From contig JAFYSL010000024.1 in assembly GCA_017559355.1 (NCBI GenBank), positions 507 to 64,506 of the forward strand: a DNA stretch of 64,000 bases. Reading direction: 5' to 3'. This document shows positions 1-64,000 of the stretch, in pieces. The notes below the pieces were generated by a model. That model saw only the letters and a program-made list of their open reading frames with translations, was not told where the DNA came from and searched no databases. Numbering within the stretch: position 1 is the first letter of the stretch; every line of letters starts with the position of its first letter. The stretch comes from Muribaculaceae bacterium. Lineage in GTDB: Bacteria > Bacteroidota > Bacteroidia > Bacteroidales > Muribaculaceae. Position numbers and translations under genes: made by a program.

Positions 1-342
1 CATAACCTCTGACCACACTGCCAAGTCCTTGCGGGTATATCCCACGATTGTGGGGTTGCCAGTTGTGCCCGACGAAGCATGCACACGCACAATCTCTGAA
101 GGGGGTGCTGCTTGCAAGCCATAAGGATAGTTGTCGCGAAGGTCTTGCTTTGTGGTGAAAGGCAATTTCACTATATCATCGATGGTTTTAATATCCTCGG
201 GAGAGAGGTCCATCGCTTGCATTTTATTACGATAGAATGGCACATTGTGATACACATACGTTACCAATTTTTGAAGTCGGCGACTTTGCAACGCATGCAT
301 CTCGTCGCGACTCATACACTCTTTATTAGGATTCCAAATCAT
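1..342 (-). CDS. phenylacetate-CoA ligase family protein (PaaK-like), N-terminal part only; gene runs off the left edge
   Basis: Not in the ORF track because there is no stop in the window. Hand translation from ATG at 342..340 gives MIWNPNKECMSRDEMHALQSRRLQKLVTYVYHNVPFYRNKM...RVHASSGTTGNPTIVGYT. The SSGTTG adenylate-forming P-loop is present. It lies downstream of iorAB, a common Bacteroidales arrangement. Confidence 0.7.
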   Translation of the reverse strand, partial: MIWNPNKECMSRDEMHALQSRRLQKLVTYVYHNVPFYRNKMQAMDLSPEDIKTIDDIVKLPFTTKQDLRDNYPYGLQAAPPSEIVRVHASSGTTGNPTIVGYTRKDLAVWSEVM

Positions 343-371
343 GGTATATTTAGTTGTATTATGTTAGTCAA

Positions 372-1685
372 TTAGTTTAATGGGTGATCCTCTTTGAAGG
401 CTTTCATACGTTCGTCCATTACATCATAAAGGTCATCGCGCATGCGAGAGGTACAAGCACGCACACCTTGTTGGTCGCTACCTGTTGTAGAGAGCGAAAT
501 ACTGCTCACTCCATAGTAAAGCAACTCTTTCAAGAGGTCGCCACCACTCATGTCGCCATAACCAATAGTGAAGAAGAAACCGTCGCCCACTTGTTGTGTA
601 ACATCGTGGTCGTAGATGATATGGAAGCCGTTGTCGGTAAAGATTTTTTTCATCTTTTCGGCACGGCGAGCATATTCGCGAGTATCTTCAACGAAATTGA
701 TTTTGCCATCGCTTGAAAGGCGTAACATTTCGGCATAGGCATATTGAGTTGAGGCTGTGCAGCCCGATGTAATCATATATAGGATTGAGGCAATGAGTGT
801 TTGACCAAACACGCCTGCATCTTTATAACGCTCTGCCAATGCTGGGAATTGGCGGTCGAAAAGTTTATCGCTAATGCAAGTCAAAGCCATGCGTTGACCA
901 GCATAACTAAATATCTTTGACGATGAGAGCATGAGAATGTAATTGTCGGTATAATGCGCCACAGTGGGTGGATATGGAGGCTCGAAAGGATGTCCCATAT
1001 CGCTACGGAAGTCCATGCAGAAATAAGCCAAGTCTTCCATCACAATTACATCATATTTTGTGGCAAGTTCGCCGATAATTTTCAATTCAGAGTCTTCAAG
1101 ACAAATCCAAGCTGGGTTGTTGGGGTTGGAGTAAACAATCGCAGCAATATCGCCACTGCTCAACATACTTTCCAATTTATCTCGCAATGCCTCGCCACGA
1201 TAGTTGTAGATGTCAAACTCTACCCAGTCGGCCCCAATGATGCGCAATTGCGATTTTTGGATAGGGAATCCTGGGTCGATAAACAACACCTTGTTTTTGC
1301 CCGGAGTGCGTTGTGTACAAGCGATAAATGAGCCGTAAGACCCTGCTACACTTCCCACCGTGGGGACACATGCGCGTGCCGAGATATCTACATTGAGAAA
1401 TGCTTTGACAAAGCGTGATGCCTCATATTTCAACTCGGGCACACCTGCTGCTGCGGGATATTGCGAGCCTACACCTCGGTCGAGCGCAGCTTTTTCGGCT
1501 TCAACACCAAGCTGATTTACTGGCAAGCCTGGCGAACCTTGGTCCATGCGAATAAATGGTATGCCAGTCTCTTTTTCGAGATATTGAGCCACGAGTAGCA
1601 CCTCGCCAATGGTTGCTTTTGAAAGGTCGGCAATGTGAAGTTCTTTCACAGCCTTTTCAACCAACTCTTCACTGAAAATTTTCAT
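372..1685 (-). CDS. PLP-dependent aminotransferase (class I/II fold)
   Basis: 437-aa ORF with an SSSKIFSYAGQR motif (PLP-lysine S-x-S-K...G-x-R pattern) and NPNNP before it. Same strand as iorAB, 12 nt downstream of it. Confidence 0.8.
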   Translation of the reverse strand: MKIFSEELVEKAVKELHIADLSKATIGEVLLVAQYLEKETGIPFIRMDQGSPGLPVNQLGVEAEKAALDRGVGSQYPAAAGVPELKYEASRFVKAFLNVDISARACVPTVGSVAGSYGSFIACTQRTPGKNKVLFIDPGFPIQKSQLRIIGADWVEFDIYNYRGEALRDKLESMLSSGDIAAIVYSNPNNPAWICLEDSELKIIGELATKYDVIVMEDLAYFCMDFRSDMGHPFEPPYPPTVAHYTDNYILMLSSSKIFSYAGQRMALTCISDKLFDRQFPALAERYKDAGVFGQTLIASILYMITSGCTASTQYAYAEMLRLSSDGKINFVEDTREYARRAEKMKKIFTDNGFHIIYDHDVTQQVGDGFFFTIGYGDMSGGDLLKELLYYGVSSISLSTTGSDQQGVRACTSRMRDDLYDVMDERMKAFKEDHPLN

Positions 1686-1697
1686 CGTAGTATAGGT

Positions 1698-2273
1698 TTA
1701 TTTCACGGCATTCAACCCCAAGTCAAATGCTTGTTGGTTCATTTCCACAATTTTCTCCCCCTTTGATGCAAATACTCGCGCAATACTGTTGCGAAGTTGT
1801 TCGGGAGTGAGAATTTCGATATATCGAGCCGCCATGCCAAGCAAAATCACATTGGCACTTTTAGGCATATTGTTCTCTTTTGCCACATCTTCAATGGGGA
1901 GGGCTGCCACGTGGGGCAATGCATTGAGCTCTTGCATCAATGTAGCCTCATCGGGATAGTTAGGGATATTCTTGAATGGGTGTGACGATGTTGCTACCCA
2001 ACCTTCTTTGTTGAGGTAGGTCACATAGCGCAACGCTTCCATTGGTTCCATTGAGATAATGAGGTCGGCTTCGCCCTCTTTGATGAGGTCGGAGTAAATC
2101 TCGTCGGTTGAAAGACGGAGGTTAGATTGCACATCACCGCCACGTTGGCTCATGCCATGCACCTCGGCTTGTTTCAAACTCAAACCTGCCACTGCGGCAG
2201 CATCGCCTATGATTGTTGCAATGGTGAGGATTCCTTGTCCCCCTACGCCTGCTAATATGATATCTTTTTTCAT
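1698..2273 (-). CDS. iorB: indolepyruvate ferredoxin oxidoreductase subunit beta
   Basis: MKKDIILAGVGGQGIL N-terminus typical of the 2-oxoacid:ferredoxin oxidoreductase gamma/IorB family. I chose the ATG at 2273 (the ORF track extends to 2321), which sits 2 nt after the iorA stop. Confidence 0.85.
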   Translation of the reverse strand: MKKDIILAGVGGQGILTIATIIGDAAAVAGLSLKQAEVHGMSQRGGDVQSNLRLSTDEIYSDLIKEGEADLIISMEPMEALRYVTYLNKEGWVATSSHPFKNIPNYPDEATLMQELNALPHVAALPIEDVAKENNMPKSANVILLGMAARYIEILTPEQLRNSIARVFASKGEKIVEMNQQAFDLGLNAVK

Positions 2274-2275
2274 TG

Positions 2276-3865
2276 TTAAGCCTTTTTTTGACGGAGTTTG
2301 CGACTGAGTGTTTGGATACATTCACGACGAGGAATGATTACCGACACACCTTTATATTCTATCTCTTCACGAATGATGCGTGTGATTTCTTCCATATTTT
2401 TGGGTAATGGAACTACGACCTTCACGTGGTCGGGATCAACGCCAAGACCAAGGCAAATTGCTTCAAATTTGTTTGTTCCTGCTGAGTCTTGACCACCAGT
2501 CATAGCAGTAGTGAGGTTGTCAGAAATCACAACTGTGATATTTGCGTTATCGTTGATAGCATCGAGAAGACCTGTCATGCCCGAATGGGTAAATGTAGAG
2601 TCACCGATAATTGCAATCGCTGGGTGAACACCTGCGTCGGCAGCACCTTTAGCCATTGTGATTGATGCACCCATATCAACGCAACTATTGATTGCACGGA
2701 ATGGAGGTAATGCTCCGAGTGTGTAGCAACCTATGTCGCCAAAGATGCGAGCGTCGGCATATTCGGCAGCCACCTTGTTGAGTGCGTCATACACATCGCG
2801 GTGTCCGCAACCTTGACACAATGCTGGTGGGCGTGGCATCACATTTTGTGGAGCACCAAATGCTTGTGATACTGTTACACCAAGTGCAGCACCCACGCAG
2901 TCGGGAGTCAACTCGCCTGTGCGAGGGAGGTCGCCAGTTAATCGTCCCTTTAATTGAGAATCAGCGCCAAGAATAGCTTTCACTTGTTCCTCAACCAATG
3001 GTTGGCCATCTTCGACTACAAGAATAGCTTCACACTCTTGTGCCAATGCTTTGATTGATTCTTCGGGGATAGGATATTGCGAAACCTTCAACACCTTTAT
3101 GCCAAGTTGTTGAGGATTGTTTTCCATTACATAGTTGTAAGCGATACCACATGCCACAACACCGAGTTTTGCTTTACCTTCGGTAGCCACTTTTTTGTTA
3201 AATGGCGATGCTTCGGCACTAGCCAATAGTTGTGGTTGCTTTTCGACCAACGCTGCATATTGGCGACGAGCATTACCTGGCAACAACATCCAGTGAGAGC
3301 GTTCGTTGTCGGGGTTGAGTGCTTTTTGTGCCACTGCCTCTTTCACCTCTACACCTGCACGCGAGTGAGCCAAACGAGTCACCACACGCATCAACACAGG
3401 TAGACGCAACTGCTCCGAAAGTTCGTAGGCATATCGCATCATCTCGTAAGCCTCTTGTTGGTTTGAGGGCTCGAGAATAGGAATCATAGTGAATTTGCCA
3501 TAGAAACGAGAGTCTTGCTCGTTTTGTGACGAGTGCATTGAGGGGTCGTCGGCTGCAAGCACTACCAATCCGCCATTCACACCAGTGATGCCCGAATTGA
3601 CAAATGCATCGGCTGCAACGTTCATACCTACGTGTTTCATACACACAAGTGCACGTTTGCCGGCATACGACATTCCTAACGCTGCCTCCATGGCAGTTTT
3701 TTCATTAGTACACCAACGGCTACGCACCTTGGGCGCGTTAGCTTGGATATATTCGGTAATTTCGGTCGATGGAGTACCAGGGTAAGCATACACGCCACTG
3801 ATACCTGCATGCACAGCACCTAATGCTATCGCTTCATCGCCCAATAAAAGTTTACGTTCAATCAT
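2276..3865 (-). CDS. iorA: indolepyruvate ferredoxin oxidoreductase subunit alpha
   Basis: 529 aa. N-terminal LLGDEAIALGAVHAGISGVYAYPGTPSTEI and a TPP-binding region GDIGCYTLG...IGDSTFTHSG. Confidence 0.9.
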   Translation of the reverse strand: MIERKLLLGDEAIALGAVHAGISGVYAYPGTPSTEITEYIQANAPKVRSRWCTNEKTAMEAALGMSYAGKRALVCMKHVGMNVAADAFVNSGITGVNGGLVVLAADDPSMHSSQNEQDSRFYGKFTMIPILEPSNQQEAYEMMRYAYELSEQLRLPVLMRVVTRLAHSRAGVEVKEAVAQKALNPDNERSHWMLLPGNARRQYAALVEKQPQLLASAEASPFNKKVATEGKAKLGVVACGIAYNYVMENNPQQLGIKVLKVSQYPIPEESIKALAQECEAILVVEDGQPLVEEQVKAILGADSQLKGRLTGDLPRTGELTPDCVGAALGVTVSQAFGAPQNVMPRPPALCQGCGHRDVYDALNKVAAEYADARIFGDIGCYTLGALPPFRAINSCVDMGASITMAKGAADAGVHPAIAIIGDSTFTHSGMTGLLDAINDNANITVVISDNLTTAMTGGQDSAGTNKFEAICLGLGVDPDHVKVVVPLPKNMEEITRIIREEIEYKGVSVIIPRRECIQTLSRKLRQKKA

Positions 3866-3894
3866 TGTTTTATGTTGTTATTAGTTATTATCAA

Positions 3895-4644
3895 TTAAAT
3901 GTCAGCATCGTTGAGTGCTGGGAATTTTTCACGGAAAGCCTCTAACATTGGCATATCAACCTCGGCCGATGCCTCACACTCCACGTTCATCTCACACAAA
4001 GCGATTGTTTTGCCATAAGGGTCGATAATCACACTGCCACCACAATATTCGCATGTGGGGTCGGTACCAACACGGTTCACACCTGCCACATAGCATTGGT
4101 TTTCGATAGCACGAGCCACCAACAATGCGCTCCATGCACTCACACGAGGAGTTGGCCAACTTGCTACATAGAGAATCATATCGTAGTCGCCACGGTTGCG
4201 TGACCAGATTGGGAAACGTAGGTCGTAGCACACTTCAAGCAAAATTCTTACCCCTTTCCATTCAACAATCACACGGCGGTCGCCTGCGGTAAAGCGTTTA
4301 TGTTCGCCTCCGTATGTGAAAAGGTGTTTTTTGTCGTAAAATTCTACCGAGCCGTCGGGCTTTACGAAATAGAATCGATTGTAGAATTTACCCTCTTGCT
4401 CTACGGCAACACTACCTGCTATTGCAGCACCAGTTGCAGTAGCCTTTTGTTTCATCCATTTGAGGGTGTCGCTATCGGCATTTTCTGCAATACCTTCGGG
4501 GTGAGTACAGAAACCGGTAGAGAACATTTCGGGCAATACATATAGGTCGGCACCCGCATTGCGGTCGATAGCCTCATCGGCACGAGCCACATTTAATCGA
4601 GCGTCAGCCCACATAATATCGCGTTGTAATATCGTTATTTTCAT
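3895..4644 (-). CDS. carbon-nitrogen hydrolase family amidohydrolase (omega-amidase/YafV-like)
   Basis: 249 aa. E-K-C triad context: LYVLPEMFSTGF, HLFTYGGE and LLEVCYDLRFP. Confidence 0.8.
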   Translation of the reverse strand: MKITILQRDIMWADARLNVARADEAIDRNAGADLYVLPEMFSTGFCTHPEGIAENADSDTLKWMKQKATATGAAIAGSVAVEQEGKFYNRFYFVKPDGSVEFYDKKHLFTYGGEHKRFTAGDRRVIVEWKGVRILLEVCYDLRFPIWSRNRGDYDMILYVASWPTPRVSAWSALLVARAIENQCYVAGVNRVGTDPTCEYCGGSVIIDPYGKTIALCEMNVECEASAEVDMPMLEAFREKFPALNDADI

Positions 4645-4664
4645 AATATATATTGTTTAGATTG

Positions 4665-4672
4665 CAAATATA
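4665..4672 (-). promoter_or_regulatory. -7 promoter box for the C-N hydrolase gene
   Basis: The minus strand reads TATATTTG, about 21 nt upstream of the ATG at 4644. Confidence 0.4.
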
Positions 4673-4840
4673 AAGATTTTTACAATATTCTGCTAACTTT
4701 TTGACAATAAAATTGCAAAAATTATCACAAAATGAAAGAAATATTATTATTTTAATGGGAAATTTCTCTAAATATCCCTATTTTGTGATTAAAAATTACA
4801 GAAATTAGCAATATCAATTGTGAGTTTTGTGGCAAATTTC

Positions 4841-4848
4841 TATATTTG
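4841..4848 (+). promoter_or_regulatory. Bacteroidetes -7 promoter box (TAnnTTTG) for glnA
   Basis: TATATTTG, 46 nt upstream of the ATG. Confidence 0.45.
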
Positions 4849-4893
4849 CAAATTGAAATCACATCTGAAAATTTATAACTAACATAATATATC

Positions 4894-6396
4894 ATGGATA
4901 AAGAACTTGCATTAAACCCTAACAAGGTTGTGGCTTATCTTGGTAAACCTGCAAAGGAATTTACTAAAGCCGACATTATTCGCTTTATCAGCGAAAACGA
5001 AATTCGCATGGTCAACTTTATGTATCCTGCTGGCGATGGTCGTTTGAAAACTTTGAATTTTGTAATCAACAATTTGGCTTACCTTGATGCAATCCTCACT
5101 TGTGGTGAACGTGTTGACGGTTCAAGCCTTTTCCCATTTATCGAAGCAGGAAGTAGCGACCTTTATGTGTTGCCACGTTTCTCTACTGCTTTCCTCGATC
5201 CATTTGCTGAAATCCCAACTCTTTCAATGCTCTGCTCTTACTTCAATAAAGATGGCGAACCTCTTGAAAGCTCTCCCGAAAATACTCTTCACAAAGCGTG
5301 CAAAGCGTTTAACGAGGTTACAGGCATGGAATTCCAAGCAATGGGCGAATTGGAATATTATGTTATCGCTCCCGATGATGAAATGTTCCCTGCAACCGAC
5401 CAAAAAGGTTATCACGAATCGGCTCCATACGCAAAATTCAACGAGTTCCGCACTCAATGTATGGCTTACATCGCACAAGCAGGCGGTCAAATCAAGTATG
5501 GTCACTCTGAAGTGGGTAACTTCACTATCGATGGCATGATTTATGAGCAAAACGAAATCGAATTCTTGCCTGTAAACGCCAAAGATGCTGCTGACCAACT
5601 TATGGTAGCTAAATGGATTATCCGCAACCTCGCATATCAATTGGGTTATGACATCACTTTCGCTCCAAAAATCACTGTGGGCAAGGCCGGTTCAGGTCTC
5701 CACGTTCACATGCGCATCGTGAAAGATGGTCAAAACCAAATGCTCGACGGTGGAGTGCTTTCAGCAACTGCTCGCAAAGCTATTGCTGGTATGATGGAAC
5801 TCGCTCCTTCAATCACTGCATTCGGTAACACTAACCCAACTTCTTACTTCCGTCTTGTGCCTCATCAAGAAGCTCCTACAAACGTATGTTGGGGCGACCG
5901 CAACCGTTCGGTATTGGTACGTGTGCCACTCGGTTGGGCTGCAAAATCAGATATGTGTCAACTTGCTAACCCTCTTGAAGCACCAAGCAACTACGACACA
6001 ACTCAAAAACAAACAGTTGAAATGCGCTCGCCAGACGGTTCTGCCGACATCTACCAACTTATCGCAGGTCTTGCTGTAGCTTGTCGTCATGGTTTCGAAC
6101 TCGAAAATGCATTGGAAATTGCCGAAAAGACATATGTGAACGTGAACATTCACAAGGAAGAAAATGCCGACAAACTCAGCACATTGGATCAACTTCCCGA
6201 CAGCTGTGCTGCTTCGGCCGACTGCCTTGAACGTCAACGCGAAGTATTTGAAAAATACAACGTATTTAGCCCAGCGATGATTAACGGCATTATCAACAAA
6301 CTTCGTTCTTACAACGACCTCACTCTTCGCAAAGATATCGAAGGCAACAACGAAGAAATGCTCAACATCGTAAAACGCTACTTCCACTGCGGATAA
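4894..6396 (+). CDS. glnA: glutamine synthetase (about 500-aa type)
   Basis: 500 aa. Beta-grasp N-terminus and catalytic-domain motifs (GSGLHVHM, NPTSYFRLVPHQEAP). Confidence 0.9.
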   Translation: MDKELALNPNKVVAYLGKPAKEFTKADIIRFISENEIRMVNFMYPAGDGRLKTLNFVINNLAYLDAILTCGERVDGSSLFPFIEAGSSDLYVLPRFSTAFLDPFAEIPTLSMLCSYFNKDGEPLESSPENTLHKACKAFNEVTGMEFQAMGELEYYVIAPDDEMFPATDQKGYHESAPYAKFNEFRTQCMAYIAQAGGQIKYGHSEVGNFTIDGMIYEQNEIEFLPVNAKDAADQLMVAKWIIRNLAYQLGYDITFAPKITVGKAGSGLHVHMRIVKDGQNQMLDGGVLSATARKAIAGMMELAPSITAFGNTNPTSYFRLVPHQEAPTNVCWGDRNRSVLVRVPLGWAAKSDMCQLANPLEAPSNYDTTQKQTVEMRSPDGSADIYQLIAGLAVACRHGFELENALEIAEKTYVNVNIHKEENADKLSTLDQLPDSCAASADCLERQREVFEKYNVFSPAMINGIINKLRSYNDLTLRKDIEGNNEEMLNIVKRYFHCG

Positions 6397-6421
6397 TCGA
6401 CATCTCACAACCCTATACAAC

Positions 6422-6447
6422 AAGGGAGCCCCAATCGAGGCTCCCTT
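6422..6447. terminator. bidirectional intrinsic terminator between convergent glnA and the barrel gene
   Basis: AAGGGAGCC-8 nt-GGCTCCCTT, a perfect 9-bp GC-rich stem. T-run on the + side (GATATTTTTT). Confidence 0.7.
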
Positions 6448-6466
6448 TGATATTTTTTAATTTTCT

Positions 6467-8806
6467 TCAAAACTCCAACTTATTTTTTGATTCAGTACCG
6501 GTGTCGACTCCTTCGTTTTTCAACCCTTGTTTTGCTTTCTTGAATGTTTTGCCAAAATTCACACGATAGGTAACACCGATTACCACCATATTTGCACCAT
6601 CTTTTAAACAAAACTCATTATTTACCGGGTGTATTGTTGACAATTCCTTTGTTTTATACATTACTCCTTTATTACTAAATGGATTATAAATCCCTGCAGT
6701 AAACCAAAAATCTTTCCATTTATATTGCGCCATAATCACATTACACATTTCAGGTGTTTTCAGTGTATTCCCCGATAATGAGTATCGTGGTTTAATATCG
6801 AATTGGCTAGTAAATCGCCAATTCTTTATCGCATATGAAGTTTGAATACTTGCATAGAAATTATCAACTGGTTCAATATCTCCAAATCCTGAAAATGTGT
6901 ATCTATCCCAACCTACAACACCATATATCATAAAGTTTTTGAAGCCAGTATAGCTCAAATGCAATTCGGCATTCAGTAGGTCATCATGATTAGCATTTTG
7001 GCTCTGCATCATAAACATATTGTAATACTGGTTTGATGCTTCTGAAATATATGTATATCGGCTATAAACAGGGTCTAAGTTACGAGAATGAGCCAACCAC
7101 AAACTTGCATTCACCTTTGGCGTAGCATATCTCACATATATACGATTACGGAAATAGGTTGATGGTTTAAGATTGGGATTACCCATTTGATATGAAATAT
7201 CATCAATGCGTTGCACAATCTCGCTTTGAGATGATAATCCTGGCATTGACGGGTCAAGCATAAACAAATAGTTCAAACTCCATTTTGAATCAATTTTGTA
7301 ATTAAGTGTCGCCTTACTATTAAACCAGAATGAATTTTGCTCAACATTTCCATTATCAACATGATAATAACGTCCACCAAGTCCAGCACTATAAGTAAAA
7401 TTCTTTACGCGTCCCGATATTGAACCATACATATAAAGATTATCGTTATTTTGTTTTGAAATCTGAAATTTACCCCCATTCAAGGCATATTGATTCTCTG
7501 CATAATTATGATAATAATTTACTCCATATTTTGTTTCAAAACTACGATATGCTTTTGTATATAAAGCCTCCGTACCAGCACGCCAAGAAGAATTGTCGGC
7601 ACTACTTGACTGAGAATAAATATTTGATATTGAATTATATTCTAAACTGCTATTACTTTCTCCGCCTCGCATATTCCCATAAGCGTTAATTTCTATTTTT
7701 GAGGTTTTATCTATGTGATGACGAAAATACAAATCCAAATTAGGAGAAAATCCTTTATCATTATCTATAAACACTGAACTATATTCAGTAACGCTATTTC
7801 CCAACGTTTGACGCACCGCATTATTTGTAATTCGCTCGCCATTATCGATATTTCCTCTGAATGTTACGGCAAACATTGTTGCCGGACTATACATATAGCT
7901 ATATCCAACGGAGAAACTGTTTGACAAACTCTTTAATATCGATGGTTCAGGCAACTGCTCTTTTATAATAGGTGTTTCTCTGCCAATGAACGACTCCGTT
8001 CCTTTATTATACACTTCATCAAAATCTCGCCAACGATTTCCATAATCAATAGTCCATTCCGATTTGCCATAGTTATAAACGCCTCCTACATTAAAGTTTG
8101 TCAGCCAACCGACTGCCGCCATACCATTTGCCATTACACTACCACCTTTAGCAACAGGTTTTGTGATAAAATTTACCACACCCATCACCGATGTACCATA
8201 TCTGATGTCTGACACATTTGAATATTCTATACGCAAAATATTGTCATTGTTTAGCGACTGAATACGAGAGTAATCCACCTGACGACCATTTATTTGAAAT
8301 ATCACAACTCCGTTTTCAATAGTTACTCTATTTAACGACGAATTCACCTGCAATCCAGGAAGTTTATATTGCATTTGCTCCAACAAGTCAATCGAAGTGC
8401 CCGATTGTTTGATTTCATCTGCCGTGGGGAACACTATATAATTGCAACCATTCTCTATTACATTCTGTGCCACTACAGTGATTTCGCCAAGTATCTCAGG
8501 AGTCTCGTTCAATGTAATCGCCCCTAAATCTACATTTTGATCAACGCTTTCAAATTGCACATTTGAGTTCATATAACCTACCATTGAAATCGCCACTCTC
8601 ATAGATCCTTTATGGTCTGTTGCCAACGAGAATTGACCATTTGCATCTGCCGAAGTATTCCCAATTACTACTAATGAATCTTTATACAAAATCACATTTG
8701 CCCCAGTCATCGGTTCTTTTTCCGAATCAATAACTTTTCCCGTAATTGTGTAAGCCAATAAAAACTGAGGCACCAGCATCAACAAAACAAACATTAACTT
8801 TTTCAT
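6467..8806 (-). CDS. outer-membrane beta-barrel protein with N-terminal carboxypeptidase-regulatory-like domain (TonB-dependent-receptor-like, OMP_b-brl_3 type)
   Basis: Signal peptide MKKLMFVLLMLVPQFLLA. YTITGKVIDS...GANV Cna/CarboxypepD_reg-like start. Long Y/N/S-rich alternating barrel region with a C-terminal F. Same architecture as 42753-45179. Confidence 0.7.
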   Translation of the reverse strand: MKKLMFVLLMLVPQFLLAYTITGKVIDSEKEPMTGANVILYKDSLVVIGNTSADANGQFSLATDHKGSMRVAISMVGYMNSNVQFESVDQNVDLGAITLNETPEILGEITVVAQNVIENGCNYIVFPTADEIKQSGTSIDLLEQMQYKLPGLQVNSSLNRVTIENGVVIFQINGRQVDYSRIQSLNNDNILRIEYSNVSDIRYGTSVMGVVNFITKPVAKGGSVMANGMAAVGWLTNFNVGGVYNYGKSEWTIDYGNRWRDFDEVYNKGTESFIGRETPIIKEQLPEPSILKSLSNSFSVGYSYMYSPATMFAVTFRGNIDNGERITNNAVRQTLGNSVTEYSSVFIDNDKGFSPNLDLYFRHHIDKTSKIEINAYGNMRGGESNSSLEYNSISNIYSQSSSADNSSWRAGTEALYTKAYRSFETKYGVNYYHNYAENQYALNGGKFQISKQNNDNLYMYGSISGRVKNFTYSAGLGGRYYHVDNGNVEQNSFWFNSKATLNYKIDSKWSLNYLFMLDPSMPGLSSQSEIVQRIDDISYQMGNPNLKPSTYFRNRIYVRYATPKVNASLWLAHSRNLDPVYSRYTYISEASNQYYNMFMMQSQNANHDDLLNAELHLSYTGFKNFMIYGVVGWDRYTFSGFGDIEPVDNFYASIQTSYAIKNWRFTSQFDIKPRYSLSGNTLKTPEMCNVIMAQYKWKDFWFTAGIYNPFSNKGVMYKTKELSTIHPVNNEFCLKDGANMVVIGVTYRVNFGKTFKKAKQGLKNEGVDTGTESKNKLEF

Positions 8807-8837
8807 AAATCTTGCATTTTTTGATATTAATTTGATG

Positions 8838-8845
8838 CAAAATTA
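8838..8845 (-). promoter_or_regulatory. -7 promoter box for the barrel gene 6467-8806
   Basis: The minus strand reads TAATTTTG, 32 nt upstream of the ATG. Confidence 0.4.
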
Positions 8846-8930
8846 TCCTCAGATGTTATATAAAATCAAATTTTCAGTTCAACAATCGTCTAACATCCAC
8901 CAGCATTAAGCCAGTGATTCTCAATAAAAT

Positions 8931-8969
8931 AAGAAGCCCGTTAGACGCTATTCCTCTAACAGGCTTCTT
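8931..8969 (-). terminator. intrinsic terminator after the TPR regulator gene
   Basis: AAGAAGCCCGTTAGA / TCTAACAGGCTTCTT, a 15-bp stem with one mismatch. On the minus strand it is followed by ATTTTATT. Confidence 0.6.
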
Positions 8970-9026
8970 AACTATGCTATTTTTCAAACATTTACCTTTT
9001 GGTATTGTTAGATTAATTCAGCTTAA

Positions 9027-10688
9027 TCATAACAAAAATGCCAATATTTCTTCTTTATTCTTGATATTTGATTGCGAAATTTTCTCTTTCAAGCGAGATT
9101 TCCTCATATAAATATTTGCCTGACTTTTATTAAGTAAAAGACTTATCAGTTTACCCGAAAAGCCTGCATAATGATAACAGAGTTGCAGATAATCAATTTC
9201 ATCAAGAGTTGGCAATTCTTCTCTTAATTTCGCCATAACATTGTTACAACATCTGTTAACCGTATTCTCCAATTCTTGAATAGCATTTTTATCCTTACTA
9301 AATTGATAAATCAAACGATTCATTTCATTATAAACTAATCGTTGTCCTTTTGCATCATTGGTATGAGTGAGTATTGAATCACTGATTACATTAAGAAATT
9401 TGTATTTATCTTTATGTAGCGAGTTTATTAATTCGGTTGTTACTGAATTACTCTTTCTCATTTCGCTTTGCAATTCCGCAACAACTCCAATATATTCATC
9501 TATTTTTCTCTGCTTATTTATATTCTTTCTACGCAAAAGCAGAATTACCATTGACGCAATGATTAAAATAACCGCAATTATTATCACTACTCTTTGTTTT
9601 TCTACCTCTTGAATCTTTTTTATGTTTTCATAGCTTCTTTTTAAATAGTCGCGTTGCGATTCCATCAAAGGCTTTTCCAGACGGAATTTATTATTATCTT
9701 TTTGCAATACACCCTTTTGTAATAGCATGTCAATTGCTTTTTCATTCTCTCCATTTAACATTGCTATTTTAGCTTGAGTATCATATAATATGACAGAATC
9801 AGACTTTGTTCGGGTATATTTCGGTAGCAAATTCATATATTTGCCACAATTCTCCATTTCTCCATTCTTTGCACAAATTATAGAATATCGACTATATACA
9901 GGAAGGTACATATTCCCTGATAATTTCACATTCCTTATATCTTCAAATAATTTAATCGCCTCTTGATATCTTTCAACATTATAATAAGCACAAAACAATA
10001 TACACTTGAAACTAAGTATATATTTTTCATTGCCCAATGCCTCGGCTTCTTTCAACCCTTTTTCAATTTCTGCAATAGCTTCTGTTGCTAATGACTCTTG
10101 ATTCATATAATTAACACACATCCCAAAGAGTGCGAGCATTCTATCTTTACTATTATTTGTTCCTTCTAAATGAGAATAAGCCTTTTTGAAATATTCTAAA
10201 GATCTTGGAGTATCATAATATATAGCATGCAAATAAGCCAATTGCACATACAGCAGTCCTTTTTCACTTTCATTATTCTCAAATTCAGACAAAGTTGTTT
10301 CTACTTCATAGCATGCCAACATAGCCTTATCGTAAGCTTTATTATTGATATTTATCTCACTTTTAAGAATTAATGATTGACATAATTGCCTCGCATCTCT
10401 ATTATTTCGATAATAATCAACAGCGATATTTATTAAAGAATCATTTGTTTCTTTTATATAATTCCTTTTCAACACAGTTGTATATAGTAACGCATAACGA
10501 GCGTTTTGTGACTCCGCTTTAATCGCGTTTCCATCAATGGTTTTCAATATCATCATTGCCGAGTCTGGCATTTCATCAATCAACGCTTCAACCTTGTCCA
10601 ACTTTACATTCAAGTCGGGATCTACACTCTCACAACTTGAGAATATAAATGTAATAGTTATACAAACTAGTATTTTTATGTATCGCAC
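9027..10688 (-). CDS. TPR-repeat lipoprotein with one internal transmembrane helix and a C-terminal HTH-like region (putative transmembrane transcriptional regulator)
   Basis: GTG start. Lipobox-like ITFIFSSC. Repeated A/Y-rich TPR-like helices. A hydrophobic segment VVIIIAVILIIASMVILLL, then a coiled region, then DEIDYLQLCYHYAGFSGKLISLLLNKSQANIYMRKSRLKEKI (LuxR/sigma-70-region-4-like). Confidence 0.55.
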   Translation of the reverse strand: MRYIKILVCITITFIFSSCESVDPDLNVKLDKVEALIDEMPDSAMMILKTIDGNAIKAESQNARYALLYTTVLKRNYIKETNDSLINIAVDYYRNNRDARQLCQSLILKSEININNKAYDKAMLACYEVETTLSEFENNESEKGLLYVQLAYLHAIYYDTPRSLEYFKKAYSHLEGTNNSKDRMLALFGMCVNYMNQESLATEAIAEIEKGLKEAEALGNEKYILSFKCILFCAYYNVERYQEAIKLFEDIRNVKLSGNMYLPVYSRYSIICAKNGEMENCGKYMNLLPKYTRTKSDSVILYDTQAKIAMLNGENEKAIDMLLQKGVLQKDNNKFRLEKPLMESQRDYLKRSYENIKKIQEVEKQRVVIIIAVILIIASMVILLLRRKNINKQRKIDEYIGVVAELQSEMRKSNSVTTELINSLHKDKYKFLNVISDSILTHTNDAKGQRLVYNEMNRLIYQFSKDKNAIQELENTVNRCCNNVMAKLREELPTLDEIDYLQLCYHYAGFSGKLISLLLNKSQANIYMRKSRLKEKISQSNIKNKEEILAFLL

Positions 10689-10692
10689 TATA

Positions 10693-10890
10693 TTAATCTT
10701 TTAGTTTTATCTCTAATTTCAAACCTAAAACATCAAGAATTGGCATCAATGTACTAATTCTTGAATTTCCTTGACCTCGTTCTATCGCAACTAGAGTATT
10801 AATTCCTACCATTGACAAGTCAGCAAGTTCTTGTTGCGTAACTTTTAATTGTTGCCTTCGTTGCTTTATCTTCAACCCTATTTCTTTCAT
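10693..10890 (-). CDS. XRE-family helix-turn-helix transcriptional regulator (small, HipB-sized)
   Basis: I started it at the internal ATG (MKEIGLKIKQRRQQLKVTQQELADLSMVGINTLVAIERGQGN...). The 45 codons upstream in the track contain a -7 promoter box, so they are unlikely to be coding. Confidence 0.75.
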   Translation of the reverse strand: MKEIGLKIKQRRQQLKVTQQELADLSMVGINTLVAIERGQGNSRISTLMPILDVLGLKLEIKLKD

Positions 10891-10892
10891 TT

Positions 10893-10908
10893 TCACAACA
10901 TATTGTGA
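10893..10908. promoter_or_regulatory. palindromic candidate operator TCACAA-N4-TTGTGA
   Basis: Perfect 6+6 inverted repeat between the -7 box and the XRE start codon. Confidence 0.4.
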
Positions 10909-10916
10909 TTTTGGTG

Positions 10917-10924
10917 CAAATATA
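10917..10924 (-). promoter_or_regulatory. -7 promoter box for the XRE/TPR operon
   Basis: The minus strand reads TATATTTG, 27 nt upstream of the ATG at 10890. Confidence 0.45.
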
Positions 10925-11026
10925 TAGATATTAATCAATGAGGGTGACCCAAAAGTAAACTGGTTACCCTCTTTGATTTGTTTATAAAGAAAGTTGATTG
11001 GCAAGGAATCAACCCAACTTTGCAAT

Positions 11027-13051
11027 TTACTTCACTATTCTATCCACGGCGTTGAGGATGGGGTCGGTGCTGATGGTTGCGCCTACGGCTTGTTGCATCC
11101 AGTGGTTAGGAGTTAAGCGGCCAAGTTTATAGATGCGCATAAGCTCATCGGCAAAGGCTTTTTTGTCGGCACATTTTGCGAAATGCTCTTCGAGTTGGAA
11201 TTCAATGATGTGCCCCAATGGGTAGTTGGGTAAATACATTGGCGAATTGACCATGTGAGAATATACTGCCAAGATAGGCGAATCTTTTTCGCCCAACACA
11301 GGTTGGTAATACTTATTCCACACCTCTTTAGCTATAGCGATTGTTGCGTTGCGAAGGTCGGCCGCAGTAGCTTGTGGATGTGCATATAGCCATTGCCACA
11401 CTTGCATATCAACGAGTGAAACACCCATGATTTCATATAATCCCCAGAAGATGTCGAGAGTGGTGTTGTCGTCGATTTGTTGGTCATAACCGAGTAATCC
11501 GAGGTCGCGTTTTTGGAACACAAATGCTAATGCTTCGGTGAAACCTGTGTTGGGTACTCCTGCCATCATAAAGTTGTCGATATGATAAAGGTCGATGGTT
11601 TGCTCTACGTTATGACCAAACTCGTGAACAGCGATATTATAACCTTTGTAGTCCATACCCTCGGCGCCGATGCGAGTGCGAAGGAGTGAACGTTCCCAGC
11701 GACCAACTGCTCCCCATGCGTGGCCCGATCCACGTGCGCCCTCAACTTTGATTTTGCTTGCAATAAAATCGGCATCGCTTTGTGCAAAACCTAAGTCAAC
11801 AAGCATGCGAGCCATATCTTTTTCAAATGCTTCGGGAGTTGGGTATTTTGCACGAGTTTGTGCTGTGAGATTATCTTCAGAAATAGTGCTACGACTTTTG
11901 AATCCGTCGTACCAGATATCGTAAGGACGAAGGTCTCGACCGAGGCGTTTCTTAATCAATTTGCCCACTTTTTTCACTTGTGGCGAAGAAATGAGATTGA
12001 CAAATAGTGCTTCAATCTCTTCGGGTGCGATTTCCATGCCACCTTCAAAGTTACGAGCAATACCTGTGGGGCGTTGTGGTTCGTATTGGTCCACTTTTTT
12101 CATTGTTTTGTAGTGTGCCAAGATGCGTTCGTAACGACGAGTATCTTCGGCTGCAAGTGTTACCTCAGCACCATCTTTCCATGTGCGATTGCTATATGGG
12201 CTCCAATCATACGACGCGTTATTTATCACATCTTGAGGGATTGTGCCAGCGATGATATGTTCCATTACACGATAAATCATCTCTTGCTTTTCACGTGCGT
12301 TTGGAAGTTTGGCATAGTTTGATTTTATCTCATCACGAAGATTCCAGTGAGAGAGCAACACCATGTTTTCGGGGAACAAAGTTGCACCTTTTTCGTTGCG
12401 GAGGTGTCCCATCATGATGTTGTAAGATGCTATATAGTTTTCGGCATCGGCATTTGCTTGTGCAGCCTCTTTGTTGAGCGATGCAGGAATGCGAGAGGTA
12501 AACATGTCACCCATGCGAGCGTATGCCCATTCTTCTCGACTCCAATTGCCTCCGAGTTCGTTCTTTTCGGCAAGAGTGTAGTTGGGGAAGTTGAGAATAG
12601 TGATAAATGCCACCTTATTTTCATAGAGGTCGTTCCACAAGTGAGAATAAGGATTAAACGCACTCATGATGTAATCGATATTTGTAGGTTCTGGGCCTGC
12701 AAGAATTGTGGGAAGACTCAATTCAATTGCCACTTGGTTTTGTGTGCCGAGTAACACCTCATAAGCCTTGCTCAACTTTCCAAAAAGTTCATGGCGAGCC
12801 TCAGATGTTGTAGCATAGTTTTCTTTGACAAACTTGGCAAAATCCTCTGGTGTGCCATCTGATTCTTGCCAAAGAGTAGCAACTTGACTCGCTCCACGTT
12901 GCAACAATTTGCCATCAATCGACGCATCGTCAAATGTCATTTGGCCAACCAACTCAGCCACCATATTGTTGCTAATTGTCTTTGCACTAATATTATAAAC
13001 ACTCATTGCAGTCATAATCGCGAATAGTAAAAGTTTTATCTTTCTCATCAT
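11027..13051 (-). CDS. secreted zinc metallopeptidase-like protein (HEXXH)
   Basis: Signal peptide MMRKIKLLLFAIMTAMSVYNISA. Single HEFGH motif (AVHEFGHNVEQ) with a downstream acidic residue in GFTEALAF. I do not recognise the family. Confidence 0.5.
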   Translation of the reverse strand: MMRKIKLLLFAIMTAMSVYNISAKTISNNMVAELVGQMTFDDASIDGKLLQRGASQVATLWQESDGTPEDFAKFVKENYATTSEARHELFGKLSKAYEVLLGTQNQVAIELSLPTILAGPEPTNIDYIMSAFNPYSHLWNDLYENKVAFITILNFPNYTLAEKNELGGNWSREEWAYARMGDMFTSRIPASLNKEAAQANADAENYIASYNIMMGHLRNEKGATLFPENMVLLSHWNLRDEIKSNYAKLPNAREKQEMIYRVMEHIIAGTIPQDVINNASYDWSPYSNRTWKDGAEVTLAAEDTRRYERILAHYKTMKKVDQYEPQRPTGIARNFEGGMEIAPEEIEALFVNLISSPQVKKVGKLIKKRLGRDLRPYDIWYDGFKSRSTISEDNLTAQTRAKYPTPEAFEKDMARMLVDLGFAQSDADFIASKIKVEGARGSGHAWGAVGRWERSLLRTRIGAEGMDYKGYNIAVHEFGHNVEQTIDLYHIDNFMMAGVPNTGFTEALAFVFQKRDLGLLGYDQQIDDNTTLDIFWGLYEIMGVSLVDMQVWQWLYAHPQATAADLRNATIAIAKEVWNKYYQPVLGEKDSPILAVYSHMVNSPMYLPNYPLGHIIEFQLEEHFAKCADKKAFADELMRIYKLGRLTPNHWMQQAVGATISTDPILNAVDRIVK

Positions 13052-13149
13052 ATATTTGAATTTCGTTTTTATTTATGTTGTAAAATTAGCAATTATTTCT
13101 GTGATTGCAAAAATCGCGAAATTTCACTCTATTTATTCTTAAGTTTTTA

Positions 13150-13157
13150 TATCTTTG
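13150..13157 (+). promoter_or_regulatory. -7 promoter box for the threonine aldolase gene
   Basis: TATCTTTG, 34 nt upstream of the ATG. Confidence 0.45.
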
Positions 13158-13190
13158 TGATATGTTTAATTCATCTAATCTCATTGAATT

Positions 13191-14216
13191 ATGATATTCT
13201 TCGATTCTGATTATATGGCAGGGGCGCATCCCGACGTAATGCAACGACTTGTTGAAACCAACCTTGAGCATACTGTGGGATATGGGTGTGACCAATACTC
13301 CGAACGAGCCATTCAACTCATTCGCGAGGCTTGTGGAGCTCCTCACGCTCAAGTGTCGTTATTGGTAGGTGGAACTCAAACCAACGCCACTGTTATCGAT
13401 GGCATTCTTGCTCGACATGAAGGGGTATTGGCTGCCGAAAGTGCACATATTAACGTACATGAAGCTGGTGCAATCGAAGCCACAGGTCATAAAATCTTAA
13501 CACTCCCCCAACACGACGGAAAAGTGTGGGCCGAAGAGGTGGAATATTATATCAATGAATTTTATCGCGATGAGACATTCCTTCACATGGTTGCTCCAGG
13601 AATGTTATATATCTCATTCCCTACCGAATATGGTACGATTTACTCCCTCAACGAATTAGAAGCATTGAGCCAAGTGTGTCGAAATGCGCAAATTCCATTA
13701 TATATTGATGGAGCACGATTGGGATATGGACTCGCTGCTGATGAATGTGATGTTACACTCAAGGATATTGCTCGATTGGCCGATGTATTCTATATTGGTG
13801 GCACAAAAATGGGTGCTTTGATGGGCGAGGCTGTAGTAGTAACCAATCCTACTCTACTCAAAAACATGGTGCCTCTCACAAAACAACATGGCGCGTTATT
13901 GGCAAAAGGACGTCTCTTGGGTGTTCAATTTGAAACTCTTTTTAGCAACGACCTTTATATGCAAATCGGTCGAGAGGCTGTAGAGTTGGCAATGGAGTTG
14001 AAAGAGGAATTCATTGCTCGTGGATATGAAGTCGTGGTAGATTCTCCCACAAACCAACAATTCTTCCGCCTCCCCAATGACCTCATTGATCGCCTACGCC
14101 AATATGCAAGTTTTGAATTTTGGGGACCTCAAGGCGAAACCCACTCCATAGTCCGCTTCGTAACAAGCTGGTCAACCACTTATGATGATATTAACCAATT
14201 AGTGGATTTGATATAA
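13191..14216 (+). CDS. low-specificity threonine aldolase / beta-eliminating lyase family PLP enzyme
   Basis: 341 aa. DSDYMAGAHPDVM N-terminus and GGTKMG PLP-lysine region, typical of the LtaE-like family. Confidence 0.75.
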   Translation: MIFFDSDYMAGAHPDVMQRLVETNLEHTVGYGCDQYSERAIQLIREACGAPHAQVSLLVGGTQTNATVIDGILARHEGVLAAESAHINVHEAGAIEATGHKILTLPQHDGKVWAEEVEYYINEFYRDETFLHMVAPGMLYISFPTEYGTIYSLNELEALSQVCRNAQIPLYIDGARLGYGLAADECDVTLKDIARLADVFYIGGTKMGALMGEAVVVTNPTLLKNMVPLTKQHGALLAKGRLLGVQFETLFSNDLYMQIGREAVELAMELKEEFIARGYEVVVDSPTNQQFFRLPNDLIDRLRQYASFEFWGPQGETHSIVRFVTSWSTTYDDINQLVDLI

Positions 14217-14227
14217 GGAATTATTTT

Positions 14228-15031
14228 ATGCCCACTATAGAAATTACATCGTTGAATCACCCAGGAGTAGAGGTGTTTGCGACACTCACTGAGGCGCAGT
14301 TGCGTAATCGCCTTGACCCTACAAAGGGAATATTTATTGCGGAGAGTCCAAAGGTGATAAACGTGGCTCTTGACGCTGGATATGAGCCTATTTCGTTGCT
14401 TTGCGAACGAAAACATATCACTGGAGATGCTGCCGAAATTATTGCTCGTTGTGGCGATATCCCTGTTTATACTGGCGATCGTGAGTTGCTCGCTTCGCTC
14501 ACTGGCTATACGCTCACTCGTGGGGTATTGTGTGTAATGCGTCGCAAGGCCGACCTAAGTGTTGAATATGTATGCCGTGATGCTCGTCGTATAGTGGTGA
14601 TTGATGGTGTTGTTGATACTACTAATATTGGTGCTATATTCCGTAGTGCGGCAGCATTGGGCATAGATGCCGTACTTCTCACTCCTTCTTCGTGCGATCC
14701 TCTTAATCGTCGTGCAGTCAGAGTATCGATGGGATCGGTTTTCCTTGTTCCATGGACATGGATGCACACTCCAATCAGTTCGCTTAATGCTCTTGGTTTT
14801 AAGACGATGGCAATGGCATTAACCGACAATTCGGTATCAATCGACGACCCTCAACTCATCGCCGAACCTCGTCTTGCAATAGTTATGGGAACCGAAGGGG
14901 ACGGACTCGCTCACTCCACAATAGCCCAAGCCGACTATGTAGCGCGAATCCCCATGAGTCACAACGTCGACTCCCTCAACGTCGCAGCCGCCTCAGCCGT
15001 TGCGTTTTGGCAATTACGCAAAAGAGATTAA
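14228..15031 (+). CDS. TrmH/SpoU-family RNA 2'-O-methyltransferase
   Basis: 267 aa. NIGAIFRSAAALG, LAIVMGTEGDGL and SLNVAAASAV motifs of the SPOUT methylases. Confidence 0.8.
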   Translation: MPTIEITSLNHPGVEVFATLTEAQLRNRLDPTKGIFIAESPKVINVALDAGYEPISLLCERKHITGDAAEIIARCGDIPVYTGDRELLASLTGYTLTRGVLCVMRRKADLSVEYVCRDARRIVVIDGVVDTTNIGAIFRSAAALGIDAVLLTPSSCDPLNRRAVRVSMGSVFLVPWTWMHTPISSLNALGFKTMAMALTDNSVSIDDPQLIAEPRLAIVMGTEGDGLAHSTIAQADYVARIPMSHNVDSLNVAAASAVAFWQLRKRD

Positions 15032-15047
15032 GATTACATTATAAACA

Positions 15048-15077
15048 ATAGGGCTGATTCTTACGAGTCAGCCCTAT
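15048..15077. terminator. bidirectional hairpin between convergent trmH-like gene and hflX
   Basis: ATAGGGCTGA-10 nt-TCAGCCCTAT, a perfect 10-bp stem with A/T-rich flanks. Confidence 0.6.
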
Positions 15078-15094
15078 TTATATGATGTCGATTG

Positions 15095-16324
15095 TTATTG
15101 ATTTTCCCAATCCTCTTGGTCGTAGGTTTGGAAGAGGAAGTCATTATAAGGGAAGCGTGAGAGGTGTATCTCTTTTGCCTTTGCATAGACTTTCTCTTTT
15201 AGTTCGTCAATATTGATTTGCTGTTTTGCCGAGATAAACACGCAGTTATCGTGCATTTTGCTCATCCATGTTGCCTTGAGTTCATCAAGCGAGATGTTTT
15301 CGCGAGTGCGTGGAGTGAGATCGTCCTCATCTTTAGGAGTATATGTAAAGGCATCAACCTTATTGAACACCATAATCATAGGTTTGTCGGCACTTTCGCA
15401 TATTTCTTGTAGAGTCTTATTTACGACCTCTACTTGTTCCTCAAATTGTGGGTGGCTTATATCTACTACATGCAATAACACATCGGCTTCGCGCACCTCA
15501 TCGAGAGTTGACTTAAACGATTCAACCAAGTGAGTGGGAAGTTTGCGAATAAATCCAACAGTATCGGTCAATAAGAATGGAAGATTTCCGATAATCACCT
15601 TACGCACAGTGGTATCAAGCGTAGCAAACAATTTATTTTCTGCAAACACATCACTCTTACTCAAGAGGTTCATGAGTGTAGATTTACCTACGTTGGTATA
15701 CCCTACAAGAGCCACTCGAGTGAGTTTGCCACGATTTTTGCGTTGTATAGATTTTTGTTTGTCAATATTTTTCAACTCAGCCTTCAATCGCGCAATTTTG
15801 TCGAGAATGATACGACGGTCGGTCTCAATCTGAGTTTCACCAGGACCACGCATACCAATACCCCCACGTTGACGCTCCAAGTGAGTCCACATACGGGCCA
15901 AGCGAGGTAAAAGATATTGATATTGAGCCAATTCTACCTGAGTTTTAGCATTAGCAGTTTGCGCACGTTTGGCAAAAATGTCAAGGATAAGACTTGTGCG
16001 GTCGAGAATCTTCACTTGCAATTCGCGTTCGATAATCGACACTTGTTTTGTGGTGAGGTCATCATCAAAGATTACCATACCCACCTCATTCTCCTCTACA
16101 TATTGTTTAATCTCCTCAAGTTTACCCTTACCCACAAAAGTTGCAGTATTTGGATGATCAAGGCGTTGAAGGAACTTTTTTACGGTCACTGCACCAGCAG
16201 TATCAGCAAGAAAAGCTAACTCGTCGAGATACTCATTAGCCTTTGCCTCACCTTGTTGAGGAGTAATGAGTGCCACGAGCACAGCCTTTTCACTTGTTTC
16301 TTTACTTAATATTAAATCTTTCAT
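15095..16324 (-). CDS. hflX: GTPase HflX
   Basis: 409 aa. HflX N-domain followed by a G-domain (GYTNVGKSTL, DTVGF, NKVD). Confidence 0.9.
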   Translation of the reverse strand: MKDLILSKETSEKAVLVALITPQQGEAKANEYLDELAFLADTAGAVTVKKFLQRLDHPNTATFVGKGKLEEIKQYVEENEVGMVIFDDDLTTKQVSIIERELQVKILDRTSLILDIFAKRAQTANAKTQVELAQYQYLLPRLARMWTHLERQRGGIGMRGPGETQIETDRRIILDKIARLKAELKNIDKQKSIQRKNRGKLTRVALVGYTNVGKSTLMNLLSKSDVFAENKLFATLDTTVRKVIIGNLPFLLTDTVGFIRKLPTHLVESFKSTLDEVREADVLLHVVDISHPQFEEQVEVVNKTLQEICESADKPMIMVFNKVDAFTYTPKDEDDLTPRTRENISLDELKATWMSKMHDNCVFISAKQQINIDELKEKVYAKAKEIHLSRFPYNDFLFQTYDQEDWENQ

Positions 16325-16332
16325 AGTGAGCG

Positions 16333-16340
16333 CAAAGATA
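16333..16340 (-). promoter_or_regulatory. -7 promoter box for hflX (very short leader)
   Basis: The minus strand reads TATCTTTG, only 8 nt before the ATG. Confidence 0.35.
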
Positions 16341-16492
16341 GCAATAATAATTCATAAATACATAATTCTCCCCTTTACAAAGAGCAACGTAACCCGCAAT
16401 ATAAGGGTTATTTATACCTATTTTCCCGCCTTTTCACACAAAATACACAACAATCGGCGAATGAAAACCAATATGATTGCAGATTTTTTAGT

Positions 16493-16500
16493 TATCTTTG
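16493..16500 (+). promoter_or_regulatory. -7 promoter box for lpxB
   Basis: TATCTTTG, 29 nt upstream of the ATG. Confidence 0.45.
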
Positions 16501-16528
16501 CGATAAGATAATTAAACGGATATAGGAT

Positions 16529-17653
16529 ATGAAGTATTTTTTGTCGGTAGGCGAAGCTTCGGGCGATATACATGCAGCCGAACTCATAAAAGAGTTGAAA
16601 AAGGTTGATACTGAGGCTGAGTTTGTGTATCTCGGTGGCGACCTCATGCGCGAGGCCACTGGTTGTGAACCAGTGGTTGACTATCGCGACATGGCTTATA
16701 TGGGTTTTAGCGAGGTATTACGCAATATTGATAAAGTGTTTGGCAATCTTCGCCGTGCCAAAGAGGCTTTGCGACAATCGTGTCCCGATGCGTTAATCCT
16801 CGTTGATTATCCAAGTTTTAATCTCAAACTCGCCAAGGCAGCCCACCAATTAGGAATACCCGTTTTTTACTACATTTCACCAAAGGTGTGGGCATGGAAA
16901 GAACATCGTGTAAAGCAGATAAAGAAATATGTAATGCAACTATATTCCATTCTACCATTTGAGGTTGAATACTTTAAGAAACATGATTACGAGGTAACTT
17001 ATGTAGGAAATCCATCAGTTGAAGAGATAGAGCAACGCATGGAATCGCTTCCATCGGTCGACGATTTCATCAACACTCACAATCTTGAGACTCGCCCTAT
17101 TCTTGCCCTTGTACCAGGCTCTCGCAAAGGGGAAATTCGCAACAATCTCCCCATAATGCTTGAAGTTGCCAAACGTTTTCCTCAATATCAAGCCATTGTT
17201 GCTGGAGCTCCAGGCATTGATGCATCACTCTATACATCATTTACTACACTCCCTGTTGTTACTGGCGTTACATTTGAATTGATGAGCGTTGCACAAGCAG
17301 CCCTCGTAACATCGGGAACAGCCACTCTTGAAGCAGCACTGCTACACACCCCTCAAGTAGTGTGCTATCGTGCCAATGGATCAAAACTTTCATACAATCT
17401 TTTCAAACACATTTTGAAAATTCCATTTGTATCTCTCCCAAACCTCATTGCCAACCGTGAAATAGTAAAAGAGATGTTATTGCATCACTGCACCCCCGAA
17501 GGTGTTGCTCTTGAATTGAGCAAAGTGATACCAGGAGGCTCAAACCATCAATCGCAACTCGATGGCTATACCTTTATGCGTTCACGTCTCGGCACCAACA
17601 AAGCCGCCGAAACTACCGCAAAACTTATTTTTGAAAAATTAGCTAATAGATAG
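16529..17653 (+). CDS. lpxB: lipid-A-disaccharide synthase
   Basis: 374 aa. GEASGDIHAAELI N-terminus and YYISPKVWAWK motif. Confidence 0.9.
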   Translation: MKYFLSVGEASGDIHAAELIKELKKVDTEAEFVYLGGDLMREATGCEPVVDYRDMAYMGFSEVLRNIDKVFGNLRRAKEALRQSCPDALILVDYPSFNLKLAKAAHQLGIPVFYYISPKVWAWKEHRVKQIKKYVMQLYSILPFEVEYFKKHDYEVTYVGNPSVEEIEQRMESLPSVDDFINTHNLETRPILALVPGSRKGEIRNNLPIMLEVAKRFPQYQAIVAGAPGIDASLYTSFTTLPVVTGVTFELMSVAQAALVTSGTATLEAALLHTPQVVCYRANGSKLSYNLFKHILKIPFVSLPNLIANREIVKEMLLHHCTPEGVALELSKVIPGGSNHQSQLDGYTFMRSRLGTNKAAETTAKLIFEKLANR

Positions 17654-17656
17654 TTA

Positions 17657-20600
17657 TTATCCACATGGAATAATCACATTGTGGATATTATCAATATACT
17701 TTCCTAGTGGTATCATATATGGAGTGAATAACACCAACTTCTCATCAAATGGTGCCTCATTTACCACAATTTCCTTTGTTATATCACCATTCTCACACAC
17801 ATACTGCACAATGGTATTTAAGAAGTCCTCTTGCTCTGAATTTAGAGCGTTATCAGATAGGAACTCACTAAACTTATTCAATGCTTCTCCCCTATCGACA
17901 CCTATCAATGAACGGATAAATGCCGCTACATTACCACCAAAGAGCATATTTTGAGTATATTTGGCATAATCATCCTTGCTGCCAAGTTCTGTCCATAGAA
18001 TACGTTCCAACTCTTCTATATCCTCAACCGACAACTGCTCAATGTTGTAAATCTTCTTCAATACAGGTAAGTTGCGATTATTTGCGAGGAAGTCAATGAT
18101 ACGCTGCTTGTAAGATACCTTCATTGTAATACCTTCTGTCTCTCCGTCATCAGTAATTACATCTTCAATATCTACAACAAACCACTTACCTTTTTCGCCT
18201 TTGAGGAATTGCATCAACTCTCTAAGGTCTTTACGCACCTTCTCTAACCATTGCAAAGACAAATTCTCCCACGCAACAACCGACAACACTTCTTTCAAGG
18301 TTGCCATCTTAGCCTGTACTTGTGGTAGTGTTGCTTTCTTCTCAACGAGTAGTGTTGCAATATTTTGTACCTGTAATATCTTCTTGTCTGCTTTTACCTC
18401 ATCATTTACACATGCAAGTTCAATGTTTAATATCAACGCATCAAACATCTTAGCAGCAGGTTCCATCGTGTTTTTAGGCAACAATGGAGCAATATCATTC
18501 TTCAAGGTATGTACATCTACCTCTGACAATGACAACCAATTATCTCCCTTTTTGAAATGACTTACTTCCTCCCACTTTGAGCGTACTGAGATATGACTAT
18601 CTGAGAGTGCCATTACCTGTTCTTTTAGTATGCTCTTCAACTCATCGTGAAATGAACGACAATATTCATCTTCTTGATATTTCTGATGCTGCAAATGGAA
18701 TGCTACATCTGCTCTCAATCCAAATATACGCTCTGTAAGAGATATTGTTGATGTTGCTGCTGTACCCTCAGGATTCTTTTCAAAATACTCAAAATTACGG
18801 CACCAATCAAATATGTAAAAGCACTCTTTATTCTTGCCATTGCCAAAAATATCCTCCGACAATCGTGTGCCTCTACCTATCATCTGCATAAACTTGATTT
18901 TGCTCTTCACAATCTTGAAGAAAACAAGATTCAACACATCAGGCACATCAATACCTGTATCAAGCATATCTACCGACACAGCAATCTGTGGATTATTGTC
19001 TCTAACCTCAAACTTATCAATCAAGTCCTGAGAGTAGGTAACATAATTGTCTATCAGAGCGCAAAATTCTGACCCATATTCAGGGTAGAGTTTATGGAAA
19101 CGCTCCACTATCAACTCTGCGTGTCGATGGTTGTATGCAAATATGATACTCTTACCTATACGCTCACCATACTGTACCTTGAGACCATTCTCCATCAAAT
19201 CTTGCAGCACAGCATCAATGGTTGCTTCGTTGAATATATAACTGAATATCTCATTGTTGTTAATATCTCGCACGAATTGGTTTCCGTATGCAACCTCAGG
19301 TTCGGCAGCAATCTGACTATAAGTATCAAGTTCTTTCATTGCCATCTCATACTCCCAAACTGCCTCCATCTGCTTCTTCTCTTCGTCTGAGAGGTTATTG
19401 TACTTGATACCCTCTTTGAGAATCATTGAACCACGCTTAAATCCTCGATAGTTCACCAAATAACCCTCACTTACTGCATCCTCTAACTCATAGGCATAGT
19501 TAGGAACACCCTGTTCCATCTCAAAGATGTCGTATGTACTCTTCTCTACCTCGTTTCTTGGCGTTGCGGTCAATCCAACAAGCATTGCATCGAAGTAATT
19601 GAAAATTGCGCCATACTTACCAAAGACTGAACGGTGTGCCTCATCAATGATTATCAGGTCAAATCGTCCCACTGAGAATGGTTTATCCTCTGTGTCAATG
19701 TAGTTAATCATCGTTTGATAAGTCGAGAATGTGATGCGAGCGTTGAGGTCTTTCTCGCCACTATCACTCAACACACTTGTTGTGGTCGAAGGCAACAACT
19801 TCACAAAATTCTTGTGTGCTTGATTTACAAGTGAAATGCGGTCGGCAAGGAACAATACATTCTTTACCCAACCATTGCGCATCAACACATCTACGAGTGA
19901 TATTGATACTCGTGTCTTTCCTGTACCCGTTGCCATCACAAGCAATCCCTTGCGATGTTTATTGTTGAGGTGTTCACACACTGCTTTGATTGCCATCTTC
20001 TGATATGCTCGGTCGGTGATATGGTCTTTGACAGAGAAGTCTGAAATATCCTTTCTACTTCTCTGCTGAATCATCAATTCCAAGTCATTTGCAGTGTGGA
20101 ATCCATATAATCTTCTTGGGGGATAACCCAATCCATCTATGATGTAGGTTTCAAATCCGTTAGTGTAGTATATCACAGGGCGTACACCATACTGTTGCTC
20201 CAAGCAATCGGCATACAGTTCGGCCTGATGCTTACCCTTGATAGGTGATGCAGATGTACGCTTTGCCTCTACCACAGCAAGAGGTTTACCATTACCTCCA
20301 AACAACACATAATCCACATAACCCACTTCGTGAGCATTAGGCATACCTTTTACCTCAACCTCAATACACGCTTTGAGTGGTTCCACTGCACCCTCTGTGG
20401 GGTTGATGTTCCATCCTGCCTCCTTCAACATTAGGTCGATATACATCGTGCGTGTCTCTGCTTCTGAAATGTCACAAGCAATCTCCACCACAGGTTCAGT
20501 AGTATTTAGAATCTTTGTATCTACCTCCTTCAGTGCCTTGTCGGTTGGCAATGTATCCACCTTTGGAGGTACTATTACTGATTTCTGAACAAAATTGGGG

Positions 20601-21010
20601 ATTAAGGTTTTGTCAAATGGTTTTACATCTTCAACTACACGCAATTTGACGAGAATTGCACCCACCACATTGTAGATATTCAGTAGTGAGAAGAATGCTT
20701 CCTTCTTGGATACATTGGCACCATGAGCACCATTATTACCCACTTTGCGCACATAGTGAACTGCCATCATCACCTTATCATCACCGATGAAATCTCGAAA
20801 TGGGTCGCCATCCACCAATTCAAAAAGTGATGTACGCTCCTTTATCTCAATACGCTTCATCTTGTATATCTCTCTAACGATATACTCCAATGCTCTACGA
20901 CCATTGAACGCAGATATTTCAGGATCGCACACCTGATTCTCCTCTGCAGCAGCACAGAATCGGTGCAAGGTGCTAAGTCCCAAATCCTTTATGTAGTCAA
21001 AGTTTCGCAT
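17657..21010 (-). CDS. hsdR: type I restriction endonuclease subunit R with an extra N-terminal DUF4145-like domain and an EcoEI-R-like C-terminus
   Basis: 1117 aa. PD-(D/E)xK region GYVDYVLF...AVVEAKR. Walker A LVMATGTGKT, DEAH box LIIIDEAHRS and motif VI MIGRGTR. About 125 N-terminal residues precede the nuclease domain. Confidence 0.9.
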   Translation of the reverse strand: MRNFDYIKDLGLSTLHRFCAAAEENQVCDPEISAFNGRRALEYIVREIYKMKRIEIKERTSLFELVDGDPFRDFIGDDKVMMAVHYVRKVGNNGAHGANVSKKEAFFSLLNIYNVVGAILVKLRVVEDVKPFDKTLIPNFVQKSVIVPPKVDTLPTDKALKEVDTKILNTTEPVVEIACDISEAETRTMYIDLMLKEAGWNINPTEGAVEPLKACIEVEVKGMPNAHEVGYVDYVLFGGNGKPLAVVEAKRTSASPIKGKHQAELYADCLEQQYGVRPVIYYTNGFETYIIDGLGYPPRRLYGFHTANDLELMIQQRSRKDISDFSVKDHITDRAYQKMAIKAVCEHLNNKHRKGLLVMATGTGKTRVSISLVDVLMRNGWVKNVLFLADRISLVNQAHKNFVKLLPSTTTSVLSDSGEKDLNARITFSTYQTMINYIDTEDKPFSVGRFDLIIIDEAHRSVFGKYGAIFNYFDAMLVGLTATPRNEVEKSTYDIFEMEQGVPNYAYELEDAVSEGYLVNYRGFKRGSMILKEGIKYNNLSDEEKKQMEAVWEYEMAMKELDTYSQIAAEPEVAYGNQFVRDINNNEIFSYIFNEATIDAVLQDLMENGLKVQYGERIGKSIIFAYNHRHAELIVERFHKLYPEYGSEFCALIDNYVTYSQDLIDKFEVRDNNPQIAVSVDMLDTGIDVPDVLNLVFFKIVKSKIKFMQMIGRGTRLSEDIFGNGKNKECFYIFDWCRNFEYFEKNPEGTAATSTISLTERIFGLRADVAFHLQHQKYQEDEYCRSFHDELKSILKEQVMALSDSHISVRSKWEEVSHFKKGDNWLSLSEVDVHTLKNDIAPLLPKNTMEPAAKMFDALILNIELACVNDEVKADKKILQVQNIATLLVEKKATLPQVQAKMATLKEVLSVVAWENLSLQWLEKVRKDLRELMQFLKGEKGKWFVVDIEDVITDDGETEGITMKVSYKQRIIDFLANNRNLPVLKKIYNIEQLSVEDIEELERILWTELGSKDDYAKYTQNMLFGGNVAAFIRSLIGVDRGEALNKFSEFLSDNALNSEQEDFLNTIVQYVCENGDITKEIVVNEAPFDEKLVLFTPYMIPLGKYIDNIHNVIIPCG

Positions 21011-22179
21011 TATTTTTTAATGGGATTATTTTGTTTTATTTTATTAGACAAATTCATTCGTCCTGCAACACTTGCTAATGCACTCATTTCTTGCATTCTT
21101 CGTTGTACCTCGCTAAATCCACCTAATTTATCAATAGATTGCCGAAATTCGTCTAACTGAGGAAATCTCGTATTTCCAAAGGTAGAATATGTTTCGGTTA
21201 ATTTATCTTGTATGCAATCCCAATCTATAGGATAATATAAATTTCTTATTGTTTCTTCAGAAAATATGGTTCTTATAGAATTATATTCGTCCCAATCAGA
21301 ATCAGAAGTCTTAACCTTTGAGATTTCATTAAGCGTTTTCTGACTTACTTTCAATTCCTTATTGCGTTTTGCATAATCCAAGAACCGACCACTATCATAT
21401 ATCAAAATACTTTGTCCTGTATTATCTGAGAACTCTTTTATTAACTCCTTTCGTGGAGAGTGTTTGCCTTCTTTCTTATCCCACCAATCGAGTTTATGGT
21501 CGTCTGTTATAAAGATTACACTTTTCGCCTGCTCTTTACAATGGAGAATTGTTTGTTTCCAAACTATCAAATCTCCATACAAACCTCTTTTCCCATTCTC
21601 TTTCTTATTCTTTTCATCACAATATCCTGGTGGTATTTTATTGGCATATCGTTTTTCACCTTCTTTGTATAATGCTTCCAAATCTTTTTCATCAAAATCA
21701 TTTCCCACACGTCCATCAAGTAGATTTGTAACAGATTGTAAAATTTTATCATCACTTAAATAATCAGGATGCTCTCTCCCTTGCTTCTCTAATGATTTTG
21801 CTATTGATTCTGCACATCTTTTCACCTTCTTCTTTATATCTTTAATACTGATATATGGATGGCGAGCATATTCACCCTCCAAAGAGCTAATAGCTCCTAC
21901 CAAATCTTTTGATAGTTTTTCTGCCAATACACTATACGCTTTGGCATTTTTACGCAGAATCTCTTCTCTGCGCCTATGAAACTCCAATCCCACCTGATAT
22001 GGAATCCACAAACGCTCTTTGTAGAATTTTATGACCTTAATAAATTCTTCACGAGTATCATCGTTATAACGATACAAGTTCAATAATACATTTGTATCAA
22101 ACACAATCAATGAATTATCCCATATCTCATTGATGCGCTCTTCTGTTAATTCGTAGTATTCCGCAAATAGTTTCTTCAT
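21010..22179 (-). CDS. PIN-like domain protein embedded in the type I R-M operon
   Basis: 389 aa. N-terminal LIVFDTNVLLNLYRY (PIN beta1 Asp) and later VIFITDDHKLDWW acidic cluster. The C-terminal ~150 aa has no motif I recognise. Its stop overlaps the hsdR start (TAATG). Confidence 0.6.
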   Translation of the reverse strand: MKKLFAEYYELTEERINEIWDNSLIVFDTNVLLNLYRYNDDTREEFIKVIKFYKERLWIPYQVGLEFHRRREEILRKNAKAYSVLAEKLSKDLVGAISSLEGEYARHPYISIKDIKKKVKRCAESIAKSLEKQGREHPDYLSDDKILQSVTNLLDGRVGNDFDEKDLEALYKEGEKRYANKIPPGYCDEKNKKENGKRGLYGDLIVWKQTILHCKEQAKSVIFITDDHKLDWWDKKEGKHSPRKELIKEFSDNTGQSILIYDSGRFLDYAKRNKELKVSQKTLNEISKVKTSDSDWDEYNSIRTIFSEETIRNLYYPIDWDCIQDKLTETYSTFGNTRFPQLDEFRQSIDKLGGFSEVQRRMQEMSALASVAGRMNLSNKIKQNNPIKK

Positions 22180-22188
22180 ATTGTTGTA

Positions 22189-23319
22189 TTAGTTAAAATA
22201 ATAATCCATTCGTGAGTTAAACAACTCTTCTATTTCCTTGATTGATTGCTTAATCAACTCTTTTTGTTTCTCTATCGCTTCAATCTTATCTGCAAATTCT
22301 TGTTGAAGAGCGAGTGGTGGAAATATTAGCGACATTTCATTGATTATATTAACCGATATGCCAGGTTGTGCGACTCCTTGTGCAAATCGATTAAGATTAT
22401 TGAATCTCAAAGTATAATACATCCACATAGGATTAATATCATCGATAATATTATTGCATACAACAGCGTGTTCTGTTGCATAGAATTCTCCTTGTGCGAA
22501 CACTACATTTCCACATAATGCACCTTGTCTGCCAATAATGGGAAAAGACCCGTTGTGAGATTTTTTATTTATATACCCTCGTATCCCATTACCCCCATAG
22601 CATGGAAATAGTCCTTCATTAGGGATTCCTGAAAGTTCGTTTGCTTTTATTGATTTTCCTGCTTTTAGCACTGCTGCATTTTTTAAGAGAACTTCCTCCC
22701 ATCCCTTTTCATTCGTAATAGGGTCGCCAAACATAGTGTAGAAGATTGACTCAGCAAGGGCATCAAGTTCTTTCAACTGCTGTTTCTTCTTCTCAATCAC
22801 CCCACTCAAACAATCCAACTCCGCCACAATCTTTTCTTGCTCAGCAAGTGGAGGGATAGGCACATCAATAGTTTTAAGATCTGTAACTGATATGCTTGAC
22901 TGATTTACTGCATCCTTTCGTCTATTGGCAATTTGACTTTTGAATTTGTGTGTTTGTGAATAGTGGTAAAAGTAAAATGGACTAATAATTTCGGAAGTCA
23001 CTTTTAGCCTTAATAAATTCATTCCGTGAATAATTGTCTCATCCCCATCTTTTTCGTACACTACTACACGACCAATATATGCTTTACTATTGATGTGTGA
23101 TAACAATAAATCACCTGATTCCATCACATAAGATTGGTAGTTGTCTATGGTCTCAATATCAGCATATCCAAGCCTATCTCTATTAAAAACGCCACCAGAC
23201 AATGTTTCTATACGAGTAATAGGGATTCCTCCTGCACCTCGCTCCTGCTTGATGTTGGCACCATTCTTAATGTATTCAAAACACTCCCCGAGTTTCTTTA
23301 TTTCCCAACCTTGTTTCAT
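22189..23319 (-). CDS. hsdS: type I restriction-modification specificity subunit S
   Basis: 376 aa. Two target-recognition halves separated by the conserved PPLAEQEKIVAELD...LKELD helix and ending PPLALQQEFADKIEAIEKQKE. Confidence 0.85.
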   Translation of the reverse strand: MKQGWEIKKLGECFEYIKNGANIKQERGAGGIPITRIETLSGGVFNRDRLGYADIETIDNYQSYVMESGDLLLSHINSKAYIGRVVVYEKDGDETIIHGMNLLRLKVTSEIISPFYFYHYSQTHKFKSQIANRRKDAVNQSSISVTDLKTIDVPIPPLAEQEKIVAELDCLSGVIEKKKQQLKELDALAESIFYTMFGDPITNEKGWEEVLLKNAAVLKAGKSIKANELSGIPNEGLFPCYGGNGIRGYINKKSHNGSFPIIGRQGALCGNVVFAQGEFYATEHAVVCNNIIDDINPMWMYYTLRFNNLNRFAQGVAQPGISVNIINEMSLIFPPLALQQEFADKIEAIEKQKELIKQSIKEIEELFNSRMDYYFN

Positions 23320-23323
23320 TTCT

Positions 23324-23989
23324 TTAATTTAGATTACAGCGTTCTGCAATTTTGTCTACAAATTTCCGCTTCATAAGTTTTGTTTTACGCTTCATAAAAC
23401 TATTTATTTGTTCGGTTGCTAATGGTTTGTAAAAATCATTTGGAATGATAGATAATAGTGTCTCCATTTGTTTTTTCTCTCCATTCAGCAAACATTCTAC
23501 AGAAAGCGAATCATCAATGGTTACATCTTGATTGTTTTTCTTTTCTATAGATACTATCATGTAGAATAATTTGAGTGTTGTCACCATATATATCAATACA
23601 TTCCTATACTCTTCAAGTGTTGATTTTTCAGATGGGTATTTAAGCTCTAAATCTGCATAATTCTTATTAAACTCATCGAAGAGTTCCGATATTTCTAAGA
23701 TTTCCTTTGAAAAAGGTTCTTTTATAGAATTGCGTTCTGGGATATAATATGTAAACACTCTGAATATAAACAAATCTATTTGAAAATCAACATCCTTTAT
23801 TAGTTTATATAATTTACTATTCACATCATACTCTTGAACCTTTGTTTGGCGTTTTTGTAGTTTTATTTGTACAACCGCAATTACTATTACCGCAACAGTA
23901 CTTATTGCAGACAAAATCACTCCCCACCAAGCAGGGTCAGCTATAAACTCAATAAATTTGTTTAGTAGTATTTCCGTTTCGTAGTCCAT
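23324..23989 (-). CDS. hypothetical single-pass membrane protein embedded in the type I R-M operon
   Basis: 221 aa. One hydrophobic helix WWGVILSAISTVAVIVIAVVQI followed by KLQKRQTK. The rest is charged and helical with no recognisable motif. It ends 4 nt before the hsdS start and is very AT-rich. Confidence 0.5.
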   Translation of the reverse strand: MDYETEILLNKFIEFIADPAWWGVILSAISTVAVIVIAVVQIKLQKRQTKVQEYDVNSKLYKLIKDVDFQIDLFIFRVFTYYIPERNSIKEPFSKEILEISELFDEFNKNYADLELKYPSEKSTLEEYRNVLIYMVTTLKLFYMIVSIEKKNNQDVTIDDSLSVECLLNGEKKQMETLLSIIPNDFYKPLATEQINSFMKRKTKLMKRKFVDKIAERCNLN

Positions 23990-24060
23990 TTTTTACTCTA
24001 TCTGTCCTTCGTGCTCAAAAATTGCGTTTTTTTGAGCATATCTATTAGTCTTCCATTATT

Positions 24061-24088
24061 AATAATCACATAACAGTCACATAAGATT
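24061..24088. repeat. 28-bp direct repeat, copy 1 (AATAATCACATAACAGTCACATAAGATT)
   Basis: Identical to 24150-24177. Contains two TCACATAA units 11 bp apart. Confidence 0.9.
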
Positions 24089-24149
24089 TACATTGCAAAT
24101 GTTCTAATAATCAAAGAAATGTGTATTTTACCTTGCTCCAAATTTGGAT

Positions 24150-24177
24150 AATAATCACATAACAGTCACATAAGATT
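24150..24177. repeat. 28-bp direct repeat, copy 2
   Basis: Identical to 24061-24088. It abuts and overlaps the stop codon of the AlbA_2-like gene. Confidence 0.9.
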
Positions 24178-25621
24178 ATGCCCAATATGGAAGATATCGT
24201 TTATATTTCTTAGATTTATTGTCGGTATCCACCTCTTTAATAACTCCTGCCAATAAAGCGTCTTTAATTAATCTTGATGCCATAGAGTAGTTTTTATCAT
24301 CTATATTAAATCGTTCACGTAATGACTGATTCGACATAAAATCATTTGACACCCATTTTAAGCATGCATGTTGATAAACTGCTCTAATTTTATCATTTCT
24401 ATCCATTTCACGCAGTTGTTTATATGCATATAATATAACCTTAGTATGAACGTCAGAAGAGACGAAATAAGGAGCTGGCAATTGATAAAATTCACATTGA
24501 AAAATAACCTTATCTATTCCACTGCCTTTCTCTTCACATACCTTCATCCTTCGCATTAACGATGCTAACTTCTCATTTCGAGAGCGATATTCATCAATAA
24601 AACGAATAGGATCAATAAGAGGTTTACCAGGGTTGGAAAACTCAATTCTATCGTTATAAATTTCTATCAATGTAGCAGTCCCCGATACGCTAAAATCTTG
24701 ATGAATAATACTATTGGCTACTAATTCACGAATTGCCAATTGAGGATACATTCTAACCTCTTCACGAAGAGAATCACCGATTACTTCATTTCTTGGAAGT
24801 AAATCATTAATAAATTTAACTAATGAAGTAAAACCAACAGCATAACCCTGTGTAAATTCTTCATCTAAAATAGTTTTAATCTTATTGTTTCCAGAATATT
24901 GAACAACTCTAACTATTTTACGTTCCAATGATTTGAAATCGTGAAGATTTTTTGCAAATAAAATTCCTCCAAGATTAGTAATGGAATAACTTCCCTCTTT
25001 TTTTATTACAAGCCCATCTATTATCAATCTCTCAATTACCCCATCTTGATTTGTAGGATATGGTAATCCCAACATGTCAAAATAAGACTGGGTGTCCAAT
25101 AATCTTATTATATCTGCCGAACTACAACCATCAATAGCTGTATATGTCTCAAAGTTATATTTAATATTATTCCAAATTTTTCTCTCTTTACTTGGGAAGT
25201 CGCTTAGTTTTCTCGTAATGCTACCAACTCGTATATATGGAACCTTCTTATAGTCTACAGGTTCATTTTCTGCTGCTGGAATTTCAAACAAAGAAATATC
25301 TTTTCCATCACACTTAAATTCATAAATACGAAAGTCAATGCGTGGAGTTAAGTTTTGAATTAACCAATTTTCTAACTCATTATTCCCAATTTTCTTTTGT
25401 GATGGTTTAAATGTAGTGCCTAATATTTCATGCGATTCATCATCTACCCCAAAAATAAGATATCCATAAGCCCTATTATCGATACAAGCAGAATTGGCAA
25501 TTGCCGAAATCCGTTCTCCGATTTCATCTTCAGTGTGAAAATTATGTTTAAATTCAACCCACTCATTTTCTTTGGGTAAGGCAACTAATTGTTTTAGTAA
25601 AACACACAATCTTTGTTCCAT
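24176..25621 (-). CDS. AlbA_2/Schlafen-like DNA-binding domain plus HATPase_c_4-like domain protein (COG2865-type putative regulator/ATPase)
   Basis: 481 aa. ENEWVEFKHNF near the N-terminus (AlbA_2 E-x-E-F-K signature) and AIRELVANSIIHQDF further on (RecG-C/HATPase_c_4-like). Its start is 1 nt after the hsdM stop. Confidence 0.65.
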   Translation of the reverse strand: MEQRLCVLLKQLVALPKENEWVEFKHNFHTEDEIGERISAIANSACIDNRAYGYLIFGVDDESHEILGTTFKPSQKKIGNNELENWLIQNLTPRIDFRIYEFKCDGKDISLFEIPAAENEPVDYKKVPYIRVGSITRKLSDFPSKERKIWNNIKYNFETYTAIDGCSSADIIRLLDTQSYFDMLGLPYPTNQDGVIERLIIDGLVIKKEGSYSITNLGGILFAKNLHDFKSLERKIVRVVQYSGNNKIKTILDEEFTQGYAVGFTSLVKFINDLLPRNEVIGDSLREEVRMYPQLAIRELVANSIIHQDFSVSGTATLIEIYNDRIEFSNPGKPLIDPIRFIDEYRSRNEKLASLMRRMKVCEEKGSGIDKVIFQCEFYQLPAPYFVSSDVHTKVILYAYKQLREMDRNDKIRAVYQHACLKWVSNDFMSNQSLRERFNIDDKNYSMASRLIKDALLAGVIKEVDTDNKSKKYKRYLPYWA

Positions 25622-25622
25622 A

Positions 25623-27113
25623 TTACAACATTTTCTTCAATTCATTTAATGCACTTTGGATTTCATTTTCCAATTGTTCGATGCGTTCCATTATCACCTC
25701 AGGGGCATCATATGTTACCACTTCACGCTCTACCTCCTTATACTTGTTGATTGAGAGGTCATATCCCTTCTCACGAATTTCATCGACAGGCACGAGGAAT
25801 GATTGCTCCTTACGGGTGCGTTCCTCTTCTGCTGCGAGGTTATGGAAACGAGCAACAATGTCGGGAATATCACTTTCAGCAACCTCATTGCGCTTTTGGT
25901 CAAGAGAATAACCATCTGCTTTCATATCGTAGAACCACACCTTGTCGGTTCCTCCTGCATTGGTCTTGGTGAAAATCAAGATTGCGGTACTCACGCCCGA
26001 ATATGGTTGGAACACTCCCGATGACATTGAGATAACTGCTTCCAAACGATGGTTGTCAATCAATTCCTTACGGATAGACTTGTGTCCTGTACTATTCCCA
26101 AACAACACCCCATCAGGAACGATACTTGCACATCTACCACCTGTCTGCAACATACGCACAAACAGAGCAAGGAACAACAACTCAGTTTTCTTGGTCTTGG
26201 TGATTGCAAGCAAAGACTTGCTCACTGCCTCATTGTCAAGACTACCTGTAAATGGAGGATTTGCAAGACAAAGAGAATATCGGTTCTCATCGGTGTTGTC
26301 GGTCGAAAGACTATCACGATAGGCAATATCAGGGTTATCTACTCCGTGAAGCATCAGGTTCATTGCACCAATACGCAACATTGTGGCATCGGTATCAAAA
26401 CCATGAAGCAAACCATTCTTGTAGTGGTCGGAATTCTCTTTCTTGAGAAGTTCACTCTTATAGTGTTGTTGGATATACTTTGCACTCTCCACGATAAAAC
26501 CCGCTGAACCCATAGCAGGGTCGCAGATGGTGTCCTTCAATGTTGGTTTCATCAGTTCTACCATCATACGGATAATGTGTCTTGGAGTACGGAACTGACC
26601 ATTATTACCCGATGCTGCCATCTTACCCAACACATACTCATATACATCACCCATAGTATCACGATTGTTCATATCGAGGTCATTGATGCCCTCAACAATC
26701 TTTGTCAATGTGCGTGGTGCCTGAATCAAGAACGAAGCATTTGCCATAAAACGACTATATGCACTCTCTTTACCTTCACCAAGATTCTTGATAAAGACAA
26801 ACACATCCTTGCTGATAGTGCGGTACATCGCCTCTGCCTCCATATTGCGAAACACACTCCAACGAAGTTGCTCATAAGGCACATCTTTGTCAGTGTCGGG
26901 GTTATGCCACATACCTTCCTTGAAAGTAGGGTCTTTCAATGCAGTGCCCCAAGCGTTAGCACTTGCTTCTTTGGTGCGCTGAGCATCATCGAGCATCTTC
27001 ATAAAGAACAGATAGGTCATCTGTTCAAGGATAGTTATAGAATTGGTAATACCTCCTGTCCAAAAGGTGTCCCATATAGAGTCAATACGATTCTTGATTT
27101 CGCCTGTTATCAT
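25623..27113 (-). CDS. hsdM: type I restriction-modification DNA methyltransferase subunit M (N6-adenine)
   Basis: 496 aa. HsdM N-domain, AdoMet motif DPAMGSAGF and catalytic LANPPFTGS. Confidence 0.9.
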   Translation of the reverse strand: MITGEIKNRIDSIWDTFWTGGITNSITILEQMTYLFFMKMLDDAQRTKEASANAWGTALKDPTFKEGMWHNPDTDKDVPYEQLRWSVFRNMEAEAMYRTISKDVFVFIKNLGEGKESAYSRFMANASFLIQAPRTLTKIVEGINDLDMNNRDTMGDVYEYVLGKMAASGNNGQFRTPRHIIRMMVELMKPTLKDTICDPAMGSAGFIVESAKYIQQHYKSELLKKENSDHYKNGLLHGFDTDATMLRIGAMNLMLHGVDNPDIAYRDSLSTDNTDENRYSLCLANPPFTGSLDNEAVSKSLLAITKTKKTELLFLALFVRMLQTGGRCASIVPDGVLFGNSTGHKSIRKELIDNHRLEAVISMSSGVFQPYSGVSTAILIFTKTNAGGTDKVWFYDMKADGYSLDQKRNEVAESDIPDIVARFHNLAAEEERTRKEQSFLVPVDEIREKGYDLSINKYKEVEREVVTYDAPEVIMERIEQLENEIQSALNELKKML

Positions 27114-27215
27114 AAGATTGTTATGTTAGTGTCAAATTTTACGTAAAAATACAAATTATAATTGAATAAATAAGCTAAAAGATATAATTACTATTTTTTG
27201 CGACGATAAAATGAT

Positions 27216-27223
27216 TATCTTTG
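27216..27223 (+). promoter_or_regulatory. -7 promoter box for the LMW-PTP gene
   Basis: TATCTTTG, 27 nt upstream of the ATG. Confidence 0.45.
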
Positions 27224-27249
27224 TGATATAAATAAGAATAATATTATCT

Positions 27250-27777
27250 ATGAATAATATAGAATCGATTGAGGCGATTAGTCGCTTAAATGGAAAAGAG
27301 AAAGCAAGAGTATTATTTGTGTGCCTTGGAAATATATGCCGTTCACCAGCAGCTGATGGCATTATGCACGCCATTATTGAGGAGCACAACGATGACGCAC
27401 GTTGGGAAATTGACTCGGCTGGCACTGGCGGCTATCATGTAGGAGACCTTCCCGATAGTCGTATGCGTATTCACGCTCGCCGCCGTGGATTAGAACTCAA
27501 CCACATCTGCCGACAAGTGCGCATTGCCGATTTTGACGACTTTGATCTCATTATCCCTATGGACGCAAGCAATGAATCAAATCTGCGTCGCATCGCCCCT
27601 ACAACCGAACATGAGACAAAAATCATACCTATGGCAAAATTTATCAATATGTCATTACGTTATGATTATATCCCCGACCCTTATTATGAAGGGGCTGAGG
27701 GATTTGAACTTGTCCTTGATTTGCTACAAAATGGTTGTGCAAATCTTTATGACATTGTTTCAAAAGTGATTAAATAG
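27250..27777 (+). CDS. low-molecular-weight protein-tyrosine phosphatase
   Basis: VLFVCLGNICRSPAADG (C-X5-R-S P-loop) and a downstream DPYY motif. Confidence 0.85.
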   Translation: MNNIESIEAISRLNGKEKARVLFVCLGNICRSPAADGIMHAIIEEHNDDARWEIDSAGTGGYHVGDLPDSRMRIHARRRGLELNHICRQVRIADFDDFDLIIPMDASNESNLRRIAPTTEHETKIIPMAKFINMSLRYDYIPDPYYEGAEGFELVLDLLQNGCANLYDIVSKVIK

Positions 27778-27801
27778 AAAAAACAATATTCAAGCATTAC
27801 C

Positions 27802-30021
27802 ATGAAGAAAATTTTTGGTCTACTTTTCCTTATGCTATCAATTGTTGCCGCTGCTAAGACATCGGTTACTTGGGAAAATCTTGGCAACTACAAAGATGCA
27901 TCAAACACTGCATATTACATTCAACGATTTACTGTTAAAGGGGATATTGCAAAAATCAATCGACTATGCTTCAATCAATTTGCACGTCAAATGAAACCTC
28001 TCAACAGTACCGACTCTGTAGTAGAAATCATACCTGGTTATTACTATGTCACTTCACCTCAATTTGGCACTAATGCCGATAGTGTAGTGATTGACATACG
28101 CGTAAAAGGCACCCTTGCAGCAATTTGTTATGCCCCCGATGGTTTTCACACCGTTGATTCTCGTGGACTTACATCAAGCGTGAAATATTCTCGCCGTTCA
28201 ATTCTTGAGCAACCTAAGCAATGGTGTCTTGAAGGTAAGGACCGCATGCCTTATGGCGATGGCATATATCGATTCAACGAATCGCTCACTTGCAATGATA
28301 CGATTAGTGTGTATGATGTTATTCCATCGTTCAAAAGCGTAAAACTCCTTGGAGGATATTATAAAGGAGATGGCGAAGTGAAATCACTGCCCATCACCCA
28401 TGAAAATCCCGAATTTTATCGTATCACAATCGCTACTGATAGTGTGTTGATTGAATATGCCTCGGATAACGCATTAAAAATTGCTAATCGCGTTCTCTCA
28501 ACTCACAATTACATTCCAGGCGATGGCACTCCACTTCCTTGTGCCGTAATTGAGGATTATCCCGACCTCCCCTATCGTGCTGTAATGATTGATATTGCTC
28601 GCAATTTTCAACGTGTAAGCGACTTGCAAACAGTTGTTCAAATGCTTGCTCGTTATCGCCTCAATACCCTCCATTTCCACTTCTGCGACGATGAGGCATG
28701 GCGATTAGAAATACCTGGATTACCCGAACTCACTTCGGTAGGTTCTCGCCGAGGTTACACCCTTGATGAAAAAAATCATCTTGTGCAAATATTCGCTGGC
28801 AATGGCGACCCTAACACCGCTGAAGGGACTGCCAACGGCTACATCTCTCGTGGTGAATTCATTGAATTCCTACGTTATTGCAACGAATATGGCATCAACG
28901 TAGTGCCCGAAATCGAATCGCCTGGACACGCTCGTGCAGCAATAAAATCAATGGAAACACGCTATCGCAACACTGGCGATGCATCATATCGACTCATAGA
29001 AGATGGCGACACCTCTCGTTACACCTCTGCACAAGCATTTCACGACAACGTGATGAATCCAGCAATGCCTGGTCCATATAAATTCATGGAAAAAGTTATT
29101 GACGAAATCATCGCAATGTATCGTGAAGCAGGTGCACCGCTTACTGCAATACATATCGGTGGCGACGAAGTGCCTCGTGGTGCATGGAATGGTTCGCCTG
29201 CAGCAACCACCCTCATTAAAGAGCAAAATCTTGGTGGAGAAAAAGGATTACACGCATATTTCGTGCGTCAATTAGCCAAAATTCTTTCTCAACGAGGAGT
29301 AAAAATGAATGGTTGGCAAGAAATTGCCGTAGGTCATACCGATGAATACAACGCTGAAATATCTCCACTAATTGGTGGTGTAAACTGTTGGAGTACACTC
29401 CCCTCACATGGTCATGGAGGTGTGACTCGTGAAGCGGTTAACGCTGGATATCCAATCATATTGAGCAATGTAAACCATTTCTACCTCGATATGATGTATA
29501 ACTATCATCCATTGGAAAAGGGATTAAATTGGGGTGGCACTGTAGATGAATTCAATTCTCTTGCTGGTTACCCTGCTCAACTATGCCCCACCGACTCTAC
29601 AACCAAAGGTCGCATCGTAGGTATCAGTGGACATGTTTTTGCCGAAACAATGCGCTCATTCCCTCAACTTCAATCATTCTTATTGCCTAAAATGCTCGGA
29701 CTTGCCGAACGTGCATGGAATAATAGTGAGACATATACCCCAGCCAAATTCAATAGCATTATCAGCAATAAAGAGTTGCCACGTTTGGCATTACGTGGAT
29801 GGAATTTCCACCTTCGCCAACCAGGCATCGTCACCGAAGACGGAATGATAAAAATGAACTCGCCCTATTCCGATGCTGTAATACGTTACACCCTCGATGG
29901 AAGCGAACCATCACTCAAATCGCCTATTTATACCGGACCGATTAACACCGATGCAACCGAAATTCGCGCACGTCTTTACTACCTCGGCCAAGAAAGCGTA
30001 ACCACAATTCTTTTTAGATAA
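27802..30021 (+). CDS. beta-N-acetylhexosaminidase (GH20)
   Basis: Signal peptide. MIDIARNF, LNTLHFHFCDDEAWRLE, PEIESPGHA and HIGGDEV (D-E catalytic pair). Confidence 0.85.
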   Translation: MKKIFGLLFLMLSIVAAAKTSVTWENLGNYKDASNTAYYIQRFTVKGDIAKINRLCFNQFARQMKPLNSTDSVVEIIPGYYYVTSPQFGTNADSVVIDIRVKGTLAAICYAPDGFHTVDSRGLTSSVKYSRRSILEQPKQWCLEGKDRMPYGDGIYRFNESLTCNDTISVYDVIPSFKSVKLLGGYYKGDGEVKSLPITHENPEFYRITIATDSVLIEYASDNALKIANRVLSTHNYIPGDGTPLPCAVIEDYPDLPYRAVMIDIARNFQRVSDLQTVVQMLARYRLNTLHFHFCDDEAWRLEIPGLPELTSVGSRRGYTLDEKNHLVQIFAGNGDPNTAEGTANGYISRGEFIEFLRYCNEYGINVVPEIESPGHARAAIKSMETRYRNTGDASYRLIEDGDTSRYTSAQAFHDNVMNPAMPGPYKFMEKVIDEIIAMYREAGAPLTAIHIGGDEVPRGAWNGSPAATTLIKEQNLGGEKGLHAYFVRQLAKILSQRGVKMNGWQEIAVGHTDEYNAEISPLIGGVNCWSTLPSHGHGGVTREAVNAGYPIILSNVNHFYLDMMYNYHPLEKGLNWGGTVDEFNSLAGYPAQLCPTDSTTKGRIVGISGHVFAETMRSFPQLQSFLLPKMLGLAERAWNNSETYTPAKFNSIISNKELPRLALRGWNFHLRQPGIVTEDGMIKMNSPYSDAVIRYTLDGSEPSLKSPIYTGPINTDATEIRARLYYLGQESVTTILFR

Positions 30022-30066
30022 AACCATAGGGCGCTAATCATTTTGTAAAATATTTTTGAAATTTAT

Positions 30067-30096
30067 TGTACGGAAAAAATATTTTACGTACATTTG
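30067..30096 (+). promoter_or_regulatory. TetR-operon promoter: -7 box TACATTTG (30089-30096) overlapped by the inverted repeat TGTACG-N14-CGTACA
   Basis: The 6-bp arms are at 30067-30072 and 30087-30092 with an A/T palindromic core. This is a plausible TetR operator. Confidence 0.45.
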
Positions 30097-30141
30097 CGTT
30101 AACAAAATTATTAAACATCATTGTTAATATCCCATAACTTA

Positions 30142-30774
30142 ATGATTATGACCATGCAAGACAAAGTTAGCAAAGAACAATTAATTCTCGAATCGGCCGA
30201 GCAAGAGTTTTTCATAAAGGGATTTGATGGAGCAAGAACAACATCAATTGCCAAACGTGCGGGCGTTACACATGCAATGCTACACTACTATTATCGCACT
30301 AAAGAACAACTATTTGAACGCGTAATCGACAAAAATGTATCACTTATTATAGCAACTATGTTTTCGTCATTGGGCAAAGCAGATATGCCATTTTTAGACC
30401 GATTAAAAGTTAGCATATCTTCTCATTTCGACATTGTAGCAAGTAATCCCCTCTTGCCTCACTTCTTTCTAAACGAAATCGTATCGCGCCCCGAACGTTA
30501 CAATATGATGCAAAACAAACTAGAAACAAGTGCTAAGGAAATATTTTCTAAAGTTCAAATCGAAATTGACGAACAATCACAACAAGGCAATATTGAATGG
30601 ATTGATGCAAGGATGTTATTTATGAGCATTGTATCACTCAACATATTTCCATTCGTTGCTCTTCCATTTGCAAAACGCATGATGGGTGATTTATTAGATA
30701 ACCAAGACTCGTTTTTGGAACAACGTAAAGCTGAAAATATTGAAACAATAATGCGAAGACTAAAAAAACAGTAA
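30142..30774 (+). CDS. TetR/AcrR-family transcriptional regulator
   Basis: N-terminal HTH GFDGARTTSIAKRAGVTHAMLHYYY. The ORF track starts at a TTG (30121). I prefer the first ATG after the predicted -7 box, and the exact start is uncertain (30142, 30148 or 30154). Confidence 0.8.
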   Translation: MIMTMQDKVSKEQLILESAEQEFFIKGFDGARTTSIAKRAGVTHAMLHYYYRTKEQLFERVIDKNVSLIIATMFSSLGKADMPFLDRLKVSISSHFDIVASNPLLPHFFLNEIVSRPERYNMMQNKLETSAKEIFSKVQIEIDEQSQQGNIEWIDARMLFMSIVSLNIFPFVALPFAKRMMGDLLDNQDSFLEQRKAENIETIMRRLKKQ

Positions 30775-30776
30775 CC

Positions 30777-32054
30777 ATGAAACAAATCACATTTATAATA
30801 ATGTTTGTGCTAATATCTATAGGGATAAAAGCCCAAACACTTGAGGAATGCCGACAATTGGCTCGAGAACACTATCCTGAAATAAAACAATACAATCTTA
30901 TTTCACAAACCGAACAATATAATTTATCTAACGCAGCAAAGGCGTGGCTTCCCCAAATAGCGCTATCAGGACAAGCCACATACCAGTCAGCTACTGTTAC
31001 ATATCCTGAAGCATTACAAGGAATGCTCACTACTAATGGGGTAGATATGACAGGGATACGCAAAGATCAATACAAAATAGGTGTTGATGTGTCGCAAAAC
31101 ATTTGGGATGGAGGACAATCCAAAGCAACCAAAGCTATTGCCAAAGCCGAAGCAATTGAGCAACGCACTCGTACAGATGTTTCACTATATGACCTCAATT
31201 CACGAATTGACAATATTTATTTTGGCATTTTGTTACTTGATGAACGTGTAGAACAAACCAATTCTTTAATTAAAATTTTAGAGAGCAACCTCGCTCGAAT
31301 GCAAACATACGTTAAAAACGGAGTTGCAATACAAAGTGACGTAGATGCAATTGAAGCAGAGCTATTAACAGCTCAACAAACACTCGAACAGATAAAAGTT
31401 TCGAGAGATTGTTACCGTCGCATGTTAGAATTATTTATTGGACAACAAATTTCAGACAACAAATTAGAACGCCCCGCTATGCCTGAAATCACTGCTAGAG
31501 TATCGTTGCGACCAGAGTTAGCGTTATTTGATGCACAAACAAACAAAATTGAAGCCCAACGGAAAGCGATAAACTCCTCAATCATGCCACGTATTAGCGC
31601 CTTTGCGCAAGCATACTACGGCTACCCAGGTCTTGACATGTTTAAGAGTATGACCTCATCGGCGTGGACTCCAAATGCGATTGCAGGGCTACGAGTATCA
31701 TGGAATATCGGAGCTTTTTACACCAAAGAAAACGACCTTAAGAAATTGGATTTAGCACAACAACAAATTGCTGTTCAACGCAATGTATTTCTCTTTAATA
31801 CCCAGATGCAAACCACTCAAGATGATGGAGAAATTATTAGATTACGCAAAGCAATAACCAACGATAAAAGAATCGTAGAACTAAGACATTCGATAAGAAT
31901 TGCCGCCGAATCAAAATTTGAAAACGGCACAATAGATGCAACAGATTTATTAGCAAAAATCGCTGATGAAACTTCGGCATTGCTCAACCAAAACATCCAT
32001 GAATTGGAATTATTACAAACTCAATATAGACTCAAAACAACATTAAATCAATAG
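30777..32054 (+). CDS. TolC-family outer-membrane efflux protein
   Basis: 425 aa. Signal peptide and two-repeat alpha/beta TolC-like pattern (LTLEECRQLAREHYPEI...). First structural gene of the efflux operon. Confidence 0.8.
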   Translation: MKQITFIIMFVLISIGIKAQTLEECRQLAREHYPEIKQYNLISQTEQYNLSNAAKAWLPQIALSGQATYQSATVTYPEALQGMLTTNGVDMTGIRKDQYKIGVDVSQNIWDGGQSKATKAIAKAEAIEQRTRTDVSLYDLNSRIDNIYFGILLLDERVEQTNSLIKILESNLARMQTYVKNGVAIQSDVDAIEAELLTAQQTLEQIKVSRDCYRRMLELFIGQQISDNKLERPAMPEITARVSLRPELALFDAQTNKIEAQRKAINSSIMPRISAFAQAYYGYPGLDMFKSMTSSAWTPNAIAGLRVSWNIGAFYTKENDLKKLDLAQQQIAVQRNVFLFNTQMQTTQDDGEIIRLRKAITNDKRIVELRHSIRIAAESKFENGTIDATDLLAKIADETSALLNQNIHELELLQTQYRLKTTLNQ

Positions 32055-32058
32055 CATT

Positions 32059-32943
32059 ATGAAACGTATTATTTATATCGCCATAGCAATGCTTTTCGTA
32101 TCGTGTGGCAATGAAACAGAATTTGATGCACAAGGCACATTTGAAGCGCCCGAAGTTATTGTATCATCTGAAGCAAGCGGGTGTATACTTTCATTCAACG
32201 TAGCAGAGGGTGATTCAATAAAAGTAGGCCAATCAATATGCAATATTGATAGCATGCAACTACATTTACAACGTAAACAACTTTTAGCACAACTATCAGC
32301 ACTTTTAAATTCTCGTCCCGACACAAAAATTCAAGTTGCGTCACTCAAAGAGCAAATAGCAAAACAAAAAAATGAGCAAAAACGCATAGAAAATATGCTC
32401 AGCGATGGTGCAGGGACGCAGAAACAAAAAGAGGATATTGATGCTCAAATACAAATTCTAGAAAGCCAATTATCAGCTACACTCTCTACACTAAACAAAA
32501 ACAATGCAACTATCGACGACAATGCTGTAGCCCTTGAAGCTCAATTATCGGCTATCGATGACCGCATCGCAAAACATTTTATTACGTCACCAATTAACGG
32601 AACAATATTAGTTAAATATGCCGAAGCTGGAGAGTTGGCATCCATGGGCAAACCAATTGTAAAGATTGCCGACCTCAACAACATATACCTTCGAGCCTAT
32701 TTTACATCCGATCAATTAGCCAACATCAAGTTAGGAGATGAAGTTACTGTTATTGCCGACTTTGGTAGCGATAAACGATACGATTACATAGGTCGTATTA
32801 TTTGGATTTCTTCAGAAAGCGAGTTTACTCCCAAAACCATACAAACAAAAGATTCTCGTGCCAACTTAGTATATGCAGTGAAAATTGCCGTTAAGAATGA
32901 TGGCCGTTTGAAAATAGGATTGGCTGGAGAAGTAAAATTATAA
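32059..32943 (+). CDS. HlyD-family periplasmic adaptor subunit
   Basis: 294 aa. Lipobox FVSCG, a long coiled-coil (Q/L-rich) and a beta-barrel C-terminus with FTPKTIQTKD. Confidence 0.8.
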   Translation: MKRIIYIAIAMLFVSCGNETEFDAQGTFEAPEVIVSSEASGCILSFNVAEGDSIKVGQSICNIDSMQLHLQRKQLLAQLSALLNSRPDTKIQVASLKEQIAKQKNEQKRIENMLSDGAGTQKQKEDIDAQIQILESQLSATLSTLNKNNATIDDNAVALEAQLSAIDDRIAKHFITSPINGTILVKYAEAGELASMGKPIVKIADLNNIYLRAYFTSDQLANIKLGDEVTVIADFGSDKRYDYIGRIIWISSESEFTPKTIQTKDSRANLVYAVKIAVKNDGRLKIGLAGEVKL

Positions 32944-32948
32944 TATCC

Positions 32949-33848
32949 ATGTATGCAGTTGAAATAAACTCGCTATCCAAGAGTTTTGGCAAAACTAAAG
33001 CACTGGATTCGGTAACGTTTGCCGTAGAACGTGGCGAACTATTTGGACTTATTGGACCCGACGGAGCAGGGAAAACCACCCTATTTCGCTTACTCACCAC
33101 GCTTCTCAATCCCGATAATGGTAGCGCTACAATTGATGGGTTTGACATTGTTAAAGACTACCACACTATTCGTTCTCGAGTAGGATATATGCCAGGCAGA
33201 TTCTCTCTCTACCCCGATTTAACAGTTGAAGAAAATCTTAATTTCTTTGCGGCTTTGTTTGGAGTCACAGTAGAAGAGTCTTATGATCTTATTGCACCTA
33301 TTTACAGCCATATTGAACCATTCCGCACTCGTAGAGCTGGGAAATTATCGGGCGGGATGAAACAGAAATTAGCATTATCTTGCGCATTGATACATCGCCC
33401 AAGTGTATTATTTTTAGACGAGCCCACCACAGGTGTTGATGCAGTGTCGCGTTGCGAATTTTGGGATATGTTATCCGAACTCAAGACAAAAGGTATAACC
33501 ATATTGGCTTCTACTCCTTATATGGACGAGGCTTCACGCTGCGATCGCATAGCGCTATGTGACAAAGGACACATATTAGGCATCAATACACCTCAAGATA
33601 TTGTCAATAAATATGATTCAAACTTGTATGCAATAAATGCCGACAATATGTTTAACCTATTAGAGGCTTCACGCAAAGCGACTGGCGTCATAGAATGCTA
33701 TCCATTTGGCGAATCACACCACTTAGTAACAAACGAAGAGTTTGACCTCAATCATTATAAAGAGGAATTAGGCGACTTTAAGAACCTCACAATAACCCCA
33801 ACTGCTCCAACAATTGAGGATATGTTTATAAAACTAATGAAACGATGA
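32949..33848 (+). CDS. ABC transporter ATP-binding protein
   Basis: Walker A GPDGAGKTT, signature LSGGMKQK and Walker B LFLDEPT. Confidence 0.9.
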   Translation: MYAVEINSLSKSFGKTKALDSVTFAVERGELFGLIGPDGAGKTTLFRLLTTLLNPDNGSATIDGFDIVKDYHTIRSRVGYMPGRFSLYPDLTVEENLNFFAALFGVTVEESYDLIAPIYSHIEPFRTRRAGKLSGGMKQKLALSCALIHRPSVLFLDEPTTGVDAVSRCEFWDMLSELKTKGITILASTPYMDEASRCDRIALCDKGHILGINTPQDIVNKYDSNLYAINADNMFNLLEASRKATGVIECYPFGESHHLVTNEEFDLNHYKEELGDFKNLTITPTAPTIEDMFIKLMKR

Positions 33849-34585
33849 GCGATATAGTAATTTCAGTGCACAATCTAACCAAACGTTTTGGGAATTTCAC
33901 CGCTGTTGACCACATAACTTTTGATGTGCAAAGAGGCGAAATTTTTGGATTTCTCGGAGCAAATGGAGCAGGTAAAACCTCTGCCATGCGTATGCTTTGT
34001 GGATTAAGTTATCCAACATCGGGGAGTGGCAATGTTGCAGGATTTGATATAATGCATGAAGGGGAGCAAATTAAACGCCACATTGGATACATGAGCCAAC
34101 GGTTTTCGCTTTATAACGAATTAACCGTATCGGAAAATATCAACCTTTTTGCTGGCATATATGGTTTGTCAAAAAAAGAGACTACTAAACGAGCAACACA
34201 ACTTCTTGAACGGCTAAACCTCCACTCCGAACGCAACACATTAGTCAAGTCCCTACCCCTTGGATGGAAACAGAAATTATCTTTTTCTATTGCAACAATC
34301 CATAATCCTGAGGTGGTATTTTTAGATGAACCAACAGGAGGGGTTGACCCTGTTACTCGCCGTCAATTTTGGGAAATGATATATGAAACAGCCAATAATG
34401 GAACTACCATTTTTGTTACGACGCACTATATGGATGAGGCCGAATATTGTTCACGTGTTTCAATAATGGTTGACGGAGAAATACGAGCACTCGACACCCC
34501 AACTAATCTAAAACAAAAATTCAATGCGATGACAATGGATGACGTATTCCGAACATTGGCTCGTGGAGCGAAAAGAGGAGAATAA
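33845..34585 (+). CDS. ABC transporter ATP-binding protein
   Basis: Walker A GANGAGKTS and Walker B VFLDEPTGGVD. There is a 4-nt overlap with the preceding ATPase gene. Confidence 0.9.
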   Translation: MSDIVISVHNLTKRFGNFTAVDHITFDVQRGEIFGFLGANGAGKTSAMRMLCGLSYPTSGSGNVAGFDIMHEGEQIKRHIGYMSQRFSLYNELTVSENINLFAGIYGLSKKETTKRATQLLERLNLHSERNTLVKSLPLGWKQKLSFSIATIHNPEVVFLDEPTGGVDPVTRRQFWEMIYETANNGTTIFVTTHYMDEAEYCSRVSIMVDGEIRALDTPTNLKQKFNAMTMDDVFRTLARGAKRGE

Positions 34586-34589
34586 TATC

Positions 34590-35684
34590 ATGAAACGCAA
34601 CTTTTTATCATTCGTAAAAAAAGAATCATTACACATTTTGCGCGACAAACGCACAATGCTTGTTGTGATGTTTATCCCTATTGTGCTGATGATTCTCTTT
34701 GGATTTGCCATATCTACCGAAGTTAACAACATAAATATTGCTATTGTGGCCCCAAATAGAACCGATGGGGTAACCGATGCTGTCAATCGTCTTGCGGCAA
34801 ACGAGTATTTTACTTTCAAAGGTTATATTAATCAAGATGAAATAGATATTCAACTACGTTCGGGAAAAGTTGGAGCCGTTGTCATGTTCACTCCCGACTA
34901 TGACAAGCGAGTAGCACAAATTTTGGAAGGGCTACCCTCTACCCCAGCCATTCAACTTATAGTAGATGCCTCTAATGTCAATACAGCAGGAGCCGCCACT
35001 GCCTACCTTCAAAGTGTATTATTAGGCACAGCCTCACAGCAATCAATGTTTGAAACCCGCATGCTTTTTAATCCACAAATGAAAAGCGCCTACAATTTTG
35101 TGCCAGGACTTATGGGATTTATATTTATTCTTGTGTGTGCAATGATGACATCGGTATCAATAGTGCGCGAAAAAGAGGTTGGTACAATGGAAGTTTTACT
35201 CGTTTCTCCAGTGCGTCCCGTAAAAATCATTTTCGCCAAAATGATTCCCTATTTTGTCATTTCATGCATTGTTCTCACTATCATACTTCTTTTAGCCCAT
35301 TTTCTCCTTGATGTTCCTATGAGCGGAGGTATAGGAGGCATTGTTACTATTTCACTTATATATCTTGCATTATCTCTGTCACTTGGATTATTTATTTCGA
35401 CAATAACTAGCACTCAAGTTGCTGCTTTGCTTATATCGGCAGTAGTATTAATGATGCCTATATTGATGTTTTCAGGGTTACTTTTCCCAATAGAGAATCT
35501 ACCAAAATTCTTTCAAGTAGTTTCAAATATAGTTCCTGCCCGATGGTATATTGATGCTACTCGTAAATTAATGATTCAAGGAGTATCTATATTGGCTGTT
35601 TGGAAAGAATGCATAATACTTCTCGGCATGACTATAATGCTTTTAGTTGTATCTCTCAAAAAGTTTAACGACAAATTAGAATAA
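34590..35684 (+). CDS. ABC-2 type transporter permease
   Basis: I chose the ATG at 34590 (MKRNFLSFVKKE...), 4 nt after the upstream stop. One N-terminal TM helix, a large loop and a C-terminal cluster of five TM helices. Confidence 0.85.
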   Translation: MKRNFLSFVKKESLHILRDKRTMLVVMFIPIVLMILFGFAISTEVNNINIAIVAPNRTDGVTDAVNRLAANEYFTFKGYINQDEIDIQLRSGKVGAVVMFTPDYDKRVAQILEGLPSTPAIQLIVDASNVNTAGAATAYLQSVLLGTASQQSMFETRMLFNPQMKSAYNFVPGLMGFIFILVCAMMTSVSIVREKEVGTMEVLLVSPVRPVKIIFAKMIPYFVISCIVLTIILLLAHFLLDVPMSGGIGGIVTISLIYLALSLSLGLFISTITSTQVAALLISAVVLMMPILMFSGLLFPIENLPKFFQVVSNIVPARWYIDATRKLMIQGVSILAVWKECIILLGMTIMLLVVSLKKFNDKLE

Positions 35685-35686
35685 CG

Positions 35687-36790
35687 ATGAGACGATTTAT
35701 CGTACTATTTCAAAAGGAATTTTTATTAATTCGGCGCAACTCGTTTCTGCCCAAAATGATAATTGGCTTCCCCATAATAATAATGCTAATTATGCCACTC
35801 GTTATGACCATGGACGTGCGCAATGTCAATATTGCAGTTGTTGACCTTGATCACTCAACAACCTCCAATCGCATAATTTCACATATTGAAGCGTCGGAAT
35901 ACCTATCATTAGTTGGGACTACCGAACAATACATTGTTGCAATGGATGCATTAGAAAATGGCACTGTAGATATTATTGTACAGATACCCAACAACTTTGA
36001 AAGAGATATGATTGTATCAACTCCCGAAAAGATAAACATCACAGCCAATGCCGTAAATGCAACAAAGGGATCGTTGGGTTCCCAATATTTAGTTCAAACA
36101 ATAGCTCGGGCACTACAAGAACTCAAAAACGAAAAAAGCCCAACTCAATTATCGGAATTGGTTACCGTTCAAAATCGCTTTAATCCCACATTAAATTATC
36201 GCCACTATATGATACCCGCACTGATGATTATACTTTTTATTCTCATCTGTGGATTTCTTCCAGCATTGAGTATTGTTGGCGAAAAGGAGAGTGGCACAAT
36301 TGAACAAATCAATGTAACACCTGTCAGTCGCATGACTTTTATTCTTTCAAAACTGATACCTTACTGGCTAATAGGATTGTTTGTGCTTACAATTGCAATG
36401 ATTGTTGCGCGTGTAGTTTATGGTCTATATCCCGTTGGTTCTATTGGGCTAATTTACTTCGGAGCAGCATGCTTTATTCTCACAATTTCAGGGTTCAGTC
36501 TCACTATTGCCAATTTCTCAGAAACTATGCAACAAACAATGTTTGTAATGTTCTTCTTTGTAATGATATTCATGTTGATGAGTGGACTTTTAACCCCCAT
36601 TGACTCAATGCCAAATTGGGCTCAAAAATTCACTGGAATACTTCCACCTCGCTACTTTGTAGAGATTCTACGATCGGTATATTTGAAGGGCTCTACCTTT
36701 ATGGATTTATGGCACAACTACCTTGCATTAGGCATTTTTGCCACAATATTCAACATATTGGCAGCATTAACGTATAAGAAACAAGCCTAA
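35687..36790 (+). CDS. ABC-2 type transporter permease
   Basis: Paralogous architecture to the preceding permease, starting 2 nt after its stop. Confidence 0.85.
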   Translation: MRRFIVLFQKEFLLIRRNSFLPKMIIGFPIIIMLIMPLVMTMDVRNVNIAVVDLDHSTTSNRIISHIEASEYLSLVGTTEQYIVAMDALENGTVDIIVQIPNNFERDMIVSTPEKINITANAVNATKGSLGSQYLVQTIARALQELKNEKSPTQLSELVTVQNRFNPTLNYRHYMIPALMIILFILICGFLPALSIVGEKESGTIEQINVTPVSRMTFILSKLIPYWLIGLFVLTIAMIVARVVYGLYPVGSIGLIYFGAACFILTISGFSLTIANFSETMQQTMFVMFFFVMIFMLMSGLLTPIDSMPNWAQKFTGILPPRYFVEILRSVYLKGSTFMDLWHNYLALGIFATIFNILAALTYKKQA

Positions 36791-36852
36791 TTGCAAAACA
36801 AATTCATTCAAAAAAATAGCATCAAAAACATTGTTATATAGAAAATTATACT

Positions 36853-36860
36853 TAACTTTG
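36853..36860 (+). promoter_or_regulatory. -7 promoter box for rpsA
   Basis: TAACTTTG, 66 nt upstream of the ATG. Confidence 0.45.
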
Positions 36861-36900
36861 CACGCTAATTGGGGCGTTGTGTGCCTCAATGATTGATTTA

Positions 36901-36924
36901 TTAACCTATTTATTAACCTATTTA
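36901..36924 (+). repeat. tandem 12-bp duplication TTAACCTATTTA x2 in the rpsA leader
   Basis: Two perfect adjacent copies ending 1 nt before the rpsA ATG. Confidence 0.9.
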
Positions 36925-36925
36925 A

Positions 36926-38710
36926 ATGACTGAATTGAAAAATTCACCAATCGAAGATTTCGATTGGAGCGCCTACGAAAAAGGCGAAACTTTTGGAGAG
37001 AAATCACGTGAGGAACTTATCAAAACTTACGATGAATCTCTTAACACCGTTAAAGACAAAGATGTAATCGAAGGTACCATCATCTCACTTAACAAACGTG
37101 AAGCAGTGGTTAACATCGGCTACAAGAGCGACGGTATCATTCCTGTTAACGAATTCCGCTACAACCCAGAAATCAAAGTTGGTGACGTAGTTGAAGTATT
37201 CATCGAAAATCAGGAAGACAAGAAAGGTCAACTTATCCTTTCACACAAAAAAGCTCGTGCATCACGTTCTTGGGATCGTGTTAACGAAGCTCTCGAAAAC
37301 AACGAAATCATCAAGGGTTACATCAAATGCCGCACTAAGGGTGGTATGATTGTTGATGTATTTGGCATCGAAGCGTTCCTTCCAGGTTCACAAATCGATG
37401 TTAAACCTATCCGCGATTATGATATCTTCGTTGGTAAGACTATGGAATTCAAAGTTGTTAAAATCAACCAAGAATTCAAAAACGTTGTTGTTTCACACAA
37501 AGCTCTTATCGAAGCTGAACTCGAACAACAAAAACGCGACATCATCTCTAAACTCGAAAAAGGTCAAGTTCTTGAAGGTACTGTTAAGAACATCACTTCT
37601 TACGGTGTATTCATCGACCTCGGTGGCGTAGATGGTCTTATCCACATCACTGACCTCTCTTGGGGCCGCGTAAATCACCCAGAAGAAGTTGTTACTCTCG
37701 ACGAAAAGATCAATGTTGTTATCCTCGACTTCGATGACGAAAAGAAACGCATTGCTCTCGGTCTTAAACAACTTCAACCACATCCATGGGATGCTCTCAA
37801 CGCTGACCTCAAAGTAGGTGACAAAGTTCAAGGTAAAGTAGTCGTTATGACTGACTACGGCGCATTCATCGAAATCGCTCCTGGCGTTGAAGGTCTTATC
37901 CACGTTTCTGAAATGTCTTGGTCACAACACCTCCGTTCAGCTCAAGACTTCATGAAAGTTGGTGACGAAATCGAAGCTGCTGTCCTCACTCTTGATCGCG
38001 ACGAACGCAAAATGTCTCTTGGTATCAAACAACTCAAAAACGATCCATGGGAAAACATCGAAGCTAAATATCCAGTTGCAAGCCAACACACTGCAAAAGT
38101 GCGTAACTTCACTAACTTCGGTGTATTCGTTGAAATCGAAGAAGGCGTTGACGGTCTTATCCACATCAGCGACCTCTCTTGGACTAAGAAAATCAAACAC
38201 CCATCTGAATTCACTCAAATCGGTTCTGATATCCAAGTTCAAGTTCTCGAAATCGACAAAGAAAACCGTCGCTTGAGCCTCGGTCACAAACAACTCGAAG
38301 AAAATCCTTGGGACGTATTCGAAACAGTATTCACTCTTGGTAGCATCCACGAAGGTACTATCGTTGAATTGCTCGACAAAGGTGCTGTAATCGCTCTTCC
38401 TTATGGCGTTGAAGGTTTCGCAACTCCTAAACACCTCGTTAAAGAAGACGGTTCTAACGCTGTAGTTGAAGAAAAACTTAACTTCAAAGTTATCGAATTC
38501 AACAAAGAATCTAAACGCATCATCCTTTCTCACAGCCGCATCTTCGAAGATGAAGCTAAAGCTGCTGAAAAAGCTGAAGCTAAAAAAGCTACTAAACGTG
38601 CTCCTAAGAAAGCTGCAGCTGAAGAAGTTGCTGCTCCTGCAATCGAAAAAACCACTCTTGGTGACCTCGAAGAACTTGCAGCTCTTAAGGAAAAACTCGC
38701 TGGTAAGTAA
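36926..38710 (+). CDS. rpsA: 30S ribosomal protein S1
   Basis: 594 aa. Six S1 repeats (G..V.G.V..I...G.F..) and strong codon bias. Confidence 0.95.
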   Translation: MTELKNSPIEDFDWSAYEKGETFGEKSREELIKTYDESLNTVKDKDVIEGTIISLNKREAVVNIGYKSDGIIPVNEFRYNPEIKVGDVVEVFIENQEDKKGQLILSHKKARASRSWDRVNEALENNEIIKGYIKCRTKGGMIVDVFGIEAFLPGSQIDVKPIRDYDIFVGKTMEFKVVKINQEFKNVVVSHKALIEAELEQQKRDIISKLEKGQVLEGTVKNITSYGVFIDLGGVDGLIHITDLSWGRVNHPEEVVTLDEKINVVILDFDDEKKRIALGLKQLQPHPWDALNADLKVGDKVQGKVVVMTDYGAFIEIAPGVEGLIHVSEMSWSQHLRSAQDFMKVGDEIEAAVLTLDRDERKMSLGIKQLKNDPWENIEAKYPVASQHTAKVRNFTNFGVFVEIEEGVDGLIHISDLSWTKKIKHPSEFTQIGSDIQVQVLEIDKENRRLSLGHKQLEENPWDVFETVFTLGSIHEGTIVELLDKGAVIALPYGVEGFATPKHLVKEDGSNAVVEEKLNFKVIEFNKESKRIILSHSRIFEDEAKAAEKAEAKKATKRAPKKAAAEEVAAPAIEKTTLGDLEELAALKEKLAGK

Positions 38711-38735
38711 TCAATCGGTTATAAACCATAACTCA

Positions 38736-38767
38736 AACGGCATTCTCATTCGAGAGTGCCGTTTTTT
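38736..38767 (+). terminator. intrinsic terminator of rpsA
   Basis: AACGGCATTCTC-ATTC-GAGAGTGCCGTT, a 12-bp stem with one G-U pair, running into TTTTTT. Confidence 0.8.
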
Positions 38768-38803
38768 ATTGCCTCTAAATTTTATAATTCCATACCCCTG
38801 CAC

Positions 38804-38811
38804 TATCTTTG
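38804..38811 (+). promoter_or_regulatory. -7 promoter box for metH
   Basis: TATCTTTG, 21 nt upstream of the ATG. Confidence 0.45.
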
Positions 38812-38831
38812 TATAAAGAATAATTCCACAC

Positions 38832-41800
38832 ATGATACACATCGAAGAGTTAAAATACAAAGCAAGTTCAGCTTCACTAATTAATGAGGTAAACAACAAC
38901 ATTGTAGTACTTGATGGTGCTATGGGAACAATGATCCAGAAATACAATCTTTCTGAGAACGATTTTCGTGGTAATCAATTCTCATCATGGCAATGCAACC
39001 TCAAAGGATGTAACGATATTCTTTGTATTACAGCACCCAATATCATAAAAGAGATACATCTCGACTACCTCAACGCAGGAGCCTCAATCATTGAAACCAA
39101 TTCATTCAATGCCAACTCATTTTCACTCGCCGACTACGCCCTCGAAAACGAAGTTGAAACAATCAACCTCGCAGCAGCAAAAGTGGCACGCGAAGCAGCC
39201 GATGAATACTTGAGTGTTAACCCCAACAAGAAATGTTGGGTTGCAGGAAGTGTAGGCCCTACAAGTAAATCGCTATCAATGGCAAGCACTCTCGAGGAAA
39301 ATATCTCGTGGGACACACTTGTTGACACATATATCTTACAAATGCGAGCATTGATAAAAGGTGGCGTGGACGCACTTCTCATCGAAACAATATTCGACAC
39401 CCTCAACGCAAAAGCGGCAACGTATGCAGCACGCCGAGCAATGGAGATAGAAGGAGTAAGAGTGCCATTAATGATTTCTGCCACACTCACCGAAACTGGT
39501 CGCACTCTTTCAGGGCAAACTCTCGAAGCATTTGTTGCTTCAATATCTCACTGCGAGCCATTATCAATTGGTCTTAACTGTGGATTTGGTGCCGATACTA
39601 TGACTCCATACATTGAGACATTACAATCCATTCCCTTTGCCGTGAGCATGCATGCCAATGCAGGTCTGCCCAACGAAATGGGGGAATATGATGAAACGCC
39701 CGAAACTATGGCTTCAAAAATCAAACCTCTAATAGAAAGAGGATTGGTTAATATAATAGGTGGATGTTGTGGCACTACTCCCGAGCATATCCGTGCAATT
39801 GCAAATCTCATTGGAGAGGAAAACACAAAATGTGATGAGAAGAATACTCTCAATTCTCAACTCTCAATTCAAAATTCAAAATGCGTTCTTTCTGGACTCG
39901 AAGCATACGAAATTAGTCCCGAACGTAATTTTGTAAATGTAGGAGAAAGATGTAATGTAGCTGGTAGCCGCAAATTCTTACGTCTTATCAACGAAGGAAA
40001 TATCTCTGAAGCTTTGCAAATCGCTTGCTCACAAGTTGAAGCCGGAGCGCAAATAATTGACATAAATATGGACGACGCCATGCTCGATGCCGAAAAAGAG
40101 ATGGCTCAGTTCATAACCAAACTTGGCGAAGAACCCCAAACGGCTCGTGTGCCATTTATGATTGACTCCTCAAAATGGGAGGTAATAACATCTGCACTCA
40201 AACTCGTACAAGGCAAAGCTATCGTCAATTCTATTAGCCTCAAAGAGGGAGAAGATACATTCATATCTAAAGCACGCCACATTCGCGAAATGGGGGCAGC
40301 AGTAGTTGTTATGACTTTTGACGAAAAGGGACAAGCCGACACCTTTGACCGACGCATCGAAATATGCCGTCGTGCTTACGAAATCCTTACAACAAAGATC
40401 AAATTCCCCGCATGCGACATTATTTTCGACCCCAATATATTGGCAGTAGCAACAGGAATCGAGCAACACAATAGTTATGCTCTCGATTTCATTCGCGCAA
40501 CCGAATGGATTAAGCAAAATCTACCTGGAGCAAAAGTGAGTGGCGGTGTAAGCAACCTATCATTCTCATTCCGTGGCAATAACTACATTCGCGAAGCAAT
40601 GCATGCCCTATTCCTCTATCACGCCATAAAAGTAGGCATGGATATGGCAATTGTCAACGCTGCCACATTGATGCCAGTTGATGAGATACCTCAAGATGTG
40701 AAAGTTGCTATCGAAGATGTACTTTTCAATCGCGACAACGAAGCAACTACCCGACTAATCGAGATTGCTCAACGCATAAAAGAGGAGAAAGTAGGCGAAA
40801 AGACTCAAACTGCAAACGTTTCTACCGAATCGTTATCCCCTCACCAACATATTGAACGCATGATTCTTCGTGGCAATACTGATGCCATGGAGCAACATCT
40901 CCAAGCCGTTCTATCTATTGAAGGGAATGCGCTCAATGTTATCAACAACGCATTGATGCCTGCGATGAACACTGTAGGCAAATTATTCGGCGAAGGGAAA
41001 CTATTCCTTCCTCAAGTCGTAAAAAGTGCGCAAACAATGAAATGTGCCGTAGATATCCTCACCCCAATCATTGAAAAAGAAAAAGGAAGGAGAAAAGAGG
41101 AAAACTCTCATAATTCTCAATCCTCAACTCTCGATTCCAAAAAGATTGTTCTTGCCACAGTTAAAGGCGACGTGCACGACATCGGCAAAAATATTGTTGC
41201 AGTTATTCTTTCATGCAATGGTTATGAGGTCATCGACATGGGTGTCATGGTTACTGCTGAAGATATTATTACTAAAACTGTTGAATGTAATGCCGACTTC
41301 ATTGGATTAAGTGGATTGATTACGCCTTCGCTTGATGAAATGTGCCGAGTTGCACAACTCATGGAGCAAAATGGATTAGCTATCCCCCTACTCATTGGTG
41401 GCGCTACTGCATCTGAATTGCACACTGCAGTAAAGATTGCGCCTTGCTATAGTGGACCAGTAATATACATCAAAGATGCAGCGACAATTCCCACCGAAAT
41501 TGAATCACTCACAAATCCAGTAAGCGCCAAAGAGTATATCAACAACCATTATACCCGACAAGAGGAGTTGCGTCAACAACACTCTCTTTCACAACCTAAA
41601 TTGACCGTTGAAGAGGCTCGCAAACATCGTTTTGTGTGCGACAGCGATTATCAACCATCAATTCCTACCAACTTTGGGTTGCATGATTTATCATTTAACA
41701 TCGGCGATATACGACATTTAATTAATTGGAGAGCATTCTTTGCCGTATGGAAACTCGATGCCTCATTGGCAGAGATTGCCACAATAAATGGTTGCGACCA

Positions 41801-42467
41801 TTGCCGTGCACAATGGTTGGCAAACGTACCACAAGAACATCGTGCAAAAGCCTCAGAAGCAATGCAACTTTACAAAGAGGCAAACCGTGCACTTGACTTC
41901 CTTGATAAGAGCATTGCATTAAATCTTTCGGCACGCGTTGTATTAATGCCTGCTGGTGGTTGTAATGAAGAAATTATTTATAGCCACAATGGAGCGAAAT
42001 TCACCCTCCCAACCCCACGACAATTACAAGGCGAAGCTCCTTTATTGGCTCTATCTGATTTCATTGTCCCCATTGACGCAAATGGCGAACTAAACGATTG
42101 CATCGGTGCATTTACAGTAACAGTTGGAGTAAAAATGCAAGAAATTATAGAAAAATATCGCACCAACGGCGACGAGTATAAGGCATTGCTATATCAATCT
42201 CTTGCCGATCGACTTGCCGAAGCCGCAACCGAAGCAATGTATCACAACGTAAAAGAGTCGCTTTGGGGATTTGAAGCAAAAGGAATTCGTCCAGCAATAG
42301 GATTCCCCTCATTGCCCGACCAACGACTCGTGTTCCTTGCCGATAAAGTGCTAAATTATGCCGAGCTGGGTATCTCACTCACTGAAAATGGAGCACTCTA
42401 TCCCACAGCCTCCACAACAGGATTCATAATCTCCCACCCCAAAGCAAGATATTTCATCGTAGAATAA
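38832..42467 (+). CDS. metH: cobalamin-dependent methionine synthase
   Basis: 1211 aa. Hcy-binding (GGCCGTTPEH), pterin-binding, B12-binding (GDVHDIGKNIV) and AdoMet-activation domains in canonical order. Confidence 0.95.
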   Translation: MIHIEELKYKASSASLINEVNNNIVVLDGAMGTMIQKYNLSENDFRGNQFSSWQCNLKGCNDILCITAPNIIKEIHLDYLNAGASIIETNSFNANSFSLADYALENEVETINLAAAKVAREAADEYLSVNPNKKCWVAGSVGPTSKSLSMASTLEENISWDTLVDTYILQMRALIKGGVDALLIETIFDTLNAKAATYAARRAMEIEGVRVPLMISATLTETGRTLSGQTLEAFVASISHCEPLSIGLNCGFGADTMTPYIETLQSIPFAVSMHANAGLPNEMGEYDETPETMASKIKPLIERGLVNIIGGCCGTTPEHIRAIANLIGEENTKCDEKNTLNSQLSIQNSKCVLSGLEAYEISPERNFVNVGERCNVAGSRKFLRLINEGNISEALQIACSQVEAGAQIIDINMDDAMLDAEKEMAQFITKLGEEPQTARVPFMIDSSKWEVITSALKLVQGKAIVNSISLKEGEDTFISKARHIREMGAAVVVMTFDEKGQADTFDRRIEICRRAYEILTTKIKFPACDIIFDPNILAVATGIEQHNSYALDFIRATEWIKQNLPGAKVSGGVSNLSFSFRGNNYIREAMHALFLYHAIKVGMDMAIVNAATLMPVDEIPQDVKVAIEDVLFNRDNEATTRLIEIAQRIKEEKVGEKTQTANVSTESLSPHQHIERMILRGNTDAMEQHLQAVLSIEGNALNVINNALMPAMNTVGKLFGEGKLFLPQVVKSAQTMKCAVDILTPIIEKEKGRRKEENSHNSQSSTLDSKKIVLATVKGDVHDIGKNIVAVILSCNGYEVIDMGVMVTAEDIITKTVECNADFIGLSGLITPSLDEMCRVAQLMEQNGLAIPLLIGGATASELHTAVKIAPCYSGPVIYIKDAATIPTEIESLTNPVSAKEYINNHYTRQEELRQQHSLSQPKLTVEEARKHRFVCDSDYQPSIPTNFGLHDLSFNIGDIRHLINWRAFFAVWKLDASLAEIATINGCDHCRAQWLANVPQEHRAKASEAMQLYKEANRALDFLDKSIALNLSARVVLMPAGGCNEEIIYSHNGAKFTLPTPRQLQGEAPLLALSDFIVPIDANGELNDCIGAFTVTVGVKMQEIIEKYRTNGDEYKALLYQSLADRLAEAATEAMYHNVKESLWGFEAKGIRPAIGFPSLPDQRLVFLADKVLNYAELGISLTENGALYPTASTTGFIISHPKARYFIVE

Positions 42468-42479
42468 TAACAGAGAATG

Positions 42480-42517
42480 AAAGAGGAAAAATTAAAAATT
42501 TCCTCTTTCTGCTTTTT
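42480..42517 (+). terminator. intrinsic terminator of metH
   Basis: AAAGAGGAAA-9 nt-TTTCCTCTTT stem followed by CTGCTTTTT. Confidence 0.65.
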
Positions 42518-42590
42518 ATAAGAAGCGTTTTGCATTATTCTCATTTTACTTATCCCTCATTATCATCTAGTTAATTAGTGTTAAATAACT

Positions 42591-42598
42591 GGGGGGGG
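42591..42598. repeat. homopolymeric G8 tract
   Basis: GGGGGGGG inside an AT-rich spacer, 22 nt upstream of the predicted -7 box. Confidence 0.95.
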
Positions 42599-42619
42599 TA
42601 ATTTTTCAACTAATTAGTT

Positions 42620-42676
42620 ATAACTTTGTTGCAACAATCATTTATAAAAAACTTCATACACTTGCAACAAAGTTAT
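42620..42676. repeat. perfect 15-bp inverted repeat ATAACTTTGTTGCAA / TTGCAACAAAGTTAT with a 27-nt spacer
   Basis: Arms at 42620-42634 and 42662-42676, checked base by base. Confidence 0.9.
42621..42628 (+). promoter_or_regulatory. -7 promoter box for the barrel gene 42753-45179
   Basis: TAACTTTG, inside the left arm of the 15-bp inverted repeat. Confidence 0.4.
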
Positions 42677-42752
42677 CACATTATGCGTCTAATGGATAAA
42701 TCGCGATAATAACAACAATAAACATCAATCAATTTTTGAATTTAATCTCTAA

Positions 42753-45179
42753 ATGAAACTAATAAAATCGTTATTCATATTTTTATGCTTGATTATTTCA
42801 ACGAAAGCTCTTGCTTCAGATTATCAAGTAAAAGGGGTTATTGTCGATTCTCTTGGCGAAGGGGAAATGTATGCCACTATTAGAATATTTAGTACCACCG
42901 ATTCAATCAAGCCTATTCTTATGGGTGTTACTGATGAAAAGGGTGCTTTCTCTCAAACACTAAAAAACGAGGGTAACTACCTACTCAAAATTCATTCTAC
43001 TGGAAAGAGTGAATTAACTCAAAACTTTTCAATCAACGCATCAAAACCCATTGCCGATATGGGGACTTTGATTATCAAAGACAATGCAGAGATGCTTGGA
43101 GAGGTGACCGTAATGGCACAACGTCCTCTCGTTACCAAAGATATCGACCGCATAGGTTATGATGTGCAAGCCGATGCCGACTCAAAGACTGCCACAATCA
43201 TTGAGATGCTTCGCAAAGTGCCAATGGTTAGTGTTGATGCACAAAACAACATAAGCATTAAAGGTTCTAGTAATTTCAAAGTATATAAAAATGGTCGTCC
43301 CAACACCTCTTTTTCAAGTAACCCCAAGGAGGTATTATCGGCAATTCCCGCATCAATGATCAAACGCATCGAGGTAATTACCGAACCTGGCGCAAAATAT
43401 GATGCCGAAGGCGTGGGAGCAATCTTGAATATCGTTACCAATGACGAAACATCTATTAATGGCGTGATGGGTAACGTATCGGCTCAAATCAATACTCTAG
43501 GCACACCACAAGGCTCGGTGTGGTTGTCTTCACAAATAGGCAAAGTAACCATGTCGGCTTATGCAGGTAGTTATTACATGAACGAAGCCATCAGCAAAAA
43601 CGACACCCACACTCACTATGAATACAAAGAGAGTGGCAATATAATGGACGAGACAACAACGGGATACTACACCGGCTATGGCACTTGGTTTGGTGCTGAT
43701 GCAAGTTATGAACCCGACACCCTCAATCTATTTAATATTTCATTTAATGGTTATTTGCATGATTTAGATGTTCCTGGGACAATCTCTACAAAAATGACAA
43801 CTGCCGATGGCTCTCCAATATACTCTTATAACGCAAATTATAAATACCCCCAAAGCTATCTTGATTTCACTGGTAATATTGGTTACCAACGCTCAACACA
43901 TCGCAAAGGGGAAACATTTAATATCGCCTATCTTATTTCAACTACCAATCAAAATCAAGACCATTTACAAGAGTTTTACGACATGGAGAATATTCCTGTT
44001 CCATATACTGGCACTCACTCATTGTTTAACCTCAAATTTATGGAACATACGTTTCAAGCCGATTGGACTCGTCCCGTAGGGAAATATCACACCTTTGATG
44101 TTGGAGCCAAATACATTTTGCGCGACAACCAGAGCACCACCACTAATGAGTATTTCGGAATGGATACCACTTTTAGCGATTTCTCTCACATCACACATGT
44201 ATTGGCAGGATATGGCGAATATCGTTTGCGTTGGAAGTCATTGAGTGCAATGGCAGGTATTCGTTATGAATACTCTCATCTCAAAGCCGATTTTGAGGAT
44301 AATTCGCAATCCAATTTCAGCAAGAATCTCAACGATTGGGTACCATCGGCTGCACTATCATGGCAAATAAATGATGCTAATAGTCTAACATTCAACTACG
44401 CTACTCGCATCAATCGTCCTGGTATTAGCTACCTCAATCCAGCAGTTGAAGATGGTGTAAACTTCACCAAATGTGGAAATCCTAACCTTTCAAGTGTGCA
44501 ACATAATTCATTTAAGTTAAGCTATATGCTTATTAAGCCTAAATTTAATCTCAACCTATCAGCCAACTATGAATTTTCAAACAACGGCATAGTTTCTTTT
44601 GTCGAAGTGAAAGACGATCACATCTACTCTACTTACAAGAATGTCGGCGACAACAATTCTCTATTCTTCAATGCGAATATACAATGGATGATTACTCCTA
44701 AAACACAATTCATGTTTCAAGGCTCGGCCTATCGCATGGAATATGAAATTAAAGAACAAGGGTTACGACAAGCTCGTTGGCAATGTGGTACACTTGCTCG
44801 TTTAACTCAACAACTGCCCTGGAAATTGCGTTTAGAACTTGCAGGGGGCAAAAATTCAGGAAGTGTCAACGACGTGTATGGTTATAGCGAACCATCGCCA
44901 GCTTCGGCATGGAATTACTACATATCACTCCAACGCTCATTCTTGAAAGAGGACCGTTTGACCGTAGGCATATATACACTCAATCCAATTGGATCAAGTA
45001 CTGTAACCAATTACGAGTATTTCATCAATGGAGATTATACAGGCTACACCAAATCTAACTCATACGATAGGAAAATGGCAATGTTGAGAATTGCTTATCG
45101 ATTTGGGTCAGTAAATGCACAAGTAAAGAAAACATCTAAATCAATTTCAAACGACGATATTATCGGTCGTAAATTGTAA
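42753..45179 (+). CDS. outer-membrane beta-barrel protein with N-terminal carboxypeptidase-regulatory-like domain (OMP_b-brl_3 type)
   Basis: Signal peptide. YQVKGVIVDS start, plug-like region (VPMVSVDAQNNISIKG) and a long barrel. Paralogous architecture to 6467-8806. Confidence 0.7.
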   Translation: MKLIKSLFIFLCLIISTKALASDYQVKGVIVDSLGEGEMYATIRIFSTTDSIKPILMGVTDEKGAFSQTLKNEGNYLLKIHSTGKSELTQNFSINASKPIADMGTLIIKDNAEMLGEVTVMAQRPLVTKDIDRIGYDVQADADSKTATIIEMLRKVPMVSVDAQNNISIKGSSNFKVYKNGRPNTSFSSNPKEVLSAIPASMIKRIEVITEPGAKYDAEGVGAILNIVTNDETSINGVMGNVSAQINTLGTPQGSVWLSSQIGKVTMSAYAGSYYMNEAISKNDTHTHYEYKESGNIMDETTTGYYTGYGTWFGADASYEPDTLNLFNISFNGYLHDLDVPGTISTKMTTADGSPIYSYNANYKYPQSYLDFTGNIGYQRSTHRKGETFNIAYLISTTNQNQDHLQEFYDMENIPVPYTGTHSLFNLKFMEHTFQADWTRPVGKYHTFDVGAKYILRDNQSTTTNEYFGMDTTFSDFSHITHVLAGYGEYRLRWKSLSAMAGIRYEYSHLKADFEDNSQSNFSKNLNDWVPSAALSWQINDANSLTFNYATRINRPGISYLNPAVEDGVNFTKCGNPNLSSVQHNSFKLSYMLIKPKFNLNLSANYEFSNNGIVSFVEVKDDHIYSTYKNVGDNNSLFFNANIQWMITPKTQFMFQGSAYRMEYEIKEQGLRQARWQCGTLARLTQQLPWKLRLELAGGKNSGSVNDVYGYSEPSPASAWNYYISLQRSFLKEDRLTVGIYTLNPIGSSTVTNYEYFINGDYTGYTKSNSYDRKMAMLRIAYRFGSVNAQVKKTSKSISNDDIIGRKL

Positions 45180-45206
45180 TCATAAATACAACATAGAATA
45201 ATAAAC

Positions 45207-45234
45207 AAAGGGGTTATCTCACGATAACCCCTTT
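45207..45234 (+). terminator. hairpin after the barrel gene 42753-45179
   Basis: AAAGGGGTTATC-TCAC-GATAACCCCTTT, a perfect 12-bp stem. The U-tail is weak. Confidence 0.5.
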
Positions 45235-45429
45235 GCTATAAACCTTAAAAATCTAATCCTATGAAAAAACTAATTCAAATTTTCTCTGATTGTGATTTAC
45301 ACCACCTTTTGAAAATTTAGTATTCTTTTTTCTGCTGTTGTGTTATATTAGTAATACGGAGATTTATGGCATTTCTTATGCCAAGACTCAATAATTAATA
45401 TTTTTTTGCAAAATACCGATTTTTATGAC

Positions 45430-45437
45430 TAAATTTG
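45430..45437 (+). promoter_or_regulatory. -7 promoter box for rnz-tadA
   Basis: TAAATTTG, 26 nt upstream of the ATG. Confidence 0.45.
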
Positions 45438-45462
45438 TGTACCCATTTCTGATTTTTATCAC

Positions 45463-46377
45463 ATGGCGCAGTTTCAATTAAATATTTTAGGTTGTGGCTC
45501 GGCGATACCTACGGCGCGCCACAATCCGTCGTCACAAATCCTTGACATTCGTGACAACCTCTTTATGATTGACTGCGGCGAAGGGGCTCAATTAAGCATG
45601 AGAAAGATGCGATTGAAATACACTCGTCTCAACCACATTTTCATTAGCCACTTGCATGGCGACCACTGTTTTGGATTGATAGGATTACTATCTTCAATGG
45701 CATTGCAAGAAAAAACAGGTTCGGTAACAATACACATCTTTGAAGATGGCGCAGAGTTATTTGACCAACAATTAAAGTTTTTCTGCCGCGACATTCCTTT
45801 TGAAATAAAATTTAATATTATAAAACCTTCGCGAGAGGTAATATTTGAATCTCATGCTATCACCGTTGAAACTATACCTATGTCGCATCGTGTGCCTTGC
45901 GTGGGATTTTTATTTAAGGAGAAACCCAAGTTGCGTCATCTTAAAGGGGACATGGTAAAATTCTATAATGTACCCATTAAAGACCTTCATAGAATAAAAG
46001 AAGGCAACGATTTCATCACTGCCGATGGTGTCGTTGTGCCCAATGCACGACTCACTACCGACGCCGACCCCGTGATGAGTTATGCTTATTGTTCCGACAC
46101 TGCCTTTAATCCCCAAATTACTGAGATGATTAAAGGTACAAATACTATCTATCACGAGGCGACATACTCTAACGAGTTTGCTCACTTGGCTCGTCCTCGA
46201 GGGCACTCCACTGCCGTGGAAGCTGCACTTATAGCACAAATGGCAGAGGCTCAACAACTCATTCTCGGTCATTTTTCAAAAAGATATCGCGACGAATCAC
46301 CCATTTTAAACGAGGCTAAGGAGATTTTCCCTAACACCATTCTCGCCAACGATGGAATGCAAATTAGTTTATTATGA
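45463..46377 (+). CDS. rnz: ribonuclease Z (metallo-beta-lactamase fold)
   Basis: 304 aa. LGCGSAIPT N-terminus and HLHGDH motif. Confidence 0.85.
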   Translation: MAQFQLNILGCGSAIPTARHNPSSQILDIRDNLFMIDCGEGAQLSMRKMRLKYTRLNHIFISHLHGDHCFGLIGLLSSMALQEKTGSVTIHIFEDGAELFDQQLKFFCRDIPFEIKFNIIKPSREVIFESHAITVETIPMSHRVPCVGFLFKEKPKLRHLKGDMVKFYNVPIKDLHRIKEGNDFITADGVVVPNARLTTDADPVMSYAYCSDTAFNPQITEMIKGTNTIYHEATYSNEFAHLARPRGHSTAVEAALIAQMAEAQQLILGHFSKRYRDESPILNEAKEIFPNTILANDGMQISLL

Positions 46378-46820
46378 CACAGTTTGACCAAGACATAAAA
46401 TTCATGCATGCAGCCCTCGATGAGGCACAACAAGCATTTGATGCTGATGAGATACCCATCGGAGCAGTTGTTGTGTGTCAAGGTCGCATAATAGGTCGTG
46501 GGCATAACCTCACCGAGATGCTCAACGACGTTACAGCACATGCCGAAATGCAAGCCATCACAGCAGCAGCTAATACTCTTGGTGGAAAGTATCTTCAAGA
46601 TTGTACTCTATATGTAACCGTTGAACCATGCATGATGTGTGCTGGCGCTATTGGGTGGAGTCAACTATCGCGCATTGTATATGGCGCAGGCGATGACAAA
46701 CGAGGGTATTCGGCATTTACTCATCGTCACCCATTTCACCCCAAAGCAACAATTACCCCTGGAGTGCTCGCCGATGAGTGCAAAGAACTTATGCAACGAT
46801 TTTTCAAAAGCAAACGATAA
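46374..46820 (+). CDS. tadA: tRNA adenosine(34) deaminase
   Basis: HAEMQAI and PCMMCAGA zinc-binding motifs. There is a 4-nt overlap with rnz. Confidence 0.9.
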   Translation: MTQFDQDIKFMHAALDEAQQAFDADEIPIGAVVVCQGRIIGRGHNLTEMLNDVTAHAEMQAITAAANTLGGKYLQDCTLYVTVEPCMMCAGAIGWSQLSRIVYGAGDDKRGYSAFTHRHPFHPKATITPGVLADECKELMQRFFKSKR

Positions 46821-46852
46821 TTCAATAATAAAAAACTATAAAACCAATCACA

Positions 46853-48148
46853 ATGTTACAAAAACTATTTGGGTTTGACCCTAACAAATCGAGTGTAAAG
46901 ACCGAGATTATGGCCGGTATCACTACATTCTTGACAATGGCATATATTCTTGCCGTGAACCCCGACATTTTGAGTGCAACTGGTATGGATAAAGGTGCTA
47001 TTTTCACCACTACTGTTGCTATTTCAGCTATTACAACAATCCTCATGGCAATTATTGCTAAATTGCCTTTTGCGCTAGCTCCGGGCATGGGTCTTAATGC
47101 CTTTTTTGCATTCTCTGTGTGTCAAATTTTGGGCTATTCTTGGCAATTTGCCCTCACTGCAGTATTTATTGAAGGTATCATTTTTATTATTCTCACGATT
47201 ACAAATGTGCGTGAAATGATTGTTGATATTATTCCACAAACGCTAAAAGATAGTATCAGTGTGGGTATCGGATTGTTCATTGCTTTCATTGGTCTTAAAA
47301 GCACTGGCATCGTAGTTAACGACGAAGCTACATTGGTAAAATTAGGCGATATTACTTCAGGTGTTGCCCTATTAGGTATTATCGGCATTATCGTTACATC
47401 TTTGTTGTTGATTAAAAAAGTAAAGGGTGGCCTTCTCTTTGGTATTATCATCACTACTTTAATTGGTATCCCTATGGGAATTACTCAATTTAATGGTTTT
47501 ATAAGTGTTCCCCCCTCAATCGAACCTATTTTCTTCAAATTTGAATGGGATAAAATTCTCACTGGCGATATGGTCCTTATCGTATTTACATTCCTATTTG
47601 TCGACCTTTTCGATACTATCGGAACTCTCATCGGCGTATCAACCCGTGCTGGCATTATAAAGAACGGTAAAATCCCCCGTCTCAAACAAGCATTCCTTGT
47701 TGACGCAATCGGTACTACTGGTGGTGCTATCATGGGTACAAGTACTGTTACCACATTCGTAGAAAGTGCCGCTGGTGTGGAAGAAGGAGGTCGCAGTGGT
47801 TTGACAGCATTCGTATCAGGTATCTGTTTTGCGCTCTCTATCTTCTTCGCTCCATTCTTTCTCGCTATTCCTGCATCGGCAACAGCTCCTGTACTTGTGC
47901 TTGTGGGATTGATGATGATGGCATCGGTAACCAAAGTAAATTTCAACGATTTCTCTGAAGCAATTCCTGCATTTTTGTGTATCATTTGTATGCCTTTGTG
48001 CTACAGTATCTCTGAAGGTATCATTCTTGGTCACCTCGCATACGTAATTCTTAACATTCTTAGTGGCAAATGGAAAAAAGTTTCAATCGGAATGTGTATC
48101 CTCGCCATCTTCTTCTTATTAAAATTCACTATTCATTTATTTCAATAA
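46853..48148 (+). CDS. NCS2-family purine (adenine/guanine/hypoxanthine) permease
   Basis: 431 aa. N-terminus VKTEIMAGITTFLTMAYILAVNP is typical of AzgA/PbuG-type permeases. Polytopic membrane protein. Confidence 0.85.
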   Translation: MLQKLFGFDPNKSSVKTEIMAGITTFLTMAYILAVNPDILSATGMDKGAIFTTTVAISAITTILMAIIAKLPFALAPGMGLNAFFAFSVCQILGYSWQFALTAVFIEGIIFIILTITNVREMIVDIIPQTLKDSISVGIGLFIAFIGLKSTGIVVNDEATLVKLGDITSGVALLGIIGIIVTSLLLIKKVKGGLLFGIIITTLIGIPMGITQFNGFISVPPSIEPIFFKFEWDKILTGDMVLIVFTFLFVDLFDTIGTLIGVSTRAGIIKNGKIPRLKQAFLVDAIGTTGGAIMGTSTVTTFVESAAGVEEGGRSGLTAFVSGICFALSIFFAPFFLAIPASATAPVLVLVGLMMMASVTKVNFNDFSEAIPAFLCIICMPLCYSISEGIILGHLAYVILNILSGKWKKVSIGMCILAIFFLLKFTIHLFQ

Positions 48149-48167
48149 CCACTAAACTCTAAATCTC

Positions 48168-48854
48168 ATGAAAAAGATTTTATTTTTTGCGATGGTGGCA
48201 CTTGCCTCATTGACAGCTTCGGCCGATCTAAATTTGCAATTCCACTACGATATGGGTAGTGCTATTTATAGCAAAAACCTTTCTAATCGTCCTCAATGGA
48301 CTGCAACTGTAGAAAATTTCACTCCCGACAAATGGGGTAGCACATACTTCTTTATTGATGCAAATTTTGCTAACAATACTATCCCTGGCGTGTATGGTGA
48401 AATCTCTCGTGAATTAAAATTCTGGAAAGCTCCTGTTGCCATTCACCTTGAATATAATGGTGGCACAGGTCTTAATAATGCATTCCTTGCAGGTGCTGCT
48501 TACAACTGGGCGAGCAACGATTTTAGCAAAACATTCTCAGTTCAAGCATTATATCGTTACGACGTAAAAGCGCCATCTCCACACAACTGGCAATTAACGG
48601 CCGTATGGGGTATTCATTTTGCTAAAGGACTTTGCACTTTCAGTGGATATGCTGACCTCGCTCGCAACACTGCATTAAACAGTAATTTGGTATTTAGTAG
48701 CGAACCTCAATTCTGGTTTAACTTCGCTCCACTTGACTGGGTTGATGACAAATGCAAAATCAGCGTAGGTGCTGAAGTAGAACTATCTAACTACCTTGCC
48801 GAATTTGGTAAATTCTACGCAATCCCTACTTTAGCAGCCAAATGGACTTTCTAA
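48168..48854 (+). CDS. small outer-membrane beta-barrel protein, possibly a Tsx-like nucleoside/nucleobase channel (DUF5020-like)
   Basis: Signal peptide. About 210 mature residues with alternating aromatic/polar strands and a C-terminal F (AAKWTF). It lies 19 nt downstream of the purine permease. The family name is from memory only. Confidence 0.45.
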   Translation: MKKILFFAMVALASLTASADLNLQFHYDMGSAIYSKNLSNRPQWTATVENFTPDKWGSTYFFIDANFANNTIPGVYGEISRELKFWKAPVAIHLEYNGGTGLNNAFLAGAAYNWASNDFSKTFSVQALYRYDVKAPSPHNWQLTAVWGIHFAKGLCTFSGYADLARNTALNSNLVFSSEPQFWFNFAPLDWVDDKCKISVGAEVELSNYLAEFGKFYAIPTLAAKWTF

Positions 48855-48873
48855 TCGATTGACCTCTGCATAG

Positions 48874-48916
48874 AAACAAATAGCGAGTGCCCACGAAGGA
48901 CACTCGCTATTTGTTT
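48874..48916. terminator. bidirectional terminator between the Tsx-like gene and the T9SS cargo gene
   Basis: AAACAAATAGCGAGTG ... CACTCGCTATTTGTTT, a 16-bp perfect outer stem plus two further GC pairs. Confidence 0.75.
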
Positions 48917-48935
48917 GTTGATATAAATGAGAATC

Positions 48936-51359
48936 TTATTTGATATAAACCTTATCTGAAACAACTTTGCCAGTAGTTGTTTTTGCAAGCACTACATATA
49001 TTCCGTGTGCAAGATTGTCGGTTGTTAACTCATTACAATTGCCATGCGCAACCTCAACTCCTGTCAACGAGTAGATTGAAATAGATTCAACTTCTTCGCC
49101 TACTACTTTAACTCCATTGTCGCACACTACGATTTTTGCATCATCGCTTACGATTGATTCAACATCAGAAGTTCCCCCCTTCGCGGTATATTTAGCAACC
49201 CCTTGTTTTGGGATAAGAGCCCAAAGATGGATTGTTGCTCCGTCAACTTTTGCAAGTGCAGTAGAAACGAATGTTCCATTTGAAACACCACTTGAACCAA
49301 GCACTGGGTAGCTATTCAATTTTGATGCAGAAACTTCACCATTAGTTACATCAATTAGGTTCAGATAACCTTGTTGAACTGTTGTTTTATATGCAACAGC
49401 TGCAGCAAGATTAAATTTGCCATATGTTATTGGGCAGTAGCTTGTGCCATAAATATTGCCGTCAAGTGATGTTGGATTTAATTCACGAATAAGAGTACCA
49501 TTAGCATTAAACAATGCAGGAGCGCCATTTTTACCTGTAGCCCAAAATGTGCCATCTTCATTTGCGCGAATTTCAATCACTGCAAACGAGCCGCCATAGT
49601 TAAATGTAGCACCTTTTGAATCTTTAAGCGTAATCTCAGTAGGAGTTGGATTTGCTACACCATTTGTTACAGTATATACATATACCTTACCTTCATAACC
49701 TGTGTTTGATGTGAAATAAAGTTTACCATTATTGATTGTTCCCGATGCGCTCATCAAGTCGCCCGAACGAGCTCCATGATTAGTTGTTTCTAGAACTACC
49801 GATGGAGTTGCAGAGTCGCTGCTCCAACTATACACTTTCAATACGCTTGTTGCACCATAAGCGAGATTACAGGCTACTATAGTGCCACCCATATTTGCTA
49901 CTGATGCAAATTGATAAGCTTCTTTTGTAATACCTGTTGAAGGCAAACTACCCTTCATTGCACCAGTGTTAGCATTCACAATACGAATATAACCGGTTCC
50001 ATTGTCGGGATCGCGTTGCACTACATAAAGATTATCGCCCATCAATGTCATGTTGCGAGTGTAGTCGTTGGCAGGGTTCATCCATGTTACAGAGTTGCCA
50101 CCCATAGCCGAGTATGACCAATCGGTAGAAAAAGAAGAAGGAAGTGAGACAATTGTTGTTTCTGGAGTATCGGGTTGAGATGCTTCTGTGATAGTTGCCG
50201 AGCAGTTTATCTCAATGCGAGTTGAGCCACTTTGCACTGCTACATAACCGCTATAATTACCTGCAGATTTCGAAGTATCGAGAGTGATTGTCATCGTACC
50301 ACCAGTACGGCTATTCCAATTAGAGGTCGATACCTTAAATGCACTTGAACTACTATTATATGCGATATCGCTTGTTAGATTTGCACCTGTAATTGTTACT
50401 GATGAAGAAGGGGCTGTAGCACCTTTTGCAGCAGTAAATGACAATGAAGTAGTGCTTGCTTTGAGTGAAGCTGTACCAGGCGAAGGTGTTGAACCTGTGC
50501 TGATTGTACCTGTGCAATTGATTTGAATGCGAGTTGTACCACTTTGCACTGCAATGTAGCCACTATATGTACCCGCAGTCAACGCTGTATTAAGCGTAAT
50601 TTTCAATGTACCACCAGTGCGGCTATTCCAATTTGAGGTTGACACAGTGAAAGCTGAAGAACTGCTACTATATGCGATATCACTTGTGAGGTTAGCACCA
50701 GTGATTGTCACAGTTGTAGAAGGAACTGTGCCACCTTGTGTACCACTCAAAGACACCGATGTAGTGCTTGCAGTGAGTGAAGCATTGCCAGTTGATGGAG
50801 TATCACCTTGCACATTAAATGCCATCATATCGTTATACATTGCGATGATAGCAGTTCCATAACCTGCTGCTGCTGCCCATTTACCCGAACCGAGATCTTC
50901 CCAGTTGGGTGCAGTGCCACGATTTACATAGTTAAAGCGAGGGTCAACAAGAGTTTCGCCTGCTGGGAGCGATTTTGTACAACAATACGCATAGAGGTGT
51001 TGAATTTGAGCTGTTACACCCTCTTTCACTGTTGAAAATTGGCAACCTTTTTGGCCGAGAGTAGTCACACCAAGACCGCAATAGTTGTGATCATCGGGAG
51101 TTACGGCCGTACCACCGGTGTATTTAAACCACCCTGTTTCAATGATTGATTGGCAAAGCGCAATATCACCACGCATACCATAAATTTGCGATACTGCAAT
51201 AAATTGTTCGGCAATCTCACGGTCGAAAGAACTATTTTTTGACTTTACAAATTGGTACATTCTTTCAACTGTTGCCACGTTTGTTCCAAGTATAGGAGTT
51301 GCTGCATTTGCCACAACTATCGCTATGAGAAATAATAACGTTAATGTTAGTTTTTTCAT
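48936..51359 (-). CDS. T9SS-secreted multidomain protein: GH73-like N-acetylglucosaminidase domain, two Ig-like repeats, beta-propeller-like region and a Por_Secre_tail CTD
   Basis: I chose the ATG at 51359 (MKKLTLTLLFLIAIVVANA signal). The glucosaminidase signature is ALCQSIIETGWFKY...NYCGLG. There is a tandem ~104-aa repeat. The C-terminus ISIYSLTGVEV...LAHGIYVVLAKTTTGKVVSDKVYIK is typical of type IX secretion sorting domains. Confidence 0.7.
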   Translation of the reverse strand: MKKLTLTLLFLIAIVVANAATPILGTNVATVERMYQFVKSKNSSFDREIAEQFIAVSQIYGMRGDIALCQSIIETGWFKYTGGTAVTPDDHNYCGLGVTTLGQKGCQFSTVKEGVTAQIQHLYAYCCTKSLPAGETLVDPRFNYVNRGTAPNWEDLGSGKWAAAAGYGTAIIAMYNDMMAFNVQGDTPSTGNASLTASTTSVSLSGTQGGTVPSTTVTITGANLTSDIAYSSSSSAFTVSTSNWNSRTGGTLKITLNTALTAGTYSGYIAVQSGTTRIQINCTGTISTGSTPSPGTASLKASTTSLSFTAAKGATAPSSSVTITGANLTSDIAYNSSSSAFKVSTSNWNSRTGGTMTITLDTSKSAGNYSGYVAVQSGSTRIEINCSATITEASQPDTPETTIVSLPSSFSTDWSYSAMGGNSVTWMNPANDYTRNMTLMGDNLYVVQRDPDNGTGYIRIVNANTGAMKGSLPSTGITKEAYQFASVANMGGTIVACNLAYGATSVLKVYSWSSDSATPSVVLETTNHGARSGDLMSASGTINNGKLYFTSNTGYEGKVYVYTVTNGVANPTPTEITLKDSKGATFNYGGSFAVIEIRANEDGTFWATGKNGAPALFNANGTLIRELNPTSLDGNIYGTSYCPITYGKFNLAAAVAYKTTVQQGYLNLIDVTNGEVSASKLNSYPVLGSSGVSNGTFVSTALAKVDGATIHLWALIPKQGVAKYTAKGGTSDVESIVSDDAKIVVCDNGVKVVGEEVESISIYSLTGVEVAHGNCNELTTDNLAHGIYVVLAKTTTGKVVSDKVYIK
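50187..50783 (-). repeat. in-frame tandem duplication (2 x ~95 aa, period 312 nt) inside the T9SS cargo gene
   Basis: aa 211-305 versus 315-409, roughly 70% identical by hand count (ASLTASTTSVSLSG...IQINCTGTIS versus ASLKASTTSLSFTA...IEINCSATIT). Confidence 0.85.
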
Positions 51360-51594
51360 TTTGTAATATGTTATTTGATTTATATTCTGGAAAAACGAGT
51401 GCAATATTAGCAAAAAAATCCGAGATTAGGAAGGATTTTCAACATCCAAGCACATTTTGCCTACTAATTTGTAGCTTTATATACATTGATACTTCCAAAA
51501 CTTTCACCTAACACATATTCGTTTTACAACAACATTTTTTCAATTTCTATAAAGAATTTTTTCCTTAATTGTTGGTACGGAAATATATTTACAT

Positions 51595-51602
51595 TAAATT
51601 TG
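51595..51602 (+). promoter_or_regulatory. -7 promoter box for frdCAB
   Basis: TAAATTTG, 73 nt upstream of the ATG. Confidence 0.45.
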
Positions 51603-51674
51603 CATTAATTTTACTATTATTGTATAGATAGAAAACTTAAACTAATTAATTAATAATTTAAAATTCAAACTTCT

Positions 51675-52712
51675 ATGTGGTTAACTAACTCATCTATAGG
51701 AAGGAAGCTCATTATGTCAATTACAGGAGCTGCTCTTATCCTATTCCTTACGTTTCACGTATTGATGAATGCAGTAGCAATCGTATGGCCAACTGCCTAC
51801 AACACGATTTGCCAACTCCTCGGAGCTAACTGGTATGCACTTGTTGCTTCTATGGGCCTCGCTGCACTCTTTGTACTTCACATTGCGTATGCGCTTATCC
51901 TCACTTTGCAAAACCGCAAAGCTCGTGGTAACGACCGCTACAATGTAACAACTCTTCCTCCTCACGTTGAATGGTCATCAAACAACATGCTCGTTCTCGG
52001 TATCGTTGTTGTAGCATTCCTCGCTGCTCACATGATTCAATTCTGGGCAAAAATGCAACTTGTAGAAGCACTCTCACACGACCCTGCTACTTGGGCGACT
52101 ATTGATGGTGCTGCAGCGAACCCTGCTATGGGTACATTGTTCCTTCACGCTGCATTTGGCGAAGTGTGGACTCCTATCGTTTACATCATCGGTTTCGTTG
52201 CTCTTTGGTTCCACATGAACCACGGTTTCTGGTCAATGTTCCAAACTGCTGGCTGGAATAACGACACTTGGTTGCCTCGCTTGAAGAAAATCTCTTTGGC
52301 TTGGACTACTGTAATCGTAGGTCTCTTCACTATCCAAGCTGTGTGGTTCACTATCGAAGCTAAAAACGGTTCTTACCTCAACAACGAAGCTCTTCAAGAA
52401 CAATACTTCGAAGCTTATACTGAAATGATGGGCGAAGCTCAAGAAAATATCCAAAATGAAGCTATGGCTCTTCAACTCTCTGACGCTTCAGATGTTGAAA
52501 AAGAAGCTAAGTTCATGGAACTTCAAACTGCTTACGAAGCAAAAATGGGCATCATCCAATCAGCAATCAAAGTTTATTGCAAAGATATTCCTCAAGTAAA
52601 AGCTTGGATTCAACAAGAAGAAGCTCAAAAAGCTATGCAAGCACTTCCTGAAGAAATGGAAATGGAAGAACTTGAAGAAATAGACACAACTAATGTTCAA
52701 CCTCAAAACTAA
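51675..52712 (+). CDS. frdC: fumarate reductase/succinate dehydrogenase cytochrome b subunit (b558 type) with a ~115-aa acidic C-terminal extension
   Basis: Five TM helices with conserved His (FHVLMN, LHIAYA, AAHMIQF, WFHMNHGFW) end near aa 228. They are followed by an E/Q/A-rich tail ending EEMEMEELEEIDTTNVQPQN. Confidence 0.8.
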   Translation: MWLTNSSIGRKLIMSITGAALILFLTFHVLMNAVAIVWPTAYNTICQLLGANWYALVASMGLAALFVLHIAYALILTLQNRKARGNDRYNVTTLPPHVEWSSNNMLVLGIVVVAFLAAHMIQFWAKMQLVEALSHDPATWATIDGAAANPAMGTLFLHAAFGEVWTPIVYIIGFVALWFHMNHGFWSMFQTAGWNNDTWLPRLKKISLAWTTVIVGLFTIQAVWFTIEAKNGSYLNNEALQEQYFEAYTEMMGEAQENIQNEAMALQLSDASDVEKEAKFMELQTAYEAKMGIIQSAIKVYCKDIPQVKAWIQQEEAQKAMQALPEEMEMEELEEIDTTNVQPQN

Positions 52713-52721
52713 TCAAGCGAT

Positions 52722-54725
52722 ATGGATAAAATGATTGATTCAACTCCTATCATGAAGGATTATGCCGATATGGAATCGGTAGCAACAACAACGATTGATT
52801 CTAAAATCCCTGAAGGTCCTGTCGCTGAGAAATGGACCAACTATAAGGCTCACCAAAAACTTGTAAACCCAGCCAACAAACGTAACCTCGATATTATCGT
52901 TGTAGGTACTGGTCTTGCAGGTGCTTCTGCTGCATCTACTCTTGGTGAAATGGGCTTCAACGTGCTCAACTTCTGCATCCAAGATAGCCCACGTCGTGCA
53001 CACTCTATCGCTGCACAAGGTGGTGTAAATGCTGCTAAAAACTATCAAAACGATGGTGACTCTATTTATCGTTTATTCTACGATACAGTAAAAGGTGGTG
53101 ACTTCCGTTCACGCGAAGCTAACGTATACCGTCTTGCTGAAGTTTCTAACAATATCATCGACCAATGTGTGGCTCAAGGTGTACCTTTCGCTCGCGAATA
53201 TGGTGGTTTGCTCGCTAACCGTTCATTCGGTGGTGCTCAAGTATCACGTACTTTCTACGCTAAAGGTCAAACAGGTCAACAACTTCTCCTCGGTGCATAT
53301 TCTTCACTCAACCGCCAAATCGAAAAAGGCACAGTGAAATCATTCAACCGTCGCGAAATGCTTGACGTAGTTATTATCGATGGTCGCGCTCGTGGTATCA
53401 TCGTTCGTAACCTCGTTACTGGCGAAATCGAACGCTACGCTGCTCACGCTGTAGTTCTCGCAACTGGTGGTTATGGCCGTGCATTCTTCCTTTCTACTAA
53501 CGCTATGGGTTGCAACGGTTCGGCTGCTATTCAAGCTTTCCGTAAAGGTGCTTACCTCTCTAACCTCGCGTTTACTCAAATCCACCCAACTTGTATCCCT
53601 GTTCATGGTGAAGACCAATCAAAACTTACTTTGATGAGTGAATCACTCCGTAACGATGGTCGTATCTGGGTTCCTAAAAAGAAAGAAGATGCTGAAGCTA
53701 TCCGCGCAGGCAAGAAAAAACCAACTGAAATTCCTGACGAAGATCGCGACTTCTATCTCGAACGTCGTTATCCAGCATTCGGTAACCTTTGTCCTCGCGA
53801 CATCGCCAGCCGTGCTGCTAAAGAACGTTGCGATGCTGGTTATGGTGTTGGTACAGGTAACGCTGTATATCTCGACTTCAAATACGCTATCGAACGCCTT
53901 GGTGAAGATGTAGTTCGTGACCGTTATGGTAACTTGTTTGAAATGTATGAAATGATTTCAGATGATAATCCATACGAAACTCCTATGATGATCTTCCCTG
54001 CAAGCCACTACACAATGGGTGGTATCTGGGTTGACTACGAACTCCAAACATCAATCAAGGGTCTCTTCGCTATCGGTGAATGTAACTTCTCTGACCACGG
54101 TGCTAACCGTCTTGGTGCATCTGCTCTTATGCAAGGGCTTGCAGATGGTTACTTCGTGCTCCCTTATACAATGCAAAACTACCTCAGCGACCAAATCAAA
54201 GTGCCTCACTTCACTACTGACGCTCCTGAATTTGATCAAGCTGAAGCTGATGTTCGCGCTCGTATCGAGAAATTGATGAACATCAAAGGGACTAAATCTC
54301 CCGACGAAATTCACAAACGCCTCGGTCGCGTAATGTGGGATCTCGTAGGTATGGGACGTACACTCGACAGCCTCGTTAAAGCTCTTGCCGAACTCGAAGA
54401 AGTACGCAAAGAATTCTACAGCGACCTCCGCGTAGTAGGTAAAGCTGACGACCTCAACACTGAACTTGAAAAAGCTCTTCGTCTTGAAGACTTCCTCGAA
54501 ATGTCTAAGATGATGGCTATCGATGCTCTTCACCGTAACGAATCTTGTGGTGCTCACTTCCGTGAAGAATACCAAACTGCTGATGGTGAAGCTGCTCGTA
54601 ACGACGAAGAATATATGTATGTAAGCTGCTGGAAATACAATGGTGAAAACGAAAAACCAACATTGTATAAAGAGCCTCTTAAATACGAAGCTATTGAAGT
54701 TCAAACTCGTAACTACAAATCATAA
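52722..54725 (+). CDS. frdA: fumarate reductase/succinate dehydrogenase flavoprotein subunit
   Basis: FAD motif [13 protein letters not shown] and covalent-FAD His context [11 protein letters not shown]. The start is ambiguous among four in-frame ATGs (52722-52770). Confidence 0.95.
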
Positions 54726-54795
54726 TAGTAACCACGGGGCAATCGGAGTTGCCTAACAACAACTCCGATTACCTACCAAATAATTAAATTACAAA

Positions 54796-55551
54796 ATGGA
54801 AAAAACAATTAACGTAAACTTGAAAATTTGGCGTCAACGTGGTCCTAAGGAACCTGGCCAATTCAAAACTTACCAACTTGATAAAGTATCAACTGATAGC
54901 AGTTTCCTTGAAATGCTTGATATGCTCAATCAACAACTCGTTGAAAAGGGCGAAGAACCTGTTGTATTTGACAACGACTGCCGCGAAGGTATCTGTGGTA
55001 TGTGTTCACTCTACATCAATGGACATCCACACGGACCAGTTCAAGGTATCACTACTTGCCAATTACACATGCGCAAATTCAAAGATGGCGACACTATCAC
55101 TATCGAACCATGGCGTTCAGCTGCATTCCCTGTAATTCGCGACTTGACTGTTGACCGTAATGCTTTCGACAAAATCCAACAAGCTGGTGGCTACACTTCA
55201 GTAAACTGTGGTGGTGCTCCTGATGCTAACGCAATGCCTATCTCTAAAGAAGTTGCTGACATCGCTATGGACTCAGCTACTTGTATCGGTTGTGGTGCTT
55301 GTGTTGCAGCTTGTAAAAACGGTTCAGCTATGTTGTTCGTTTCTGCAAAAGTTAGCCAATTTGCACTTCTTCCACAAGGTCAAGTTGAACGCGCACGTCG
55401 TGCTCGCGCAATGGTAAAACGTATGGACGAACTTGGCTTCGGTAACTGTACTAACACAGGTGCTTGTGCTGCAGAATGTCCTAAAAACGTTCCATTGAGC
55501 AACATCGCTCGCCTCAACCGAGAATTTATCAAAGCTAAATTCCAAGACTAA
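54796..55551 (+). CDS. frdB: fumarate reductase/succinate dehydrogenase iron-sulfur subunit
   Basis: 2Fe-2[10 protein letters not shown], 4Fe-4[12 protein letters not shown] and 3Fe-4[13 protein letters not shown] clusters. Confidence 0.95.
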
Positions 55552-55573
55552 GAGACACTAATCTCATAATCTC

Positions 55574-55609
55574 AAAAACGAGAGAAAGCGCGCTTTCTCT
55601 CGTTTTTTT
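55574..55609 (+). terminator. intrinsic terminator of frdCAB
   Basis: AAAAACGAGAGAAAGCG/CGCTTTCTCTCGTTTTT palindrome running into a T7 tract. Confidence 0.8.
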
Positions 55610-55656
55610 GTGTCTATATGTATCGTTCTGCAATAGCATTGTATGCAATACAATAA

Positions 55657-55686
55657 GAAAAGAGCCTGTTTACACAGGCTCTTTTC
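55657..55686 (-). terminator. hairpin downstream of der
   Basis: GAAAAGAGCCTGT-TTAC-ACAGGCTCTTTTC, a perfect 13-bp stem. Confidence 0.65.
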
Positions 55687-55708
55687 TCGTTTTATATAGG
55701 GTGTGTTT

Positions 55709-57025
55709 TTATTTCTCACGCATAAATACGCAAATCGGTGTTCCACTAAATTCCCAATTTGCACGAATCTTATTTTCAAGATAACGGCGATATGGTTCTT
55801 TCACCCATTGTGGCAAGTTACAGAAGAAGATAAATGTAGGTACTGGCGCTCCTTTGAGCATTGTTACATATTTAATCTTCACGTATTTTCCCTTGTTTGC
55901 GGGTGGTGGATATGCTGCAATCGCTTCAAGCATCACATTGTTTAGTTGTGAAGTTGGCACAAGGCGAGTGCGATTGTTATACACTTCTACTGCTGTTTCA
56001 AGCACTTTGAAGATGCGTTGTTTTGTCAATGCCGATGTAAAAATGATAGGGAAATCGGTGAATGGTGCAAAACGTTCACGAATCGAGGCTTCATAATGCT
56101 TGATTGCTTCGAGTGATTTATCTTGCACTAAGTCCCACTTGTTGACACATACCACAAGACCTTTTTTGTTGCGTTGAATCAAAGAGAAGATGTTGGTATC
56201 TTGCGATTCAATGCCTCGTGTTGCATCTATCATAAGGATACACACATCTGACGCTTCAATAGCACGAATACTGCGTATTACTGAGTAATATTCTATATCC
56301 TCGTTTACCTTTGTTTTCTTACGGATACCTGCTGTATCTACTAGATAGAAATCAAATCCAAACTTGTTGTAACGAGTGTAAATGCTATCACGAGTTGTTC
56401 CAGCGATATCGGTAACAATGTTACGGTCTTCACCAATGAATGAGTTAATCAATGATGATTTACCTGCGTTAGGACGTCCCACGATAGTGAATTTAGGAAT
56501 ATTTTCCAATTCCTCTTCTACCTCTTCAGTTTCAGGTAATTTCTTCACTATTTCATCAAGAAGGTCACCTGTACCATAGCCACTAACAGCCGATACTGGA
56601 TATGGATCGCCAAGACCAAGGCTATAGAATTCAGGAACATTATACAACCAATCATTAGAGTCAACCTTATTGGCAACCAACATTACTGGCTTCTTTGATT
56701 TGCGAAGGATTTCAGCCACATGGTCATCGAGGTCGGTAACACCATTCATTGCGTCAACAACAAAAAGAATCACATCGGCTTGCTCAATAGCAAGAGCTAC
56801 CTGCTTGTTGATTTCACCTTCAAATATATCTTCAGAGTTTACAACCCAACCGCCTGTATCAACGATTGAGAATTCACGTCCACTCCATTCTACTTTACCA
56901 TATTGACGGTCGCGAGTAGTACCTGCTGTTTCGTCAACGATAGCTTGACGCGTCTCAGTGAGGCGGTTAAACATCGTTGATTTACCAACATTGGGGCGAC
57001 CTACTATTGCTACTAATTGTCCCAT
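55709..57025 (-). CDS. der: ribosome-biogenesis GTPase Der (EngA)
   Basis: Two tandem G-domains (GRPNVGKST and GRPNAGKSS) and a KH-like C-terminus. Confidence 0.95.
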
Positions 57026-57097
57026 AATTTCTTCGAATTAGATGTTTTTCAATTTTAATTTACAAATATAACTATATTTAAGCGAAAGGCTATTATT

Positions 57098-57988
57098 TTA
57101 GTCCATATATCCAAACGAACGCAATTTATTTTCGCGATTTCGCCAGTTGGGTTCAACTTTCACAAACATTTCGAGGAAAATTCGTTTACCAAAGAATGTT
57201 GCAATATCCTTGCGTGCATCTATGCCTACCTTCTTCAACATTGAGCCTCCTCGACCTATTATGATTCCCTTTTGGCTATCTCGCTCAACATATATCACAG
57301 CCATAATATGTATTGCATCATCACTTTCATCAAATTTTTCTACAATCACTTCAACCGAATAAGGCACCTCTTTATCGTAGTTAAGTAAAATCTTTTCACG
57401 GATAATCTCTGTAACGAAGAAGCGTGCAGGTTTATCGGTCAATGCATCTTTACCAAAATATGGTGGGCACTCAGGTAAAAGGTCTACGATGCGTCCCATA
57501 AGGTTTTGCACATTGAAATGCTCTTTTGCTGATGTTGGGAATATTTCAGCATTTGGAAGACGCTCTTTCCATTTTGTCACAATTGTCACTAAGTCATCTT
57601 GGCCTTTTAATAGGTCAATTTTGTTGATAACGAGCAACACAGGAATCTTCTCTTTTGCCACCTTTGCAAGAAACTCAGCATTCTTTTCGGGATCCTCCAC
57701 CACATCAGTAACATAAAGAAGCACATCAGCGTCGGTAAGAGCTCCTTCAGAAAAATCAAGCATGCTTTTTTGCAATTTATACTTGGGCGAAAGTACCCCT
57801 GGGGTATCAGAGAATACAATCTGATAATCGTCGGTGTTTACAATACCCATAATTCGATGACGAGTAGTTTGAGCCTTAGCTGTGATGATACTCACACGCT
57901 CCCCTACTAAATCATTCATCAAGGTAGATTTGCCCACATTAGGATTACCTACAATATTTACAAAACCTGCTCTGTGTTCGTTTGCCAT
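57098..57988 (-). CDS. era: GTPase Era
   Basis: I chose the ATG at 57988 (MANEHRAGFVNIVGNPNVGKST). G-domain plus KH domain (VERDSQKGIIIGRGG). Confidence 0.95.
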   Translation of the reverse strand: MANEHRAGFVNIVGNPNVGKSTLMNDLVGERVSIITAKAQTTRHRIMGIVNTDDYQIVFSDTPGVLSPKYKLQKSMLDFSEGALTDADVLLYVTDVVEDPEKNAEFLAKVAKEKIPVLLVINKIDLLKGQDDLVTIVTKWKERLPNAEIFPTSAKEHFNVQNLMGRIVDLLPECPPYFGKDALTDKPARFFVTEIIREKILLNYDKEVPYSVEVIVEKFDESDDAIHIMAVIYVERDSQKGIIIGRGGSMLKKVGIDARKDIATFFGKRIFLEMFVKVEPNWRNRENKLRSFGYMD

Positions 57989-58019
57989 AATTAACAATAA
58001 TGCATTTTATACAAAATAA

Positions 58020-58071
58020 ACACGAAAATAGCTTACATCACCTATTCTTTGATGATTTGCTATTTTCGTGT
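58020..58071 (-). terminator. long hairpin downstream of fabH
   Basis: ACACGAAAATAGC ... GCTATTTTCGTGT, a 13-bp perfect stem with an inner CATCA/TGATG extension. On the minus strand it is followed by TTATTTT. Confidence 0.55.
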
Positions 58072-58113
58072 CTAATTATTCGTTTTGAAAGATGATTTTT
58101 ATCTAATTTATTA

Positions 58114-59094
58114 TTAAATATCCCAAATCACATACATAGCGCCCCATGTAAATCCAGCACCAAACGCAGTGAGAATGAGTTTATCGCCTTTCTTAAGTTT
58201 ATCTTTATACTCATCTAAACACAATGGGATAGATGCTGCACTTGTATTTCCTACATGTTCAATATTTACAAGCACTTTTGAAGGGTCAATGCCTGCACGA
58301 CTTGAAACAGCCTCAATGATACGCAAGTTGGCTTGATGTGGGATAAACCAATCAACATCTTCCATAGTCAATCCATTTCGTTTTGCTACCTCCAACGATG
58401 ACTCAAGCATATTTGTAACAGCATGCTTATACACGTTGCGACCATCTTGATGCACAAAATGTTCTTTTGCATCAACTGTTTCGTGTGAAGCAGGTTTTAC
58501 CGAGCCTCCAGCTGGCATATATAGATGTTCAATAAAGCCTTCAACTCGGAATACGCCATCAATAACACCTACATTTTCAGTAGTTGGTTCAACCAACACT
58601 GCAGCTGCACCATCACCAAACAATGGACATGTAGCACGATCGGTATAGTTAATCATTGATGACATCTTTTCAGTTGCAACAACAACTACCTTCTTATACA
58701 TTCCTGATTTAATATAAGCCGTTGCGCTTTGAAGAGCAATAAGGAATCCTGCGCATGCTGCTTGCATATCGTAAGAATAGGCATTCTTCAATCCACAATT
58801 GTGAGCAATAATAGAGCCAGTTGAAGGAAATCGATAGTCGGGATTACATGTAGCACAAAGCAACAAGTCAACATCTTCAGGATTAGTTGAAGTAGATTCA
58901 AGCAATTTCTCAACTGCTTTAGTACCTAAAAATGAAGAACCAGCACCTTCTTTTTTCAAGATGTGACGTTCCTTAATCCCCACTCGAGTAGTAATCCACT
59001 CATCAGTAGTGTCAACCATCTTTGACAACATCTCGTTGTCAAGAATGTCATCGGGAAGATATGATGCAATACCTGATATTCTTGCGTTAACCAT
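58114..59094 (-). CDS. fabH: beta-ketoacyl-ACP synthase III
   Basis: I chose the ATG at 59094 (MVNARISGIASYLP). Active-site context AACAGF, HQAN and GNTSAAS. Confidence 0.9.
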   Translation of the reverse strand: MVNARISGIASYLPDDILDNEMLSKMVDTTDEWITTRVGIKERHILKKEGAGSSFLGTKAVEKLLESTSTNPEDVDLLLCATCNPDYRFPSTGSIIAHNCGLKNAYSYDMQAACAGFLIALQSATAYIKSGMYKKVVVVATEKMSSMINYTDRATCPLFGDGAAAVLVEPTTENVGVIDGVFRVEGFIEHLYMPAGGSVKPASHETVDAKEHFVHQDGRNVYKHAVTNMLESSLEVAKRNGLTMEDVDWFIPHQANLRIIEAVSSRAGIDPSKVLVNIEHVGNTSAASIPLCLDEYKDKLKKGDKLILTAFGAGFTWGAMYVIWDI

Positions 59095-59193
59095 TATGAT
59101 TGGTTTTAATTGACTATTTATATAGCAAAACATCTCCTAAACAATAGCATTTAGGAGATATATATGTTCATAGGGAATCTCCCTGTCGCTTGA

Positions 59194-59379
59194 TTAAACG
59201 GCAGCGTTCTTTTCGATAGCGACTTTACCACGGTAGTAGCCACATTCGCCACATACAGTGTGATATACATGCCATGCACCACAGTTAGGGCAGAGAGCAA
59301 GTGTAGGAGCTACTGCTTTGTCGTGAGTTCTGCGTTTTGCAGTTCTGGTCTTTGATTGTTTTCGTTTAGGATGTGCCAT
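59194..59379 (-). CDS. rpmF: 50S ribosomal protein L32
   Basis: MAHPKRKQSKTRTAKRRTHDKA plus CPNCG...CGECG zinc ribbon. Confidence 0.9.
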   Translation of the reverse strand: MAHPKRKQSKTRTAKRRTHDKAVAPTLALCPNCGAWHVYHTVCGECGYYRGKVAIEKNAAV

Positions 59380-59396
59380 TTTTTTAATATTTATTT

Positions 59397-59924
59397 TTAG
59401 TTGTTTTCACTTAATTCTTTTAGTTTCGCCCAACGTGGATCTATCTCTTGGTTGTCATCATCATTGTCGTCGCTTCCGCCTACTTCAAGTTGATTCAACA
59501 CAGCGTCCATCTCTTGATTACACTCTCCTTCGGGATGAACATGCACCATAGGAATCTCTAACGATACTGTGTCATAAATCAATGATGCTACATTAAAATA
59601 GCTTTCATTTTCAGGAATTTCAATTAGCTCATCCGAGTCATCGCAGTATTCATCGCCATACTTCACCACTACATGGTATTCAACATCAACTGGTTGTTGC
59701 ATCTCGTCAAGACAACGATCACATATTAGAGTCATCTCCCCTTCAATGCTAAAAGTCATATCATAGACATCACTTTTATGAACAACGGTCAAGTTTACAT
59801 TTAAGTCGGCATCTTGAACATCAGGACTTTCCATCTTAGTGAAAAATTCCTTGCCTAAATGATACTCAAACTCTTGAGAACCAATAGGCATACTCTTTAG
59901 CGGTAGCTTAAACTCTGAAAACAT
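59397..59924 (-). CDS. YceD/DUF177-family protein (large-subunit rRNA accumulation protein)
   Basis: Acidic ~175-aa protein directly upstream of rpmF, the conserved yceD-rpmF arrangement. I preferred the ATG at 59924 over the GTG at 59930. Confidence 0.75.
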   Translation of the reverse strand: MFSEFKLPLKSMPIGSQEFEYHLGKEFFTKMESPDVQDADLNVNLTVVHKSDVYDMTFSIEGEMTLICDRCLDEMQQPVDVEYHVVVKYGDEYCDDSDELIEIPENESYFNVASLIYDTVSLEIPMVHVHPEGECNQEMDAVLNQLEVGGSDDNDDDNQEIDPRWAKLKELSENN

Positions 59925-60012
59925 TCCCACTTTATGTTGTTAAAAAACTGCGCAAAGTTAGTTAATATCTTCTATATTGACAACTTTTCGACTAATTATT
60001 TCAATTTTAGAC

Positions 60013-61665
60013 CTATTTTTGATTTATTTTAGGTTCTTTTACCTGTAGTCGAGTACCAGTTTCGTCAATAATCGAACGATGGTATCTTTCGTTATAGCCT
60101 GGGAATTTAGGAGTAACAGGCATTCCGTGAGGAGAACGTTCAAATTTACCATCCTTTTCTCTCTTTACATTACCATCAAGATATTTCACAAAGAGATAAT
60201 CGCCTAATTGTTTGTATCTTTGCACATATTTTTTCGACCAAATATTTGCCAAATCTTGCAATAAGCGCCCTGCAATTTGTGGTGAGAAATCTGACAATTC
60301 ACGCTCAAGCATATTAACATCCACTGCGATTGAGTCTTCTAATGCAGTTTGCACCTTACGTACATCATCAATCATTAACGAGTAGCGTTGGTATGTTTGG
60401 TTTGCTACATAGTTTGTCACCCAAAATGCAGCATCCCACGATAAGTTATACAAATCACCATTACCCACTGCAAATTCGTGAGGCACAGAAGTTACCGAGT
60501 TATAGAATGGAATATATACACAAGTATTTGCGTCATCAACACCAAACCACAAGATTGTTTTCATATAATCGGGTTTATCATTACGCAATTGTGCCACAAG
60601 CGAGAATCCAGTTTGTTGTGTAGCGATAGCACGCTCATGGGTGTATTCAAAACCATCGACCTTATATGTCATTGGGCGCCAACGATAAGGTAAATCAAAT
60701 GGACCAGCACCAATATCTTGTGTCATATCAAGTGGTGTTCCCTCAAAGTGATCACGCATCATGTTTTGCATATCTTTCACACTCACTTTGCGAGTAGGCT
60801 TCACCCACAATGGCAACACCCTACCCTTACCTTCAAGAATCCATGGCAAGTAGATATCCATGCCATCAGCAAAACGATTGTAATAACTCCACACACGAGC
60901 ATCACAACCACGCAAGGCTCCGAAATCGGTAATTGCATATGCCAATGAGAAACTAAAATCTTCATCAATTCCATCAAAGTAACCTTGTTTGCGCGCAAAC
61001 TTGATTACATCTGGCGAATACATACAATTTTGGTTGTCATCCATTGGAAATGAGTGAATACGAGAATGGTTGGCATGGCCTGAAATACAATCATCAGGAA
61101 CTCGCACTGCTACCCACACTGCACCTTTTTCAACCTTACCTTTGCCAATAAGTTCCATAATCCACACCTCATTACCATCGGCAATAGTAAATGACTCGCC
61201 CGAACTTGCATAACCATAATCTTTAACCAAATTAGTCATTACAGTAATTGCTTCGCGAGCTGTTTTTGCACGTTGTAATGTAATGTAAATTAGTGAGCCG
61301 TAGTCGATAAGTCCGTTAGGGTCAACCAACTCTTCGCGACCGCCCCATGTACTTTCAACAATCACAAGACCATGCTCATTCATATTTCCTACTGTGCGAT
61401 AAGTATGAGCTACTTCGGGAATTTCTCCCATGTATTTACCAGTATCCCACTCTACTACTTTACGCATTGCCCCCGCAGGATGATCTGCAGCTGGTTGATA
61501 ATACAATTCACCATAGAGTGTATGACTATCGGCCGCATAAGTAACCAACGCACTGCCATCGGTCGAAGCCGCTTTACCTGCAATAAGTCCCGTGCAGGCG
61601 CTAATCTCTATCGCCGAAGCGATAACACACATCAACAATGTGATGAAAATTGATTTTATATTCAT
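60013..61665 (-). CDS. C69-family dipeptidase
   Basis: The signal peptide ends in the catalytic-Cys context ISACTGLIAGKAASTDGS, typical of peptidase C69. Confidence 0.85.
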   Translation of the reverse strand: MNIKSIFITLLMCVIASAIEISACTGLIAGKAASTDGSALVTYAADSHTLYGELYYQPAADHPAGAMRKVVEWDTGKYMGEIPEVAHTYRTVGNMNEHGLVIVESTWGGREELVDPNGLIDYGSLIYITLQRAKTAREAITVMTNLVKDYGYASSGESFTIADGNEVWIMELIGKGKVEKGAVWVAVRVPDDCISGHANHSRIHSFPMDDNQNCMYSPDVIKFARKQGYFDGIDEDFSFSLAYAITDFGALRGCDARVWSYYNRFADGMDIYLPWILEGKGRVLPLWVKPTRKVSVKDMQNMMRDHFEGTPLDMTQDIGAGPFDLPYRWRPMTYKVDGFEYTHERAIATQQTGFSLVAQLRNDKPDYMKTILWFGVDDANTCVYIPFYNSVTSVPHEFAVGNGDLYNLSWDAAFWVTNYVANQTYQRYSLMIDDVRKVQTALEDSIAVDVNMLERELSDFSPQIAGRLLQDLANIWSKKYVQRYKQLGDYLFVKYLDGNVKREKDGKFERSPHGMPVTPKFPGYNERYHRSIIDETGTRLQVKEPKINQK

Positions 61666-61681
61666 ATCCTTTATATATTAT

Positions 61682-64000
61682 TTATTTTACTTCTACTATT
61701 CTGTCTTTAAATACATACCACACAAATCCTCTCACATTCTCATATCCTGATTTTGTGAGCTTATCCATGTAACCTTTTACTTGTTCCTTATATTTTTTAT
61801 CATCTTCTTCTCCAAACTTATAATCAACCACATCGACTGTTCCTTTGGTGGTCCACACCACTCGGTCGGGGCGAGTAGTTTCAGTAAGAGCATCTATTCC
61901 TATTGGTCTTTCGGTAATAACTCTTGTATATCCTTCAAACCATTGCCCTACTCTGGCATCAGCAAGAGCCGACGACAACGCTTTATACATTTCGTCCAAC
62001 TCCTCTTGAGGTATAACATTGCGATATCCTTGGCGCTTCAATGACAATAACAAATCATCCCGATGACGCACGTTCTCCATCACTTTGTGAAGGAAAATAC
62101 CACGCTCTTGCATGTCGTTCATCATTTCAGCATCTTCCAATCGAACCTTGCTCCAAATATCTTTACGATATTGTGTAAAATATGGAGATGGATTAAGTTC
62201 GTTTACCTTATCTACCGACATCTCCTCCTTATCCTCTTCTCTCCTTGCTATCGTTGGTTTTCCTATCTCAAGGATTTCGCCATTAAATCCATTAAGGGGC
62301 ACATACAACTGGCTATCTACATTGCTTTCCGCTTGTATTCCATCACAGAATGTTTGATCTGCAATCTTAAATACTTCATCCAATTTTTTACTCAGCGCCA
62401 TATTAGAATCCCGACTTCCTATTGGGCAAGTTATACACAATTCATCTACTGCTCGAGTAAATGCCACATATACATTATTCAACGCATCAATCATTTCGTC
62501 TCTTAGATTTGCATTATATTGCTCCTCCAATGGCGAACCCAGCATTGATTTGTCATTTTTTAATAAAAATACTGGTGGAATAATTTTCGTATCAATACCA
62601 CTAATCTCAGAAGAATCAAACCATCTATAGCCCCTTAGGGTAGGGCTTTCTCCAAGCAGCATTTTTGCAAATGGGATATGCACACACTTAAATTCGAGAC
62701 CTTTTGACTTATGTATTGTCATAATTCTCACCGCATCTACATCGGATGACGATGTCAAACCATGGCTTGGTGTTTCATCCCACCATCGCATAAATGAGTT
62801 TACATCACAATTGCCACGAGAGCAGTAATTTATTACTTCATCTTGAAAAGCCGTAACATACACTAAATTATCCTCTATCAAAGACGCATCTTTTTTAGCA
62901 ATAGCCTCTATGATACACTCTACTATAGAAATCAAATTTGTGCAACCACTTTCTTTGACACCATCGAGCAAAACATCGGTATCTGATTCGGGTTCAGCAA
63001 TTGCTTTTGCCAAAGCCTCATCGCCACTCATTCCAGCATTCTTATTTATCAAGAAACGAAATTGTAGTTGATTTAACTTGCGTTTCCTATTTTTTCGAAC
63101 TTCATCACGAATATCAGAAGATAACAAACGCAATGTGTTAATTATAAGTTTTACTACTGGCGACGACTCTATTGTTAAGGCAGCCTCGGTCATAATCTCC
63201 AATTCCGACAAACCTGAATTAGGATCACCTTTCAATCCCATTAGATAATCAACCACCTTATCACCCTCTTTTCCCTTCCGCACAAGGATTGCAATATCCT
63301 TTTGTTTATAACCAGATTCAAGTTGGCGTTTTATATCTGTAGCCAATCTTTCCAACGAAGCATCTTCTCCCTCAAGCATTTCAACCTTTACATATCCTTT
63401 ATGGTCTTTATGCTTGGACGACACTTGTTGTGCTACATTTGAATATATATCTTCAAGTCCAAGATTCTTTGCTAAAGCGGTAAAAAACGTATTGTTAAAT
63501 CGCACCACTTCAGCCGAACTGCGCCAGTTAGTATTTTCTTGAATCATAACACCTCGCTCCTTCGTGCGACCCTCATAATCTTTTGACACTTGAGATTGCA
63601 ACAATGTAGGATCGGCATTTCTGAATCGATAGATACTTTGCTTTACGTCTCCAATGATGAGATTGTCATTATCGTGTGATAAACTTTCCGACACAAGAGG
63701 GCTGATATTTGACCATTGCAAACGAGATGTATCTTGAAACTCATCAATCAAGAAGTGTTTTAATCTCACACCCAATCGTTCATAAATAAATGGCGCCTCA
63801 TCTTCGCTAATAATACGCTTTAATATATCGTTGGTATCCGACAATAATATCATATTATTTTGTTCGCGAAACTGCTTAACATGCCTAACAACATCGCCAA
63901 CTAACCCCAATCGGAATATATCCTTCTGCAACAGTAGTAAATATTTCAAATATGGCACATCTCCTTTAATAAAAGCGTTTAGCTCTTGTCTTAAATATAC
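61682..64000 (-). CDS. UvrD-like helicase / PD-(D/E)XK nuclease family protein (AddA-like), C-terminal ~770 aa; gene continues past the right edge
   Basis: Helicase motifs IMTIHKSKGLEF and YVAFTRA. C-terminal nuclease motif VDVVDYKFGEE. The frame stays open from 63958 to 64000 (hand-checked: ...VYLRQELNAFIKGD-V-PYLK), so the true start is outside the window. Confidence 0.75.
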   Translation of the reverse strand, partial: VYLRQELNAFIKGDVPYLKYLLLLQKDIFRLGLVGDVVRHVKQFREQNNMILLSDTNDILKRIISEDEAPFIYERLGVRLKHFLIDEFQDTSRLQWSNISPLVSESLSHDNDNLIIGDVKQSIYRFRNADPTLLQSQVSKDYEGRTKERGVMIQENTNWRSSAEVVRFNNTFFTALAKNLGLEDIYSNVAQQVSSKHKDHKGYVKVEMLEGEDASLERLATDIKRQLESGYKQKDIAILVRKGKEGDKVVDYLMGLKGDPNSGLSELEIMTEAALTIESSPVVKLIINTLRLLSSDIRDEVRKNRKRKLNQLQFRFLINKNAGMSGDEALAKAIAEPESDTDVLLDGVKESGCTNLISIVECIIEAIAKKDASLIEDNLVYVTAFQDEVINYCSRGNCDVNSFMRWWDETPSHGLTSSSDVDAVRIMTIHKSKGLEFKCVHIPFAKMLLGESPTLRGYRWFDSSEISGIDTKIIPPVFLLKNDKSMLGSPLEEQYNANLRDEMIDALNNVYVAFTRAVDELCITCPIGSRDSNMALSKKLDEVFKIADQTFCDGIQAESNVDSQLYVPLNGFNGEILEIGKPTIARREEDKEEMSVDKVNELNPSPYFTQYRKDIWSKVRLEDAEMMNDMQERGIFLHKVMENVRHRDDLLLSLKRQGYRNVIPQEELDEMYKALSSALADARVGQWFEGYTRVITERPIGIDALTETTRPDRVVWTTKGTVDVVDYKFGEEDDKKYKEQVKGYMDKLTKSGYENVRGFVWYVFKDRIVEVK

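What the first reader, a model, noticed from the sequence alone, without database searches (positions are those of the whole stretch)
17657..27113. Type I R-M operon interrupted by three non-R-M genes: candidate composite defence island
All six genes are on the minus strand, in this order:
- hsdM (25623-27113)
- AlbA_2/HATPase_c_4-like gene (24176-25621), starting 1 nt after the hsdM stop
- a 186-bp gap
- single-TM orphan (23324-23989)
- hsdS (22189-23319), 4 nt after the orphan
- PIN-like gene (21010-22179), 9 nt after hsdS
- hsdR (17657-21010), overlapping the PIN-like stop as TAATG

The packing implies co-transcription and translational coupling of the extra genes with the restriction subunits.

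Hand GC counts on single 60-nt lines suggest a mosaic:
- about 28% in the PIN-like gene
- about 30% in the TM orphan
- about 33% in the AlbA_2-like gene
- about 43% in hsdR
- about 50% in the flanking lpxB

The locus is wedged between housekeeping genes: the lpxB stop is 3 nt from the hsdR stop, and the LMW-PTP gene is divergent on the other side.

Type I loci are known to host restriction-linked ORFs, for example the prr/PrrC locus of E. coli and the rlo genes of Campylobacter. I do not recognise this particular trio as a described system.
Basis: partly seen in the sequence, partly recalled or inferred. Interest (0 to 1): 0.8.

Follow-up and report, generated by a model that had tools for sequence, protein, structure and literature searches.

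The report
Restriction operon carrying three defence-like passengers
A gut Bacteroidales bacterium has a DNA-restriction (type I R-M) operon with three extra, probably anti-virus genes slotted between its subunits; this kind of embedding is already known, and is the norm in this operon family, but two of the three passenger families are still uncharacterised.

Summary
Six minus-strand genes lie exactly where stated, separated by 1, 186, 4, 9 and -1 nt. They are hsdM, a Schlafen/GHKL-ATPase protein ("Schlatpase"), a single-pass membrane protein, hsdS, a PIN_8/DUF4935 nuclease and hsdR (EcoAI/EcoEI-like).

The embedded block has 33% GC, against 41-44% for hsdM, hsdR and the flanks.

Embedding is normal in this family. 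Of 61 complete related Bacteroidales loci, 44 (72%) carry extra genes in the same two slots. These include Fic, RloA/B, YhcG nuclease, AIPR and a GmrSD pair.

The same order, Schlatpase then membrane protein then hsdS then PIN_8 then hsdR, recurs in several diverged loci. However, each passenger also occurs alone:
- Schlatpase in other defence islands
- PIN_8 on plasmids and 51 viral contigs
- the membrane protein in an integrase-bearing element

All three are under purifying selection and keep their catalytic motifs.

Most likely these are three autonomous, co-transcribed accessory defence cassettes in a recombination hot spot, not one three-part system. This is a new member of a known kind ("embedded" defence genes such as PrrC, Rlo and TgvAB).

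A conserved ~110-nt TTATGTGA repeat element travels with this Schlatpase clade and is unexplained.

The parts
25623..27113 (-). hsdM, type I methyltransferase subunit (496 aa)
   Evidence: Pfam N6_Mtase 1.5e-67 and HsdM_N. PADLOC MTase_I 8.8e-181. It is 61-94% identical to HsdM in 80 Bacteroidales-dominated loci.
24176..25621 (-). Schlafen (AlbA_2) + GHKL ATPase (HATPase_c_4) + C-terminal winged-helix protein, a 'Schlatpase' or pSlfn-HisKinase-HTH type (481 aa)
   Evidence: Pfam. Slfn motif E18-x4-E23-x-K25 and GHKL motif E299xxxN303 are present. Close relatives (60-86% id) are either embedded after hsdM (L108, L109) or solo in defence islands (L110, L111, L113). dN is 0.07 with dS saturated. 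The HTH is inferred from HTH_24 hits in homologues and from the literature.
24060..24177 (-). Conserved non-coding element: two copies of TTATGTGACTGTTATGTGA, 89 nt apart, inside the 186-nt gap. The first copy abuts the Schlatpase stop codon.
   Evidence: Perfect 29-nt direct repeat; 0 matches expected by chance. The same paired motif follows every Schlatpase that is at least 69% identical, and also precedes one of them (L111). No Rfam hit and no covariation.
23324..23989 (-). Single-pass membrane protein (221 aa). It has an N-terminal TM helix (about aa 20-42, nt 23864-23932) and a variable all-helical cytoplasmic domain. It belongs to an unannotated family.
   Evidence: No Pfam, NCBIfam, PADLOC or PHROG hit. 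The family has 29 clusters at 90% identity and 224 at 50%. The AF2 model has pLDDT 85 and is all helical, with no significant PDB match. Homologues usually lie just upstream of hsdS in the same hsd family. dN/dS is 0.14. The TM sequence is conserved despite synonymous divergence.
22189..23319 (-). hsdS, specificity subunit with two target-recognition domains (376 aa)
   Evidence: Pfam Methylase_S 1.7e-36, two stretches. PADLOC Specificity_I 8.7e-56. It is only 25-60% identical in related loci, so it is the hypervariable subunit.
21010..22179 (-). PIN_8/DUF4935 PIN-like nuclease (389 aa). The conserved PIN core is aa 1-290. The C-terminal tail of about 100 aa is hypervariable (nt 21013-21303).
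   Evidence: Pfam PIN_8 7.4e-67. D28, E66, D203, D226 and D227 are invariant in 25 homologues, and the tail cannot be aligned. Homologues at 65-77% id sit between hsdS and hsdR in L096, L100, L102/103 and L008. Distant relatives are solo on plasmids and on 51 viral contigs. phrog_9788 3.5e-67. dN/dS is about 0.21.
17657..21010 (-). hsdR, restriction/translocase subunit (1117 aa), EcoAI/EcoEI-like. It has an N-terminal DUF4145 extension (aa 29-112, nt 20675-20926).
   Evidence: Pfam ResIII, HSDR_N, Helicase_C, EcoEI_R_C and DUF4145. NCBIfam restrict_EcoAI 2e-73, below the equivalog cut-off. PADLOC REase_I 1.3e-164.

Best explanation
The locus is an intact EcoAI/EcoEI-like type I restriction-modification operon of a Muribaculaceae bacterium.

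Its two internal junctions, hsdM-hsdS and hsdS-hsdR, act as recombination hot spots into which accessory genes are swapped. The conserved hsdM and hsdR genes serve as the frame.

In this copy three such cassettes are present and are probably transcribed with the hsd genes:
1. A prokaryotic Schlafen nuclease fused to a GHKL ATPase and an HTH. The predicted role is an ATP-switched tRNA/RNA-cleaving effector.
2. A membrane-anchored protein. Its TM helix is constrained and its cytoplasmic domain diversifies quickly. The predicted role is an infection sensor or membrane effector.
3. A PIN_8 nuclease with an intact acidic active site and a hypervariable C-terminal tail. The predicted role is a nuclease effector whose tail is the sensing or partner-binding part.

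Each cassette is an autonomous single-gene module that can work away from the R-M genes. Together they give a second, probably abortive-infection-type layer behind restriction.

What is shown: gene content, order, conservation, independence of the modules, purifying selection and intact motifs.

What is inferred: co-transcription, anti-phage function, and the individual biochemical activities.
For: Anatomy and domains.

Frame versus cassette. In L007 HsdM is 94% and HsdR 84% identical to the window's. The interior genes are 26% (Schlatpase), 40% (membrane protein) and 35% (HsdS) identical, and the PIN slot holds a different gene. Embedded block GC is 0.33 against 0.41-0.44 for the frame.

Hot spot. 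Of 61 complete loci of the family, 44 carry at least one embedded ORF of 100 aa or more. The M-S slot is filled in 26, the S-R slot in 32, both in 14. The contents are mostly families that recur in R-M and defence contexts: Fic/DOC (15), YhcG PD-(D/E)xK (8), AAA_21+RloB, AIPR, a GmrSD_N pair, T5orf172, a PLD nuclease and AAA_14/DUF4143.

Recurrent order. L096, L100, L102/103 and L008 carry an orphan-family gene, hsdS, PIN_8 and hsdR in that order. L096 and L100 also have a Schlatpase after hsdM.

Autonomy:
- PIN_8 stays intact in a decayed locus that has only hsdS and hsdR remnants (L098).
- PIN_8 relatives are solo on plasmids and on 51 viral contigs with no hsd gene within 6 kb.
- Schlatpase is solo in a TIR/caspase island and in an MmeI/AbiE/RloAB island.
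- The membrane protein occurs as a tandem pair in an integrase-bearing element without hsd.

Functionality: dN/dS is 0.14-0.21. The PIN acidic residues are invariant. The Slfn Ex4ExK and GHKL motifs are present. The operon is intact in several independent metagenome samples.

Literature: embedding predicts defence (bioRxiv 10.1101/2024.01.29.577857; PMC11411939). Prokaryotic Schlafens defend against phage (PMC13056530).
Against: - No experiment exists for any of the three genes.
- The two Schlafen-HisKinase-type proteins tested in E. coli gave no protection in PMC13056530.
- PADLOC has no model for the PIN_8 protein or the membrane protein. The Schlatpase hits PDC-S50 only weakly, over the AlbA_2 domain.
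- The same gene order recurs despite deep divergence, and all five PIN_8-bearing hsd loci also carry the membrane-protein gene. Either fact could mean functional coupling rather than independent cassettes.
- No promoter or terminator could be assigned. The sigma-70 scan was at chance level (44 found, 40.5 expected), and no Bacteroides -7 motif was found in either intergenic region.
- No empty lpxB/LMW-PTP site was found, so acquisition of the operon itself is not shown.
Confidence: 0.6

Rival explanations
1. R-M guardian model, working like PrrC. One or more embedded proteins, most plausibly the PIN_8 nuclease whose stop codon overlaps the hsdR start, is held latent by contact with the type I enzyme. 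It is released when a phage anti-restriction protein disables HsdR, HsdM or HsdS, and then causes RNA cleavage and abortive infection. The membrane protein and the Schlatpase would be further parts of the same coupled system.
For: - PIN_8 sits in the hsdS-hsdR slot in five diverged hsd loci: window, L008, L096, L100 and L102.
- The TAATG overlap (window) and the ATGA overlap in L096 suggest coupled translation with hsdR.
- All five loci also carry the membrane-protein gene next to hsdS.
- The hypervariable PIN_8 tail could be a partner-binding surface that tracks variable R-M subunits.
- PrrC in EcoprrI is a precedent for this logic (PMC12707154).
Against: - PIN_8 stays intact, and is common (about 24 contigs), in a locus where hsdM is absent and only short hsdS and hsdR remnants are left.
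- The wider PIN_8 family is solo on plasmids and prophages.
- The PIN-hsdR overlap is not conserved. There is a 28-nt gap in L102, and two small ORFs intervene in L100.
- The membrane-protein gene is common in the closest hsdM clade whether or not PIN_8 is present, so the 5/5 co-occurrence is weak evidence.
- There is no sequence similarity to PrrC or RloC.
Confidence: 0.15
2. Regulatory or housekeeping accessory model. The Schlatpase-HTH acts mainly as a DNA-binding regulator. It binds the four TTATGTGA octamers just downstream of its own gene and so controls expression of the distal half of the operon (membrane protein, hsdS, PIN_8, hsdR). This would be comparable to a controller protein that delays restriction after transfer. 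The membrane protein would tether or localise the R-M complex. Under this model the extra genes tune R-M rather than form separate defences.
For: - The ~110-nt element with two pairs of octamers is found with every Schlatpase that is at least 69% identical, whatever the neighbouring genes. In L111 it also lies about 20 nt upstream of the Schlatpase start, a typical position for an autoregulatory operator.
- The octamers within a pair are 11 nt apart and the pairs are 88-89 nt apart, which is helically phased.
- More than 90% of Schlatpase proteins end in an HTH, and the SLFN-GHKL module tetramerises (bioRxiv 10.64898/2026.05.29.728809).
- The 186-nt gap is the only sizeable intergenic space in the operon.
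Against: - The Slfn catalytic motif and the ATPase motifs are intact, which a pure regulator would not need.
- The same Schlatpase clade with the same element occurs with no hsd genes at all (L110, L111), so it is not an R-M-specific controller.
- Loci with distant Schlatpases have no gap and no element (L007, L100).
- Binding has not been tested.
- The element could equally be a promoter or a cassette boundary.
Confidence: 0.15
3. Inert hitchhikers. The three genes are selfish or decaying insertions that merely sit inside a tolerant operon and contribute no function.
For: - The low GC of the block suggests foreign origin.
- Some related loci carry a DDE transposase or fragmentary genes in the same slots (L091, L108).
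Against: - All three are full length and under purifying selection (dN/dS 0.14-0.21; Schlatpase dN 0.07 with saturated dS).
- Catalytic residues are conserved.
- No transposase, integrase or terminal inverted repeats lie within or next to the operon.
- The operon is intact in independent samples.
Confidence: 0.05

Closest known systems
PrrC anticodon nuclease embedded in the EcoprrI type IC R-M locus of E. coli
   Same: An RNA-directed effector gene sits between hsd genes of a type I operon. The logic is a second-line, abortive defence behind restriction (PMC12707154).
   Different: There is no homology: PrrC is an ABC-ATPase plus anticodon-nuclease, whereas this locus has a PIN_8 nuclease and a Schlafen/GHKL protein. 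PrrC is almost always embedded in type I loci (bioRxiv 10.1101/2024.01.29.577857). PIN_8 and Schlatpase relatives are often solo. Latency imposed by the R-M enzyme is not shown here.
Campylobacter jejuni rlo genes (RloA-H) within type I hsd loci
   Same: Variable non-R-M ORFs occupy the hsdM-hsdS and hsdS-hsdR junctions of otherwise conserved type I loci. Homologues of RloA/RloB (AAA_21 + RloB) occupy the same slot in related loci here (L017). The comparison with Miller et al. 2005 rests on citations in PMC11411939 and on my own knowledge.
   Different: The host phylum differs, and so does the R-M family (EcoAI/EcoEI-like). The three genes in this window are not Rlo families.
TgvAB, a GmrSD-like type IV system embedded in the Vibrio cholerae VPI-2 type I R-M cluster (PMC11411939)
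   Same: A tested example showing that genes embedded between hsd genes form an independent defence that complements the surrounding R-M. A pair of GmrSD_N proteins occupies the hsdS-hsdR slot in a related locus (L077).
   Different: The window's passengers are not DUF262/GmrSD proteins, and nothing has been tested here.
'Guilt-by-embedding' candidates (HEC/PDC) of Payne et al. 2024, included in PADLOC v2
   Same: The principle is the same: genes nested in type I R-M, BREX, DISARM or Hma systems are predicted defences. The HsdR N-terminus hits PDC-M16A, and the AlbA_2 domain weakly hits PDC-S50.
   Different: The PIN_8 protein and the membrane protein match no PADLOC model at E<=0.01. They are therefore not among the 145 published candidates as represented in that library.
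Prokaryotic Schlafen defence proteins (pSlfn, PMC13056530) and the 'Schlatpase' SLFN+GHKL supradomain (bioRxiv 10.64898/2026.05.29.728809)
   Same: The domain architecture is the same: AlbA_2 with an Ex4(E/D)xK motif, a GHKL ATPase and a C-terminal HTH. It is found in defence neighbourhoods. Exchange of this module with type I R-M operons was noted in that preprint.
   Different: Protection has been shown for DUF262-Slfn, Ig-like-Slfn and SLFN-pAgo, but not for the stand-alone HisKinase(-HTH) architecture present here. The associated TTATGTGA element did not come up in the keyword look-ups I made in these two papers; I did not search them for the motif.

Membership tests
Type I restriction-modification system (EcoAI/EcoEI-like, 'type IB-like') | HsdM with HsdM_N and an N6-adenine methyltransferase domain | tested here: met
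   Pfam N6_Mtase 1.5e-67 and HsdM_N 3.2e-12. PADLOC MTase_I 8.8e-181.
Type I restriction-modification system (EcoAI/EcoEI-like, 'type IB-like') | HsdS with two target-recognition domains | tested here: met
   Methylase_S 1.7e-36, two matched stretches. PADLOC Specificity_I.
Type I restriction-modification system (EcoAI/EcoEI-like, 'type IB-like') | HsdR with a nuclease N-domain, an SF2 translocase and a family-specific C-terminus | tested here: met
   HSDR_N, ResIII, Helicase_C and EcoEI_R_C. NCBIfam restrict_EcoAI 2e-73 scores 248 bits, below the 550-bit equivalog cut-off, so this is a relative and not an equivalog.
Type I restriction-modification system (EcoAI/EcoEI-like, 'type IB-like') | Sequence-specific m6A methylation and ATP-dependent restriction of unmodified DNA | not testable with these tools
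   Needs SMRT or nanopore methylome data and transformation or plaque assays.
PrrC/RloC-type R-M-linked anticodon nuclease | ABC-ATPase N-domain plus anticodon-nuclease C-domain homologous to PrrC | tested here: not met
   None of the three embedded proteins gives a PrrC or RloC model hit in Pfam, NCBIfam or PADLOC.
PrrC/RloC-type R-M-linked anticodon nuclease | Gene embedded within a type I hsd operon | tested here: met
   Positions and spacing.
PrrC/RloC-type R-M-linked anticodon nuclease | Kept latent by the R-M enzyme and activated by anti-restriction | not testable with these tools
   Needs biochemistry or genetics. Indirect evidence against obligate dependence: PIN_8 is intact in the decayed locus L098.
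Prokaryotic Schlafen (pSlfn) / Schlatpase | SLFN_AlbA_2 domain with the Ex4(E/D)xK motif | tested here: met
   PF04326 9.6e-24. E18-NEWV-E23-F-K25 is present, and so is E118-x4-D123-x-K125.
Prokaryotic Schlafen (pSlfn) / Schlatpase | Fused GHKL-type ATPase (PF13749) with a Bergerat-fold motif | tested here: met
   HATPase_c_4 2.2e-19. ELVAN motif at residues 299-303.
Prokaryotic Schlafen (pSlfn) / Schlatpase | C-terminal HTH | tested here: inconclusive
   The window protein gives no Pfam HTH hit. Homologues in the same slot carry HTH_24. The helix-rich C-terminal ~80 aa resembles a winged helix by eye only.
Prokaryotic Schlafen (pSlfn) / Schlatpase | Anti-phage activity or tRNA cleavage | not testable with these tools
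   In PMC13056530 only the DUF262-Slfn and Ig-like-Slfn fusions gave protection; the constructs of the HisKinase architecture that were tested did not.
PIN_8 / DUF4935 PIN-like nucleases | Match to PF18476 above the gathering score, with the four or five conserved acidic residues of the PIN fold | tested here: met
   226 bits against a cut-off of 26.1. D28, E66, D203, D226 and D227 are invariant in 25 homologues.
PIN_8 / DUF4935 PIN-like nucleases | Nuclease activity and substrate | not testable with these tools
   The family has no characterised member (PMC5499597) and no solved structure. The Foldseek search returned nothing significant.
VapBC-type toxin-antitoxin pair | Small PIN toxin (about 130 aa) preceded by a small antitoxin gene | tested here: not met
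   The protein has 389 aa and a long helical insert. The upstream gene is hsdS, 9 nt away, and no small ORF is present.
Phase-variable hsdS inverton/shufflon | Extra or partial hsdS copies, long inverted repeats and a nearby recombinase | tested here: not met
   There is a single hsdS. The inverted repeats are at most 30 nt and 70-94% complementary, i.e. at chance level. No recombinase lies in the flanks.
PADLOC v2 phage-defence candidates (PDC) | Match to a PDC or HEC profile | tested here: inconclusive
   PIN_8 and the membrane protein give no hit at E<=0.01. The Schlatpase gives 4.9e-8 to PDC-S50, over the AlbA_2 domain only. The HsdR N-terminus gives 6.1e-14 to PDC-M16A.

The most novel reading that the evidence does not exclude
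The membrane protein, the PIN_8 nuclease and possibly the Schlatpase could be functionally wired to the type I enzyme rather than merely lodging in it. In this reading they form a Bacteroidales 'R-M guardian' set. A membrane-anchored sensor encoded next to hsdS, and a PIN RNase translationally coupled to hsdR, would detect failure or inhibition of restriction and trigger abortive infection. The Schlatpase-HTH would control the distal operon through the TTATGTGA operator. This would be a non-homologous analogue of PrrC/EcoprrI with a membrane component.
Probability: 0.12. Interest if true: 0.75.

Novelty: new member of a known kind. Interest (0 to 1): 0.45.

Why it matters
Type I R-M operons of gut and rumen Bacteroidales turn out to be a rich, slot-structured hot spot for accessory immunity genes.

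This window supplies two uncharacterised, well-conserved candidates with clear test handles:
- a PIN_8/DUF4935 nuclease subfamily that lives between hsdS and hsdR
- a 224-cluster family of single-pass membrane proteins that sits next to hsdS

It also supplies a stand-alone Schlafen-GHKL-HTH protein together with a candidate DNA operator. For that architecture, defence has not yet been demonstrated.

If these are confirmed, they would add new single-gene defences for an abundant and poorly studied phylum. They would also show how R-M frames spread such genes by homologous exchange. The concept itself is not new.

Tried and rejected
- Structure route for the membrane protein. The AF2 model is good (pLDDT 85), but Foldseek against PDB gave only generic helical bundles (best E 0.23), so no fold assignment was possible.
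- Structure route for PIN_8. The model is moderate (pLDDT 72, tail below 50), Foldseek gave nothing significant, and a profile search of PDB sequences found nothing.
- Recombination explanation for the near-invariant TM segment of the membrane protein. Rejected, because only 45-75% of conserved codons are identical, so the protein sequence itself is under selection.
- RNA explanation for the TTATGTGA element. There is no Rfam hit. RNAalifold gave -8.8 kcal/mol with no compensatory pairs.
- A scan of viral contigs with the degenerate motif returned only scattered single matches and is uninformative.
- Promoters and terminators. The sigma-70-type scan was at chance level (44 found, 40.5 expected). 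No terminator lies in the gap. There is no exact Bacteroides TAnnTTTG motif in either intergenic region. Transcription units therefore remain unassigned.
- Empty-site test. Every contig with the identical LMW-PTP carries the same operon, so no lpxB/LMW-PTP junction lacking the operon was found.
- Orphan family on phages. None were found in IMG/VR.
- A shufflon or inverton reading of hsdS was rejected.
- A toxin-antitoxin reading of the PIN gene was rejected on size and context.
- Co-occurrence statistics for PIN_8 with the membrane protein were not pushed further. The loci are few and related, and the membrane-protein gene is common in the nearest hsdM clade anyway.

Full report
1. OBSERVATION

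All six ORFs exist on the minus strand at exactly the stated coordinates. The junctions are as described:
- hsdM to Schlafen gene: TAA-T-ATG, 1 nt between
- Schlafen gene to the 221-aa ORF: a 186-nt gap
- 221-aa ORF to hsdS: 4 nt
- hsdS to the PIN gene: 9 nt
- PIN gene to hsdR: a TAATG stop/start overlap
- the lpxB stop lies 3 nt from the hsdR stop

Pfam, PADLOC and NCBIfam confirm each domain call:
- HsdM: N6_Mtase and HsdM_N
- HsdS: two Methylase_S stretches
- HsdR: HSDR_N, ResIII, Helicase_C and EcoEI_R_C, an EcoAI/EcoEI-like ('type IB-like') enzyme with an extra N-terminal DUF4145 domain
- Embedded gene 1: SLFN_AlbA_2 plus HATPase_c_4
- Embedded gene 3: PIN_8 (also matching PIN_12/DUF4935)
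- Embedded gene 2 (221 aa): no hit in any library

The compositional mosaic is real, but the hand counts were inaccurate. The embedded block has GC 0.33 (Schlatpase 0.322, membrane ORF 0.303, PIN_8 0.333, hsdS 0.369). By comparison hsdM is 0.435, hsdR 0.407, lpxB 0.434 (not about 0.50) and LMW-PTP 0.428.

The source is a Muribaculaceae metagenome-assembled genome. The flanks are housekeeping genes (hflX-like GTPase, lpxB, LMW-PTP, a GH20 hexosaminidase), and no integrase or transposase is present.

2. WHAT THE SURROUNDING FAMILY LOOKS LIKE

A scan of species-representative genomes with HsdM returned 80 loci at 61-94% identity. Almost all are Bacteroidales from gut and rumen.

Sixty-three of them hold both hsdM and hsdR, and 61 have a callable hsdS. 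Among those 61:
- 44 (72%) carry at least one extra ORF of 100 aa or more between hsdM and hsdR
- the hsdM-hsdS slot is filled in 26, the hsdS-hsdR slot in 32, both in 14, neither in 17
- only 3 loci carry three or more passengers, so this window is at the loaded end of a common pattern

Clustering and Pfam scans of the passengers show:
- Fic/DOC proteins (15)
- a four-helix 23S_rRNA_IVP-like family (9)
- YhcG/DUF1016 PD-(D/E)xK nucleases (8)
- AAA_21 plus RloB pairs
- AIPR
- a pair of GmrSD_N proteins, which resembles TgvAB
- T5orf172, a PLD nuclease, a NucS-like nuclease, AAA_14/DUF4143
- one DDE transposase and several unknowns

This is the picture described for Campylobacter rlo genes, for TgvAB in Vibrio cholerae (PMC11411939) and, more generally, by 'guilt-by-embedding' (bioRxiv 10.1101/2024.01.29.577857).

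The frame is far more conserved than the filling. In L007, HsdM is 94% and HsdR 84% identical to the window's. The Schlafen protein there is 26% identical, the membrane protein 40% and HsdS 35%, and the PIN slot holds an unrelated 232-aa gene.

3. THE THREE PASSENGERS

(a) Schlafen/GHKL protein

This is the most common prokaryotic Schlafen architecture. PMC13056530 calls it 'HisKinase(-HTH)'. bioRxiv 10.64898/2026.05.29.728809 calls the SLFN+GHKL unit 'Schlatpase' and noted exchange of the module with type I R-M operons.
- The Ex4ExK motif (E18, E23, K25) and a GHKL ExxxN motif are present.
- Close relatives (84-86% identical) are embedded after hsdM in L108 and L109, but solo in L110.
- A 69% relative sits alone in a TIR/caspase island. 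A 60% relative lies beside an MmeI-like enzyme, AbiE and RloAB.
- dN against the 86% relative is 0.07 with dS saturated.

(b) The 221-aa 'orphan'

It belongs to an unannotated family with 29 clusters at 90% identity and 224 at 50%.
- It has a short acidic N-terminus, one TM helix followed by a basic, glutamine-rich stretch, and an all-helical domain of about 170 aa. By the positive-inside rule the helical domain is cytoplasmic; this topology is inferred.
- The AF2 model has pLDDT 85. No PDB fold match was found.
- In many members the TM segment is nearly invariant while the rest is about 30% identical.
- Codon comparison shows many synonymous differences inside the conserved TM. The conservation is therefore selection on the protein and not recent gene conversion.
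- dN/dS against an 82% relative is 0.14.
- In other loci the gene usually lies 2-4 nt upstream of hsdS within the same hsd family: L001-3, L007, L010, L012, L017, L018, L096, L100 and L102.
- Sometimes another small ORF lies between (L028, L109). Sometimes it is in tandem with a paralogue. In L004-6 it sits in an integrase-bearing element with no hsd genes.
- No relative was found on viral contigs.

(c) PIN_8 protein

- The core of about 290 aa is highly conserved. D28, E66, D203, D226 and D227 are invariant. The C-terminal tail of about 100 aa cannot be aligned between homologues.
- Relatives at 65-77% identity occupy the hsdS-hsdR slot in L096, L100 and L102/103, and a 44% relative does so in L008.
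- In L098, which is seen on about 24 contigs, the gene is intact although hsdM is absent and only short hsdS and hsdR fragments remain.
- Distant relatives (24-40% identical) are solo genes on plasmids, near restriction, Abi and recombinase genes. They also occur on 51 IMG/VR contigs with no hsd gene within 6 kb. The family is phrog_9788.
- Matelska et al. (PMC5499597) list PIN_8 and DUF4935 as function unknown and describe DUF4935 genes as usually monocistronic.
- dN/dS is about 0.21.

4. IS THE TRIO ONE SYSTEM?

The order hsdM, Schlatpase, membrane protein, hsdS, PIN_8, hsdR recurs in L096 and L100. It recurs without a full Schlatpase in L102/103 and L008. In these loci the components are only 26-35% identical (Schlatpase, membrane protein, HsdS) or 65-77% identical (PIN_8) to the window's. 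That is notable.

Three facts argue against an obligate unit:
- Each gene is found without the others and without hsd genes (section 3).
- The partner in the first slot is often Fic instead of Schlatpase (L017, L018, L028), and the partner in the last slot is often something else (L001, L007, L017, L109).
- The membrane-protein gene is common throughout the hsdM clade closest to the window, so its presence in all five PIN_8 loci is weak evidence.

The simplest account is slot-specific cassette exchange by homologous recombination, using the conserved hsdM 3' end, the hsdS ends and the hsdR 5' end. The short conserved hsdS and hsdR fragments that still flank PIN_8 in L098 are consistent with this.

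5. HOW IT MOST LIKELY WORKS

Shown:
- an intact type I R-M
- three intact, selected, tightly packed passengers with intact catalytic motifs
- each passenger is modular and associated with defence neighbourhoods

Inferred:
- The genes are co-transcribed with the hsd genes. Spacing supports this, but no promoter or terminator could be assigned.
- Each acts as an independent second-line defence. The Schlatpase would be an ATP-switched tRNA/RNA nuclease. PIN_8 would be a nuclease whose variable tail senses or binds a trigger. The membrane protein would be a sensor or effector in which the constrained TM helix is the effector or oligomerising part and the fast-evolving cytoplasmic domain is the sensing part.

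Confidence in this overall reading is about 0.6.

Rivals:
- a PrrC-like guardian coupled to the R-M enzyme (0.15)
- a mainly regulatory or localising role for the Schlatpase-HTH and the membrane protein (0.15)
- inert hitchhikers (0.05)

6. UNEXPECTED ELEMENT

The 186-nt gap holds a perfect 29-nt direct repeat, 89 nt apart. Each copy contains two TTATGTGA octamers 11 nt apart.
- The same ~110-nt element follows the stop codon of every Schlatpase that is at least 69% identical to this one, whether embedded (L108, L109) or solo (L110, L111).
- It follows a 51-aa Schlatpase remnant in L004-6.
- In L111 it also lies about 20 nt upstream of the Schlatpase start.
- It is absent from loci whose Schlatpase is 60% identical or less.
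- It is not an Rfam family and shows no RNA covariation.

It therefore travels with this Schlatpase clade. A plausible but untested reading is an operator for the protein's C-terminal HTH. The alternatives are a promoter or a cassette boundary.

7. COMPARISON, NOVELTY AND SCORE

The closest knowns are PrrC/EcoprrI, the Campylobacter rlo loci, TgvAB, the PADLOC embedded candidates and the prokaryotic Schlafen defence proteins.
- The locus works like these in being layered immunity nested in an R-M.
- It is not a member of the PrrC, GmrSD or VapBC families, because those features were tested and not met.
- The PIN_8 subfamily and the membrane-protein family have no PADLOC model and no functional literature.

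The finding is best filed as a new member of a known kind. Interest is moderate (0.45). It gives good, testable candidates and a neat hot-spot picture for Bacteroidales, but no new principle.

Noticed in passing
window 24060-24177 (minus strand); also L004 7184-7290, L108 8449-8467, L109 3610-3628, L110 8449-8555, L111 6873-6979 and 8452-8569: A conserved ~110-nt non-coding element with two pairs of TTATGTGA octamers (11 nt apart within a pair, 88-89 nt between pairs). It accompanies every Schlatpase gene at least 69% identical to the window's, whatever the neighbouring genes, and flanks one of them on both sides. It is a candidate operator, promoter or cassette boundary, and is not an Rfam RNA.
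   Followed up: partly
window 20675-20926 (HsdR aa 29-112): HsdR carries an N-terminal DUF4145 domain ahead of the nuclease domain. The same region hits PADLOC candidate PDC-M16A (6.1e-14). Related HsdR proteins (L108, L109) show it too. Its role in a type I R subunit is unknown.
   Followed up: no
L001 2510-2734, L002, L016, L018, L019, L102, L103, L108 5280-5504, L109, L110 6745-6969: A highly conserved 74-aa ORF (85-100% identical) lies directly upstream of hsdM in 10 related loci, and directly upstream of a solo Schlatpase in L110. A divergent WYL_2 gene is often next to it. The ORF is absent from the window. It could be a regulator of the operon family.
   Followed up: partly
L098/L099 5856-9392: A decayed type I locus. 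A 43-aa hsdS 3' remnant is followed by an intact PIN_8 gene, a 24-aa hsdR 5' remnant, an AAA_21+RloB pair and a 27-aa hsdR 3' remnant. It looks as if RloAB had replaced the body of hsdR. The locus is seen on about 24 contigs.
   Followed up: partly
L004 7320-9600 (also L005, L006, L009, L013): Tandem paralogues of the membrane-protein family (220 and 219 aa, then 83- and 217-aa ORFs) lie in an integrase-bearing element beside an MmeI-like type IIG enzyme. A Schlatpase 3' remnant precedes them and no hsd genes are present.
   Followed up: partly
L077 12734-17172: Two adjacent GmrSD_N (DUF262) proteins of 659 and 820 aa occupy the hsdS-hsdR slot of a related Bacteroidales type I locus. This layout is like that of the TgvAB system of Vibrio cholerae.
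   Followed up: no
window 21013-21303 (PIN_8 aa ~293-389) and alignment A3: The PIN_8 proteins share a near-invariant 290-aa core but have a C-terminal tail of about 100 aa that cannot be aligned even among 60-75% identical homologues. AF2 confidence for the tail is low (pLDDT below 50 to 65).
   Followed up: partly
L102 3640-4140, L096 3655-4059, L108 9428-9673: Further small ORFs in the hsdM-hsdS slot of related loci are predicted membrane or coiled-coil proteins. Examples are a 166-aa protein with a C-terminal TM and an 81-aa protein with an N-terminal TM. Small membrane proteins may be a recurrent feature of this slot.
   Followed up: no

Follow-up and report, generated by a model that had tools for sequence, protein, structure and literature searches.

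A PIN_8-family candidate defence nuclease with an exchangeable tail, carried as optional cargo in the hsdS-hsdR gap of a Bacteroidales type I restriction operon

In the type Ic restriction-modification (R-M) locus EcoprrI, the gene prrC stands between hsdS and hsdR and encodes an ABC-ATPase N-domain followed by a C-terminal anticodon-nuclease domain. In this study, we analysed a stretch of 64,000 nucleotides of a Muribaculaceae bacterium (contig JAFYSL010000024.1 of assembly GCA_017559355.1), hereafter called the window, in which a gene of 389 codons plus stop, present in the list of open reading frames and its translation, lies on the minus strand (21010..22179) in the corresponding position. 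It had been predicted to encode a PIN-like nuclease that is coupled to hsdR and might act as a second effector in the manner of PrrC. This raises the question of what the encoded protein is, and whether it belongs to the restriction enzyme or only travels in its operon.

The host type I system in the window is complete, as hsdM, hsdS and hsdR were all recognised at full length by Pfam and PADLOC on the same strand. The hsdM gene (25623..27113, 496 aa) matches Pfam N6_Mtase and HsdM_N and PADLOC MTase_I (E=9e-181), while hsdS (22189..23319, 376 aa), with two target-recognition domains, matches Pfam Methylase_S in two stretches and PADLOC Specificity_I. The EcoAI/EcoEI-like restriction subunit, hsdR (17657..21010, 1117 aa), carries ResIII, HSDR_N and EcoEI_R_C along with an N-terminal DUF4145 in Pfam and is called REase_I by PADLOC (E=1e-164); its match to the NCBIfam EcoAI-family model falls below the cut-off. 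Between hsdM and hsdS a second cargo was observed, a gene of 481 aa with Schlafen AlbA_2 and HATPase_c_4 domains (24176..25621, minus strand), which has weak PADLOC matches of the PDC-S50 and Aga type and whose place is taken by other genes in the relatives. It is followed by a gene of 221 aa (23324..23989, minus strand) that has no match in Pfam, PADLOC or NCBIfam; this gene stands directly upstream of hsdS in most of the related loci and is absent in L090, and its homologues (in L001, L002, L004, L005, L081, L084 and L087) are 20-54% identical save one pair. The embedded genes have a GC content of 0.30-0.37, as against 0.41-0.435 for hsdM, hsdR and the flanks.

The junctions of the gene under study are tight. 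Only 9 nt separate the end of hsdS from its ATG, and its TAA stop (21010-21012) shares a single A with the ATG of hsdR in a TAATG overlap (21008..21012; minus strand ...AAAAAATAATGCG), which was confirmed by reading the sequence. The stoichiometric co-expression with HsdR that had been considered likely from this overlap is unsupported by the comparative data, in which the PIN_8 gene lies 0-41 nt from hsdR or is separated from it by further genes, and the 1-nt overlap is peculiar to the window.

The protein is a member of Pfam PIN_8 (PF18476), with residues 24-246 (21442-22110) covering positions 1-227 of the 227 of the model; the score of 226 bits exceeds the cut-off of 26.1 (E=7.4e-67). PIN_12 (E=3.8e-9) and PIN_4 are its only other Pfam matches, and no ATPase domain was found by Pfam. 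None of the 5027 models of PADLOC v2 (v2.0.0) matched the protein or its homologue from L008 at E<=0.01, and no NCBIfam model matched the protein. The two acidic motifs on which the prediction of a PIN nuclease was built, one N-terminal and one later, both exist beyond chance, given the PIN_8 E-value and their conservation in 79 relatives from many phyla, where D28 and N30 within VFDTNVLLNLYRY and D226, D227 and D231 within IFITDDHKLDWW are invariant or nearly so. Invariant in these 79 members are D28 (22096..22098; an Asp that closes strand 1 and is predicted to bind metal), E66 (21982-21984), D188 (21616-21618), D203 (21571-21573), D231 (21487-21489) and E249 (21433-21435), together with the R177, PPG, W207 and W232 positions. 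At the predicted catalytic pair D226/D227 (21499-21504), the former is Asp in 74 and acidic in 76 of the 79, and the latter is always D or E.

The model from AF2 is confident over residues 8-293 (pLDDT 80-92) and places the strands at 24-27, 57-59, 221-224 and 258-261. In this model D28 and D226/D227 fall at the ends of strands, E66 lies in the helix after strand 2, and a helical insert of residues ~61-217 separates strands 2 and 3. PIN-like folds of the VapC group have a parallel sheet alternating with helices and bear acidic residues at the C-terminal ends of the strands; the predicted order is compatible with such a fold bearing a large helical insert. When the full model was compared with the PDB by Foldseek, the best matches were the PIN-like HARP and PRORP at a non-significant E of about 1, and a profile search of the PDB sequences found nothing, so no solved relative is at hand. 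Taken together, the full-length HMM match, the conserved acidic residues and the modelled order of strands and helices strongly support the identification as a PIN-like nuclease.

The C-terminal region of about 150 aa, in which the original prediction could name no motif, proved to consist of two different parts. Residues ~247-293 belong to the conserved core of the family and include Y261 and E285, which are invariant like E249, and more distant relatives, when compared by tblastn and phmmer, match up to about residue 293. These limits, the conservation profile and the AF2 model define a core of residues 1-293 (21301..22179, minus strand). The remaining ~96 residues (294-389; 21013..21300, minus strand) form a hypervariable tail that could not be aligned even among homologues that are 56-76% identical; it is predicted to be helical with a low pLDDT of 43-67, has a GC content of 0.306 against 0.41-0.435 for hsdR and hsdM, and found no close relative when searched alone against 5.8 billion proteins.

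Among 125 close relatives, 14 tail types were recognised. Some proteins with cores 97-100% identical bear unrelated tails, as is the case for 33% of the pairs whose cores share 95% identity or more, and other proteins carry identical tails on diverged cores, even where these are only 50-76% identical in their middle part. In the pair L081 and L084, HsdM is 98%, HsdR 97-99% and the PIN core 94% identical, with tails 14% identical, and the DNA homology is lost at codon ~289 and regained at the ATG of hsdR. Homologous tails diverge like the core, L003 and L081 showing ~74% DNA identity along the whole gene including the tail. The comparison of these loci shows that the gene consists of a constant core and a cassette-like tail that undergoes swapping. 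In all 8 loci compared, the second HsdS recognition domain and the tail both differ; neither silent tail or hsdS cassettes nor inverted repeats were found in the window. As to what the tail might follow, a role as HsdR-specific adaptor was rejected, as near-identical HsdR proteins, N-termini included, stand beside the unrelated tails of L081 and L084; the same pair, with a 221-aa protein that is 99% identical, excluded tracking of that upstream protein. Tracking of the downstream cargo was not upheld either, with L081 and L090 both carrying AbiL next to unrelated tails, and the type-1 tail was found near AbiL in one case and near an Mrr-like gene in another.

The position between hsdS and hsdR is shared by the PIN_8 genes of L002, L004, L005, L081, L084, L087 and L090. 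On the other hand, PIN_8 was found in none of 80 loci with a related HsdR (56-88% identity), a sample drawn from a collection other than that in which most of the close PIN homologues reside. Both hsdS and hsdR were visible in 66 of these loci, 26-29 of them as adjacent pairs and 37 with cargo in between, belonging to about 19 families including PDC-S01, PDC-S02, PDC-S05, AbiU and AbiL. This survey shows that the insertion site is a hotspot of defence cargo, some of it known and some candidate, and that the PIN_8 gene is dispensable for related HsdR enzymes. Close relatives, ~72% identical over the 79% of the query that could be aligned and with cores ~73% identical at the DNA level, also occur away from type I systems, where they adjoin AbiL with no R-M present or, in L003, an Mrr-like type IV enzyme. 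Judged from these loci, the gene is an optional, horizontally swapped cargo without a constant HsdR partner, and the broad idea of a second defence effector in the gap fits a site of this kind.

For the distribution of the family as a whole, a scan of species genomes with the single sequence gave nothing, and an alignment-based rescan succeeded, with ~398 matches patchily spread over 185,579 species representatives. At 50% identity the family falls into about 8,000 clusters, spread across many phyla, and it was also detected on 73 plasmids and on at least 105 IMG/VR viral contigs. A life mostly outside R-M or defence contexts had been named in advance as evidence against the prediction, and on this point the family is divided. 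Of 78 species-representative loci, 56 are solitary and lack a conserved neighbour; in the other 22, the gene belongs to a tight operon with one of three restriction-type modules, namely type I, HerA-NurA-methylase and DndFGH.

The explanation that we prefer, at a probability of roughly 0.55, is that this PIN_8 nuclease is an optional, exchanged cargo of the hsdS-hsdR gap which most likely works as an autonomous single-protein defence effector, the sequence evidence making its product an embedded candidate defence nuclease. The gene would be co-transcribed with the Bacteroidales type I (EcoAI/EcoEI-like) operon, and its product, probably an Mg2+/Mn2+-dependent nuclease acting on RNA or DNA, would stay silent in uninfected cells, presumably by auto-inhibition, until it is set off by infection. 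Cutting would be done by the conserved core of residues 1-293, and the exchangeable tail of ~100 aa may decide what the protein senses or binds. Autonomy is suggested by the many solitary loci and by the copies on plasmids and viral contigs.

Possible, and not favoured, is a guard resembling PrrC, in which the nuclease would be kept latent on the type I enzyme and freed once a phage disables that enzyme with an anti-restriction protein. The position is that of prrC in EcoprrI, and a functional link to the R-M enzyme would also agree with the tight spacing in the window, with 9 nt upstream and the stop/start overlap downstream. Members of the family are found repeatedly beside three modules that are all modification-based and translocase-driven, and since no antitoxin gene accompanies PIN_8, some masking mechanism is required. 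However, neither tail nor core co-varies with HsdR, near-identical HsdR proteins coexisting with unrelated tails; the gene is missing from all 80 related HsdR loci, and close relatives such as that of L003 do without any type I system. Moreover, an AbiL pair comes between the PIN_8 gene and hsdR in L081 and L090, and the protein has neither a sequence relation to PrrC nor its ABC-ATPase domain. The dependence on the restriction enzyme that had been proposed by analogy with PrrC is thus unsupported by these comparisons.

In a more far-reaching reading, which we consider rather doubtful, PIN_8 proteins might be widespread single-chain immune nucleases in which a constant core is joined to a sensor or adaptor tail swapped by recombination like the target-recognition domains of HsdS; depending on the tail, they would be docked as guards on type I, HerA-NurA-methylase or DndFGH machines and fire upon their inhibition, or would sense phage proteins directly.

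It is unlikely, in our estimate, that the protein is an accessory restriction nuclease which processes DNA (flaps, ends or structures at stalled translocation) together with HsdR, HerA or DndH translocases and so boosts the degradation of unmodified DNA. PIN-like folds do include DNA flap nucleases. In 16 species, PIN_8, HerA, NurA and a methylase form a tight four-gene operon of overlapping genes, in which the PIN_8 tail is conserved, acidic and 47-72 aa long; in 2 species PIN_8 is found with DndFGH, where it directly precedes DndF-DndG and a protein of 1726 aa that contains a HerA-like ATPase domain. Modules that bind to DNA or to RNA polymerase occur among the tails (PcrA/UvrD Tudor, Top1 Zn-ribbon and GntR). 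Judged from the HerA-NurA-methylase and DndFGH operons, at least some PIN_8 members are integral to machines of the restriction type, which might also apply to the window gene. Against this, the HsdR of the window has a nuclease region of its own (Pfam HSDR_N), related R-M systems function without the PIN_8 gene, and the majority of the members are solitary.

Still less probable is a toxin-antitoxin or addiction module, in which a VapC-like toxin would stabilise the R-M island or a plasmid and the antitoxin would either be encoded by a small gene of its own or be fused to the toxin as its tail. The predicted fold class is that of a VapC-group PIN (Matelska 2017). On plasmids of 4-6 kb, PIN_8 is the sole accessory gene and has small ORFs just upstream. 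In 89% of the members the tail has a net acidic charge, a bias that is only modest; it is also poorly ordered in AF2 and recalls antitoxin tails. Nevertheless, no conserved small upstream ORF that could serve as antitoxin was found across 82 PIN_8 loci, and in the window the adjacent small antitoxin gene of VapBC systems is absent, the neighbours being hsdS and hsdR. The free exchange of tails between cores speaks against tight co-evolution of toxin and antitoxin, and a fused antitoxin doubling as a sensor would merge with the preferred explanation instead of competing with it. A housekeeping or regulatory RNA-processing nuclease, present here by chance and unconnected with the conflict with mobile elements, is very improbable, for although many solitary copies have housekeeping neighbours and the defence role is itself a prediction, the patchy spread, the occurrence on plasmids and prophages, the GC content below that of the host backbone, the mosaic recombination with a hypervariable module, the repeated embedding in restriction operons and the proximity to AbiL and type IV enzymes all point away from it.

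If the preferred explanation as an autonomous effector is right, the single-gene anti-phage nucleases would gain a large family in PIN_8, and its identical cores with different tails, and the reverse, would offer natural experiments on how an effector is silenced and how its trigger is chosen. The hsdS-hsdR junction of a gut Bacteroidales type I system is a much-used site for defence cargo, and this helps in finding further systems. The existing knowledge of type I restriction itself is unchanged by this finding.

In comparison with known systems, the locus resembles EcoprrI in the hsdS-hsdR position and in housing a second nuclease in a type I operon; it differs in that PrrC unites an ABC-ATPase with an anticodon nuclease whereas the window protein is predicted to have a PIN fold, and in that the comparative data for PIN_8 speak against an obligate coupling to R-M. 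In the effector-HerA systems, such as SIR2-HerA and DUF4297-HerA, the effector gene precedes the HerA gene, just as PIN_8 directly precedes and overlaps it in the 16 species mentioned, but the PIN_8-HerA operons add NurA and a DNA methylase, and the window locus is without HerA. With regard to the family itself, the PIN_8 cluster was assigned to the VapC structural group with 4-5 conserved acidic active-site residues (Matelska 2017), and the window protein is a member with the same 4-5 predicted residues and no difference at the domain level. The published description of PIN_8 reads 'function unknown' and includes neither the hypervariable tail nor the restriction-operon contexts; no experimental test of any member was found in the literature.

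Among the genes that lie inside type I R-M, BREX and Hma systems, defence genes are frequent, and this 'guilt by embedding' yielded HEC-01 to HEC-09 and the PDC candidates (Payne et al. 2024), among them HEC-03, a PIN protein paired with an ABC ATPase in which both genes are needed. The PIN_8 gene follows the same genomic logic, and shares its hsdS-hsdR slot with PDC-S01, PDC-S02, PDC-S05, AbiU and AbiL of related loci, but PIN_8 matches no HEC or PDC model of PADLOC v2. TgvAB of V. cholerae can be grouped with these embedded genes.

In the machine-learning study DefensePredictor (PMC13092281, 2026), genuine PIN_8 proteins are among the predicted novel defence genes. The validated system DS-5 of that study has a PIN_12 nuclease whose catalytic residues are required for defence, and needs a second protein, DUF5830 / AcrIF4-like. 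The window protein likewise exceeds the cut-off of PIN_12 / DUF4935 (PF16289; 37.6 against 32 bits), and the DS-5 nuclease, at 64 bits for PIN_12, has a weak match to PIN_8; the alignment of PIN_8 to DS-5 by hhalign extends over the first ~60 residues only, with a probability of 8%. Unlike DS-5, the window has no DUF5830/AcrIF4-like neighbour, the flanking genes being hsdS and hsdR and the 221-aa gene lacking a Pfam match. DS-3 (working id 'PIN8', WP_022645725.1) was considered as a validated member of the PIN_8 family and rejected, with an hhalign probability of 0.5% and no Pfam match of its own. It is a validated single-protein split-PIN system that needs its catalytic residues and no antitoxin, and its authors propose auto-inhibition until infection (PMC13092281). 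The logic proposed for the window protein is the same, as one protein with the predicted PIN halves split by a long insert and no antitoxin.

The interpretation best supported by our data, with a probability of about 0.55, is that the PIN gene of the window (21010-22179, minus strand, 389 aa) is an optional and horizontally exchanged cargo gene, which is co-transcribed with the R-M genes and encodes a predicted autonomous PIN_8 nuclease. The operon runs on the minus strand in the order hsdM (25623-27113), a Schlafen-like AlbA_2/HATPase_c_4 gene (24176-25621, 481 aa), a gene for a 221-aa protein without family match (23324-23989), hsdS (22189-23319), the PIN gene and hsdR (17657-21010, 1117 aa), and is flanked by lpxB and a low-molecular-weight phosphatase gene. 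The end of hsdS and the PIN ATG are separated by 9 nt, and the predicted stop/start overlap was confirmed by reading the sequence, as the PIN TAA stop and the hsdR ATG have one A in common (minus strand ...AAAAAATAATGCG). Comparatively, the GC content of the embedded genes (0.30-0.37) is lower than that of hsdM, hsdR and the flanks (0.41-0.435), with values of 0.344 for the PIN core (residues 1-293), 0.306 for its tail, 0.303 for the 221-aa gene, 0.322 for the Schlafen-like gene and 0.369 for hsdS, against 0.435 for hsdM, 0.407 for hsdR and 0.42-0.435 for the flanking housekeeping genes.

Homologues of the 221-aa protein were observed directly 5' of hsdS in most of the related type I loci that we compared, though not in locus L090, overlapping it by 4 nt in many; they are highly divergent (20-54% identity), and the protein has no match in Pfam, NCBIfam or PADLOC. 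The Schlafen-like protein gave weak PADLOC matches to PDC-S50 and Aga-type proteins, and its slot is occupied in relatives by a RelA_SpoT protein (PDC-S33, L090) or a 154-aa or 265-aa protein; because of this replacement, the hsdM-hsdS gap is a second cargo slot. The 186-nt gap between the Schlafen-like and 221-aa genes harbors a perfect 29-nt direct repeat, TAATAATCACATAACAGTCACATAAGATT (24060-24088 and 24149-24177, 89 nt apart), which might serve as an operator or internal promoter region, or be the scar of a recombination event. Ahead of its nuclease and helicase regions, HsdR displays an N-terminal DUF4145 domain (residues 29-112) that also matches PADLOC PDC-M16A, and it is over this stretch that HsdR varies most between relatives (50-85% identity). 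A 674-aa ORF at 11027-13051 (minus strand) showed no Pfam match at E<=0.001.

That the protein is PIN-like, as originally predicted, was borne out by its conserved acidic residues and by a match to Pfam PIN_8 (PF18476) at E=7.4e-67, covering the whole model at residues 24-246; PIN_12 (former DUF4935) was also matched above its cut-off, with no match in PADLOC v2 and no meaningful one in NCBIfam. PIN_8 goes back to Matelska et al. 2017, who defined it within the VapC group as a PIN-like cluster of unknown function with 4-5 active-site residues, and who remarked in general on the coupling of some PIN-like genes with those of type I R-M. In our alignment of 79 members from Bacteroidota, Bacillota, Pseudomonadota, Acidobacteriota, candidate phyla and one archaeon, D28, N30, E66, Y82, R177, P183-P184-G185, D188, G202, D203, W207, D231, W232, E249, Y261 and E285 are invariant (79/79), D226 is Asp in 74 and acidic in 76, and position 227 is D or E throughout. 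The AlphaFold2 model is confident over residues 8-293 (pLDDT 80-92), with strands at 24-27, 57-59, 221-224 and 258-261 and a long helical insert at about 61-217, and we read this modelled core as a PIN fold with an insert. Foldseek detected no significant match in the PDB, the best being PIN-like HARP and PRORP at E about 1, and no PDB sequence is related to the protein.

Distant relatives, of 340-500 aa in total, match query residues 1 to about 293 without exception, and conservation in the 79-member alignment drops away beyond residue 293. In 125 close relatives from gut and rumen Bacteroidales (54% identity or more), the last 100 or so residues fall into 14 unrelated types. By sequence comparison, this diversity is cassette exchange and not drift, because of one sharp break and of core/tail mismatches in both directions. 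The loci L081 and L084 have HsdM 98%, HsdR 97-99% and PIN core 94% identical with tails only 14% identical, and their DNA homology ends at PIN codon ~289 and restarts exactly at the hsdR ATG. Of the pairs whose cores are 95% identical or more, a third have tails unrelated to each other, including the homologues P0063 and P0065 with 100% identical cores; conversely, identical tails occur on cores only 50-76% identical in their middle part (e.g. P0033/P0088). Homologous tails diverge about like the core (~74% DNA identity over the whole gene, tail included, between L003 and L081), which marks the tail as a constrained module. The window's own tail is predicted to be helical at low AlphaFold2 confidence, and no close relative was found when it was searched alone. 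Elsewhere in the family, one member has a Top1 zinc ribbon tail, one a GntR tail and four a PcrA/UvrD Tudor domain, these four being all solitary. Since the Tudor domain is known to bind RNA polymerase, these tails hint that some members act at transcription complexes. The PIN_8 protein is probably an auto-inhibited defence effector whose exchangeable tail probably sets trigger or partner specificity; its nuclease activity, substrate, auto-inhibition and defence function are what we infer.

The coupling to hsdR proposed in the original prediction found no support beyond the window, as the 1-nt overlap is peculiar to it (spacing elsewhere 0-41 nt) and no PIN_8 gene was found in the 80 metagenomic loci collected by HsdR of 56-88% identity. 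Within the close clade, the PIN gene directly precedes hsdR, is separated from it by an AbiLi/AbiLii pair, is preceded by an additional 259-aa gene, adjoins AbiL in loci devoid of any R-M system (L092, L093), or adjoins an Mrr-like type IV enzyme (L003). Both hsdS and hsdR were visible in 66 of the 80 loci, adjacent in 26-29; cargo of 19 families was lodged between them in 37, making the S-R junction a cargo hotspot, of which PIN_8 is one rare occupant. This cargo includes the PADLOC candidates PDC-S01, PDC-S02 and PDC-S05, AbiU, a PD-(D/E)xK protein, an M48 peptidase and two unassigned families. One of these two (368-428 aa, 6 loci, e.g. L120:1604-2785) has no Pfam or PADLOC match, and the other (190-273 aa, 6 loci, e.g. 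L113:7371-7943) has a weak, sub-threshold 23S_rRNA_IVP match.

Across 78 PIN_8 loci from species-representative genomes, the type I arrangement was found in four (L001, L002, L004, L005), all Bacteroidales, whose PIN proteins are 61-74% identical to that of the window. A tight four-gene operon of PIN_8, HerA (DUF87), NurA and an N6/N4 DNA methylase was disclosed in 16 (L006-L016, L018, L022, L023, L039, L042; e.g. L008:10001-15794), its PIN_8 proteins ending in a conserved acidic tail of 47-72 aa. In two others, PIN_8 stands before DndF, DndG and a probable DndH of 1726 aa that has a HerA-like ATPase domain; the PIN_8 tail there is of 170 aa with multiple CxxC. These conserved operons lend some weight to a PrrC-like guard, in which the nuclease would watch over the type I R-M enzyme and which we regard as unlikely, and also to a role as accessory in DNA processing by restriction machines of the translocase type, slightly less probable still.

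The 16 HerA-NurA-methylase species are mostly Flavobacteriia, Chitinophagia and Sphingobacteriia, with one alphaproteobacterium. Their genes overlap (PIN_8 ~344 aa, HerA/DUF87 715-750 aa, NurA ~457 aa, methylase ~375 aa), NurA and PIN_8 have no PADLOC match, and a HamA-like ORF adjoins the operon in L008; the operon appears to form a restriction-modification-like system that is so far undescribed. In the Dnd loci L019 (10001-19782) and L021, both Sphingobacterium, the 460-aa PIN_8 protein lies directly 5' of DndF, and the CxxC motifs are of zinc-ribbon type.

The remaining 56 loci are solitary, with heterogeneous neighbours: transposases, integrases, a handful of defence genes and numerous housekeeping genes. 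That the protein acts in toxin-antitoxin or addiction fashion is improbable, as the antitoxin gene is absent; no conserved small upstream ORF was found among the solitary loci. Immediately 5' of PIN_8, a Prevotella MAG (L053:9723-10001) and a 5.2-kb Klebsiella plasmid (L094:2710-2985) each have an ORF of 91-92 aa that weakly matches Cas2 (E=0.001); the two ORFs are 34% identical and may encode a partner confined to that sub-branch. Clustering at 50% identity divides the family into about 8,000 groups, and members were found on 73 plasmids, of which some measure no more than 4-6 kb, in a single sequenced phage and in 105 or more viral contigs of IMG/VR; a non-conflict role fits this distribution poorly and is very improbable.

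Payne et al. 2024 reported that a gene lodged within an Hma, BREX, DISARM or type I R-M operon is often a defence gene, one of their systems being HEC-03, an ABC ATPase and PIN pair; for type I operons, TgvAB is an example that has been tested. In DefensePredictor (Science 2026, PMC13092281), the label 'predicted novel defense gene' is given to genuine PIN_8 proteins, among them E. coli WP_114499597.1 (PF18476 by HHblits, 99.9%) and two whose printed N-termini show the DTNILLNLYRY motif; these PIN_8 proteins were not found in that study's table of cloned systems. The PIN_8 family, the embedding principle and the machine-learning prediction of PIN_8 as defensive are already known; what appears to be new is that the tail behaves like a cassette and that the family recurs in operons with restriction modules of three kinds. 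Among the systems of PMC13092281, the DS-5 nuclease is a PIN_12 with a weak PIN_8 match and requires a partner protein. DS-3 (working id 'PIN8') was validated there as a single-protein split-PIN that depends on its catalytic residues and lacks an antitoxin; with no Pfam match and an hhalign probability of 0.5% against the PIN_8 alignment, we rejected it as a relative, and it is an analogue of the PIN_8 protein.
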